A DNA stretch of 29,444 bases from IMG/VR virus record IMGVR_UViG_2563366842_000005. One strand, written 5' to 3'. Shown here piece by piece: positions 1 through 29,444 of this stretch. Source of the DNA: a virus. Its lineage: Duplodnaviria; Heunggongvirae; Uroviricota; Caudoviricetes. The position numbers were made by a program, and so were the translations under genes. Positions within the stretch are counted from its first letter, which is position 1. Each line of letters starts with the position of its first letter. The notes beneath the pieces were generated by a model. It did no database searches and had not been told where the DNA came from. It was given only the letters and a program-made list of their open reading frames with translations.

Positions 1-1143
1 CTATGCTGTTTTGATATCTACGATAACCCAGTCTTTACCACGATCATCATTGTATCGGTCGGTCATTTTTCTGGATTTATGGCCTAACAACTTTTGCGTA
101 TCCAGACCCTGTTCCCGATATAACCGTTCTGACAGAGATCGCTGCTCATGAAATGTGGGCGCAGTTCCTTGCTCCCATTTTATGCCACATTTTTCCCTGG
201 CCTTTTTAAAAGCCGTTGTCAGAGTATTTGCAGAAACCTGGTCTCCTCTGTTTGCTTGAGAGGTAGTGTGACGGTAATGGACCAGATATTTACTAACAAC
301 AGCATCCCTGCACTGAGATATAACTTCACGAAGGGTAATATTCAGAGCATCGCATTTCAGGTTAAGCGGAATAGCAAGTTTTGAACCGGTTTTTTCCTGA
401 GTAATGTGCAACATGTCGTCCCAGATATCAGAGAATTTCAAATTGCAGATATCACCTAAACGTTGTCCAGTAACAAGAGCAAGTAGCATGCCGCATTTTA
501 AATAGGGCTGCCGTCTGCTTACGCTTTCAAATATTGCCTGCCATTCGGGCAGTGACAATCTTTGGCGGTTTACTCGATTTCGCGGTTGTTTTGTTGCCTG
601 CGCTGGGTTAAATCCTGGCGGAACATGTCCTGCGTGTTGTGCTTCTTTGAAGACGTCGATCAACACCATTCTCACGACTTGCGCCATCCTGTTATGACCT
701 TCAGCCTTTACAGCATCAATTATTTCGGCAATATCAAGTGCGGTAATATCCTTGAGGTGTTGCATTCCACAATGCTCACGGAAAAGACGAATGGGTTTGC
801 CTTTTTGCCGATAGGAGTTGGGTCTTAGTTCATTATGTTGCAGCCTGTCCTCCTGGATAGAAATATATTTATCAAGCCATTCTGTCACCGTAATTTCTGA
901 GCGCCTGCCTTTCATTCTTTCCAGACGCTCATTGACGCTTAATATTTGTCGGGTACGTTGTTCAGCAATAATGGTATTTGCTTCAGTAGCAACTTGTTTT
1001 GCTTCATTCTCATCAGTTCCTAAGCTATGAAAACGACCGGATAGTGGATGTTTGTATTGCCAATATACCTTTCCGGTTCGCTTATCTAATTTGCAATATA
1101 AATTGGGTATAGAGATTTTGTGAGATCGGGGTCTAGCAGCCAT
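1..1143 (-). CDS. int: Tyrosine site-specific integrase (lambdoid Int family, not the lambda allele)
   Basis: 380-aa ORF with ATG at 1141-1143 (minus). C-terminal region shows tyrosine-recombinase hallmarks (HEQRSLSERLY, LLGHKSRKMTDRY). Sits next to an xis-like gene at the prophage left end. Window begins at its stop codon, so att is outside. Confidence 0.9.
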   Translation of the reverse strand: MAARPRSHKISIPNLYCKLDKRTGKVYWQYKHPLSGRFHSLGTDENEAKQVATEANTIIAEQRTRQILSVNERLERMKGRRSEITVTEWLDKYISIQEDRLQHNELRPNSYRQKGKPIRLFREHCGMQHLKDITALDIAEIIDAVKAEGHNRMAQVVRMVLIDVFKEAQHAGHVPPGFNPAQATKQPRNRVNRQRLSLPEWQAIFESVSRRQPYLKCGMLLALVTGQRLGDICNLKFSDIWDDMLHITQEKTGSKLAIPLNLKCDALNITLREVISQCRDAVVSKYLVHYRHTTSQANRGDQVSANTLTTAFKKAREKCGIKWEQGTAPTFHEQRSLSERLYREQGLDTQKLLGHKSRKMTDRYNDDRGKDWVIVDIKTA

Positions 1144-1369
1144 CAGCGATTATCCGTTGGAGTTTTGGGTTTGCGTTTATTGGGAGTTGCGGTTCTGCAA
1201 GCGTTCCTACAAAACGGGAATTTCGGTCAATCATCCAGTAGCGACCAACTTTTATAGCGGGTGGGGCCATCATTTTCCCTTGCGCGTATTTTTTCAGAAC
1301 TCGCTCACTTGGTGCTAAGTCCCCAAATTCTTCTTTAGCCCAGTCCTGTAAAGTGATTAGTCGAGACAT
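1133..1369 (-). CDS. xis: Excisionase-like protein (Xis)
   Basis: 78-aa ORF overlapping the int start by 11 nt. Strong SD (AGGAGG) upstream of ATG at 1369. Shares the LTLQ-W ... PP-K-GR pattern with lambda Xis. Confidence 0.75.
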   Translation of the reverse strand: MSRLITLQDWAKEEFGDLAPSERVLKKYAQGKMMAPPAIKVGRYWMIDRNSRFVGTLAEPQLPINANPKLQRIIADGC

Positions 1370-1508
1370 TTGTCCTCCTCTTAGCTGCTGAGGGAGTTTG
1401 TGACCGATATATCTGACATGATATTAAGCTCATGGCAGGTACATCTCTTGACTGGTCATAGAGATAAATTTAATGCTGAGAAATGCAGTATTGAATTTAT
1501 CAATTTTT

Positions 1509-1748
1509 CTATTTCCTGCGTATGGCACGTAACTTCTTAATGTGTTCTGCCGTTTCGATCTCTTCTGCTATCCGATCTGCATCAGCTTTATTCACAGGTT
1601 CAAAGTCATGATTAAAGCGGAACATGCTGGCGATACATGTTCTGCCTTTTCGGATGTAGTGAACTTTGTTGTAGGTAGAACGCAGGATTTTGCAGGGAGT
1701 GCCGTGGTGGTCGACGTACCAGGTGTTAGGAAAAATGATTCTGAGCAT
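1509..1748 (-). CDS. Hypothetical small protein (79 aa), early-left accessory region
   Basis: ORF with ATG at 1748 preceded by GAGGTG SD; co-directional with the pL operon. No family recognised. Confidence 0.45.
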   Translation of the reverse strand: MLRIIFPNTWYVDHHGTPCKILRSTYNKVHYIRKGRTCIASMFRFNHDFEPVNKADADRIAEEIETAEHIKKLRAIRRK

Positions 1749-1795
1749 TTTTACACCTCAGTTGGACGATGTTGAAATTTGCTGCTTTGAGGCCA

Positions 1796-2014
1796 TCACA
1801 ATCCCCATTGTTTGTTCTTAAGTTCGATCTCCTCCTGGCAACTTGCACAAGTCCGACAACCCTGAACGACCAGGCGTCTTCGCTCATCTATCGGATCGCC
1901 ACACTCACAACAATGAGTGGCAGATACAGTCTGGTAGTTCAGACGACGCATTTTTATTGCTGTATTGCGCTGTAATTCTTCGATTTCTGATGCTGAATCA
2001 ATGATGTCTGCCAT
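1796..2014 (-). CDS. TraR/DksA-family C4 zinc-finger protein
   Basis: 72-aa ORF with CxxC...CxxC (CCECGDPIDERRRLVVQGCRTCASCQ), typical of phage TraR-like proteins; GGAAG SD before ATG at 2014. Confidence 0.65.
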   Translation of the reverse strand: MADIIDSASEIEELQRNTAIKMRRLNYQTVSATHCCECGDPIDERRRLVVQGCRTCASCQEEIELKNKQWGL

Positions 2015-2067
2015 CTTCCATTAATCCCTGAATTGTTGGTTAATACGCTTGAGGATGAATGCGAACA

Positions 2068-2091
2068 ATAAAAAAGGAGCCTGTAGCTCCC
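2068..2091 (-). terminator. Rho-independent terminator-like hairpin within the early-left operon
   Basis: Plus strand aaaaaaGGAGCctgtaGCTCC; on the minus strand this is a 5-bp GC stem followed by a T-run, just downstream of the 2107..2412 gene. Confidence 0.45.
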
Positions 2092-2106
2092 TGATGATTT
2101 TGCTTT

Positions 2107-2412
2107 TCATGTTAACCGTTCCTTAAAGACGCCGTTTAACATGCCGATCGCCAGGCTTAAATGAGTCGGTGTGAATCCCATCAGCGTTACCGTTTCACGG
2201 TGCTTCTTCAGTACGCTACGGCAAATGTCATCGACGTTTTTATCCGGAAACTGCTGTCTGGCTTTTTTGATTTCAGAGTTAGCTTGACGGGCAATGCTGC
2301 GAAGGGCGTTTTTCTGCTGAGGTGTCACTGAACAAGCCCCATGCCGGAAAGCATAAGCACACAGAATATGAAGCCCGCCGCCAGAAAAATGCATTCTGTT
2401 GTTGTCATGCAA
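2107..2412 (-). CDS. Hypothetical protein (95-101 aa)
   Basis: ORF on the pL-operon strand. Track start at 2412 is TTG; first ATG is at 2394 (MHFSGGG...). No family recognised. Confidence 0.4.
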   Translation of the reverse strand: MHDNNRMHFSGGGLHILCAYAFRHGACSVTPQQKNALRSIARQANSEIKKARQQFPDKNVDDICRSVLKKHRETVTLMGFTPTHLSLAIGMLNGVFKERLT

Positions 2413-2596
2413 GCTCTCTCTCGTTTGCCTCTGCTTTCGCCGCCATCATTTCCAGCTTTTGTGAAAGGGATGCGGCTAACGTATGAAATTCTTCGTCTGT
2501 TTCTGCTGGTATTGGCACAAACCTGACTCCAATTTGAGCAAGGCTATGTGCCATCTCAATGCTCGTTCTTAACTCAACAGGAGATGCTTTGTGCAT
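2405..2596 (-). CDS. Small lambda early-left protein (orf63-like)
   Basis: 63-aa ORF, ATG at 2596, in the position of lambda orf63 upstream of exo; recognition from memory only. Confidence 0.45.
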   Translation of the reverse strand: MHKASPVELRTSIEMAHSLAQIGVRFVPIPAETDEEFHTLAASLSQKLEMMAAKAEANERELA

Positions 2597-2757
2597 ACAG
2601 CCCCTCGTTTATTATTTATCTCCTCAGCCAGCCGCTGGGCTTTCAGTGGATTTTGGATAACAGAAAGGCCGGGAAATACCCAGCCTCGCTTTGTAACGGA
2701 GTAGACGAAAGTGATCGCGCCTACCCGGATATTATCGTGAGGATGCGTCATCGCCAT
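2569..2757 (-). CDS. Small lambda early-left protein (orf60a-like)
   Basis: 62-aa ORF whose ATG at 2757 lies 7 nt downstream of the exo stop; overlaps the previous ORF by 28 nt, so one of the two starts may be wrong. Confidence 0.5.
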
Positions 2758-3428
2758 TGCTCCCCAAATACAAAACCAATTTCAGCCAGTGCCTCGTCCA
2801 TTTTTTCGATGAACTCCGGCACCATCTCGTCAAAACTCGCCATGTACTTTTCATCCCGCTCAACCACGACATAATGCAGTCCTTCACGCTTCATACGCGG
2901 GTCATAGTTGGCAAAGTACCAGGCATCTTTTCGTGTCACCCACATGCTGTACTGCACCTGGGCCATGTAAGCCGACTTTATGGCCTCGAAACCACCGAGC
3001 CGGAACTTCATGAAATCCCGGGAGGTAAACGGGCATTTCAGCTCAAGGCCATTGCCGTCACTGCATAAACCATCGGGAGAGCAGGCGGTGCGCATACTTT
3101 CGTCGCGATAGATGATCGGGGATTCAGTAACATTCACGCCGGAAGTGAATTCAAACAGAGTTCTGGCGTCGTTCTCGTACTGTTTTCCCCAGGCCAGCGC
3201 CTTAGCATTAACTTCCGGAGCCACACCGGTGCAAACCTCAGCCAGCAGGGTGTGGAAGTAGGACATTTTCATGTCAGGCCACTTCTTTCCTGAGCGGGGC
3301 TTTGCTATCACGTTGTGAACTTGTGAAGCGGTGATGACGCCGAGCCGTAATTTGTGCCACGCATCATCTCCCTGCTCGATAGCTCTCACGTCGATCCCGG
3401 TACGCTGCAGGATAATGTCCGGTGTCAT
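2748..3428 (-). CDS. exo: Lambda exonuclease (Red alpha)
   Basis: 226-aa translation ([40 protein letters not shown]...) is near-identical to lambda Exo as I recall it; overlaps bet by 4 nt as in lambda. Confidence 0.95.
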
Positions 3429-4210
3429 GCTGCCACCTTCTGTTCAGTGGCTTTTTGTTTCAGGAATCCAAGAGCTTTCACTGCTTCGTCCTGTGTCAGT
3501 TCTGACGATGCACGAATGTCGCGGCGAAATATCTGGGAACAGAGCGGCAATAAGTCGTCATCCCATGTTTTATCCAGGGCGATCAGCAGAGTGTTAATCT
3601 CCTGCATGGTTTCATCGTTAACCGGAGTGATGTCGCGTTCCGGCTGACGTTCTGCAGTGTATGCGGTATTTTCGACAATGCGCTCGGCTTCATCCTTGTC
3701 ATAGATACCAGCAAATCCGAAGGCGAGACGGGCACACTGAATCATGGCTTTATGCCGTAACATCCGTTTGGGATGCGACTGCCACGGCCCCGTGATTTCT
3801 CTGCCTTCGCGAGTTTTGAATGGTTCGCGGCGGCATTCATCCATCCATTCGGTAACGCAGATCGGATGATTACGGTCCTTGCGGTAAATCCGGCATGTAC
3901 AGGATTCATTGTCCTGCTCAAAGTCCATGCCATCAAACTGCTGGTTTTCATTGATGATGCGGGACCAGCCATCAACGCCCACCACCGGAACGATGCCGTT
4001 CTGCTTATCAGGGAAGGCGTAAATTTCTTTCGTCCACGGATTAAGGCCGTACTGGTTGGCGACGATCAACAATGCGATGAACTGCGCATCGCTGGCATCA
4101 CCTTTAAATGCCGTCTGGCGAAGAGTGGTGATCAGTTCCTGTGGGTCGACAGAATCCATGCCGACACGTTCAGCCAGCTTCCCTGCCAGCGTTGCGAGTG
4201 CTGTACTCAT
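3425..4210 (-). CDS. bet: Red beta single-strand annealing protein
   Basis: 261-aa translation ([37 protein letters not shown]...) matches lambda Bet; exo-bet-gam order conserved. Confidence 0.95.
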
Positions 4211-4215
4211 CCGTT

Positions 4216-4632
4216 TTATACCTCTGAATCAATATCAACCTGGTGGTGAGCAATGGTTTCAACCATGTACCGGATGTGTTCTGCCATGCGCTCCTGAAAC
4301 TCAACATCGTCATCAAACGCACGGGTAATGGCTTTTTTGCTGGCCCCGTGGCGTTGCAAATGATCGATGCATAGCGATTCAAACAGGTGCTGGGGCAGGC
4401 CTTTTTCCATGTCGTCTGCCAGTTCTGCCTCTTTCTCTTCACGGGCGATCTGCTGGTAGTGACGCGCCCAGCTCTGAGCCTCAAGACGATCCTGAATGTA
4501 ATAAGCGTTCATGGCTGAACTCCTGAAATAGCTGTGAAAATATCGCCCGCGAAATGCCGGGCTGATTAGGAAAACAGGAAAGGGGGTTAGTGAATGCTTT
4601 TGCTTGATCTCAGTTTCAGTATTAATATCCAT
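4216..4632 (-). CDS. gam: Gam, RecBCD inhibitor (long form; internal Met gives the GamS form)
   Basis: 138-aa translation containing [47 protein letters not shown], matching lambda Gam. Confidence 0.9.
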
Positions 4633-4730
4633 TTTTTATAAGCGTCGACGGCCTCACGAAACATCTTTTCATCGCCAATAAAAGTGGCGATAGTGAATTT
4701 AGTCTGGATAGCCATAAGTGTTTGATCCAT
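4587..4730 (-). CDS. kil: Kil, host cell-division inhibitor
   Basis: Internal ATG at 4728-4730 gives 47 aa [47 protein letters not shown], matching lambda Kil; the 89-aa track ORF is an upstream extension. Confidence 0.8.
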
Positions 4731-4863
4731 TTTTTGGGACTCCTGGCTGATTAAGTATGTCGATAAGGCGTTTCCATCCGTCACGTAATTTACGGGTGAT
4801 TCGTTCAAGTAAAGATTCGGAAGGGCAGCCAGCAACAGGCCACCCTGCAATGGCATATTGCAT
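4699..4863 (-). CDS. cIII: CIII, FtsH/HflB protease inhibitor
   Basis: Not in the ORF track (<60 aa). Minus-strand ATG at 4861-4863 translates to [54 protein letters not shown], matching lambda CIII; overlaps kil in another frame as in lambda. Confidence 0.85.
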   Translation of the reverse strand: MQYAIAGWPVAGCPSESLLERITRKLRDGWKRLIDILNQPGVPKNGSNTYGYPD

Positions 4864-4935
4864 GGTGTGCTCCTTATTTATACATAACGAAAAACGCCTC
4901 GAGTGAAGCGTTATTGGTATGCGGTAACGCCGCGC

Positions 4936-5304
4936 TCAGGCGGCTTTGATAGTCATATCATCTGAATCAAATATTCCTGATGTATCGATATCGGTAATTC
5001 TTATTCCTTCGCTACCATCCATTGGAGGCCATCCTTCCTGACCATTTCCATCATTCCAGTCGAACTCACACACAACACCATATGCATTTAAGTCGCTTGA
5101 AATTGCTATAAGCAGAGCATGTTGCGCCAGCATGATTAATACAGCATTTAATACAGAGCCGTGTTTATTGAGTCGGTATTCAGAGTCTGACCAGAAATTA
5201 TTAATCTGGTGAAGTTTTTCCTCTGTCATTACGTCATGGTCGATTTCAATTTCTATTGATGCTTTCCAGTCGTAATCAATGATGTATTTTTTGATGTTTG
5301 ACAT
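4936..5304 (-). CDS. ea10: Ea10-like early protein
   Basis: 122-aa acidic protein in the lambda ea10 position between cIII and sieB; sequence recognised from memory as lambda Ea10. Confidence 0.7.
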   Translation of the reverse strand: MSNIKKYIIDYDWKASIEIEIDHDVMTEEKLHQINNFWSDSEYRLNKHGSVLNAVLIMLAQHALLIAISSDLNAYGVVCEFDWNDGNGQEGWPPMDGSEGIRITDIDTSGIFDSDDMTIKAA

Positions 5305-5322
5305 CTATTCATATCCTCACAG

Positions 5323-5350
5323 ATAAAAAATCGCCCTCACATTGGAGGGC
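5323..5350 (-). terminator. tL-like rho-independent terminator in the leftward early operon
   Basis: Plus strand aaaaaatcGCCCTCacattgGAGGGC; on the minus strand a 6-bp stem is followed by a 6-T run, between sieB and ea10. Confidence 0.5.
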
Positions 5351-5564
5351 AAAGAAGATTTCCAATAATCAGAACAAGTCGGCTCCTGTTTAGTTACGAG
5401 CGACATTGCTCAGTGTATTCACTCGTTGGAATGAATACACAGTGCAGTGTTTATTAGTATGCCTGTCTTTTAACCACATCAGGCTCGGTGGTTCTCGTGT
5501 ACCCCTACAGCGAGAAATCGGATAAACTCTATTCACCCCTACAGAGAGCAAAAGAGAAACGCCG

Positions 5565-6146
5565 ATGAACAACTCATGGTGGCAGGAACTAATGCATTTT
5601 TTCCTGCAAGGAATGACACTTAAACAGTTGATTCATATGCTAATCATCCTGATCATATTGATTATTGTTATGCCTGTAAGCGTAAAAGAATGGATAAACC
5701 TGCATAATCCAGAAATCCTTCCTCATTACTGGATGTATTACATCCTGTTGTTTTGCGTTAGCTATGTGCTTAACGGCGTTGTTAATTCCGCTTATCACGC
5801 TGTGACTGTAAGAATTGAGATATTCGCTGCTCAGAAGCGCAAATCTAAAGAAGAGAAATACGTGCAAGATTTGTTTGATTCGTTAACTCTTGGAGAAAGA
5901 GCGTATTTGGCATTCGCTGTAGCCGCTAATAACCAGCTAAAGACAGAAAAGGGAAGCCCTGAAGCAATCTCATTGCTCGAAAAAGGGCTTCTTATTCGGG
6001 TACCTTCTGCTACTGGATATCCTGAAATCGACCGTTTTGTTATCCCGGAACGCTATAGAAATGAGTGCTACATTAGGTTTGCTGGGAAGAAAGACAGTCT
6101 TATGGATGAACTTATCGCTCAGGATAAGCATGGCAAAAACAAGTAA
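5565..6146 (+). CDS. sieB: Superinfection exclusion protein B
   Basis: 193-aa ORF on the strand opposite the pL operon, between ea10 and N as in lambda; hydrophobic segments (LIHMLIILIILIIVMPV, YWMYYILLFCVSYVLNGVV); recognised as lambda SieB. Confidence 0.8.
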   Translation: MNNSWWQELMHFFLQGMTLKQLIHMLIILIILIIVMPVSVKEWINLHNPEILPHYWMYYILLFCVSYVLNGVVNSAYHAVTVRIEIFAAQKRKSKEEKYVQDLFDSLTLGERAYLAFAVAANNQLKTEKGSPEAISLLEKGLLIRVPSATGYPEIDRFVIPERYRNECYIRFAGKKDSLMDELIAQDKHGKNK

Positions 6147-6162
6147 TTAGCAAATGAATTTA

Positions 6163-6471
6163 TCATCTCGCCGTCAGTTGTTTTGATTTCCGGTAGCCTG
6201 CCGCGTAAATAGCTACGTTTGGCAGGCAAACACTTCCACTGCATTCATCTACTTTCTTGCAGCGAAGGCTTCCGAGTGATATTGCTTTTTCAGAAAGGCT
6301 TAACCGCTTTCTCGGGTCTTCCTGAACAGGTTCCTCACTGTCTGTGCCGAAGATCGAATCGATGATGTTGCAGATGGAATCACGCTCGATGGCCAGCTTT
6401 CTGCGCCGCTCATGACGGCGAGTTTTGGCATTTCCTGCAAATGTTGATTTTCCGTACACGATTACCGTCAT
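6163..6471 (-). CDS. N: N-type transcription antiterminator (non-lambda allele with arginine-rich motif)
   Basis: Start re-set to ATG at 6469-6471 (GAGGAA SD upstream), giving 102 aa MTVIVYGKSTFAGNAKTRRHERRRKLAIERD...; arginine-rich motif near the N terminus as in N proteins; first gene downstream of nutL. Track start at 6555 is GTG. Confidence 0.8.
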   Translation of the reverse strand: MTVIVYGKSTFAGNAKTRRHERRRKLAIERDSICNIIDSIFGTDSEEPVQEDPRKRLSLSEKAISLGSLRCKKVDECSGSVCLPNVAIYAAGYRKSKQLTAR

Positions 6472-6587
6472 GATGTTTTCCTCATGTGAAATGGCTTTGG
6501 TGGTGATGCGCCAGATGCTGATCTTCTGGTTGCTGTCGTTACTGCTGCAATTCACATCACCCCAAACCCATCTCGTTTGGTATCTGT

Positions 6588-6626
6588 TCGCGCTTTGTCA
6601 GCGCATCATCGAAGTTAAAGAGCCTG
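6588..6626 (-). promoter_or_regulatory. nutL (boxA plus boxB hairpin)
   Basis: Minus strand reads GCTCTTTAAC (boxA-like) followed by hairpin GCGCtgacaaaGCGC; boxB loop shares GACAA with the nutR candidate. Confidence 0.55.
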
Positions 6627-6880
6627 CCAATCTGTTCCGTTTGGCTGCCAGCGTCCTGCTGATGGCGATTATAATGAACCAATAGTTCGATATTATCAAG
6701 AACTATAAGTACGAATTGTTTGTGGTTCATTAACTTAATGAGATATGTTTTTGATATGTAAAGGAATTTATTTTTGTAAAGATTGAAGATTGGTCAGTAG
6801 GAGAGAAAGAATTGTTTGCTGGCGTGTTAGTTCGTGGGTTAGCACATGTGCGGATGTTAAATAAGGTAGACGATCGTGAG
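6627..6880 (-). promoter_or_regulatory. pL/OL region (promoter and operators, not resolved)
   Basis: AT-rich 250 bp between the rex-slot terminator and nutL. Contains a TATAAT-like hexamer near 6668-6675 and an AGTACGA motif (6709-6715) also present twice in the cI-cro intergenic region. Confidence 0.4.
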
Positions 6881-6908
6881 GAAAAGAAAAACCGGCGCTG
6901 AGGCCGGG
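6881..6908 (-). terminator. Rho-independent terminator after the rex-slot gene
   Basis: Plus strand gaaaagaaaaaCCGGCgctgagGCCGG; on the minus strand a GC stem is followed by TTTTTCTTTTC, starting 6 nt after the stop codon at 6914-6916. Confidence 0.55.
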
Positions 6909-6913
6909 TATAA

Positions 6914-7813
6914 TTATTTGATTATTTCTTTTATAAAGACTTCTTTCGGTTGGTATTTTTTATCTGATGATTTGAGCTGGTACGTTATTGTTATATCAGC
7001 ACGTACAGAAAATTTACCTGCAAAATCTGATGGGTTTACGTTGGGGCCAAGAACCATATTTACTCTTCGATCTATTAATCCAGGGATAACAGCAGCCCAA
7101 CCTTTCTCTGGATTGTCGAGGTCTAATGCACGGATTTCAACATCAACATCAAAATGATCCTGAGTATATGACTCTGGTGTGAAGACAACTTCAGTTGGGG
7201 CTTTTTTAATGGTTTCAGCGGGAATGGTCACTGTACCACCCCCTGTACCTATGACCATCGTAGATCCTTCGTCTGCCCTAGCTGGGGCAAGCGTCTTAAT
7301 GGAACTTTTGGCAAGAGTCTTCTTATTGGTTACCGTGCTTTCTATGATTGCTTGAAGACGGTCAGGTGAAATATTAGCCTCACCGGCACCAATATTGATG
7401 ATTGTATTGTTATTTGCTTCAAAGTGGGAGGTGTTGCTTGGAGCCATAGCCTTAGTTGCTAGAACTAAGCCATATCCAACCAGACCAATAACAACAGCAC
7501 CAACGAGAGCGTTTCTCATTTTCCCATTTCCGATCTTTGCATGAGCGCCAGCAAGAAACTTGTCCATTTCTTCTTGGCTACCAAAGAGGAGTTTAATAAC
7601 AATATCTTCATAAAGGCTTCCTGCTTCTAATCGCGCAACATGCACCGATATATCAAGGATATTAGCCCCTGTCAGTTCCTGCAAAACACCTTCTGATTGT
7701 TTTGCGATGGCCTCCCACCCTTGAAGGGAGGTAATCACATCTTTGATGCTTACAGGTTCTTTAGTTGAATAATATATGTTTTCGGTAAAGGTTAAAGATA
7801 ATTCTTGGGACAT
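6914..7813 (-). CDS. Uncharacterised 299-aa single-pass membrane protein in the rexAB slot (candidate superinfection-exclusion or abortive-infection protein)
   Basis: ATG at 7811-7813 with GAGGG SD. About 100-aa N-terminal soluble region, one hydrophobic helix (ALVGAVVIGLVGYGLVLAT, residues about 102-120, lysine/arginine on the N side), then a 175-aa Thr/Gly/Ala-rich C-terminal domain. Visibly AT-rich versus flanking phage DNA. Co-directional with cI, between cI and pL/OL. No family or kinase motifs recognised. Confidence 0.7.
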   Translation of the reverse strand: MSQELSLTFTENIYYSTKEPVSIKDVITSLQGWEAIAKQSEGVLQELTGANILDISVHVARLEAGSLYEDIVIKLLFGSQEEMDKFLAGAHAKIGNGKMRNALVGAVVIGLVGYGLVLATKAMAPSNTSHFEANNNTIINIGAGEANISPDRLQAIIESTVTNKKTLAKSSIKTLAPARADEGSTMVIGTGGGTVTIPAETIKKAPTEVVFTPESYTQDHFDVDVEIRALDLDNPEKGWAAVIPGLIDRRVNMVLGPNVNPSDFAGKFSVRADITITYQLKSSDKKYQPKEVFIKEIIK

Positions 7814-7926
7814 CCGAGCCCTCGCTGTTTCTTTCGATTTGCTGTGTTAAGCTAATATTTTAATATCCATGTTTCTGTTTGCTTGCAGTGTGTTTCTCAC
7901 CACCATCCAAACGTACTGGTTACTAG

Positions 7927-9121
<1,195 letters not shown>

Positions 9122-9141
9122 CTAGCTATGTGATGATGAAG

Positions 9142-9849
9142 TCATGAACTTTTCAGCCATTCCCTGGCCTCGATGTCATCTAGGTGGCGAGATTGCTTCA
9201 GAATACCAGCTACATACTCCACCTTTGCTACTTGATGATAAGGCAACGTTATTGGCCTGTGGTCTTGGTTGATGCTTGTAAATTGGTATTCTCCGTCTCT
9301 GTCATAGCCAAGAACCTTGATCATGTTGTGCCCTTCAATGGTTCTGACAAACACCTCATCACCTGGGAATACTTTGGTGTTAGGCTCAATGAGTACATAT
9401 TCTCCTGATTTTATTCTGGGCCACATGCTGTCTCCTTTTACACGAAGACCAAAGGCATCTGGATCATCGCTATAAATCTTGAGCCACCCATCGCGCTCTT
9501 CGGTCATCTCGATGGCACCATCAACACCAAGAATTGCCTCACCAACCACGCGCACTAACCCTTTTTTTAATTTGCCAACAATTGAAAAAGTATCTTCATC
9601 ATTCGCTCCATTTAACGAAGTGCCGTGCTGAAGCCAAACAACATCAACGTTTAGAAATTTCGCAAGCGCATTCATTTTTTCCTGGCGTGGTAAAGACTCA
9701 GCATTAAACCATTTGCTAACGCCTTTGGACGAAAGAGAAAGGGCACGGGCTATGGCCATTCCCCTACCATGTTCATCAAGACCAGCTTCTTTACAGGCTT
9801 GCGCTAGCCGCTGGGCGAATTCTTTGCGCACTTTTTCATTCTGAACCAT
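9142..9849 (-). CDS. cI: CI-type prophage repressor (HTH plus LexA-like S24 autopeptidase domain)
   Basis: 235-aa ORF divergent from cro. N-terminal HTH region and C-terminal S24 motifs (GDSMWP serine region, lysine further downstream). ATG at 9847-9849 has no SD, consistent with a leaderless pRM-type transcript. Confidence 0.9.
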   Translation of the reverse strand: MVQNEKVRKEFAQRLAQACKEAGLDEHGRGMAIARALSLSSKGVSKWFNAESLPRQEKMNALAKFLNVDVVWLQHGTSLNGANDEDTFSIVGKLKKGLVRVVGEAILGVDGAIEMTEERDGWLKIYSDDPDAFGLRVKGDSMWPRIKSGEYVLIEPNTKVFPGDEVFVRTIEGHNMIKVLGYDRDGEYQFTSINQDHRPITLPYHQVAKVEYVAGILKQSRHLDDIEAREWLKSS

Positions 9850-9927
9850 GAGTACGATACTAAAGCACTTGCAAAAACTTTCAGTTCAACCATAATGCGT
9901 ACTGAAAGTACGAAAAAGGACATTCCT
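9850..9927. promoter_or_regulatory. OR operator region with divergent pR/pRM promoters
   Basis: 78-bp cI-cro intergenic. Plus strand has TTGCAA (9869-9874), a 16-nt spacer and CATAAT (9891-9896) as a pR candidate. Inverted repeat CGTACTgaaAGTACG (9898-9912) and AGTAcgaTACT (9851-9861) are operator candidates. Confidence 0.6.
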
Positions 9928-10155
9928 ATGCAAAATCTTGATGAGCCGATTAAAGGTGTCGGCATCCCTGAAGTTGCGAAGGCTTGTGGAGTTAGCGAAA
10001 GGGCTGTCTATAAGTGGCTCAAAAACGGCTTCCTCCCTAAGACTGAGTTTTTTGGGAAAACGAAATACGCATCAAAAATCGAAGAGATTTCTGGTGGCAA
10101 ATATCAAGCAAGCGAAATGCTTGAAATAAGCAAAAAGAACCTTCTGGCAGCATAA
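9928..10155 (+). CDS. cro: Cro-type repressor (HTH)
   Basis: 75 aa from ATG 9928 with AAGGA SD (MQNLDEPIKGVGIPEVAKACGVSERAVYKWLKNG...). The track start at 9895 lies inside the candidate pR -10 and lacks an SD. Confidence 0.75.
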   Translation: MQNLDEPIKGVGIPEVAKACGVSERAVYKWLKNGFLPKTEFFGKTKYASKIEEISGGKYQASEMLEISKKNLLAA

Positions 10156-10162
10156 GTAACAC

Positions 10163-10196
10163 CGCTCTTTATCAATCTGCACCGCCGACAACGCGG
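10163..10196 (+). promoter_or_regulatory. nutR (boxA plus boxB hairpin)
   Basis: CGCTCTTTATC (boxA-like, 10163-10173) followed by hairpin CCGCcgacaacGCGG (10182-10196), between cro and cII. Confidence 0.55.
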
Positions 10197-10261
10197 TAAC
10201 TAATTAAGAACTCATCGAAAGATGCGTATTAGTGATTATTTACCTATGGAAATAGTAAGAA

Positions 10262-10561
10262 ATGGAACAAACAAATTACAGCAAACTATCACAGCGCGAC
10301 GTTGATCGCGCAGAAACAGATTTACTTATCAACCTGTCAACGCTTACTCAGCGCGGTCTGGCAAAGATGATTGGCTGTCATGAATCGAAGATAAGCAGAA
10401 CAGACTGGAGGTTTATAGCTTCGGTCTTGTGTGCTTTTGGCATGGCATCAGACATCAGTCCGATTAGCAGAGCTTTTAAGTATGCGCTTGATGAAATCAC
10501 CAATAAAAAACGCCCGGTGTGCAAGACCGAGCGTTCTGAACAAATCCAGATGGAGTTCTGA
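10262..10561 (+). CDS. cII: CII transcriptional activator
   Basis: 99-aa ORF after cro; C terminus ITNKKRPVCKTERSEQIQMEF closely matches lambda CII; the N-terminal DNA-binding part differs. Confidence 0.8.
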   Translation: MEQTNYSKLSQRDVDRAETDLLINLSTLTQRGLAKMIGCHESKISRTDWRFIASVLCAFGMASDISPISRAFKYALDEITNKKRPVCKTERSEQIQMEF

Positions 10562-10583
10562 GGTCATTACTGGATCTATCAAC
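10502..10583 (-). ncRNA. oop: OOP antisense RNA (antisense to the cII 3' end)
   Basis: Minus strand reads GTTGATAGATCCAGTAATGACCTCAGAACTCCATCTGGATTTGTTCAGAACGCTCGGtcttgcacaCCGGGCGTTTTTTATT, near-identical to lambda OOP as recalled. 7-bp stem (one G-U pair) plus U-run at the 3' end. Upstream pO-like promoter (TTGAGT, 17-nt spacer, CATAAT) overlaps the O start. Confidence 0.65.
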
Positions 10584-10593
10584 AGGAGTCATT

Positions 10594-11493
10594 ATGACAA
10601 ATACAGCAAAAATACTCAACTTCGGCAGAGGTAACTTTGCCGGACAGGAGCGTAATGTGGCAGATCTCGATGATGGTTACGCCAGACTATCAAATATGCT
10701 GCTTGAGGCTTATTCGGGCGCAGATCTGACCAAGCGACAGTTTAAAGTGCTGCTTGCCATTCTGCGTAAAACCTATGGGTGGAATAAACCAATGGACAGA
10801 ATCACCGATTCTCAACTTAGCGAGATTACAAAGTTACCTGTCAAACGGTGCAATGAAGCCAAGTTAGAACTCGTCAGAATGAATATTATCAAGCAGCAAG
10901 GCGGCATGTTTGGACCAAACAAAAACATCTCAGAATGGTGCATCCCTCAAAACGAGGGAAAATCCCCTAAAACGAGGGATAAAACATCCCTCAAATTGGG
11001 GGATTGCTATCCCTCAAAACAGGGGGACACAAAAGACACTATTACAAAAGAAAAAAGAAAAGATTATTCGTCCGAGAATTCTGGCGAATCCTCTGACCAG
11101 CCAGAAAACGATCTTTCTGTGGTTAAACCGGATGCTGCAATTCAGAGCGGCAGTAAGTGGGGAACAGCAGAAGACCTGACCGCCGCAGAGTGGATGTTTG
11201 ACATGGTGAAGACCATCGCGCCATCAGCCAGAAAACCGAATTTTGCTGGGTGGGCTAACGATATCCGCCTGATGCGTGAACGTGACGGACGTAACCACCG
11301 CGATATGTGTGTGCTTTTCCGCTGGGCCTGCCAGGACAACTTCTGGTCCGGTAACGTGCTGAGTCCGGCCAAACTCCGCGACAAGTGGACCCAGCTCGAA
11401 ATCAACCGTAACAAGCAACAGGCTGGCGTGACAGCCGGAAAACCAAAACTCGACCTGACAAACACTGACTGGATTTACGGGGTGGATCTATGA
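10594..11493 (+). CDS. O: Replication initiator O
   Basis: 299-aa translation (MTNTAKILNFGRGNFAGQERNVADLDDGYARLSNMLLEAY...) matches lambda O; iterons lie inside the gene. Confidence 0.95.
   Translation: MTNTAKILNFGRGNFAGQERNVADLDDGYARLSNMLLEAYSGADLTKRQFKVLLAILRKTYGWNKPMDRITDSQLSEITKLPVKRCNEAKLELVRMNIIKQQGGMFGPNKNISEWCIPQNEGKSPKTRDKTSLKLGDCYPSKQGDTKDTITKEKRKDYSSENSGESSDQPENDLSVVKPDAAIQSGSKWGTAEDLTAAEWMFDMVKTIAPSARKPNFAGWANDIRLMRERDGRNHRDMCVLFRWACQDNFWSGNVLSPAKLRDKWTQLEINRNKQQAGVTAGKPKLDLTNTDWIYGVDL
10942..11070. repeat. ori: ori lambda: four iterons plus adjacent AT-rich stretch
   Basis: Four tandem ~18-22 bp repeats of the ATCCCTCAAAACGAGGGA type (10942-11028), then an A-rich run (acaaaagacactattacaaaagaaaaaagaaaag). 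Confidence 0.8.
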
Positions 11494-12191
11494 AAAACAT
11501 CGCCGCACAGATGGTTAACTTTGACCGTGAGCAGATGCGTCGGATCGCCAACAACATGCCGGAACAGTACGACGAAAAGCCACAGGTACAGCAGGTAGCG
11601 CAGATCATCAACGGTGTGTTCAGCCAGTTACTGGCAACTTTCCCGGCGAGCCTGGCTAACCGTGACCAGAACGAACTGAACGAAATCCGCCGCCAGTGGG
11701 TTCTGGCTTTCCGGGAAAACGGGATCACCACAATGGAACAGGTTAACGCAGGAATGCGCGTAGCCCGTCGGCAGAATCGACCATTTCTGCCATCACCCGG
11801 GCAGTTTGTTGCATGGTGCCGGGAAGAAGCATCCGTTATCGCCGGACTGCCAAACGTCAGCGAGCTGGTTGATATGGTTTACGAGTATTGCCGGAAGCGA
11901 GGCCTGTATCCGGATGCGGAGTCTTATCCGTGGAAATCAAATGCGCACTACTGGCTGGTTACCAACCTGTATCAGAACATGCGGGCCAATGCGCTTACTG
12001 ATGCGGAATTACGCCGTAAGGCCGCAGATGAGCTTGTCCATATGACTGCGAGAATTAACCGTGGTGAGGCGATCCCTGAACCAGTAAAACAACTTCCTGT
12101 CATGGGCGGTAGACCTCTAAATCGTGCACAGGCTCTGGCGAAGATCGCAGAAATCAAAGCTAAGTTCGGACTGAAAGGAGCAAGTGTATGA
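11490..12191 (+). CDS. P: Replication protein P (DnaB helicase loader)
   Basis: 233-aa translation (MKNIAAQMVNFDREQMRRIANNMPEQYDEKPQVQQ...) matches lambda P; 4-nt overlap with O. Confidence 0.95.
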   Translation: MKNIAAQMVNFDREQMRRIANNMPEQYDEKPQVQQVAQIINGVFSQLLATFPASLANRDQNELNEIRRQWVLAFRENGITTMEQVNAGMRVARRQNRPFLPSPGQFVAWCREEASVIAGLPNVSELVDMVYEYCRKRGLYPDAESYPWKSNAHYWLVTNLYQNMRANALTDAELRRKAADELVHMTARINRGEAIPEPVKQLPVMGGRPLNRAQALAKIAEIKAKFGLKGASV

Positions 12192-12478
12192 CGGGCAAAG
12201 AGGCAATTATTCATTACCTGGGGACGCATAATAGCTTCTGTGCGCCGGACGTTGCCGCGCTAACAGGCGCAACAGTAACCAGCATAAATCAGGCCGCGGC
12301 TAAAATGGCACGGGCAGGTCTTCTGGTTATCGAAGGTAAGGTCTGGCGAACGGTGTATTACCGGTTTGCTACCAGGGAAGAACGGGAAGGAAAGATGAGC
12401 ACGAACCTGATTTTCAAGGAGTGTCGCCAGAGTGCCGCGATGAAACGGGTATTGGCGGTATATGGAGTTAAAAGATGA
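12188..12478 (+). CDS. ren: Ren
   Basis: 96-aa ORF directly after P (MTGKEAIIHYLGTHNSFCAPDVAALTGATVTSINQAAAKM...), matches lambda Ren. Confidence 0.85.
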   Translation: MTGKEAIIHYLGTHNSFCAPDVAALTGATVTSINQAAAKMARAGLLVIEGKVWRTVYYRFATREEREGKMSTNLIFKECRQSAAMKRVLAVYGVKR

Positions 12479-12551
12479 CCATCTACATTACTGAGCTAAT
12501 AACAGGCCTGCTGGTAATCGCAGGCCTTTTTATTTGGGGGAGAGGGAAGTC

Positions 12552-12992
12552 ATGAAAAAACTAACCTTTGAAATTCGATCTCCAGCACATCAGCAAAACG
12601 CTATTCACGCAGTACAGCAAATCCTTCCAGACCCAACCAAACCAATCGTAGTAACCATTCAGGAACGCAACCGCAGCTTAGACCAAAACAGGAAGCTATG
12701 GGCCTGCTTAGGTGACGTCTCTCGTCAGGTTGAATGGCATGGTCGCTGGCTGGATGCAGAAAGCTGGAAGTGTGTGTTTACCGCAGCATTAAAGCAGCAG
12801 GATGTTGTTCCTAACCTTGCCGGGAATGGCTTTGTGGTAATAGGCCAGTCAACCAGCAGGATGCGTGTAGGCGAATTTGCGGAGCTATTAGAGCTTATAC
12901 AGGCATTCGGTACAGAGCGTGGCGTTAAGTGGTCAGACGAAGCGAGACTGGCTCTGGAGTGGAAAGCGAGATGGGGAGATCGGGCTGCATGA
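12552..12992 (+). CDS. ninB: NinB (Orf recombination mediator family)
   Basis: 146 aa from ATG 12552 (MKKLTFEIRSPAHQQNAIHAVQQILPDPTKP...), matches lambda NinB; the track ORF starts at an upstream TTG. Confidence 0.85.
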   Translation: MKKLTFEIRSPAHQQNAIHAVQQILPDPTKPIVVTIQERNRSLDQNRKLWACLGDVSRQVEWHGRWLDAESWKCVFTAALKQQDVVPNLAGNGFVVIGQSTSRMRVGEFAELLELIQAFGTERGVKWSDEARLALEWKARWGDRAA

Positions 12993-13516
12993 CTATCAAA
13001 TCAAATACGCCAGCACACGACAAGGACTGCTGGCAAACGCCGCTTTGGCTTTTTGATGCACTGGATATTGAGTTTGGATTCTGGCTGGATTCGGCAGCGA
13101 GCGACAAAAATGCTCTGTGTGCTCACTGGCTAACTGAGGCCGACGACGCGCTCAATTCTGAGTGGGTAAGCCACGGTGCAATCTGGAATAACCCACCGTA
13201 CAGCAATATCAGGCCGTGGGTGGAAAAAGCCGCTGAGCAGTGCATACAACAGCGACAGACGGTAGTTATGCTTGTGCCAGAGGATATGTCAGTCGGATGG
13301 TTCAGCAAGGCTCTGGAGAGTGTCGACGAAGTTCGCATTATCACTGATGGACGGATTAATTTTATCGAACCATCGACAGGGCTGGAGAAGAAGGGAAACA
13401 GCAAAGGCTCCATGCTGCTGATTTGGCGACCGTTCATCAGTCCTCGACGGATGTTTACTACCGTATCCAAAGCGGCATTGATGGCGATCGGGCAGGGCGT
13501 CAGGAGGGCGGCATGA
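12989..13516 (+). CDS. Phage DNA N6-adenine methyltransferase (Dam-like)
   Basis: ATG at 12989 overlaps the ninB stop (ATGA). Contains the catalytic N6-MTase motif NPPY (IWNNPPYSN). An alternative upstream ATG at 12971 is possible. Confidence 0.75.
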
Positions 13517-13689
13517 GGCGACAGCGACGAAGTTTCACCGACATCATCTGCGAAAACTGCAAATACCTTCCAACGAAACGCTCCAGAAATAAACGCAAGC
13601 CAATCCCAAAAGAATCTGACGTAAAAACCTTCAATTACACAGCTCACCTGTGGGATATCCGGTGGCTAAGATATCGTGCGAGGAAATGA
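13513..13689 (+). CDS. ninE: NinE
   Basis: 58 aa from ATG 13513 with GGAGGG SD ([58 protein letters not shown]), matches lambda/DLP12 NinE. Confidence 0.8.
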
Positions 13690-13691
13690 CA

Positions 13692-14033
13692 ATGGATTAT
13701 TCACAGTTAAGTGATTTTGAAATTAACAGAATGGTAGGAGACATAATTTTTAAAGGCCTTTGGGCAAGTAAACCGGAAACATCAGGGAATAACACCAACA
13801 AATGGTATTACGGAAATGCTGATACAACTTTTGAGCCATTAAATCATTTGCCTGACTACTGCAATGATCCGAGCGCTTCATGGCCGATTATTGAGAAATA
13901 CAGGATTTCTATCTTAGACCAGTTAACTGAATGGTGTGTGGATGCAAAAGGCGTAAGCCCAATATTTGATACCAGACCTCTCCGCGCCGCCATTATTGTC
14001 TTTCTCCTGATGCAGGAGGCCAATAATGCTTAG
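13692..14033 (+). CDS. Hypothetical nin-region protein (NinX-like by position)
   Basis: 113 aa from ATG 13692 (GAGGA SD); AT-rich; sits where P22-type nin regions carry ninX. Family assignment is not verified. Confidence 0.5.
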
Positions 14034-14220
14034 CCCATCTCAATCCCTTCAATACCTGAAAGGAAGCATAGAGCGGGCTTCAATGTGCACAGAGTGGATT
14101 CTATCTAGGTTTAGCGCATACAGAAGATTGCCGGTAAAGGGCATGCCAAGCAAGTCGATGCTGCATATGCAAAAGAATGCGCGCGGGAAGGTATGGCGAG
14201 AACGCAGGTTATCTGGCTGA
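14026..14220 (+). CDS. ninF: NinF-like small protein
   Basis: 64-aa ORF; the first 24 residues ([24 protein letters not shown]) resemble lambda NinF as recalled, the remainder diverges; may be a variant or a frameshifted remnant. Confidence 0.4.
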
Positions 14221-14239
14221 AAGAGGGGGTAATTAAGGC

Positions 14240-14602
14240 GTGAATACTTACCACATCACACTACCCTGGCCTCCGAGCAATAATCGCTATTATCGCCATA
14301 ATCGCGGGCGCACGCACGTCAGCGCAGAGGGGCAGGCATACCGCGATAACGTCGCCCGAATCATTAAAAACGCAATGCTGGATATCGGCCTGGCGATGCC
14401 TGTGAAAATCCGCATTGAGTGCCACATGCCGGATCGCCGTCGCCGTGACCTGGATAATCTGCAAAAAGCCGCTTTTGACGCACTCACCAAAGCAGGTTTC
14501 TGGCTGGATGATGCTCAGGTCGTTGATTACCGCGTTGTGAAGATGCCTGTTACCAAAGGTGGGAGGCTGGAATTGACCATCACCGAAATGGGGAATGAAT
14601 GA
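14240..14602 (+). CDS. rusA: RusA Holliday-junction resolvase
   Basis: 120 aa from GTG 14240 ([42 protein letters not shown]...), matches E. coli DLP12 RusA. Confidence 0.9.
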
Positions 14603-14739
14603 TGTTTGAGTTTTATATGGCAGAACGTCTTCGCCACCGCTGGGTGCGTCTGCGCTTATATCGTTTCCCCGGTTCTGTTTTGACCGATTACCGAATACTG
14701 AAGAATTACGCCAAAACACTGACAGGAGCAGGAGTATGA
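14599..14739 (+). CDS. ylcG: YlcG-like small protein
   Basis: Not in the track (<60 aa). ATG at 14599 overlaps the rusA stop; 46 aa [46 protein letters not shown], recalled as DLP12 YlcG between rusA and Q. Confidence 0.55.
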
Positions 14740-14824
14740 AGTCAGAGATAACAATCAACTAATACTGTTTTGCTGATTTTTGCTTGTAATTGGCGTTCTG
14801 GTCTGATTTTTGTGGAGTAAGTTG

Positions 14825-15202
14825 ATGCGTGATATTCAGATGGTTCTTGAGCGTTGGGGAGCGTGGGCGGCTAATAATCATGAAGATGTGACCTGGTCGT
14901 CCATTGCCGCCGGTTTTAAGGGATTAATTCCTTCAAAAGTAAAATCTCGCCCGCAATGTTGTGACGATGACGCGATGATCATTTGCGGGTGCATGGCCCG
15001 TCTGAAAAATAACAACAGCGATTTGCATGATTTGTTAGTGGACTATTATGTCGGCGGCATGACTTTTATGGCGCTTGCGCGTAAGCATGGTAGATCTGAT
15101 TGTTGGATTGGCAGGATGCTCCAAAAAGCTGAGGGCGTAGTGGAGGGCATGCTGATGGTGTTGGATCTCAGATTGGAGATGGATGCTGATTGTTTGAGAT
15201 AA
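14825..15202 (+). CDS. Q: Late-gene antiterminator Q (DLP12 QuuD / phage 82-type)
   Basis: 125 aa from ATG 14825 ([24 protein letters not shown]...), immediately upstream of a pR'/tR'-like region and the lysis genes; the track begins at an upstream TTG. Confidence 0.8.
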
Positions 15203-15301
15203 TTAAAGGAAAAGTTGCTGTCTGGTTATCATTAGACTAATGTTTCAAATGTTAGAATCGCAACGTAGTTATGATCATATAACAGCTTGTTCCCTGATTT
15301 A

Positions 15302-15330
15302 GCCAGCCTCCCCAAAGGCTGGTTTTTTTT
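15302..15330 (+). terminator. tR'-like rho-independent terminator downstream of Q
   Basis: GCCAGCCtccccaaaGGCTGG followed by eight T. A TAGAAT hexamer at 15254-15259 would give a roughly 65-nt pR' transcript ending here. Confidence 0.6.
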
Positions 15331-15358
15331 CTAATAAGTATCAATCCGGTTAGGTATT

Positions 15359-15883
15359 TTATTGTTTGACCCATAATAGTTCATTGACATTGAATCCCAA
15401 TTTTTGAGCAGTACGCACATAGTCTGCTTTTACATTATCTGGAATAGTTGGAGTCCGTGCCAGAATCCATAGGTATTCTCTGTTCGGACCACTGACAAGA
15501 GCATACTTATACTCATCATCCAGTTTGATTACATTATAGCCACCATAGAAGGGGCCAAAAAACGAAACCTTCAACGCTGCAGTTGTATTATCTCCTGTAA
15601 AGTATGCTTTACCTTCGCTCTCGCTCCATTTGTTTTTCGTTGGGTCATATCCACGATTAAGTACACTAATCCCTCCGTCGTTCCGTTTCCCATAAGTGGC
15701 GCTGACCTGTTCCAGACCACGTTCAAATCGGTTCTCAAGCCGAGCTATTTCATACCATTTTCCGAGGTAGCGGTTGGTGTCAAAATTTGTAATCGGCTGC
15801 ACACCTTTAGGTGGTGTCGGGGCCTTACATGCTATCAGAGTGAAAGAGAGTGCAATGCCAGTCAACACAGGCCATAACTTCAT
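15359..15883 (-). CDS. blc: Blc-like bacterial lipocalin, outer-membrane lipoprotein
   Basis: 174 aa with lipoprotein signal and lipobox (MKLWPVLTGIALSFTLIAC) and the lipocalin motif NFDTNRYLGKWYEIARLENRFERG; roughly two-thirds identical to E. coli Blc by eye. Opposite strand to the late operon. Confidence 0.85.
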   Translation of the reverse strand: MKLWPVLTGIALSFTLIACKAPTPPKGVQPITNFDTNRYLGKWYEIARLENRFERGLEQVSATYGKRNDGGISVLNRGYDPTKNKWSESEGKAYFTGDNTTAALKVSFFGPFYGGYNVIKLDDEYKYALVSGPNREYLWILARTPTIPDNVKADYVRTAQKLGFNVNELLWVKQ

Positions 15884-16075
15884 AATATATCCTGTACTTT
15901 TGATAGTTGAGAGTAAGTATTAAAGATAGATGATTACTACCGATCACCTAAAGAACTTTCCTACTATATTAGGAATAGTCCATAACAAAAAAATTGTCAG
16001 TGATGACGGCAGAAAGGCAGTTTAGGTCGTGTACTACACTGTTAACCTGTTAATGAATTAGTCAAGGGGTAGGCA

Positions 16076-17035
16076 ATGATAAAAAAACCTGTCGTTGGGA
16101 TCAGTGGTTGTTTGGCCGGTTCTTCTGTCCGTTTTGATGGTGGTCACAAAAGAGCTAGCTTTTTAATGGACAAATTACTGGAATGGGTAACATTCAAACC
16201 AGTATGTCCGGAAATGGCTATAGGGCTTCCAGTTCCGCGTCCTGCTCTACGTCTTGTTCGCTCGGCGCAAGGAAATATACGGATGTGTTTCAGCCACGAC
16301 CAGAATGAGGATGTTACAGAGAAAATGACAGAGTTTAGTCGTTCTTATCTTGACAAATTAAAGGATGTATCGGGATTTGTGGTTTGTGCAAAATCTCCTA
16401 GCTGTGGTATGGAACGCGTGCGTGTATATGATGAAAATGGTAATCGTGGTCGTAAAGATGGAGTGGGACTATTTACGAGCACGTTGATGGAAAGGTTTTC
16501 CTGGCTACCGGTTGAAGAGGATGGGCGACTACATGATCCAGTGCTTCGTGAAAACTTTGTTGAAAGAGTATTTGCTTTACATGAGCTCAATCATCTTTAT
16601 AAAGCGAAATTATCAAGAAGGGAATTATTAGCTTTTCATAGCCGTTATAAGCTTCAGTTGTTGGCGCATAGCCAGGCCGGTTATAAAGAGATGGGGCCAT
16701 TTGTGGCTGCAATACATGAGTGGGCAGACCTTGAATCATACTTTGAGGTGTATCGTGAGAAGCTGATGGCGATTCTCAGAAAACCTGCATCACGTAAAAA
16801 TCACACGAATGTGCTGATGCATATACAGGGATATTTTAGTAACTGCTTAAATACACGTCAGCGTAAAGAGTTGAGCGATGTTATACTTAACTATCGAGCT
16901 GGCACGCTACCTCTTCTTGCGCCATTAACTTTGCTGAAGCATTACTTGGCAGAGTATCCTGATGATTATTTGCTTATACAGAATTACTTCCACCCCTATC
17001 CTGATGAACTGGCTCTAAGACTCTTGGTGAACTAG
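16076..17035 (+). CDS. Two-domain protein: Cys-containing DUF523 (TudS/YbbK-like) N-terminal domain fused to a DUF1722 (YbgA-like) C-terminal domain
   Basis: 319 aa, ATG 16076 with AAGGGG SD. N-terminal region carries conserved-looking cysteines (GISGCLAG, VCPEMAIG, CAKSPSCGMERV) as in DUF523 Fe-S proteins; C-terminal half is helical and basic. Domain assignment is from memory and needs an HMM search. Confidence 0.55.
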   Translation: MIKKPVVGISGCLAGSSVRFDGGHKRASFLMDKLLEWVTFKPVCPEMAIGLPVPRPALRLVRSAQGNIRMCFSHDQNEDVTEKMTEFSRSYLDKLKDVSGFVVCAKSPSCGMERVRVYDENGNRGRKDGVGLFTSTLMERFSWLPVEEDGRLHDPVLRENFVERVFALHELNHLYKAKLSRRELLAFHSRYKLQLLAHSQAGYKEMGPFVAAIHEWADLESYFEVYREKLMAILRKPASRKNHTNVLMHIQGYFSNCLNTRQRKELSDVILNYRAGTLPLLAPLTLLKHYLAEYPDDYLLIQNYFHPYPDELALRLLVN

Positions 17036-17353
17036 GCGTTTGGAATGCACCAACAAGATGATTTTCTCCTTAGAGAATGTTTACAATCGTAAAAACTTCA
17101 CTATGATATCTATAGTTGTACAGTTTGTAAAAAAATTCGGTTCATGCTTAAGGTAATGTTAATATGTTAATTAATGATTAATAATCAAGCAAGCCAAAAA
17201 TAGTTCTGTTTAATCTAGTATTACATAAATATTTTAAAGAAAATATCAAAGTTCATGATGATATAATGAGATTTTTCTCATTGAAAATATGGCAATTTTA
17301 ATATTTCCACCTATACTTACTTAACTCAAATCTAATTATGTCAGGTGGATGGT

Positions 17354-18085
17354 ATGCCATGCATATGTTCTATCATTTTGGTTTTGAACTCGTTTGATAT
17401 CCGGCTTGGTAAAGAAAAAATCTCTCTAAAAAAAGGAAGTGTTGTTGCTATAGAATACAATTTAAAAGTTTTCTTTTCTTCAAATAAAGATAATATAATG
17501 ATCGTGGATATTGAAGAGAAAACAGTTAATGACTTCTTTAAAAACAATACACTCTCACCTTTTTCTGTAAGAAGATTTTATTCAGCATACTTGATAGTAA
17601 ACTGTACAGACTATTCATTGTTAAAGAACTTGATAGGTTGCTTGAATTGTGATGGTGAAACTACGGCTGTAGTTAAAAATTCAATATTATTTGCATGTCT
17701 TGCTATTTTATCCTCGGAAAAAATGTTTCAGAGTTTTTTGTTTGGGTGTCTTAATAGTTTAGGAAGCAAAGTTAAGGCTATTATTCACTCGGACATATCT
17801 GCAGCATGGAGACTTTGTGATATTTCTTCAAGACTATGTCTGAGTGAAAGTTTGTTAAAAAGAAAACTAAAACACGAAGGCTTATCATTTAGCAAATTAA
17901 TTCTTGAAGAACGAATGGTGATGGCTGAAAGGTTATTAAGCTACAATTTCTATCCTGTTGGGAAAGTTGCTAAAATATGTGGTTATGAAAGCGCGTCATA
18001 TTTTATAAGTGTTTTCAGAAGATATTTTGGTGTTCCCCCCCATGAATATTCATCAAGATTTTTTTTAGAAAAAGGCAAGATGTAA
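17354..18085 (+). CDS. AraC-family transcriptional regulator (AppY/EnvY/Rns-like)
   Basis: C-terminal AraC-type HTH region (KVAKICGYESASYFISVFRRYFGVPPHEY). Very AT-rich gene with an AT-rich upstream region. Start ambiguous: ATG 17354 after an AGGTGGA SD, or GTG 17345. Confidence 0.75.
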   Translation: MPCICSIILVLNSFDIRLGKEKISLKKGSVVAIEYNLKVFFSSNKDNIMIVDIEEKTVNDFFKNNTLSPFSVRRFYSAYLIVNCTDYSLLKNLIGCLNCDGETTAVVKNSILFACLAILSSEKMFQSFLFGCLNSLGSKVKAIIHSDISAAWRLCDISSRLCLSESLLKRKLKHEGLSFSKLILEERMVMAERLLSYNFYPVGKVAKICGYESASYFISVFRRYFGVPPHEYSSRFFLEKGKM

Positions 18086-18147
18086 CGTGATGCGTTTTGA
18101 TGATTTTGTAATTTTCATATTTGATGATTATATGATGCTTTCAGCTA

Positions 18148-18177
18148 CGCCAGAATAATCGCTGGCGTTTTTCTTTT
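18148..18177 (+). terminator. Rho-independent terminator after the AraC-family gene
   Basis: CGCCAGaataatcgCTGGCG followed by TTTTTCTTTT, between the regulator gene and the holin. Confidence 0.5.
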
Positions 18178-18252
18178 CTAATGTAACTTCTGTATCTTTC
18201 CCTCTTTCATTCCAAACCGTGTACACCATCCGTTATTCGCGGAGGTGAGGCT

Positions 18253-18468
18253 ATGAAATCCATGGACAAGTTAACAACGGGCATTGCCTACGGCACCTCT
18301 GCAGGCAGTGCTGGCTACTGGTTTTTACAGTGGCTTGATCAGGTCAGTCCGTCACAGTGGGCGGCGATTGGAGTGCTTGGAAGCCTTGTGTTGGGTTTTC
18401 TCACTTATCTGACAAACCTTTATTTCAAGATTAAAGAAGATAAGCGTAAGGCTGCGAGAGGTGAATAA
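18253..18468 (+). CDS. S: Class II holin (phage 21 S-type pinholin; DLP12 EssD-like)
   Basis: 71 aa [31 protein letters not shown]... with dual-start motif (MKSM) and two TM segments; first gene of the lysis cassette. Confidence 0.85.
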
Positions 18469-18965
18469 TGTCGCCATCATTACGCAAGGCTGTAGCAGCT
18501 GCTATTGGTGGTGGGGCTGTTGCCATAGCGTCTGTGCTCATCACTGGTCCGAGTGGTGACGATGGTCTGGAAGGTGTCAGCTACATACCATATAAAGATA
18601 TTGTTGGTGTATGGACTGTATGTCACGGGCATACAGGAAAAGACATCATGCTCGGTAAAACGTATACCAAAGCAGAATGCAAAGCACTCTTGAATAAAGA
18701 CCTTGCCACTGTCGCCAGACAAATTAACCCGTACATCAAAGTCGATATACCGGAAACAACGCGCGGCGCTCTTTACTCATTCGTTTACAACGTGGGTGCT
18801 GGCAATTTCAGAACATCGACGCTTCTTCGCAAAATAAACCAGGGCGATATCAAAGGCGCATGTGATCAGTTACGTCGCTGGACATATGCTGGCGGTAAGC
18901 AATGGAAAGGTCTCATGACTCGTCGTGAGATTGAGCGTGAAATCTGTTTGTGGGGTCAGCAATGA
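18468..18965 (+). CDS. R: SAR endolysin (T4-lysozyme-family muramidase with N-terminal signal-anchor-release domain)
   Basis: 165 aa; Gly/Ala-rich weakly hydrophobic N terminus ([20 protein letters not shown]) followed by lysozyme catalytic region ([22 protein letters not shown]); start overlaps the holin stop. Confidence 0.9.
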
Positions 18966-19423
18966 ACAGAGTAACCGCGATTATCTCCGCTCTGGTTATC
19001 TGCATCATCGTCTGCCTGTCATGGGCTGTTAATCATTACCGTGATAACGCCATTACCTACAAAGCCCAGCGCGACAAAAATGCCAGAGAACTGAAGCTGG
19101 CGAACGCGGCAATTACTGACATGCAGATGCGTCAGCGTGATGTTGCTGCGCTCGATGCAAAATACACGAAGGAGTTAGCTGATGCGAAAGCTGAAAATGA
19201 TGCTCTGCGTGATGATGTTGCCGCTGGTCGTCGTCGGTTGCACATCAAAGCAGTCTGTCAGTCAGTGCGTGAAGCCACCACCGCCTCCGGCGTGGATAAT
19301 GCAGCCTCCCCCCGACTGGCAGACACCGCTGAACGGGATTATTTCACCCTCAGAGAGAGGCTGATCACGATGCAAAAACAACTGGAAGGAACCCAGAAGT
19401 ATATTAATGAGCAGTGCAGATAG
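18962..19423 (+). CDS. Rz: Rz inner-membrane spanin (i-spanin)
   Basis: 153 aa from ATG 18962 with N-terminal TM and coiled-coil-like body; overlaps the endolysin stop; contains the embedded Rz1 gene. Confidence 0.85.
19182..19364 (+). CDS. Rz1: Rz1 outer-membrane lipoprotein spanin (o-spanin), embedded in Rz in the +1 frame
   Basis: 60 aa [24 protein letters not shown]... with lipobox and a proline-rich stretch ([15 protein letters not shown]); AAGGAG SD 7 nt upstream. Confidence 0.8.
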
Positions 19424-19454
19424 AGCTGCCCATATCGATGGGCAACTCATGCAA

Positions 19455-19748
19455 TTATTGTGAGCAATAGACACGCGCTTCCAGCGGAGTATAAATGCCT
19501 AAAGTAATAAAACCGAGCAATCCATTTACGAATGTTTGCTGGGTTTCTGTTTTAACAACATTTTCTGCGCCGCCACAAATTTTGGCTGCATCAACAGTTT
19601 TCTCCTGTCCAATTCCCGAAACGAAGAAGTGATGGGTGATGGTTTCCTTTGGTGTTACTGCTGTCGGTTTGTTTCCAACAGTAAACGTCTGTTGAGCACA
19701 TCCTGTAATAAGCATTGCCAGAGCGGCAGAAAACAACATTTTTTTCAT
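19455..19748 (-). CDS. bor: Bor lipoprotein (serum-resistance, Iss family)
   Basis: 97 aa from ATG 19748 (MKKMLFSAALAMLITGCAQQTFTV...); lipobox ITGC; position and orientation as lambda bor. Confidence 0.85.
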   Translation of the reverse strand: MKKMLFSAALAMLITGCAQQTFTVGNKPTAVTPKETITHHFFVSGIGQEKTVDAAKICGGAENVVKTETQQTFVNGLLGFITLGIYTPLEARVYCSQ

Positions 19749-20107
19749 CTTATTATCCTGCATTGTTAAAAACGGCAGAATCCTATGTGACAACAATTAA
19801 ACGATAGTTAAATGGATTGATGAAAATTAAAACTATATAGGTGGATGCTCAGCCTATTGGAGGAGGGGGGCACTCAGAATCCTGTGGAATGAAATAAACC
19901 GCTCTTTCTGTCCATTACCCTTTTAGCTGCGCTGTATCGTCGCCGTATTCCCGCATTAACCATGACCGTAGCCCGACGGGGAATTCCTTCTGCGTGAGTG
20001 TGCGGGAATAATCAAAAACGATGCACACCGGGTTTTACTGTGCTGACAGACGCAGGGTTACCCTCATAGTCGCTTTTCCGGTGCGATGGTGGAAGAAACC
20101 GGGATGT

Positions 20108-20302
20108 TTATTCATCATCACTTTGGATTGATGTACATGCTCTCTTTTCTGACGTTAGTCTCCGACGGCAGGCTTCAATGACCCAGGCTGAGAAATTCCC
20201 AGACCCTTTTTGCTCAAGAGCGATGTTAATTTGTTCAATCATTTGGTTAGGAAAGCGGATGTTGCGGGTTGTTGTTCTGCGGGTTCTGTTCTTAGTTGAC
20301 AT
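20108..20302 (-). CDS. Small conserved lambda right-end protein (possible ribbon-helix-helix)
   Basis: 64-aa basic protein (MSTKNRTRRTTTRNIRFPNQMIEQINIALEQKGSGNFSAWVIEACRRRL...) in the position of the lambda ORF between bor and cos. Confidence 0.5.
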   Translation of the reverse strand: MSTKNRTRRTTTRNIRFPNQMIEQINIALEQKGSGNFSAWVIEACRRRLTSEKRACTSIQSDDE

Positions 20303-20439
20303 GAGGTTGCCCCGTATTCAGTGTCGCTGATTTGTATTGTCTGAAGTTGTTTTTACGTTAAGTTGATGCAGATCAATTAATACGATACCTGCGTCATAAT
20401 TGATTATTTGACGTGGTTTGATGGCGTAGATGCACGTTG

Positions 20440-20690
20440 TGACATGTAGATGATAATTATTATCATTTTGTGGGTCCTTTCCGGCGATCCGACAGGTTAC
20501 GGGGCGGCGACCTCGCGGGTTTTCGCTATTTATGAAAATTTTCCGGTTTAAGGTGTTTCCGTTCTTCTTCGTCGTAACTTAATGTATTTATTTAAAATAC
20601 CCCCTGAAAAGAAAGGAAACGACAGGTGCTGAAAGCGAGCTTTTTGGCCTCTGTCGTTTCCTTTCTCTGTTTTTGTCCGTGGAATGAGCA
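20440..20690. other. cos: cos packaging site (cosQ-cosN-cosB); cosN 12-nt cohesive end at 20502-20513
   Basis: Sequence ...GACAGGTTACG|GGGCGGCGACCT|CGCGGGTTTTCGCTATTTATGAAAATTTTCCGGTTTAAGG matches the joined right and left ends of lambda; sits immediately upstream of Nu1. Confidence 0.85.
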
Positions 20691-21210
20691 ATGGAAGTCA
20701 ACAAAAAGCAGCTGGCTGACATTTTCGGTGCGAGTATCCGTACCATTCAGAACTGGCAGGAACAGGGAATGCCCGTTCTGCGAGGCGGTGGCAAGGGTAA
20801 TGAGGTGCTTTATGACTCTGCCGCCGTCATAAAATGGTATGCCGAAAGGGATTCTGAAATTGAGAACGAAAAGCTGCGCCGGGAGGTTGAAGAACTGCGG
20901 CAGGCCAGCGAGGCAGATCTCCAGCCAGGAACTATTGAGTACGAACGCCATCGACTTACGCGTGCGCAGGCCGACGCACAGGAACTGAAGAATGCCAGAG
21001 ACTCCGCTGAAGTGGTGGAAACCGCATTCTGTACTTTCGTGTTGTCGCGGATCGCAGGTGAAATTGCCAGTATTCTCGACGGGCTCCCCCTGTCGGTGCA
21101 GCGGCGTTTTCCGGAACTGGAAAACCGACATGTTGATTTCCTGAAACGGGATATCATCAAAGCCATGAACAAAGCAGCCGCGCTGGATGAACTGATACCG
21201 GGGTTGCTGA

Positions 21211-21236
<26 letters not shown>
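20691..21236 (+). CDS. nu1: Terminase small subunit Nu1
   Basis: 181-aa translation (MEVNKKQLADIFGASIRTIQNWQEQGMPVLRGGGKGNEVLYDSAAVIKWY...) matches lambda Nu1. Confidence 0.95.
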
Positions 21237-24917
<3,681 letters not shown>

Positions 24918-24937
<20 letters not shown>

Positions 24938-26237
24938 TCTCCCGCATATTGCCAGTATGGCCTTTAATGAGCCGCTGATGCTTGAACCCGCCTATGCGCG
25001 GGTTTTCTTTTGTGCGCTTGCAGGCCAGCTTGGGATCAGCCGCCTGACGGATGCGGTATCCGGCGACAGCCTGACTGCCGGAGAGGCACCCGCGGCGCTG
25101 GCGTTATCCGTTGATGATGACGGACCACGACAGGCCCGCAGTTATCAGGTCATGAACGGCATCGCCGTGCTGCCGGTGTCCGGCACGCTGGTCAGTCGGA
25201 CGCGAGCGCTGCAGCCGTATTCGGGGATGACCGGTTACAACGGCATTATCGCCCGTCTGCAACAGGCTGCCAGCGACCCGATGGTGGACGGCATTCTGCT
25301 CGATATGGATACGCCAGGCGGGATGGTGGCAGGGGCATTTGACTGCGCTGACATCATCGCCCGTGTGCGTGACATAAAGCCGGTATGGGCGCTGGCCAAC
25401 GACATGAACTGCAGTGCAGGTCAGTTGCTTGCCAGTGCCGCCTCCCGGCGTCTGGTCACGCAGACCGCCCGGACAGGCTCCATCGGCGTCATGATGGCTC
25501 ACAGTAATTACGGTGCTGCGCTGGAGAAACAGGGTGTGGAAATCACGCTGATTTACAGCGGCAGCCATAAGGTGGATGGCAACCCCTACAGCCATCTTCC
25601 GGATGACGTCCGGGAGACACTGCAGTCCCGGATGGACGCAACCCGCCGGATGTTTGCACAGAAGGTGTCGGCATATACCGGCCTGTCCGTGCAGGCTGTG
25701 CTGGATACCGAGGCTGCAGTGTACAGCGGTCAGGAGGCCATTGATGCCGGACTGGCTGATGAACTTGTTAACAGTACCGATGCGATCACCGTCATGCGTG
25801 ATGCACTGGATGCACGTAAATCCCGTCTCTCAGGAGGGCGAATGACCAAAGAGACTCAATCAACAACTGTTTCAGCCACTGCTTCGCAGGCTGACGTTAC
25901 TGAGGTGGTGCAAGCGACGGAGGGCGAGAACGCCAGCGCGGCGCAGCCGGACGTGAACGCGCAGATCACCGCAGCGGTTGCGGCAGAAAACAGTCGCATT
26001 ATGGGGATCCTCAACTGTGAGGAGGCTCACGGACGCGAAGAACAGGCACGCGTGCTGGCCGAAACCCCCGGTATGACCGTGGAAACGGCCCGCCGCATTC
26101 TGGCAGCTGCACCACAGAGTGCACAGGCGCGCAGTGACACTGCGCTGGATCGTCTGATGCAGGGGGCACCGGCACCGCTGGCTGCAGGTAACCCGGCATC
26201 TGATGCCGTTAACGATTTGCTGAACACACCAGTGTAA
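24918..26237 (+). CDS. C: Capsid maturation protease / scaffold C (S49 family)
   Basis: 439 aa from GTG 24918 (MTAELRNLPHIASMAFNEPLMLEPAYARVFF...), matches lambda gpC; the track ORF is an upstream extension overlapping B. Confidence 0.9.
25632..26237 (+). CDS. nu3: Scaffolding protein Nu3 (in-frame internal start within C)
   Basis: ATG at 25632 (MDATRRMFAQKVSAY...) in the C frame gives 201 aa sharing the C stop, as for lambda Nu3; coordinate inferred from the lambda arrangement. Confidence 0.7.
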   Translation: MDATRRMFAQKVSAYTGLSVQAVLDTEAAVYSGQEAIDAGLADELVNSTDAITVMRDALDARKSRLSGGRMTKETQSTTVSATASQADVTEVVQATEGENASAAQPDVNAQITAAVAAENSRIMGILNCEEAHGREEQARVLAETPGMTVETARRILAAAPQSAQARSDTALDRLMQGAPAPLAAGNPASDAVNDLLNTPV

Positions 26238-26246
26238 GGGATGTTT

Positions 26247-26579
26247 ATGACGAGCAAAGAAACCTTTACCCATTACCAGCCGCTGGGCAACAGTGACCCG
26301 GCACATACGGCAACCGCGCCCGGCGGATTGAGTGCGAAAGCGCCTGCAATGACCCCGCTGATGCTGGACACCTCCACCCGTAAGCTGGTTGTGTGGGATG
26401 GCACCACCGACGGTGCTGCCGTTGGCATTCTGGCGGTTGCTGCTGACCAGACCAGCACCACGCTGACGTTCTACAAGTCCGGCACGTTCCGTTATGAGGA
26501 TGTGCTCTGGCCGGAGGCTGCCAGCGACGAGACGAAAAAACGGACCGCGTTTGCCGGAACGGCAATCAGCATCGTTTAA
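26247..26579 (+). CDS. D: Capsid decoration protein D
   Basis: 110 aa from ATG 26247 ([38 protein letters not shown]...), matches lambda gpD. Confidence 0.9.
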
Positions 26580-26600
26580 CCTTCCCCTTCATCACTAAAG

Positions 26601-26621
26601 GCCGCCTGTGCGGCTTTTTTT
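26601..26621 (+). terminator. Stable hairpin plus T-run between D and E (terminator-like or mRNA-stabilising)
   Basis: GCCGCctgtGCGGC followed by seven T, located between the D stop and the E start. Confidence 0.45.
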
Positions 26622-26634
26622 ACGGGATTTTTTT

Positions 26635-27660
26635 ATGTCGATGTACACAACCGCCCAGCTGCTGGCGGCAAATGAGAAGAAATTTAAGTTCGATCCGCTG
26701 TTTCTGCGCCTGTTTTTCCGTGAAACCTATCCTTTCACCACGGAGAAAGTCTATCTCTCACAAATTCCGGGACTGGTAAACATGGCGCTGTACGTTTCGC
26801 CGATTGTTTCCGGTGAGGTTATCCGCTCCCGTGGCGGCTCCACCTCTGAATTTACACCGGGATATGTCAAGCCGAAGCATGAGGTGAATCCGCAGATGAC
26901 CCTGCGTCGCCTGCCGGATGAAGATCCACAGAATCTGGCGGACCCGGCTTACCGCCGCCGTCGCATCATTCTGCAGAACATGCGAGACGAAGAGCTGGCC
27001 ATTGCTCAGGTCGAAGAGATGCAGGCCGTTTCTGCCGTGCTTAAGGGCAAATATACCATGACCGGTGAAGCCTTCGATCCGGTTGAAGTGGATATGGGCC
27101 GCAGTGTGGCGAACAACATCACGCAGTCCGGCGGTACGGAGTGGAGCAAGCGTGACAAGTCCACGTATGACCCGACCGACGATATCGAAGCCTACGCGCT
27201 GAACGCCAGCGGTGTGGTGAATATCATCGTGTTTGATCCGAAAGGCTGGGCGCTGTTCCGTTCCTTCAAAGCCGTCAAGGAGAAGCTGGATACCCGTCGC
27301 GGCTCTCATTCCGAGCTGGAGACAGCGGTAAAAGATCTGGGCGAAGCGGTGTCCTATAAGGGGATGTATGGCGATACGGCGATCGTCGTGTATTCCGGAC
27401 AGTACGTGGAAAACGACGTCAAAAAGAACTTCCTGCCGGACAACACGATGGTGCTGGGGAACACTCAGGCACGCGGTCTGCGCACCTATGGCTGCATTCA
27501 GGATGCGGACGCACAGCGCGAAGGTATTAACGCCTCTGCCCGCTACCCGAAAAACTGGGTGACCACCGGCGATCCGGCGCGTGAGTTCACCATGATTCAG
27601 TCAGCACCGCTGATGCTGCTGGCTGACCCTGATGCGTTCGTGTCCGTACAACTGGCGTAA
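26635..27660 (+). CDS. E: Major capsid protein E
   Basis: 341 aa from ATG 26635 (MSMYTTAQLLAANEKKFKFDPLFLRLFFRETYPFTTEKVYL...), matches lambda gpE. Confidence 0.95.
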   Translation: MSMYTTAQLLAANEKKFKFDPLFLRLFFRETYPFTTEKVYLSQIPGLVNMALYVSPIVSGEVIRSRGGSTSEFTPGYVKPKHEVNPQMTLRRLPDEDPQNLADPAYRRRRIILQNMRDEELAIAQVEEMQAVSAVLKGKYTMTGEAFDPVEVDMGRSVANNITQSGGTEWSKRDKSTYDPTDDIEAYALNASGVVNIIVFDPKGWALFRSFKAVKEKLDTRRGSHSELETAVKDLGEAVSYKGMYGDTAIVVYSGQYVENDVKKNFLPDNTMVLGNTQARGLRTYGCIQDADAQREGINASARYPKNWVTTGDPAREFTMIQSAPLMLLADPDAFVSVQLA

Positions 27661-27701
27661 TCATGGCCCTTCGGGGCCATTTTCTCTCTGTGGAGGAGTC
27701 C

Positions 27702-28097
27702 ATGACGAAAGATGAACTGATTGCCCGTCTTCAGGTGCTGGGTGAGCAACTGAACCGTGATGTCAGCCTGACGGGGACGAAAGAAGAACTGGCACTCCGT
27801 GTGGCAGAGCTGGAAGAGGAGCTTGATGACACGGATGACGCTGCTGGTCAGGACACATCTGTCAGCCCGGAAAATGCGCTGACCGGACATGAAAATGAGG
27901 TGGTATCAGCGCAGCCGGATACCGTGACTGATACGGCTGATCTGGTCACGGTTGTGGCACTGGTGACGCTGCATACTGATGCACTTCACGCCACGCGGGA
28001 TGAGGCTGTGGCATTTGTGCTGCCGGGAACGGCGTTCCGTGTCTCTGCCGGTGTGGCAGCTGAAATGACAGAGCGCGGCCTGGCCAGAATGCAATAA
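27702..28097 (+). CDS. FI: DNA packaging / head assembly protein FI
   Basis: 131 aa from ATG 27702 with GGAGG SD (MTKDELIARLQVLGEQLNRDVSLTGTKEELALRVAELEEELDD...), matches lambda gpFI. Confidence 0.85.
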   Translation: MTKDELIARLQVLGEQLNRDVSLTGTKEELALRVAELEEELDDTDDAAGQDTSVSPENALTGHENEVVSAQPDTVTDTADLVTVVALVTLHTDALHATRDEAVAFVLPGTAFRVSAGVAAEMTERGLARMQ

Positions 28098-28108
28098 CGG
28101 GAGGCGCT

Positions 28109-28462
28109 GTGGCTGATTTCGATAACCTGTTCGATGCTGCCATTGCCCGCGCCGATGAAACGATACGCGGGTACATGGGAACGTCAGCCACCATGACATC
28201 CGGTGAGCAGTCCGGCGCAGTAATACGTGGTGTTTTTGATGACCCTGAAAATATCAGCTATGCCGGACAGGGCGTACGCGTTGAAGGCTCCAGCCCGTCC
28301 CTGTTTGTCCGGACTGATGATGTGCGGCAGCTGCGGCGCGGCGACACGCTGACCATCGGTGAGGAAAACTTCTGGATAGACCGGATTTCGCCGGATGATG
28401 GCGGAAGCTGTCATCTCTGGCTTGGGCGGGGCGTACCGCCTGCCGTTAACCGTCGCCGCTGA
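28109..28462 (+). CDS. FII: Head-tail connector protein FII
   Basis: 117 aa from GTG 28109 (ADFDNLFDAAIARADETIRGYMGTSATMTSGEQSG...), matches lambda gpFII. Confidence 0.85.
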   Translation: MADFDNLFDAAIARADETIRGYMGTSATMTSGEQSGAVIRGVFDDPENISYAGQGVRVEGSSPSLFVRTDDVRQLRRGDTLTIGEENFWIDRISPDDGGSCHLWLGRGVPPAVNRRR

Positions 28463-28473
28463 AAGGGGGATGT

Positions 28474-29052
28474 ATGGCCATAAAAGGTCTTGAGCAGGCC
28501 GTTGAAAACCTCAGCCGTATCAGCAGAACGGCGGTGCCCGGTGCCGCCGCAATGGCCATTAACCGCGTTGCTTCATCCGCGATATCGCAGTCGGCGTCAC
28601 AGGTTGCCCGTGAGACAAAGGTACGCCGGAAACTGGTAAAGGAAAGGGCCAGGCTGAAAAGGGCCACGGTCAAAAATCCGCAGGCCAGAATCAGGGTTAA
28701 CCGGGGGGATTTGCCCGTAATAAAGCTGGGTAACGCGCGGATTGTCCTGTCCCGACGCAGGCGTCGTAAAAAGGGGCAGCGTTCAGCCCTGAAAGGTGGC
28801 GGCAGCGTGCTTGTGGTGGGAAACCGTCGTATTCCCGGCGCGTTTATTCAGCAACTGAAAAATGGCCGCTGGCATGTTATGCAGCGTGTGGCCGGGAAAA
28901 ATCGTTACCCCATTGATGTGGTGAAAATTCCGATGGCGGTGCCGCTGACCACGGCGTTTAAACAGAATATTGAGCGGATACGGCGTGAGCGTCTTCCGAA
29001 AGAGCTGGGCTATGCGCTGCAGCATCAACTGAGGATGGTAATAAAGCGATGA
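28474..29052 (+). CDS. Z: Tail assembly / tail terminator-associated protein Z
   Basis: 192 aa (MAIKGLEQAVENLSRISRTAVPGAAAMAINRVASSAISQ...), matches lambda gpZ. Confidence 0.9.
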   Translation: MAIKGLEQAVENLSRISRTAVPGAAAMAINRVASSAISQSASQVARETKVRRKLVKERARLKRATVKNPQARIRVNRGDLPVIKLGNARIVLSRRRRRKKGQRSALKGGGSVLVVGNRRIPGAFIQQLKNGRWHVMQRVAGKNRYPIDVVKIPMAVPLTTAFKQNIERIRRERLPKELGYALQHQLRMVIKR

Positions 29053-29444
29053 AACATACTGAACTCCGTGCAGCCGTACTGGATGCACTGGAGAAGCATG
29101 ACACCGGGGCGACGTTTTTTGATGGTCGCCCCGCTGTTTTTGATGAGGCGGATTTTCCGGCAGTTGCCGTTTATCTCACCGGCGCTGAATACACGGGCGA
29201 AGAGCTGGACAGTGATACCTGGCAGGCGGAGCTGCATATTGAAGTTTTCCTGCCTGCTCAGGTGCCGGATTCAGAGCTGGATTCGTGGATGGAGTCCCGG
29301 ATTTATCCGGTGATGAGCGATATCCCGGCACTGTCAGATTTGATCACCAGTATGGTGGCCAGTGGCTATGACTACCGGCGCGACGATGATGCGGGCCTGT
29401 GGAGTTCAGCCGATCTGACTTATGTCATTACCTATGAAATGTGA
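29049..29444 (+). CDS. U: Tail tube terminator protein U
   Basis: 131 aa (MKHTELRAAVLDALEKHDTGATFFDGRPAVFDEADFPAVAVYLTGAEY...), matches lambda gpU; its stop codon is the last 3 nt of the window. Confidence 0.9.
   Translation: MKHTELRAAVLDALEKHDTGATFFDGRPAVFDEADFPAVAVYLTGAEYTGEELDSDTWQAELHIEVFLPAQVPDSELDSWMESRIYPVMSDIPALSDLITSMVASGYDYRRDDDAGLWSSADLTYVITYEM

Follow-up and report, generated by a model that had tools for sequence, protein, structure and literature searches.

A candidate superinfection-exclusion gene in the post-repressor slot of a lambda-like prophage encodes a predicted bitopic membrane protein and is separated from cI by IS5

Introduction

What does a lambda-like prophage carry between its repressor gene and its leftward early promoter, and could the product protect the lysogen from other phages? 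In lambda the order is cI, a 112-bp spacer, rexA-rexB, and OL, and to our knowledge every characterized occupant of the post-repressor slot (rexAB, bstA, and stk) has a phage-exclusion function. We analyzed a stretch of viral DNA of 29,444 nucleotides (IMG/VR record IMGVR_UViG_2563366842_000005; the whole stretch is hereafter called the window) in which the slot holds a single open reading frame (ORF) of 299 codons. An earlier note on this DNA had proposed that the ORF encodes a lysogen-expressed membrane protein that blocks superinfection, either at DNA entry or by membrane-depolarizing abortive infection.

Results

The 299-aa ORF is in the position of rexAB

The ORF lies between cI and pL/OL and is co-directional with cI. 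This placement in the rexAB slot, made in the earlier note, is borne out by the mapped cI and pL and by comparison with lambda. The relevant features of the window are as follows.

5565-6146, plus strand: sieB (superinfection exclusion protein B), a gene separate from the 299-aa ORF
6163-6471, minus strand: N-like antiterminator, first gene of the leftward early operon
6671-6699, minus strand: candidate pL (TTGATA-17-CATTAT), within operator-like repeats (OL)
6882-6907, minus strand: terminator-like hairpin (CCGGCCTCAGCGCCGG) and T-run, directly after the ORF stop, ending the immunity transcript
6914-7813, minus strand: 299-aa ORF (WP_000076840.1, the same as 1H12 gp50 and a member of PHROG 4506), stop codon at 6914-6916
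7814-7926, minus strand: ORF-side remnant of the native cI-ORF spacer, 113 nt including one CTAG copy
7819-7823, minus strand: Shine-Dalgarno sequence GAGGG, read from the sequence, 5 nt upstream of the ORF ATG
7927-9121, plus strand: complete IS5 of 1195 bp (transposase at 7959-8975, plus strand), inserted 17 bp past the cI stop codon
9142-9849, minus strand: cI-type repressor (HTH_3 and Peptidase_S24), first gene of the immunity operon

The start codon (ATG at 7813) and Shine-Dalgarno sequence described earlier both held up, and there is no in-frame start further upstream. The gene was also correctly said to have its own terminator; the hairpin at 6882-6907 is like an intrinsic terminator and is the analogue of lambda tIMM. 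Operator-like half-sites (CGTAC/GTTCG) flank pL, and the same half-sites recur at OR. The description of the ORF as AT-rich relative to its flanks was right in direction, with 41.2% GC compared with 45.3% for cI and 48.8% for the whole window, but the difference is modest and sieB is lower, at 40.0%. The nearby sieB had been pointed out before and was found. Other cargo in the same prophage includes iss/bor, a lipocalin, and a YbgA-family gene.

In copies of the locus that are free of insertion sequences, a spacer of 129 bp, with no terminator-like hairpin that we could see, separates cI from the ORF, which ends at its own terminator. We infer that the ORF is co-transcribed with cI in these copies, an arrangement that IS5 interrupts in the window.

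IS5 separates the ORF from the repressor promoters

The earlier note had taken the ORF to be expressed in the lysogen and had overlooked IS5, which separates the ORF from PRM/PRE. The element is flanked by copies of a CTAG target duplication (7923-7926 and 9122-9125), is antisense to transcription of the ORF, and contains, close to its cI-proximal end, a hairpin resembling a terminator (9089-9077). The 113 nt that remain upstream of the ORF ATG (7814-7926) yielded no sigma-70-like promoter. With IS5 inserted between the two genes and no promoter detected in the leftover leader, PRM-driven expression of the ORF in lysogens is doubtful in the window. IS5 has uncoupled this copy from the repressor promoter, and the gene may be silent or poorly expressed. 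This IS5 junction was absent from all 5,426 complete E. coli genomes.

We put at about even the chance that this prophage copy is decaying or silent cargo, unexpressed owing to IS5 and with no current function. The antisense insertion with its hairpin and the leader in which no promoter was detected both point that way. Against it, no damage is seen in the ORF, its Shine-Dalgarno sequence, or its terminator, all of which are identical to copies in sequenced phage genomes, and IS5 insertions can activate adjacent genes in some contexts. Since silence of this copy is a matter of expression and not of function, it is compatible with a role of the protein in exclusion at the envelope.

Two of the 150 E. 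coli copies of the gene (described below) are themselves interrupted, by IS1 or IS5, indicating that the gene is dispensable. The neighboring sieB has also been struck by IS elements.

The ORF belongs to a deep family of optional phage cargo

Clustering at 50% identity divides the family into at least 662 clusters, and all have about 300 residues and the same hydrophobic helix. Judged from this shared length and architecture, the ORF is a true gene, and we rejected the possibility of a spurious ORF because of the family depth. Members are in Enterobacterales, Pseudomonas, Nitrosomonas, Zoogloea, Cupriavidus, Methylocaldum, and Desulfuromonadales, and the range thus takes in gamma- and beta-proteobacteria and extends further. 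Eleven sequenced genomes of lambda-like phages carry the gene (the Lambda_* series and 1H12, genus Jouyvirus), as do, at an identity of at least 99%, 150 of 5,426 complete E. coli genomes (approximately 3%). Hundreds of genomes have the same flanking immunity and recombination DNA, but only those 150 have the gene.

Homologs occupy several other slots that are classic sites for cargo: between Q and the holin gene (L081), between the tail chaperone and tape-measure genes (L009), in Mu-like phages (L074, L078, and L015), and in a satellite-like element with AlpA, primase, and MobA (L076). The gene is thus variably present among similar phages, is found in at least five slots, and has its own terminator. 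By these comparisons of sequence and gene order, the family is optional cargo (a moron) of temperate phages and of a satellite-like element. Certain homologs are in late operons beside lysis or head genes, where expression in lysogens is not obvious, and in many lineages the gene is far from any repressor.

The only neighbor that recurs is a repressor. Among 66 loci there was no conserved partner gene, and we rejected a conserved two-gene system on that ground. The sole recurrent neighbor, for homologs at 25-100% identity, was a cI-like repressor gene immediately upstream and on the same strand, which was found at 32 of the 66 loci, corresponding to 14 of 32 lineages (clustered at 80% identity). 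The proposed block of superinfection drew some support from this survey, in that one homolog (L012) has an Imm_superinfect (PF14373) gene two genes away. Another homolog (L079) has an SNase-domain protein among its cargo neighbors.

Carriage as a moron might instead reflect a lysogenic-conversion or host-fitness factor of the envelope that alters surface, stress, or host-interaction traits, comparable to the lambda morons bor/iss and lom. The Q-holin slot carries toxin or virulence cargo in other lambdoid phages, the iss/bor, lipocalin, and YbgA-family genes are cargo of this same prophage, and the protein has no match in a defense database. However, the family is also found in free-living environmental Nitrosomonas, Zoogloea, Methylocaldum, and Desulfuromonadales, and an animal-host virulence role therefore makes no sense there. 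The tight linkage to the repressor gene and the presence of an Imm-type exclusion gene as a neighbor also argue against a host-fitness role, which we consider decidedly unlikely.

The protein is predicted to have a folded domain on each side of the inner membrane

The ORF product can be divided into three parts.

7529-7813, minus strand: residues 1-95, N-terminal alpha/beta domain (beta-alpha-beta-beta-alpha), predicted to be cytoplasmic from AlphaFold2, the positive-inside count, and conservation
7454-7510, minus strand: residues 102-120, single transmembrane helix (ALVGAVVIGLVGYGLVLAT), glycine-rich (G105, G110, G113, and G115)
6917-7453, minus strand: residues 121-299, predicted to be periplasmic from the AlphaFold2 model and conservation

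The single hydrophobic helix that had been described at about residues 102-120 was confirmed. It has a Kyte-Doolittle value of 2.24 and is the sole window above 1.6, with no second hydrophobic helix in the protein by this measure. The helix is kept in 189 family members, in which there is a mean of 3.15 K/R in the N-terminal flank versus 1.13 in the C-terminal flank, and the N-terminal flank is the richer in K/R in 85% of them. The protein is predicted to be a bitopic inner-membrane protein with its N-terminus in and its C-terminus out, a topology called from the positive-inside rule alone.

Both sides of the membrane have conserved residues. The N-terminal domain, modeled by AlphaFold2 with a pLDDT of approximately 87-92, contains conserved L30, G65, S66, and F77, and G115 of the helix is 89% conserved. 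Following the helix there is a juxtamembrane motif (ANNNTIINIGAGE, residues 133-145), next a helical stretch that continues to approximately residue 180, and then a beta-rich domain (residues 186-297) with conserved P206, R228-A-x-D231-x-D233, G238-W239, and R250. The C-terminal part had been called Thr/Gly/Ala-rich, a description that does not hold: its commonest residues are I, T, A, K, and V, each at 7-10%, and the composition is not notable. Conservation is about even along the protein, with a mean pairwise identity of 21-28% in every domain, and no hypervariable recognition domain was found among the domains compared across the family. Such even conservation without a hypervariable domain is unusual for a protein that recognizes diverse phages.

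Two simpler classes of envelope protein were rejected. The N-terminus is not hydrophobic and there is no lipobox, ruling out a lipoprotein or secreted protein, and the 100-aa N-terminal domain and the orientation in the immunity operon do not fit a spanin or holin.

The architecture could also be that of a trans-membrane regulator of the phage life cycle that links a signal from the envelope to the stability of the repressor, to induction, or to the timing of lysis. A cytoplasmic domain of approximately 100 aa, a helix near residue 100, and a periplasmic domain are laid out as in the anti-sigma factor RseA, conserved residues are found on both sides of the membrane, the repressor gene is the sole conserved neighbor, and lysis cassettes adjoin certain homologs. 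We nonetheless regard such a regulator as highly improbable. The protein has no likeness in sequence or fold to anti-sigma, anti-repressor, or signaling domains, and in many lineages the gene is remote from any repressor. In addition, lambda-like phages without the gene keep otherwise the same immunity regions, so the gene is not a core regulatory part.

Searches name the family and leave two weak leads to defense proteins

The earlier note had recognized no family. This was correct for Pfam and NCBIfam, but the protein matches PHROG 4506 over its full length (residues 1-299 against profile positions 1-300 of 300, E = 1e-170). Because no function is assigned to PHROG 4506, the match gives the family a name but does not explain it. 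In Pfam nothing was significant; the best hit was DUF1206, over the transmembrane region (E = 0.007, 16.9 bits compared with a cutoff of 26.2 bits), followed below threshold by Bromo_TP_like (E = 0.13) and DUF3082 (E = 0.15). The protein had no match in NCBIfam, and neither Pfam nor NCBIfam matched it to the SieB family. There was no match to Imm_superinfect (PF14373) in the query or in 132 relatives. The PDB gave no match by sequence or fold, with a best profile-search E value of 0.3 against PDB sequences.

Matches to defense proteins were few and weak. None of the 5,027 models in PADLOC-DB 2.0.0 matched the protein at E values up to 10, and neither Pfam nor PADLOC revealed a known Abi or effector domain. 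A structure search of BFVD matched two viral proteins, both uncharacterized, and the second-best match among viral models was a DUF6575-domain phage protein (Foldseek E = 2.9e-4, TM = 0.42). DUF6575 is listed as a domain of E. coli defense proteins that have been validated by experiment (PMC9519451). The PADLOC candidate PDC-S42 was weakly matched by two of the 132 distant relatives (E = 5.9e-6 and 2.9e-5); one match was kept in a half-set, the signal was lost when approximately 16 proteins were concatenated per query, and the matching region was not located. The 299-aa protein itself had no sequence-level match to DUF6575 or PDC-S42, and we treat both likenesses as leads only.

No single 900-bp gene is among the PD systems in Table S2 of Vassallo 2022 (PMC9519451), and the accession WP_000076840 was not found in the literature searched or in the DefensePredictor supplements. 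Two candidates from the literature were unrelated, namely the HEPN protein HepS (2026 Nature paper) and the DUF4041/GIY-YIG nuclease SNIPE.

The gene shares its setting, and not its sequence, with known exclusion systems

Like rexAB of lambda, the ORF is downstream from and co-directional with cI, with a spacer of approximately 110-130 bp and a terminator before OL/pL, and in both cases one component is located in the membrane. In contrast to Rex, which consists of two genes and in which RexB is small and polytopic, there is one gene here, encoding a bitopic protein with large soluble domains. Alignment of the family with hhalign gave probabilities of 0.1% for RexA and 1.2% for RexB, and no relationship was detected.

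The shared slot raises the possibility of abortive infection. In this case, the protein would sense infection, the glycine-rich helix would oligomerize to a pore or otherwise collapse the membrane potential, and the cell would die before phage release, making the protein a one-protein functional analogue of RexA/RexB. Small-residue motifs such as G105, G110, G113, and G115 often mediate helix packing, the globular domains that flank the membrane could serve as sensors, and repeated IS insertions in or beside the gene could mean that carriage is costly. However, there is one helix per chain, the hhalign probabilities for RexA and RexB are at most 1.2%, and no known Abi or effector domain was seen in Pfam or PADLOC. 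Furthermore, the IS insertions are few (2 of 150) and sieB was struck too. We view abortive infection as unlikely.

P22 SieA, HK97 gp15, and T4 Imm are inner-membrane proteins that block the entry of phage DNA. The 299-aa protein is like them in being a single inner-membrane protein carried as prophage cargo, and one homolog (L009) is in a tail-chaperone/tape-measure position comparable to that of HK97 gp15. It differs in size (299 aa compared with 62 to approximately 165 aa) and in having a folded domain on each side of the membrane. The hhalign probabilities (0.6% for P22 SieA and 0.1% for HK97 gp15) indicated no relationship.

BstA and 933W Stk are also single-gene modules adjoining a prophage repressor, located in the post-repressor slot (PMC8585504). 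Both are soluble, with a KilA-N domain in BstA and a kinase domain in Stk, whereas the 299-aa protein has a transmembrane helix and matches neither domain in Pfam. Pkinase (Pfam) was not matched at E values up to 10, in agreement with the earlier note that the protein is not a kinase, and there was no match to KilA-N (Pfam).

Discussion

From context only, we tentatively favor, at somewhat less than even probability, an envelope function for the protein, made in lysogens to exclude superinfecting phages, with DNA entry as the probable point of action. In the native arrangement, the cI immunity operon would have the ORF as its distal gene. Transcription from PRM/PRE would stop at the ORF's own terminator, and the protein would therefore be made in lysogens. 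The periplasmic domain would then hinder incoming phage DNA as it crosses the inner membrane, by acting on the tail tip, on tape-measure or ejection proteins, or on a host membrane component used by them. The mode would be that of P22 SieA, HK97 gp15, and T4 Imm, carried out by an unrelated protein. We favor action at entry given the large conserved periplasmic part and the lack of a recognizable cytoplasmic enzyme. The rexAB slot, the portability of the cargo, and the Imm-type neighbor of one homolog support the earlier proposal that superinfection is blocked, but the lack of a match between the protein and any defense-database model counts against it.

A broader version, which we consider a long shot, is that members of the family are immunity sensors that span the envelope as single proteins and form a class both new and widespread. 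The periplasmic beta domain (R-A-x-D-x-D...G-W) might detect a tail tip, a tape-measure protein, or envelope damage, and signal through the glycine-rich helix to the cytoplasmic domain with its G65-S66 motif. That domain could then bring about exclusion or the suicide of the cell, or even induce the resident prophage. Such a sensor would place an anti-sigma-like architecture in phage-phage warfare, in a combination of folds not seen among solved structures.

The post-repressor slot has repeatedly yielded exclusion systems (rexAB, bstA, and stk), and its occupant here is unmatched in Pfam, NCBIfam, PADLOC-DB 2.0.0, and solved structures. If the protein has no phage phenotype, then its tight linkage to the repressor gene itself needs explaining. 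If exclusion is its function, then the family would be a new membrane-acting, single-gene defense family with a new fold and would provide a handle on the step of genome delivery that is targeted. It would also bear on the prediction of host range in phage therapy and on the annotation of thousands of prophage genes now called hypothetical.

A gene for an unnamed membrane protein in the rexAB position

The 299-aa ORF lies between the cI-type repressor gene and OL/pL and therefore occupies the position of rexAB in lambda, where the order is cI, a 112-bp spacer, rexA-rexB, and OL.

Features around the 299-aa ORF
5565-6146, + strand: sieB
6163-6471, - strand: N-like antiterminator
6699-6671, - strand: pL-like promoter (TTGATA-17-CATTAT) within operator-like CGTAC/GTTCG repeats
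6907-6882, - strand: GC hairpin and T-run directly after the stop codon of the ORF
6914-7813, - strand: 299-aa ORF, ATG at 7813, no in-frame start further upstream
7819-7823, - strand: Shine-Dalgarno GAGGG, 5 nt before the ATG
9142-9849, - strand: cI-type repressor (HTH_3 and Peptidase_S24 domains)

The coordinates, Shine-Dalgarno sequence, terminator, position between cI and pL/OL, and proximity to sieB are as the earlier note described them. The operator-like repeats around pL recur at OR. The gene had also been called visibly AT-rich; its GC content (41.2%) is below that of the window (48.8%), but the bias is modest, with cI at 45.3% and sieB lower still (40.0%). At 6425-6685 (+ strand, opposite to N), RefSeq relatives carry a 71-86 aa 'hypothetical protein' (WP_000971595.1) whose reading frame overlaps both pL/OL and the leader of N; this annotation is probably spurious.

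The protein belongs only to an unnamed, unstudied family. It is identical to WP_000076840.1 and to gp50 of phage 1H12. The earlier note recognised no family in it; it is in fact a full-length member of PHROG 4506, but that group has no assigned function. Pfam yielded no significant match (best DUF1206, E 0.007, under the family cutoff), NCBIfam and PADLOC yielded none, and the family profile found nothing among PDB sequences. Comparisons of the family with lambda RexA and RexB, P22 SieA, and HK97 gp15 by hhalign all had probabilities of 1.2% or less, and membership tests by sequence placed the protein outside the rexAB, SieA, gp15, and Imm families. WP_000076840.1 is absent from the literature and supplements searched, whose coverage did not extend to Brenes & Laub 2025.

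There were two weak leads. Among 132 distant relatives, two had hits to PDC-S42, a PADLOC candidate model (E 5.9e-6 and 2.9e-5) that is not mentioned in the literature searched. The other lead is DUF6575, a domain of the second-best structural match among viral proteins, which PMC9519451 lists with the domains of E. coli defence proteins validated by experiment; the 299-aa protein has no sequence match to DUF6575, and no 900-bp single-gene system is among those of that study.

Architecture and conservation of the family

The protein has a single predicted transmembrane helix with a domain on either side. A hydropathy scan gave exactly one membrane-spanning window, where the earlier note had placed it (residues 102-120, ALVGAVVIGLVGYGLVLAT, Kyte-Doolittle 2.24). 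In a confident AlphaFold2 model (34 homologues as input; mean pLDDT 84, pTM 0.69), residues 1-94 form a beta-alpha-beta-beta-alpha domain, helical structure runs on from the transmembrane helix as far as about residue 180, and residues 186-297 form a beta-rich C-terminal domain. The C-terminal part has no notable richness in Thr, Gly, or Ala, contrary to what had been claimed.

Among 189 members, the position of the helix is conserved and its N-terminal flank has more K/R than its C-terminal flank (means of 3.15 vs 1.13; N side richer in 85%). We therefore predict from sequence an N-in/C-out topology, with the N-domain cytoplasmic and the C-terminal 175 residues periplasmic. Conservation extends to both faces of the membrane, with L30, G65, S66, and F77 in the N-domain and P177, P206, R228-A-x-D231-x-D233, G238-W239, and R250 C-terminal to the helix, and it includes G115 of the helix itself; closer relatives also share a juxtamembrane motif, ANNNTIINIGAGE. 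There is no hypervariable domain: each region has a mean pairwise identity of 21-28%. The helix could act by damaging the membrane in an abortive infection, which we consider rather unlikely.

A word-indexed search found 56 relatives (29-98% identity), and an exhaustive profile search found at least 662 clusters at 50% identity, of which 286 had E below 1e-30; almost all have lengths near 300 aa and alignments that run the full length. Among the hosts are Enterobacterales, Pseudomonas, Cupriavidus, Pandoraea, Zoogloea, Dechloromonas, Nitrosomonas, Methylocaldum, Sedimenticola, and one Desulfuromonadales genome. In E. coli, 150 of 5,426 complete genomes carry the gene, always at 99% identity or more. 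GenBank also has it in 11 sequenced genomes of lambda-like phages, the Lambda_* series and 1H12 (genus Jouyvirus).

Linkage to repressors and cargo slots

Of the neighbour families at 66 loci (genomes and viral contigs), only a cI-like repressor recurred over the full range of 25-100% identity. The repressor gene is immediately upstream on the same strand in 32 of the 66 (median gap 146 bp), and many direct upstream neighbours have HTH and S24 domains (Pfam). Among 32 assessable lineages (clustered at 80% identity), a cI-type gene heads the same-strand run in 14. This linkage, with an anti-sigma-like layout, would suit a membrane-spanning regulator of the cycle of the phage itself, a role that we find improbable.

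No partner gene was conserved in the 66 loci, and the homologues occupied varied slots.

Homologues in other slots
L081, 6001-6933: between antiterminator Q and holin
L009, 4932-5891: between a tail-chaperone-like DUF1799 gene and the long tail (tape-measure) gene
L074, 6001-6900: head region of a Mu-like phage
L076, 5669-6583: small AlpA-DUF3987-MobA element resembling a satellite (AlpA-primase-MobA)

Homologues at L078 and L015 likewise adjoin head or lysis genes of Mu-like phages. Because these are optional-cargo positions that differ across lineages, we conclude that the gene is portable cargo of temperate mobile elements rather than one of the core functions of phages. The post-repressor cluster that holds the homologue of a Pseudomonas poae prophage (L012) also encodes, two genes further downstream, a 207-aa Imm_superinfect protein (6512-7135; PF14373, E 5e-18; T4 Imm family). 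At L079, a gene for a staphylococcal-nuclease-like (SNase) protein (5371-5922) lies between the cI-type repressor and the homologue and may be a further exclusion candidate.

IS5 separates this copy from cI

Comparison with phage 1H12 and E. coli 118UI, both free of the insertion, revealed that the ORF is separated from cI by a complete IS5, 17 bp past the cI stop codon, which the earlier note had not mentioned.

IS5 insertion
7923-7926 and 9122-9125: CTAG target duplication
7927-9121: IS5, 1195 bp
7959-8975, + strand: transposase

The junction was found in none of the 5,426 complete E. coli genomes. In both references, the cI-ORF spacer is 129 bp, with no terminator-like hairpin seen. In the window, consensus scans of the 113 nt before the ATG (7814-7926, including one 4-bp CTAG copy) gave no sigma-70-like promoter, and a terminator-like hairpin was found within the cI-proximal end of IS5. 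For these reasons, expression from the repressor promoters PRM/PRE is doubtful in this lysogen. The description of the gene as lysogen-expressed would hold for native co-transcription with cI and is doubtful here; whatever the function of the family, this copy may be silent through IS5.

Three sister prophages have independent insertions: IS5 (NZ_OZ546993, L002) and IS1 (NZ_CP090319, L072) within the 299-aa ORF, and IS5 within sieB (NZ_CP145636, L071). These may reflect a cost of lysogen-expressed membrane genes in the immunity-left region, or mere prophage IS traffic; so few cases are no basis for inferring a cost.

Other cargo of the prophage

The Q-holin slot, which carries Stx in other lambdoid phages, holds three cargo genes here, with coordinates inferred from the annotated, 99.9% identical L073; iss is also from that annotation.

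Other cargo
15359-15883, - strand: lipocalin-family protein
16076-17035, + strand: YbgA-family (DUF523/DUF1722) protein
17354-18085, + strand: HTH protein
19455-19748, - strand: iss (bor-like serum-survival lipoprotein), just past the lysis cassette

iss is another lysogen-expressed moron of this prophage. The 299-aa protein could likewise serve lysogenic conversion unrelated to phages, which seems unlikely to us. Upstream of rusA, the nin region holds the remnant of a DUF1364 gene, truncated to a pseudogene (13695-14243; L073 3496-4044 by identity), which suggests some decay or recombination scars.

A possible role in superinfection exclusion

The data establish the anatomy of the gene, its family, and the behaviour of that family as cargo linked to repressors. 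For the function, we favor, tentatively, superinfection exclusion at the envelope, based on the known occupants of the slot, the company of the gene, and the lack of a recognisable cytoplasmic effector. In the native arrangement, the gene would be co-transcribed with cI and its product would thus be made in lysogens, as an inner-membrane protein whose bulk lies in the periplasm, where it would most likely hinder DNA delivery. The resemblance to SieA, gp15, and Imm would be in the likely mode of action. The gene would be prophage immunity-region exclusion cargo of a known kind, on an unrelated and structurally unmatched protein. Unknown cargo in the post-repressor slot is what a specialist expects, yet a family of this size, linked to repressors and two-sided in its membrane architecture, offers a clean target for inexpensive experiments.

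Follow-up and report, generated by a model that had tools for sequence, protein, structure and literature searches.

We asked what kind of enzyme is encoded between ninB and ninE in the viral record IMGVR_UViG_2563366842_000005, what it methylates, and at which stage of the phage life cycle it would be of use. The whole stretch of DNA that was analysed, 29,444 nt in length, is referred to here as the window. A sequence-only reading had described the gene as an orphan Dam-like adenine methyltransferase embedded in the nin region. As argued below, it is very probably the known nin-region dam, a GATC methylase of the lytic phase that has no restriction partner. The gene, its motifs and the two genes that flank it are the following (window positions).

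12552 to 12992, plus strand: ninB (orf), recombination mediator, matching PF05772 NinB at 2e-54
12973 to 12981, plus strand: Shine-Dalgarno-like GGGGAG with an overlapping GATC (12978-12981), about 10 nt 5' of the dam ATG, as read from the sequence
12989 to 13516, plus strand: dam, assigned as an orphan phage N6-adenine DNA methyltransferase of 175 aa, PF05869 / TIGR01712, with a product identical to that of VT2-Sakai dam
13085 to 13099, plus strand: motif-I-like L33-D34-S-A-A37, with invariant L33, D34 and A37, on strand 31-36 of the AlphaFold2 model
13190 to 13201, plus strand: catalytic motif IV NPPY, residues 68-71, AACCCACCGTAC, at the end of predicted strand 64-68
13513 to 13689, plus strand: ninE, 58 aa, matching PF05322 NinE at 3.4e-42

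Window 12989-13516 translates on the plus strand into 175 codons followed by a stop, so that the frame, the translation and the NPPY motif of the proposed methyltransferase ORF were all borne out. Its ends are shared with both neighbours. In bases 12985-12996 (CTGCATGACTAT), the dam ATG (12989-12991) shares two bases with the ninB TGA (12990-12992), and in bases 13509-13520 (CGGCATGAGGCG), the ninE ATG (13513-13515) shares two bases with the dam TGA (13514-13516). Both junctions therefore read ATGA and are 4-nt overlaps (12989-12992 and 13513-13516), as had been claimed for the ninB stop and the ninE start. An AGGAGG at 13502-13507 lies 5 nt 5' of the ninE ATG. A mechanical ORF list starts the dam frame earlier, at GTG 12929; the ATG at 12989 is supported as the start by the N-termini of the homologues, with which all database annotations agree.

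Assignment to a Dam family with profile models, which had been put forward as a check on the gene, gave matches far above the curated cut-offs. The product matched PF05869, "DNA N-6-adenine-methyltransferase (Dam)", with 218.4 bits against a cut-off of 28.1 (E = 6.4e-65, profile positions 1-167 of 169), and the NCBIfam equivalog TIGR01712, "phage N-6-adenine-methyltransferase", with 265.9 bits against a cut-off of 97.05 (E = 9.7e-80, profile positions 1-165 of 165). Furthermore, it matched phrog_111, "DNA methyltransferase" (8.6e-88), and its top matches in PADLOC were "orphan methyltransferase" models. Loss of catalytic residues was looked for in an alignment of 11 sequences, comprising the window protein, T1 Dam, HP1 Dam and eight enterobacterial homologues, and none was found. 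NPPY was invariant both in this alignment and in one of 60 sequences, and the residues invariant among the 11 proteins were T17-P18, L33-D34, A37, N68-P-P-Y-S72, D99, S101, W104 and F105. Their invariance from the window protein to T1 and HP1 Dam indicates that the catalytic residues are intact, with both NPPY and LD..A preserved. The L33-D34-S-A-A37 segment would form the SAM-binding loop that follows strand beta-1. Judged by the family models and the conserved residues, the dam product is a single-domain, SAM-dependent N6-adenine DNA methyltransferase of the PF05869/TIGR01712 family.

T1 Dam (M.EcoT1Dam, locus tag ST20) and HP1 Dam (orf13 of the Haemophilus phage) belong to the same family, at 33% and 38% identity to the window protein, respectively, and we take them to be its other GATC-specific members. 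All three genes are orphan and phage-borne, and the T-P, L-D-x-x-A, NPPYS and D-x-S-x-x-W-F motifs are common to their products. In contrast to the window protein, T1 Dam is 237 aa long, being extended by ~45 residues at its N-terminus and carrying an insert of 14 residues. The genomic contexts also differ from that of the window, T1 being a virulent phage and HP1 a P2-like phage.

The gene was said to occupy the interval in which lambda carries ninC and ninD. In lambda, the annotated order is NinB (40644-41084), NinC, NinD and NinE (42090-42272). By BLASTN, window 10505-12992 aligned with lambda 38600-41084 at 98.7% identity, and the alignment ended precisely at the ninB stop; lambda homology returned at window 13520, seven bases inside ninE, at 95.2% identity. 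The loss of homology between 12992 and 13520 shows that dam is a clean replacement of ninC and ninD with its joints at gene boundaries, and lambda gene order and the BLASTN breakpoints thus agree with the proposed position. The homology to VT2-Sakai is complementary: it begins at window 12982 and spans dam and ninE at 98.9% DNA identity, and no DNA similarity between the VT2-Sakai and window ninB genes was detected by BLASTN. On these alignments, dam is an interchangeable cassette, and the pattern is that of usual lambdoid mosaicism.

The protein database also holds hybrid ORFs (P0002, P0011, P0013 and P0087) in which Dam is joined to NinE, RusA to Dam, Dam to NinB, and Dam to Q; the Dam+NinE hybrid is 233 aa long and has 41 member sequences. 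They probably arose through frameshifts at the ATGA junctions, through recombination or through mis-calling of genes, and they illustrate the lability of the overlapping dam junctions.

The dam gene of VT2-Sakai (AP000422, BAA94133.1) encodes a protein with 100% amino acid identity to the window protein across all 175 residues (tblastn against the phage collection), and it stands in the same ninB-dam-ninE order with 4-nt overlaps. The two phages have the same protein and differ only in the mosaic around it: in the window, the replication genes and ninB are of the lambda type (98.7%), whereas VT2-Sakai has HK022-type O/P. An identical protein is encoded by Phi24B, Stx2-converting phage II and Min27, and the HK97 version is 99% identical. 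At the DNA level, over a dozen records of lambda-like phages contained window 12534-13700 at 100% identity and 422 phage records were matched overall, and window 1-20505 was ~100% identical to phages Lambda_ev110, 2E9 and 1H12. Of 5426 complete E. coli genomes, 1566 (~29%) carry dam, and among the matches listed, the E. coli copies were all named "phage N-6-adenine-methyltransferase" and adjoined NinB and NinE. The feature is not new: it is the dam that lambdoid and Stx phages carry in the nin region, already annotated and characterised. The dam name in the VT2-Sakai record dates from its deposition and curated Pfam and NCBIfam models cover the gene, so that its discovery value is small.

The value of this identity is that it leads to a reported target. 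Within positions 1-20513 of the VT2-Sakai record, no dam-named or methylase-annotated gene was seen besides this dam, which we therefore take to be REBASE M.EcoVT2Dam; the gene name and this part of the record thus suggest that M.EcoVT2Dam and the window gene are one and the same. According to a passage of PMC6602927, M.EcoVT2Dam "is known to target 5'-GATC-3'"; one of PMC7139368 describes the Dam-like GATC activity of VT-2 as demonstrated, and one of PMC7556043 counts VT-2 among the phages with Dam-like genes, all three citing Radlinska & Bujnicki 2001. By way of the identity taken with M.EcoVT2Dam, the window enzyme would methylate the A of GATC, as reported for its namesake. Across the window itself, GATC is mildly under-represented, the 86 sites present comparing with ~115 predicted by base composition and ~142 by a Markov estimate; as the depletion is only mild, we draw no conclusion about selection from it.

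A GATC target raises the question of how far the enzyme is "Dam-like" in other respects. E. coli Dam, T4 Dam and DpnM (alpha-class, PF02086) have in common with the window enzyme, as reported, the GATC N6-adenine target, the cofactor and the general Rossmann fold, and E. coli Dam is likewise orphan. However, no match to PF02086 MethyltransfD12, the family of E. coli Dam and T4 Dam, was obtained for the window protein, PF05869 being the sole Pfam family at E <= 0.01. The AlphaFold2 model built from 60 homologues (pLDDT 90.3, pTM 0.87) is a single Rossmann-type alpha/beta domain, and its nearest structures in a structural comparison were PCIF1, M.TaqI and the type I HsdM methylases. M.TaqI (9.6) and M.BseCI (9.3) scored almost equal to PCIF1, and E. 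coli Dam (7.8), T4 Dam (7.3) and DpnM (7.0) scored lower; Dam, T4 Dam and DpnM, with their inserted recognition domain, are thus not the closest structural neighbours of the model. Searches for PDB relatives by sequence, with the single sequence and with the 60-sequence profile, returned noise only. Taken together, the fold ranking, the sole Pfam family and the empty PDB searches indicate that "Dam-like" is true for the target alone: the term stands for the reported GATC specificity and falls for ancestry, there being no homology to E. coli Dam. Conclusions that are based on the structure of E. coli Dam should not be carried over to the window enzyme.

According to the model, this is a small single-domain enzyme (of the class of about 170-240 aa) without a separate target-recognition domain, and it is predicted to be a bare catalytic core most like the gamma class. 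The gamma-class enzymes (M.TaqI, M.BseCI, CamA and type I HsdM) and PCIF1/CAPAM differ from it in having 320-750 residues and separate recognition domains or subunits, whereas the window protein has 175 aa and is just 12-18% identical to them. It is conceivable, if improbable, that such an enzyme reads GATC in a manner unlike that of classical Dam, either as a dimer that uses the 121-140 hairpin or with a relaxed or single-strand-preferring specificity, of which restriction assays would have shown the GATC part alone. If this were true, its substrates would be the replication and recombination intermediates of the neighbouring NinB and RusA functions, beyond mimicry of the host Dam.

The match to PCIF1 also brings an RNA substrate into view, in that another "DNA adenine MTase" of an Stx prophage, an MT-A70 enzyme, prefers 16S rRNA when it is bound to its partner protein (PMC10810198), and the window enzyme could be an RNA adenine methyltransferase of that kind. 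The DNA methylases M.TaqI and M.BseCI nearly match PCIF1 in the same comparison, however, and passages of PMC6602927 and PMC7139368 report GATC methylation of DNA for the enzyme taken as identical. We regard an RNA target as scarcely credible. The Stx-prophage rRNA methyltransferase M.EcoPA8orf6770P was also considered as the same gene and was rejected, since it is gp5, with a DPPW motif and of the MT-A70 family (PMC10810198), as against NPPY and PF05869 only in the window protein. No MT-A70 Pfam match was found for the latter at E <= 0.01, and its motif is NPPY, not DPPW.

Returning to the GATC methylase, we asked whether a restriction partner is encoded nearby. From ren to the lipocalin gene, the neighbours of dam encode NinB, NinE, NinX, a 64-aa ORF, RusA and Q. 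No restriction or defence match was found among them with Pfam or PADLOC, and no restriction enzyme is annotated in the part of phage 1H12 that matches window 1-20501 (int through the lysis genes). The nin cluster contained no nuclease beyond the Holliday-junction resolvase RusA, which argues against a type II restriction-modification system. Pfam, PADLOC and the 1H12 annotation thus agree with the earlier statement that a cognate restriction gene is absent nearby, and the family models, the orphan-methyltransferase models of PADLOC and the phage context agree in describing an orphan phage N6-adenine methylase.

More distant relatives of dam, at 63-68% identity, occupy an early-region position in Yersinia, Providencia and Serratia prophages, lying between the replication genes and Q in Providencia and Serratia and after the recombination genes in Yersinia. 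No restriction-enzyme family was present among the recorded Pfam matches of their neighbours. An obligate partnership with NinB, which the ATGA coupling had suggested, was rejected because these relatives have no NinB or NinE neighbour. Their neighbours vary, which indicates that the NinB-Dam junction is a local mosaic joint rather than a conserved functional pair. In these loci (L006-L014), an unannotated ORF of 72-81 aa, replacing NinB, always stands directly before the dam homologue; located at ~2756-3004, it abuts dam or overlaps the dam start by 1-4 nt.

The modelled catalytic domain, in which no target-recognition domain is recognisable, and the place of dam among the recombination genes ninB and rusA would also suit an enzyme of broader specificity, one that methylates adenine almost nonspecifically or prefers single strands and serves as a general anti-restriction device, not as a Dam mimic. 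The GATC claim of Radlinska and Bujnicki is said to rest on restriction digests, which are blind to extra sites, and a somewhat broader specificity that includes GATC would escape such assays. However, the adjacency to NinB that would link the enzyme to recombination is not conserved in its relatives, and the nonspecific methyltransferases M.EcoGI and M.EcoGII, which carry separate names in papers, are believed to be of other families than PF05869. Orphan methyltransferases of E. coli prophages and plasmids do include nonspecific and single-strand-specific enzymes (M.EcoGI and M.EcoGII, listed as nonspecific in PMC6602927, and M.EcoGIX, respectively), but in passages of PMC6602927 and PMC7139368 the enzyme taken as identical, M.EcoVT2Dam, is reported to be GATC-specific. 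In addition, GATC methylation was found in the DNA of T1-like phages, which carry a homologue, T1 Dam, that is 33% identical to the window protein (PMC11447400). A broader or different specificity therefore appears very unlikely to us. M.EcoGIX, whose SAY target GAT would fit, was not treated as a relative, as it is plasmid-borne (pESBL), single-strand-specific and described separately.

Having settled on an orphan GATC methylase as the preferred reading, we asked when it would be made. The element that bears on this question lies between ren and ninB.

12504 to 12535, plus strand: tR2-like intrinsic terminator, consisting of a hairpin at 12504-12527, AGGCCTGCTGGTAATCGCAGGCCT, and then a T-run, TTTTATTT

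This strong terminator-like hairpin falls within the lambda-type block (98.7% identity), and we take it to be lambda tR2. Promoter-like sites in the nin cluster were not more frequent than in shuffled sequence. The terminator on the 5' side and the lack of a better-than-chance promoter together suggest that transcription of dam starts at pR and depends on N antitermination. It would then be a delayed-early lytic gene, with a product that is made mainly while the phage grows lytically and is absent from the stable lysogen. In Phi24B, the "dam" CDS has 528 bp and a product that is 100% identical to that of VT2-Sakai (Riley et al. 2012, PMC3342100), and it was one of the 4/5 tested CDS with an expression pattern "linked to the lytic cycle" (PMC3342100).

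We propose that dam is transcribed with the pR delayed-early operon, behind a tR2-like barrier that depends on antitermination for passage, and that it is probably coupled in translation to ninB and ninE through the ATGA overlaps. Fast-replicating phage DNA would outpace the scarce host Dam, and the phage enzyme would then complete GATC methylation. Progeny DNA that is fully methylated would be protected in the next host from enzymes that cut unmethylated GATC, and it would likewise escape MutH and SeqA, which could otherwise nick or bind GATC left hemimethylated or unmethylated. The roles proposed from the sequence, self-protection or epigenetic control, may both be entertained for dam; in a published view, the role that Dam enzymes play for phages "is still not well understood" (PMC7556043).

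An epigenetic role might also be exerted in the lysogen, where the enzyme would supplement host Dam and stabilise lysogeny or reprogramme host or phage expression. Antiserum raised against lysogen cultures detected Phi24B Dam protein, which, the authors speculated, might add to the host Dam (PMC3342100). A passage of their paper refers to Murphy et al. 2008 for the requirement of host Dam for stable 933W lysogeny, and in the window a GATC overlaps the Shine-Dalgarno-like site of dam itself. However, PMC3342100 ties dam expression to the lytic cycle and assigns such signals to an induced subpopulation, and dam belongs to the repressed pR operon, in which it follows the tR2-like terminator and has no promoter-like site of its own that is better than chance. 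Moreover, GATC in the E. coli chromosome is already ~99.9% methylated (PMC6602927, Table 4), which leaves little to change in a dam+ host. On balance, we consider a role in the lysogen unlikely, and the lytic-phase GATC methylase remains the preferred reading.

This also affects how the gene can be studied, since methylome sequencing of a lysogen and a cured strain had been proposed for finding the target motif. With the host's own motif as its target and little expression of the gene in lysogens, even a fully active enzyme would probably leave no new motif to be seen in such a comparison. Thus, lysogen methylomes in a dam+ host can neither reveal nor refute the activity of the window dam. M.EcoMIV, a "Dam homolog" of an EC958 prophage that is reported to be silent in the lysogen, was not counted as evidence, as it may be a different gene.

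Several other features of the window were recorded. Just downstream of Q, window 15359-18085 is likely a cargo (moron) cluster, with the following genes.

15359 to 15883, minus strand: lipocalin Blc, also annotated in 1H12
16076 to 17035: YbgA-like protein with 2-thiouracil desulfurase and DUF1722 domains, also annotated in 1H12
17345 to 18085: AraC-family regulator

The interval between the repressor and the N-like antiterminator, presumably the one in which lambda carries rexAB, contains an ORF of 299 aa on the minus strand (6914-7813) that is hypothetical in 1H12. No significant Pfam or PADLOC family was found for it, and it is possibly an exclusion or defence gene. Between this ORF and the cI-like repressor, the window contains an IS5-type insertion sequence of 1195 bp (7927-9121), whose transposase ORF (7959-8975, plus strand) matches PF01609 DDE_Tnp_1 and PF05598. 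The element is absent from the otherwise ~100% identical 1H12, in which the BLAST pieces overlap by 4 bp, and this overlap suggests a 4-bp target duplication by the IS5-type element.

Follow-up and report, generated by a model that had tools for sequence, protein, structure and literature searches.

Organization of the Q-holin junction

The window analyzed here, a 29,444-nucleotide stretch from a tailed virus (Caudoviricetes), carries three genes between the antiterminator gene Q and the holin gene of a lambdoid prophage. They encode an outer-membrane lipocalin (blc), a TudS-type desulfidase fused to DUF1722 (rudS) and an AraC-family regulator (araC), and are accompanied by two AT-rich spacers and two intrinsic terminators (Table 1). 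Every feature named in the original prediction, which was made from the letters alone, lies at the position given for it or no more than a few bases away. The three family assignments were also right, with strong profile (HMM) matches on intact open reading frames; given these matches and frames, the three genes are not chance ORFs.

Table 1. Features of the cassette and its anchors, in window coordinates.
Feature	Position	Strand	Evidence or remark
Q antiterminator (QuuD type), left anchor	14810..15202	+	PF06530, E 2.5e-51
Leader, Q to cargo, ending in an intrinsic terminator	15203..15332	+	stem 15301-15324, T8 to ~15332
blc-like outer-membrane lipocalin lipoprotein, 174 aa	15359-15883	-	PF08212, E 2.2e-43
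Divergent blc/rudS spacer, 192 bp, GC 0.349	15884..16075	.	presumed site of both promoters
rudS, TudS-type [4Fe-4S] desulfidase domain + DUF1722, 319 aa	16076..17035	+	PF04463, PF08349
AT-rich spacer 5' of araC, 318 bp, GC 0.267	17036..17353	.	composition
araC-family regulator, PatE/Psr/YdeO/GadX group, 243 aa	17354..18085	+	PF12833, E 2.9e-15
Intrinsic terminator closing the cargo	18147..18177 (hairpin 18147-18168 + T-run)	+	-12.1 kcal/mol, z -2.7
P21-type holin, right anchor	18253-18468	+	PF04971, E 3e-35
Lysozyme, right anchor	18468-18965	+	PF00959, E 1.3e-45

The junction between Q and S is a classic cargo site, occupied by nmpC in DLP12 and by stx in Stx phages. Comparison with K-12 DLP12 bounds the replaceable segment at window positions 15185-18241 (3.06 kb): the DNA matches the DLP12 rusA-ylcG-quuD region at 93.8% identity up to 15184, and essD-rrrD-rzpD-borD at 92% from 18242 on. 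Inside the same flanks DLP12 holds nmpC::IS5, and Sakai Sp4 has yet another cargo at this point, so that the segment is swapped for other DNA in relatives, as the proposal of a cargo (moron) block would have it. The block is AT-rich, again as proposed, and its base composition is unlike that of the phage around it: GC is 0.374 in the cassette against 0.488 in the window, with 0.313 in araC and 0.43-0.44 in blc and rudS by composition count. It is also closed by its own terminator. The cassette sits in a prophage of the 1H12/Lambda_2E9 type at icd, a group to which the window is ~100% identical. We regard the block as real but ordinary, a common and previously sequenced lysogenic-conversion cassette of a lambda-like E. 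coli prophage.

Transcription signals of the region are of uneven strength. The Q start annotated in relatives corresponds to 14825, and the solved Q21 structure (6P18) is a distant match to the protein (E 2e-8). The 91-nt leader with the first terminator folds at -21.5 kcal/mol (z -3.3); this terminator is presumed to be the tR'-like stop of a short late-promoter transcript, for which there are two candidate promoters, TGGAGA-18-GATAAT at 15174-15203 and TTGCTG(15215)-17-TAATGT(15243), the latter followed by a -10-like TAGAAT at 15253-15258. The leader is conserved across the three known alleles of the cassette and unalignable with Sakai Sp4 or DLP12, and an Rfam scan of it returned a single, sub-threshold match, on the hairpin. 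The second terminator lies 75 bp 5' of the holin start, and its hairpin is kept in alleles A, B and C. Within the blc/rudS spacer there is one weak promoter-like site (+ strand, 15907-15934), and in the rudS-araC spacer promoter-like sites of the two strands overlap (17080-17107 + and 17131-17103 -, 10/12 matches each). Since a sigma-70 promoter scan of the region found 12 sites against 11.0 +/- 3.3 in shuffles, which is no excess, promoters belonging to the three genes themselves are only putative.

The middle gene encodes a tRNA 4-thiouridine eraser

The original prediction had left the function of the middle gene unknown, a statement that is now outdated. The protein matches PF04463 (2-thiouracil desulfurase, formerly DUF523; E 3.6e-40) and, at residues 192-309, PF08349 (DUF1722; E 1.3e-40), with the YbgA model PRK10167 covering residues 160-315. 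Its Cys12/Cys44/Cys110, Glu46 and Ser107/Ser109 align with Cys10/Cys43/Cys104, Glu45 and Ser101/Ser103 of TudS (6Z92), so that the three cluster cysteines and the Glu/Ser catalytic residues expected of a RudS are in place, with DUF1722 fused in the same polypeptide. Moreover, it is identical over all 319 of 319 residues (100%) to gp66 (H3V29_gp66) of Escherichia phage 1H12, which was published as RudS_vir (Jamontas et al., Nucleic Acids Res 2024, PMC11417400). RudS_vir is a [4Fe-4S] desulfidase that strips 4-thiouridine (s4U) from tRNA and is listed in Table 1 of that paper with the same cysteine numbers, Cys12/44/110. The middle gene is thus a tRNA 4-thiouridine eraser, with its activity published for the identical protein (PMC11417400), and the genome annotation should be corrected from "unknown" to RudS_vir.

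In that study tRNA s4U in E. coli fell with every RudS variant tested; RudS_vir was soluble but less active among the well-expressed enzymes, and the UVA growth delay was cut from ~105 to ~60 min, an effect reported for RudS_KT only (PMC11417400). E. coli was said there to be without RudS (PMC11417400). At the level of the species this is false, as ~21% of complete genomes carry the prophage copy; BL21(DE3), the host used in the RudS paper, has an IS3-truncated remnant of one.

The flanking genes encode a Blc lipoprotein and a PatE/Psr-type regulator

The product of the first gene combines the Lipocalin_2 domain with a match to the NCBIfam Blc subfamily (PRK10477, NF007786) that passes the cutoff of 267 at 315.5 bits, and the solved E. 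coli Blc (3MBT) matches it at E 2.6e-69 with 64% identity over the mature part. Its N-terminus, read directly from the sequence as MKLWPVLTGIALSFTLIAC followed by KAP, has a lipobox L-I-A-C with Cys19 and with Lys20 at +2, that is, a lipoprotein signal whose non-Asp +2 residue corresponds to outer-membrane sorting. Its 64% identity to E. coli Blc suggests an exported protein that receives its lipid at Cys19 and ends up in the outer membrane. The ligands of E. coli Blc are lysophospholipids and fatty acids, and its gene is expressed in stationary phase (RpoS); for the phage copy no sigma-S promoter was recognized. In phages of this kind blc is already named as a moron, present in >50% of infant-gut lambdas, a group that includes 1H12 (PMC6969025).

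For araC the frame is open from 17345, and translation most probably begins with the ATG at 17354, which aligns with Met1 of two homologues and agrees with the RefSeq and 1H12 annotations. The protein has the C-terminal double helix-turn-helix of the AraC/XylS type (PF00165, E 1.7e-12), with the GadX DNA-binding domain (3MKL) as best PDB match (E 5e-21). The two homologues, ECs_0287 of Sakai Sp1 (53% identity over 235 aa, gapless) and PsrA ECs_1087 (40%), align over their full length, N-terminal domain included, which places the protein in the PatE/Psr group; in the DNA-binding half identity is 73% to ECs_0287, 57% to PsrA and 43% to GadX. The best NCBIfam match is YdeO, at 112.7 bits under its cutoff of 348. 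ECs_0287 is probably PatE (Z0321), an assignment based on its position in the thrW prophage (OI-8/Sp1) and not on a PatE-labelled sequence. PatE, PsrA and PsrB are known to act on gadE/hdeAB acid-resistance promoters and, indirectly, as repressors of LEE: gadE/hdeA is activated by PatE and PsrB, and type III secretion is held down by PsrA via GadE (PMC10877973). By analogy with these relatives, at 53% and 40% identity, the araC product may activate acid-resistance promoters of the gadE/hdeAB type in the host and counter H-NS. At such identities to characterized relatives, the targets of the present regulator may differ.

We also considered whether the three genes might form an anti-phage defence or superinfection-exclusion module, in which Blc alters the outer membrane and so prevents adsorption, or RudS alters tRNAs needed by incoming phages or by nucleases. 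Defence genes are frequent cargo at the moron sites of temperate phages, and Blc, like other exclusion factors, is an outer-membrane protein. However, none of the three proteins has a match in PADLOC-DB at E <= 0.01, all three families carry the label "unknown function" in PHROGs, and in other genera the blc-rudS pair stands in ordinary chromosomal contexts. Such a module is, in our judgment, barely credible.

Distribution and selection in E. coli

The cassette is present in 1152-1154 of 5426 complete E. coli genomes, in three alleles, always in the order Q-cassette-holin, and is found between Q and essD in DLP12-like and Qin-like backbones alike. The expectation that the three genes travel together is confirmed within E. 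coli: of the 76 IMG/VR contigs that extend far enough to either side, 74 have Q-blc-rudS-araC-holin in this order. Alleles differ by dS 0.17-0.57, with all three ORFs intact across them, and dN/dS between them is 0.07-0.19 for blc, 0.10-0.21 for rudS and 0.22-0.27 for araC, compared with 0.03-0.10 for Q and S. The three alleles are under purifying selection. Insertions of IS elements and truncations are nevertheless frequent, as in BL21(DE3) and in cases involving IS1, IS2 and IS3, and of the 76 contigs with an AraC match, 62 have an intact araC and about 18% a disrupted one.

Q is 95-100% identical, and the holin alleles are nearly identical, among carriers of the cassette, which is inherited as one recombination module along with its Q and holin alleles. 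Single descent with the Q-S module could account for the linkage of the three genes, so linkage does not imply that they cooperate. One might go further and hold that the genes are neutral hitch-hikers, a stretch of chromosomal DNA plus an AT-rich regulator gene brought in by illegitimate recombination and kept because they lie inside an essential Q-lysis module, an idea to which this shared descent, the common IS insertions and truncations, and the araC disruptions in viral contigs all lend themselves. Against it stand the intact frames in all three alleles despite their synonymous divergence, dN/dS values of 0.07-0.27 that come close to those of Q and S, the enzymatic activity of the identical RudS protein (PMC11417400), and the retention of the cassette in about a fifth of complete genomes, and we regard neutrality as very improbable.

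Origin of the two parts

The original prediction treated the three genes as one unit. They are linked in E. coli, but the blc-rudS pair also occurs on the chromosomes of other genera, and AraC regulators of the PatE/Psr type occur at other moron sites in other phages, where there is no blc-rudS. The three genes are therefore not one evolutionary unit. Among 56 enterobacterial species loci whose RudS is 68-76% identical to the phage protein, a Blc homologue lies divergently upstream in 19; the Blc homologues adjoining rudS in other Enterobacteriaceae are 73-81% identical to phage Blc. In 10 Kluyvera loci blc is directly adjacent to rudS in the same divergent layout, with a spacer of 112-115 bp, and in 8 of the 19 loci an MlrA-like MerR regulator lies between the two genes. 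No remnant of an MlrA-like regulator was found in the phage blc-rudS spacer, and no PatE-like AraC in the enterobacterial blc-rudS loci examined.

This match between the phage pair and a chromosomal locus of other Enterobacteriaceae is new here. The pair was most likely captured en bloc from such a locus, without the regulator. The GC of 0.31 in araC against 0.43-0.44 in blc and rudS, together with the differing contexts of their homologues, indicates two parts of different origin, and araC looks like a separate, low-GC addition. Identity to any donor tops out at 81% for Blc and 76% for RudS, which points to an old capture or to a donor not yet sampled.

Proposed role of the cassette

Overall, we favor, with a probability of about 0.7, the view that the cassette is a composite moron in which a captured blc-rudS pair and an added araC of the PatE/Psr type give the lysogen stress tolerance. 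From the architecture, the genes would be expressed in the lysogen from their own putative promoters in the two AT-rich spacers, and this expression would confer stress tolerance on the host. RudS uses its [4Fe-4S] cluster to turn s4U8 of tRNA back to uridine and so removes the near-UV-sensitive base; cross-linking at this base stalls aminoacylation and triggers a stringent growth delay. Upon induction, RNA polymerase modified by Q would have to pass both terminators and transcribe the entire cassette before it reached the lysis and head genes, with rudS and araC co-transcribed and blc antisense. The suggestion that Q-dependent induction amplifies the genes can consequently apply to rudS and araC only; because blc is antisense to the late transcript, it is inapplicable there.

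This late transcription raises the question of whether rudS, if not the whole cassette, benefits the lytic cycle of the phage rather than the lysogen, with RudS stripping s4U8 from host tRNAs late and so sparing late-protein synthesis a stall by UVA-crosslinked tRNA and the stringent response when sunlight induces the prophage (UVB via SOS). Several observations fit: rudS and araC share the orientation of the late operon and lie upstream of all lysis and head genes, the scan found no promoters beyond chance, the phage copy lacks the MlrA-like regulator that precedes rudS on many chromosomes, growth resumes sooner after UVA with RudS_KT (PMC11417400), and phages of the 1H12 type are viable and inducible (PMC6969025). 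Yet blc opposes the late transcript, the cassette is dispensable for growth, being absent from close functional backbones such as the DLP12-type flanks with nmpC, and the PatE/Psr homologues act in lysogens (PMC10877973). Moreover, erasing s4U late from existing tRNA leaves little time in a ~1-h cycle, and Kluyvera chromosomes likewise lack the regulator. We consider a lytic function unlikely on balance. Bolder still, and in our eyes decidedly doubtful, is a scenario in which the phage took a near-UV and membrane stress locus (blc-mlrA-like-rudS), dropped the regulator and put rudS under Q, such that a prophage induced by sunlight erases s4U8 and uncouples late protein synthesis from the arrest caused by tRNA crosslinks and the stringent response, a de-modification strategy that would be present in ~1/5 of E. 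coli strains.

Returning to stress tolerance of the lysogen as the preferred reading, expression of the cassette in lysogens would mean lower tRNA s4U and a shorter near-UV growth delay, an outer-membrane lipocalin besides the host's own, and one more activator of the GAD/Hde acid-resistance regulon. If expressed, these traits would be relevant to survival in surface water and passage through the stomach in many commensal and clinical E. coli. The general understanding of morons is unchanged by this cassette.

Comparison with known systems

The closest known counterpart is the RudS_vir locus of 1H12, which shares the identical protein, the neighbours (Q, blc, araC, holin) and the gene order; there is no difference at the protein level, and the paper studied the isolated enzyme without its prophage context (PMC11417400). 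Salmonella ORF319 (STM1389, RudS_ST), as described in the same paper (PMC11417400), is also a 319-aa two-domain enzyme with Cys12/44/110; by that description it is chromosomal and has a MerR-family neighbour. The chromosomal blc-(mlrA-like)-rudS loci of Kluyvera, Kosakonia, Buttiauxella, Enterobacter and Lelliottia have the same divergent blc partner (19/56 species loci), but they are not phage-borne, their RudS is the more distant form noted above, they often include the MlrA-like regulator, and they have no AraC, Q or holin.

The chromosomal Blc of E. coli (1QWD, 2ACO, 3MBT) agrees with the phage protein in family, length and lipoprotein signal and is 64% identical to it over the mature part. 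Compared with this resident blc, which lies beside ampC, the Blc lineage linked to rudS in other genera is the nearer relative of the phage copy (73-81%). PatE (Z0321, OI-8), PsrA (Z1789/ECs1087) and PsrB (Z2104) of O157:H7 are, like the present regulator, prophage-borne, AT-rich, AraC-type genes for proteins of ~240 aa with full-length homology, and PsrA likewise lies downstream of a Q gene, that Q being 81% identical. They differ in being other alleles with other neighbours (a transposase remnant; a CAAX protease and tRNAs), and genes of this type also occupy other positions, such as the b-region in ev099 and mEp332.

At the junction itself, a Q gene with 81% identity is followed by other cargo in Sakai Sp4. 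DLP12 shares the junction, flanks that are 92-94% identical, and an outer-membrane protein gene lying antisense directly after Q. What sets the cassette apart from nmpC in DLP12 and stx in Stx phages is the cargo: there a porin or a toxin, here a lipocalin, a tRNA eraser and a regulator.

The cassette between Q and the holin

The window represents a lambda-like prophage inserted beside icd. Its sequence is ~100% identical to 1H12, Lambda_2E9 and ev087 and their relatives, temperate phages of the infant gut (genus Jouyvirus), which carry the same block of genes between Q and the holin. That block encodes a lipocalin (blc), the tRNA 4-thiouridine (s4U) desulfidase RudS and an AraC-family regulator. 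With a GC content of 0.374 for the block and 0.313 for araC, against 0.488 for the window, and with the ORF list, family searches and hairpins in agreement, the original prediction of an AT-rich, three-gene moron between Q/tR' and the holin with a terminator of its own is borne out. Both terminators are more stable than shuffled sequence (z of -3.3 for the first-terminator leader and -2.7 for the second hairpin).

Features of the Q-holin junction and of the surrounding prophage (window coordinates unless stated)
Feature	Position	Strand	Evidence or remark
Lambda cIII thermoregulator	4818-4876	-	Rfam RF01804, 88.5 bits, E 1.4e-20
N6-adenine DNA methyltransferase	12929-13516	+	NPPY motif
Q antiterminator	14810-15202	+	PF06530 (family search)
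tR'-like hairpin, then T8	15301-15324	+	Terminator scan
Lipocalin (blc), 174 aa	15359-15883	-	NCBIfam Blc subfamily, 315.5 bits, cutoff 267
RudS, 319 aa	16076-17035	+	N-terminal 2-thiouracil-desulfurase (former DUF523) and C-terminal DUF1722, each E ~1e-40
rudS-araC spacer, 318 bp	17036-17353		GC 27%
araC-family gene, 243 aa	from 17354 (likely ATG start)		Family search
Second hairpin and T-run	18147-18168		Terminator scan
P21-type holin	from 18253
Lysozyme	from 18468
Bor/Iss-type lipoprotein	19455-19796	-	Directly 3' of lysis genes
BL21(DE3) cassette remnant	NZ_CP053602.1 1584487-1595505 (L006), locus 5156-6019

In the promoter scan, sigma-70 promoter-like sites are no commoner in the region than in shuffled sequence, and promoters belonging to the three genes themselves are therefore an assumption. 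Two such sites, each with 10 of 12 matches, overlap on opposite strands just 3' of the rudS stop codon (17080-17131); judged by its consensus match, the minus-strand site would give an antisense transcript into rudS. The late promoter pR' cannot be placed by homology, since its leader could not be aligned with those of Sakai Sp4 and DLP12. A hand-picked candidate, TTGCTG-17-TAATGT, matches three of six positions in each hexamer, below the scan threshold, and was rejected. An Rfam search of 14700-18400 at permissive E-values returned a single, sub-threshold match, on the tR'-like hairpin, and the tRNA search found no tRNA genes; thus, we see no evidence for a known sRNA or tRNA inside the cassette.

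Over the whole window, the cIII thermoregulator in the early-left operon is the only Rfam match at the gathering threshold. The prophage also encodes a phage methyltransferase in the nin region, annotated likewise in 1H12 and RefSeq, and a second moron, the Bor/Iss-type serum-survival gene, called iss in an identical RefSeq prophage.

Identity of the three proteins

The middle protein is identical to 1H12 gp66 at 319 of 319 residues, and it was exactly the 1H12 gp66 gene that Jamontas et al. (2024, PMC11417400) synthesised as RudS_vir. Every RudS enzyme tested in that work decreases tRNA s4U upon expression in E. coli, RudS_vir being well expressed and less active, and with RudS_KT the UVA-induced growth delay fell from ~105 to ~60 min (PMC11417400). 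Given the identity and the reported s4U-lowering activity, the original description of this gene as one of unknown function is out of date. In an alignment with TudS (6Z92), RudS shares the three cysteines that hold the cluster as well as the Glu and Ser residues. The same paper states that E. coli is without RudS, and took BL21(DE3) as a host free of RudS (PMC11417400). BL21(DE3) and Rosetta2 still have part of the cassette, within a Qin-like prophage: blc is intact, and rudS is cut by IS3 after its first 49 codons.

The lipocalin scores above the curated NCBIfam cutoff for Blc, carries a LIAC lipobox (Cys19, with Lys at +2) and is 64% identical to the solved E. coli Blc. Mathieu et al. (2020, PMC6969025) had already counted blc among the morons of these lambdas, with over half carrying it.

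The araC product aligns over its full length and without gaps with ECs_0287 (53% identity), the sole AraC-type gene in the thrW prophage Sp1 of O157 Sakai, which corresponds to OI-8, the PatE-encoding island. Identity to full-length PsrA (ECs_1087) is 40%, and the DNA-binding half alone is 73% identical to ECs_0287, 57% to PsrA and 43% to GadX. From its position in Sp1/OI-8, ECs_0287 is probably PatE; the assignment stays positional because the protein-cluster look-up returned no sequence labelled PatE. PatE and PsrB activate gadE and hdeAB, and PsrA represses type III secretion via GadE (PMC10877973).

Distribution, alleles and selection in E. coli

The cassette is present in 1152-1154 of 5426 complete E. 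coli genomes (~21%), nearly always as a single chromosomal copy. Allele A, the window type, occurs at 99% identity or more in 110 genomes; allele B, ~89% identical to A, is the commonest (roughly 570 genomes, by subtraction); and allele C has a 237-aa AraC product, 76% identical, on a Qin-like backbone. The order Q-blc-rudS-araC-essD (essD being the holin) holds at every sampled locus, on DLP12-like and Qin-like backbones alike, and among 80 sampled IMG/VR contigs, 76 of them with enough flank on either side, all five genes stand in order in 74 of the 76. The Q gene (95-100% identical) and the holin gene vary in step with the cassette, and inheritance of a single Q-cargo-lysis module explains the linkage in E. 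coli better than repeated co-selection would.

Comparison of the alleles gave dN/dS values of 0.07-0.19 (blc), 0.10-0.21 (rudS) and 0.22-0.27 (araC), with Q and S at 0.03-0.10. All three cargo genes are thus under purifying selection while phage-borne, somewhat weaker on araC. In allele B, araC has a T8 run at codons ~38-41 (L005 6288-6312, also L080 and L081, all compared loci from other genomes), equivalent to window ~17468-17480; a T7 variant, which is frameshifted, occurs in three of four sampled genomes, and araC is broken at this point too in about 10 of 76 IMG/VR copies. The T7/T8 difference may be true slippage or a homopolymer sequencing error. In the window allele the run is interrupted (GTTTTCTTTTC). 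The view, taken from the four genomes, that the commonest allele has a frameshifted araC was overturned by the IMG/VR sample, in which 62 of the 76 contigs with an AraC match have an intact gene.

Contigs in unrelated metagenome-assembled genomes, namely 'Candidatus Nanosynbacter' JARKOR01 (L058, L077) and an 'uncultured Clostridiales' (L010), have either the cassette of the E. coli prophage (at 88-98% identity) or a rudS locus like that of Klebsiella, and are probably binning contamination.

Origin of the cassette

Chromosomal RudS homologues, 68-76% identical, were found at 56 enterobacterial species loci, 19 of which have a Blc homologue divergently upstream of rudS. These rudS-linked lipocalins are 73-81% identical to the phage Blc, closer than E. 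coli's own. In 10 Kluyvera loci blc directly adjoins rudS, with a gap of 112-115 bp as against 192 bp in the phage; in eight loci a 242-aa MerR-family regulator (MlrA helical and C-terminal domains) lies between the two, and 11 further loci have this regulator without blc. No remnant of it was found by tblastn in the phage blc-rudS spacer.

A PatE-like AraC is encoded at none of the 56 chromosomal loci. In ev099 and mEp332, PatE-type genes neighbour the tail-fibre and integrase region, and psrA in Sp4 follows Q with other neighbours. The cassette is therefore composite: a chromosomal blc-rudS pair, most likely captured without its regulator, and an AT-rich araC that looks separately acquired. 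The three genes travel together within E. coli; outside it, blc and rudS can occur as a pair with no PatE-like AraC.

In Klebsiella pneumoniae (L009) and Serratia fonticola (L015 255-5960), rudS is the last gene of another cluster, with amine oxidase, DUF1365, cyclopropane-fatty-acid-synthase-like, chalcone-isomerase-like and DUF3833 lipoprotein genes. This is another setting with a small lipoprotein gene ahead of rudS.

Discussion

Upon induction, Q-modified polymerase would start just downstream of Q and would have to transcribe across both terminators and all of the cassette before it arrives at S, R, Rz and the head genes. Late transcripts would then carry rudS and araC in the sense direction and blc in antisense. 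The chief rival explanation, and a less likely one, is that rudS mainly serves lytic growth under sunlight, which would place its benefit in this phase. We favor instead a benefit to the lysogen, in which promoters within the two AT-rich spacers may drive the genes. Lower tRNA s4U would mean less near-UV growth arrest, the host would gain an additional outer-membrane lipocalin, and the araC product may activate acid-resistance genes. A defence function was also considered and set aside, as the PADLOC defence models gave no match to any of the three proteins.

The finding is correct but ordinary. The cassette sequence is already in public phage genomes, and blc as a moron of these phages, a RudS characterised from one of them, and a regulator within a characterised prophage family were already known; no paper on the cassette came up in our literature search for RudS or DUF1722 in combination with prophage. 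What is added here is the link from an 'unknown' gene to RudS_vir, a prevalence of ~21%, at odds with the published view that E. coli has no RudS, the probable derivation of the cassette from two sources, one of them a chromosomal blc-(mlrA-like)-rudS ancestor, and selection estimates for the cargo genes. The Q-S junction itself is the textbook moron site. K-12 DLP12 matches the window flanks (14200-15184 and 18242-19802) at 92-94% identity, and with these conserved and the interior replaced, the cargo segment is 15185-18241, a moron by position: where DLP12 has nmpC::IS5, the window has the 3.06-kb cassette.

Follow-up and report, generated by a model that had tools for sequence, protein, structure and literature searches.

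A probable tRNA 4-thiouridine desulfidase gene (rudS) carried by a lambdoid temperate phage of Escherichia coli

The window analysed here, a stretch of 29,444 nucleotides of viral DNA, carries a gene that very probably encodes RudS, a tRNA 4-thiouridine desulfidase ("eraser"), as cargo of a lambdoid temperate phage of E. coli. The product of the open reading frame is identical in 319 of 319 residues to gp66 of Escherichia phage 1H12 (H3V29_gp66, YP_009909557.1), which is the protein called "RudS_vir" and listed with Cys12, Cys44, and Cys110 in Table 1 of Jamontas et al. (Nucleic Acids Res 2024, PMC11417400). RudS was defined there as the group of TudS-DUF1722 fusion enzymes that strip sulfur from the 4-thiouridine (s4U) of tRNA (PMC11417400). 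The viral gene was synthesised, and E. coli BL21(DE3) cells that overexpressed RudS_vir had less s4U in their tRNA; with all six RudS proteins tested, RudS_vir included, the s4U of bulk tRNA went down 4.7- to 26-fold (PMC11417400). The feature is already known, this exact phage protein having been named and assayed in 2024. The remaining value of the analysis lies in the annotation gap, in the frequency of the gene in E. coli, and in what an s4U eraser does for a temperate phage. The features of the region are collected in Table 1.

Table 1: Features of the rudS region (positions are those of the window).
Feature	Position	Strand	Basis or remark
Late antiterminator Q (PF06530)	14810-15202	+	Start in the phage 1H12 annotation is the equivalent of 14825
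Q-blc intergenic region, 156 bp, conserved	15203-15358	+	Terminator scan, column identity
blc, outer-membrane lipocalin lipoprotein, 174 aa, divergent from rudS	15359-15883	-	Pfam Lipocalin_2, NCBIfam
blc-rudS divergent intergenic region, 192 bp, 35% GC	15884-16075	.	AT-rich
rudS coding sequence, 319 aa plus stop	16076-17035	+	ATG 16076, TAG 17033-17035, single uninterrupted ORF
TudS catalytic domain (2-thiour_desulf, formerly DUF523, PF04463), aa 7-149	16094-16522	+	Pfam
Cluster ligands Cys12, Cys44, Cys110	16109-16111, 16205-16207, 16403-16405	+	Residues read from the translation
DUF1722 (PF08349) helical domain, aa 192-309	16649-17002	+	Pfam
AraC-family regulator resembling YdeO/GadX, 32% GC	17345-18085	+	HTH_18, HTH_AraC (Pfam); phrog_1450
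Holin S (18253-18468) and endolysin R (18468-18965)	18253-18965	+	First genes of the lysis cassette, limit of the cargo slot

Domains and catalytic residues

A Shine-Dalgarno-like purine-rich stretch, AAGGGGTAGG, is located immediately 5′ of the rudS start. The initial annotation had described the product as a fusion of a DUF523 domain and a DUF1722 domain, and both assignments were confirmed by Pfam at the positions given in Table 1. The N-terminal domain matched PF04463 with an E-value of 3.6e-40 (137.7 bits against a cut-off of 34.7) and the C-terminal one matched PF08349 with an E-value of 1.3e-40 (138.8 bits against 22.5), the latter along the entire profile (1-117 of 117), so that both scores are four to six times the curated cut-offs. 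The three motifs quoted in support of the first assignment were found exactly, GISGCLAG at residues 8-15, VCPEMAIG at 43-50, and CAKSPSCGMERV at 104-115. The C-terminal half had also been called helical and basic, and this agrees with modelled helices that span residues 155-291 and with a pI of 9.1 for residues 151-319, which is mildly basic.

In addition to the three cysteines, the rest of the published catalytic set, Glu46, Arg55, Ser107, and Ser109, is present. In an alignment of 69 diverse homologues (representatives with 34-55% identity) Cys12, Cys44, and Cys110 were each at least 90% conserved, as expected from the Fe-S ligand pattern proposed beforehand, and the same level was reached by each of the other four residues. 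Ser239 and Arg240 of the DUF1722 domain were invariant in a second alignment (A2). A scan for distant phage RudS proteins with A2 gave, among the best 80 of 140 matches, only E. coli-type copies with at least 92% identity. Substitution of the cysteines in RudS homologues abolished activity in most cases (PMC11417400).

A sequence search of the PDB returned only TudS (6z92, E-value 8.9e-5, residues 7-119), in an alignment that covers the first two Cys motifs and the SPSCG motif. The AlphaFold2 model was of moderate confidence (mean pLDDT 73.4, pTM 0.71), with low-confidence stretches at residues 13-28, the loop around Cys12 (pLDDT below 50), and at residues 293-319. The N-terminal domain of this model matched TudS 6z96/6z92 with a Foldseek probability of 1.00, TMt of 0.64-0.67, and 25-28% identity. 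The TudS domain was the only part of the model that matched, and the C-terminal helical domain gave no significant match against the PDB.

If the mechanism described for the family applies, as the identity of the residues suggests, a [4Fe-4S] cluster would be held by Cys12, Cys44, and Cys110 in the TudS domain, and its fourth, unligated iron would bind the thione sulfur of s4U. Glu46, Ser107, Ser109, and Arg55 would then carry out a non-redox hydrolytic swap of sulfur for oxygen, leaving uridine. The helical DUF1722 domain, whose role as a tRNA-binding (anticodon-region) module is taken from the published work (PMC11417400), would dock the tRNA near the anticodon region, and with this docking the substrate would be s4U8/9 in tRNA rather than free thiouracil. 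In this way the prophage copy would give E. coli an s4U eraser that is missing from its core genome.

Phage setting and transcription

Deposited genomes of lambdoid phages (Jouyvirus: 1H12, Lambda_ev110, and others) agree with positions 1-20505 of the window at 99.9-100% identity. The window is a temperate phage of the lambdoid type, with its genes in prophage order. The left end has integrase and excisionase, followed by exo/RecT/gam/kil, SieB, N, a cI-like repressor, O, P, the nin genes, and Q; after Q come the reverse-strand blc, rudS, the AraC-family gene, the holin/endolysin/Rz genes (18253-19423), Bor, and the terminase and head genes. With this identity to phage genomes and with its location between Q and the holin, the gene was rightly called phage-borne from the beginning. 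A literature search for the source publication of phage 1H12 and of the Lambda_ev isolates returned nothing relevant. The 299-aa ORF at 6914-7813 was found to be unrelated to the equally long "SMEK domain" protein of another prophage. Regarding a defence-system role, PADLOC gave zero matches for rudS, blc, the AraC-like gene, and two early-region ORFs.

The cassette order Q+ blc- rudS+ araC+ S+ R+ was constant. Among the best 80 of the 140 viral contigs, 59 loci showed it in full, and the rest were cut by contig ends or had a partial AraC-like gene. By its position between Q and the holin, its composition, and its presence in multiple prophage contexts, rudS behaves as a cargo gene ("moron") of the Q-S slot; the GC content is 42.7% in rudS and 31.6% in the AraC-like gene, against 48.8% in the window. 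Of the two companions, blc was well defined by Pfam Lipocalin_2 (E-value 2.2e-43) and by the NCBIfam Blc subfamily model (315.5 bits against a cut-off of 267). The AraC-like gene, which starts at 17354 in the phage annotation, scored 112.7 bits with the NCBIfam YdeO model, well below the cut-off of 348. A literature search on a blc/DUF1722/AraC prophage cassette gave nothing relevant. Joint chromosomal capture of blc and rudS finds no support, as the rudS loci of Citrobacter and Salmonella have no lipocalin, AraC-like, or MerR neighbour.

In Stx phages the slot between Q and the lysis genes is occupied by the toxin genes, which are read through by Q-antiterminated late transcription. In the present phage the Q-blc spacer had a mean column identity of 96% among alleles that diverge by 8% in rudS, and the terminator scan located in it a GC-rich terminator-like hairpin (15301-15324) followed by a T-run. 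This spacer is a candidate late-promoter/tR′ module, and possibly the terminator of blc too. The same scan found no terminator between rudS and the AraC-like gene, the next hairpin being at 18147-18168, after the AraC-like gene. Considering that rudS is on the late strand and that no terminator is met until this hairpin, Q-antiterminated transcription should cross rudS at induction. Late co-transcription of rudS after induction would be expected from the lambdoid architecture, and the gene may also be expressed in lysogens from the 192-bp region upstream of it.

That upstream spacer contains an 18-bp near-perfect palindrome, TTCCTACTA/TATTAGGAA, at 15958-15975, a candidate site for a promoter or operator belonging to rudS itself. 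Between 14700 and 18500 there were 12 sigma-70-like matches and 11.3 were expected in shuffled sequence; since such matches are no commoner than chance, the scan lends no support to an independent rudS promoter. The sole promoter-like match within the blc-rudS spacer (15907-15934, 9 of 12) was likewise at chance level. LexA boxes (CTGT-N8-ACAG, with at most one mismatch) were searched for in 15150-18300, where the sole match was inside coding sequence, and no exact box was present in the whole window. No MerR/LitR regulator or photolyase gene was found in the matching phage annotation or among the scanned ORFs of the window, so that the light-responsive regulation of bacterial RudS is not evident for the phage copy. 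Such a light-related neighbourhood is common among RudS genes but is no defining trait of the group.

Distribution, role, and substrate

We found rudS in 1082 of 5426 complete E. coli genomes (about 20%), in 110 of them at 99% nucleotide identity or more and in 971 at 90-95%. The second of these groups corresponds to another rudS allele, with 92% protein identity. The 3.1-kb cassette was at least 80% covered in 975 genomes, and the prophages that contain it were seen in three chromosomal contexts: adjoining ybhC, carrying emrE/ybcK, and carrying hokD/rem/ydfU. In a degraded, IS-riddled prophage both Q and blc had been lost to IS elements and rudS was still intact. In IMG/VR, 140 viral contigs contain relatives, and the best 80 all encode an intact protein of 319 aa in which no residue of the catalytic set is missing. 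Comparison of the two phage alleles gave a dN/dS of about 0.10, with dS about 0.29, and rudS is under purifying selection.

E. coli is said to lack RudS, both in the original work (PMC11417400) and in a 2026 review (PMC13602947). For the laboratory strains used, K-12 and B, this is true, but it is not true for the species. The carriage of prophage rudS by about 20% of E. coli and the purifying selection on the gene are thus two additions to the literature. Taking into account that around one fifth of the strains have a prophage s4U eraser, the UVA growth delay and the measurements of s4U may be strain-dependent, and the prevalence of the gene bears on differences among strains in UVA response and in s4U levels. 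As for its origin, the closest relatives outside E. coli are chromosomal proteins of 319 aa in Citrobacter, Klebsiella, Enterobacter, Serratia, Salmonella, and related genera, with 71-76% identity. The Citrobacter rudS sits among ordinary chromosomal genes, and that of Salmonella Derby adjoins ttcA and a DUF1367 gene. Lambdoid phages appear to have taken up their rudS from an enterobacterial genome.

UV induces lambdoid prophages, and UVA crosslinks s4U8 to C13 in tRNA, with slower translation and higher ppGpp as the outcome. A benefit to the lysogen, with UVA or stress tolerance and less s4U-dependent growth arrest, seems to us about as likely as not. Family data show that removal of s4U shortens the UVA-induced growth delay that depends on the s4U8-C13 crosslink (PMC11417400). 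Overexpression of RudS_KT brought this delay down to about 60 min, from a starting value of about 105 min; RudS_KT, and not RudS_vir, was the only protein assayed for the UVA phenotype, and the RudS activity data come from plasmid overexpression throughout (PMC11417400). The intact rudS of the prophage without Q and blc, together with the usual company of blc and an AraC-like regulator, makes us lean toward host benefit.

A mainly lytic-phase role, in which usable tRNA and a damped stringent response would be provided during UV-triggered induction, is possible with a lower probability, and it is compatible with a benefit to the lysogen. We consider it rather unlikely that RudS is a working part of the phage induction programme instead of host-benefit cargo. 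If it were so, a late s4U eraser would keep the tRNA pool usable and the stringent response damped while the late proteins are made, and a larger burst size or a shorter latency might be seen in sunlight-exposed hosts.

It could also be argued that rudS is a neutral hitch-hiker from an enterobacterial chromosome, silent in the lysogen and in the lytic cycle and useless to phage and host. The region is AT-rich (35% GC upstream and 26% downstream of the gene) and could be silenced, and the neighbouring AraC-like gene is frequently frameshifted or replaced by IS elements. We hold this to be improbable in view of the best 80 of the 140 viral-contig copies, which are intact with every catalytic residue at the low dN/dS given above, and of the 1082 genomes that have the gene in prophages at different chromosomal sites. 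The late-operon position, moreover, would make transcription at induction hard to avoid, judging from the lambdoid architecture.

Regarding the substrate, the protein could act mainly in a TudS-type salvage of free 4-thiouracil, 4-thiouridine, or 4-thio-UMP, the effect on tRNA being a side activity of overexpression. The N-terminal domain is a genuine TudS fold, and RudS_vir was well expressed yet weaker on tRNA per protein level than its chromosomal orthologues (PMC11417400). In a uracil auxotroph on 4-thiouracil, RudS_vir gave slow and delayed growth with the shortest lag among the RudS proteins (PMC11417400), and these two observations taken together suggest that its substrate preference may be shifted. 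However, no RudS rescued the uracil auxotroph to the level of TudS, and none of them sustained growth on 2-thiouracil; every fusion lowered tRNA s4U, which stand-alone TudS, and likewise YbgA, did not do (PMC11417400). The tRNA-binding DUF1722 domain is, in addition, kept and conserved in a gene with whole-gene dN/dS of about 0.1, and a salvage enzyme of this kind is very improbable.

From these data it is possible to delimit what had been proposed in the initial annotation. A desulfurase acting on thiolated nucleobases was right, with the refinement that the substrate is s4U at position 8/9 of tRNA and not 2-thiouracil, on which no RudS sustained growth. Of the suggested alteration of thiolated pools, the tRNA part stands, as the identical RudS_vir lowers s4U, and the nucleotide-pool part is at most a side activity.

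In RefSeq the protein goes under "YbgA family protein" or "DUF523 and DUF1722 domain-containing protein". With PRK10167, the YbgA model of NCBIfam, only residues 160-315 matched (E-value 3.4e-56), with 189.6 bits and an equivalog cut-off of 237, so that the first label under-describes the gene; as the labels stay unchanged, automated readers will go on rediscovering rudS. A YbgA orthologue, that is, a non-catalytic DUF1722 protein, would agree with that label and with the extent of that match, but the score is below the cut-off, the architecture already refutes the reading by an extra complete TudS domain with all the catalytic residues, and YbgA alone has no s4U effect (PMC11417400), which leaves it a negligible probability.

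Comparison with known systems

The preferred reading of the gene as a phage-borne RudS can be placed beside the systems already described. YbgA of E. coli K-12 (b0707) is a stand-alone DUF1722 protein, homologous to the C-terminal 160 residues of the phage protein and with no catalytic domain. TudS (PDB 6Z92/6Z96) shares its fold and its three-Cys [4Fe-4S] site with the N-terminal domain of RudS; it differs in having no DUF1722 and in acting on free thiouracils and 4-thio-UMP. The phage protein as a stand-alone TudS (about 150-170 aa, with growth on 2- and 4-thiouracil) was rejected, since it is a two-domain fusion of 319 aa.

The biochemically and mutationally dissected reference is RudS_KT (Pseudomonas putida PP_0741), which has the same architecture as the phage RudS. 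Of the residues described as essential in it, Cys17/49/114, Glu51, and Arg60 correspond by position to Cys12/44/110, Glu46, and Arg55 of the phage protein, and Ser111/113 and Ser243-Arg244 to Ser107/109 and Ser239-Arg240. At two positions published as tRNA contacts the proteins differ, RudS_KT having Tyr25 and Asn26 where the phage RudS has, again by position, Phe20 and Asp21. RudS_KT is encoded in a light-inducible phrB-litR-rudS operon (PMC11417400), whereas the phage copy is not.

The chromosomal RudS proteins of Enterobacterales resemble the phage copy more closely, with 319 aa, the two domains, and Cys 12/44/110 (Table 1 of PMC11417400), and every catalytic and tRNA-contact residue checked is invariant between them and the phage protein. 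RudS_ST (STM1389/ORF319) is the published Salmonella example (PMC11417400). These genes are chromosomal, while the phage rudS is in the Q-S slot, and a MerR-family regulator is described beside rudS of Salmonella and Enterobacter cloacae (PMC11417400), in whose place the phage cassette has the AraC-like gene. The nearest system of all is phage 1H12 itself, with 99.9% nucleotide identity over positions 1-20501 of the window and the same Q, blc, AraC-like gene, and holin as neighbours of rudS. The window differs from it in its prophage gene order and in an additional IS5-family element of about 1.2 kb, inserted at roughly 7.9-9.0 kb, well away from rudS.

Distribution of rudS in Escherichia coli and Salmonella

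By searching the genome collection, rudS was detected in 1082 of the 5426 complete E. coli genomes. The copies are carried by lambdoid prophages in at least three chromosomal contexts (loci L002-L004), and RefSeq labels the product "YbgA family protein". Both the paper describing RudS (PMC11417400) and a 2026 review (PMC13602947) state that E. coli is devoid of this protein; nevertheless, the prevalence found here runs counter to these published statements.

In the two Salmonella enterica contigs, the rudS copy is flanked by ttcA, a gene of tRNA 2-thiocytidine synthesis, and by a DUF1367 gene. Considering that ttcA serves as an attachment site for a prophage in E. coli K-12, and that DUF1367 is phage-associated, this location would suggest that the Salmonella locus may be a prophage remnant too.

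Features of the window and of the Salmonella rudS loci (window coordinates unless a locus is named)
Feature	Position	Strand	Description
299-aa ORF	6914-7813	-	immunity region, between N and repressor
IS5-family transposase ORF	7959-8975 (element about 7900-9100)	+	338 aa; DDE_Tnp_1 and DUF772
GC-rich hairpin followed by T-run	15301-15333	+	in the spacer separating Q from the 3' end of blc
blc	15359-15883	-	outer-membrane lipocalin Blc, 174 aa, prophage-borne copy; NCBIfam Blc subfamily score above cut-off
Near-perfect 18-bp palindrome	15958-15975		TTCCTACTA/TATTAGGAA; divergent blc-rudS intergenic region
AraC-family regulator gene	17345-18085	+	immediately 3' of rudS
Bor-family lipoprotein gene	19455-19796	-	PF06291; serum-resistance type cargo; downstream of lysis cassette
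rudS, S. enterica	L009 6001-6960		74% identity
rudS, S. enterica	L010 3704-4663		74% identity

The neighbourhood of rudS

Among the viral contigs examined, taken from the best 80 of 140 IMG/VR matches, the lipocalin gene blc was invariably linked to rudS. Its transcription runs against the late operon and therefore blc must have its own promoter. The palindrome lying between the two divergent genes is a possible operator; it is kept in the second allele class, whose RudS shares 92% protein identity with that of the window, and one of the two copies compared had a single-base change. On the other side of blc, the spacer that separates it from Q and contains the hairpin was 96% conserved across alleles. 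This hairpin is a candidate for tR' of the late promoter region, for a bidirectional terminator serving blc, or for both.

The AraC-family gene has a very low GC content (31.6%) and was assigned to phrog_1450. The top NCBIfam models for its product were YdeO and GadX, with scores far under the respective cut-offs (112.7 bits against 348 for YdeO). The protein may be related to AppY, PatE, and Psr, prophage-encoded regulators of acid resistance and virulence. In several E. coli prophage copies this gene was frameshifted or IS1 was found in its place, with rudS intact. As for the Bor-family gene, its presence at such a position is ordinary in lambdoid phages.

The immunity region compared with phage 1H12 and lambda

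The IS5-family element separates the 299-aa ORF from the cI-like repressor gene, and its insertion might affect the expression of the immunity region. Phage 1H12, a near-identical deposited lambdoid phage, is devoid of this insertion of approximately 1.2 kb, which accounts for the offset of 1199 bp between the coordinates of both sequences. The 299-aa ORF had no match in Pfam or PADLOC, its sole match being phrog_4506. This ORF occupies the position where lambda has rexAB and is a candidate for a function in exclusion or defence.
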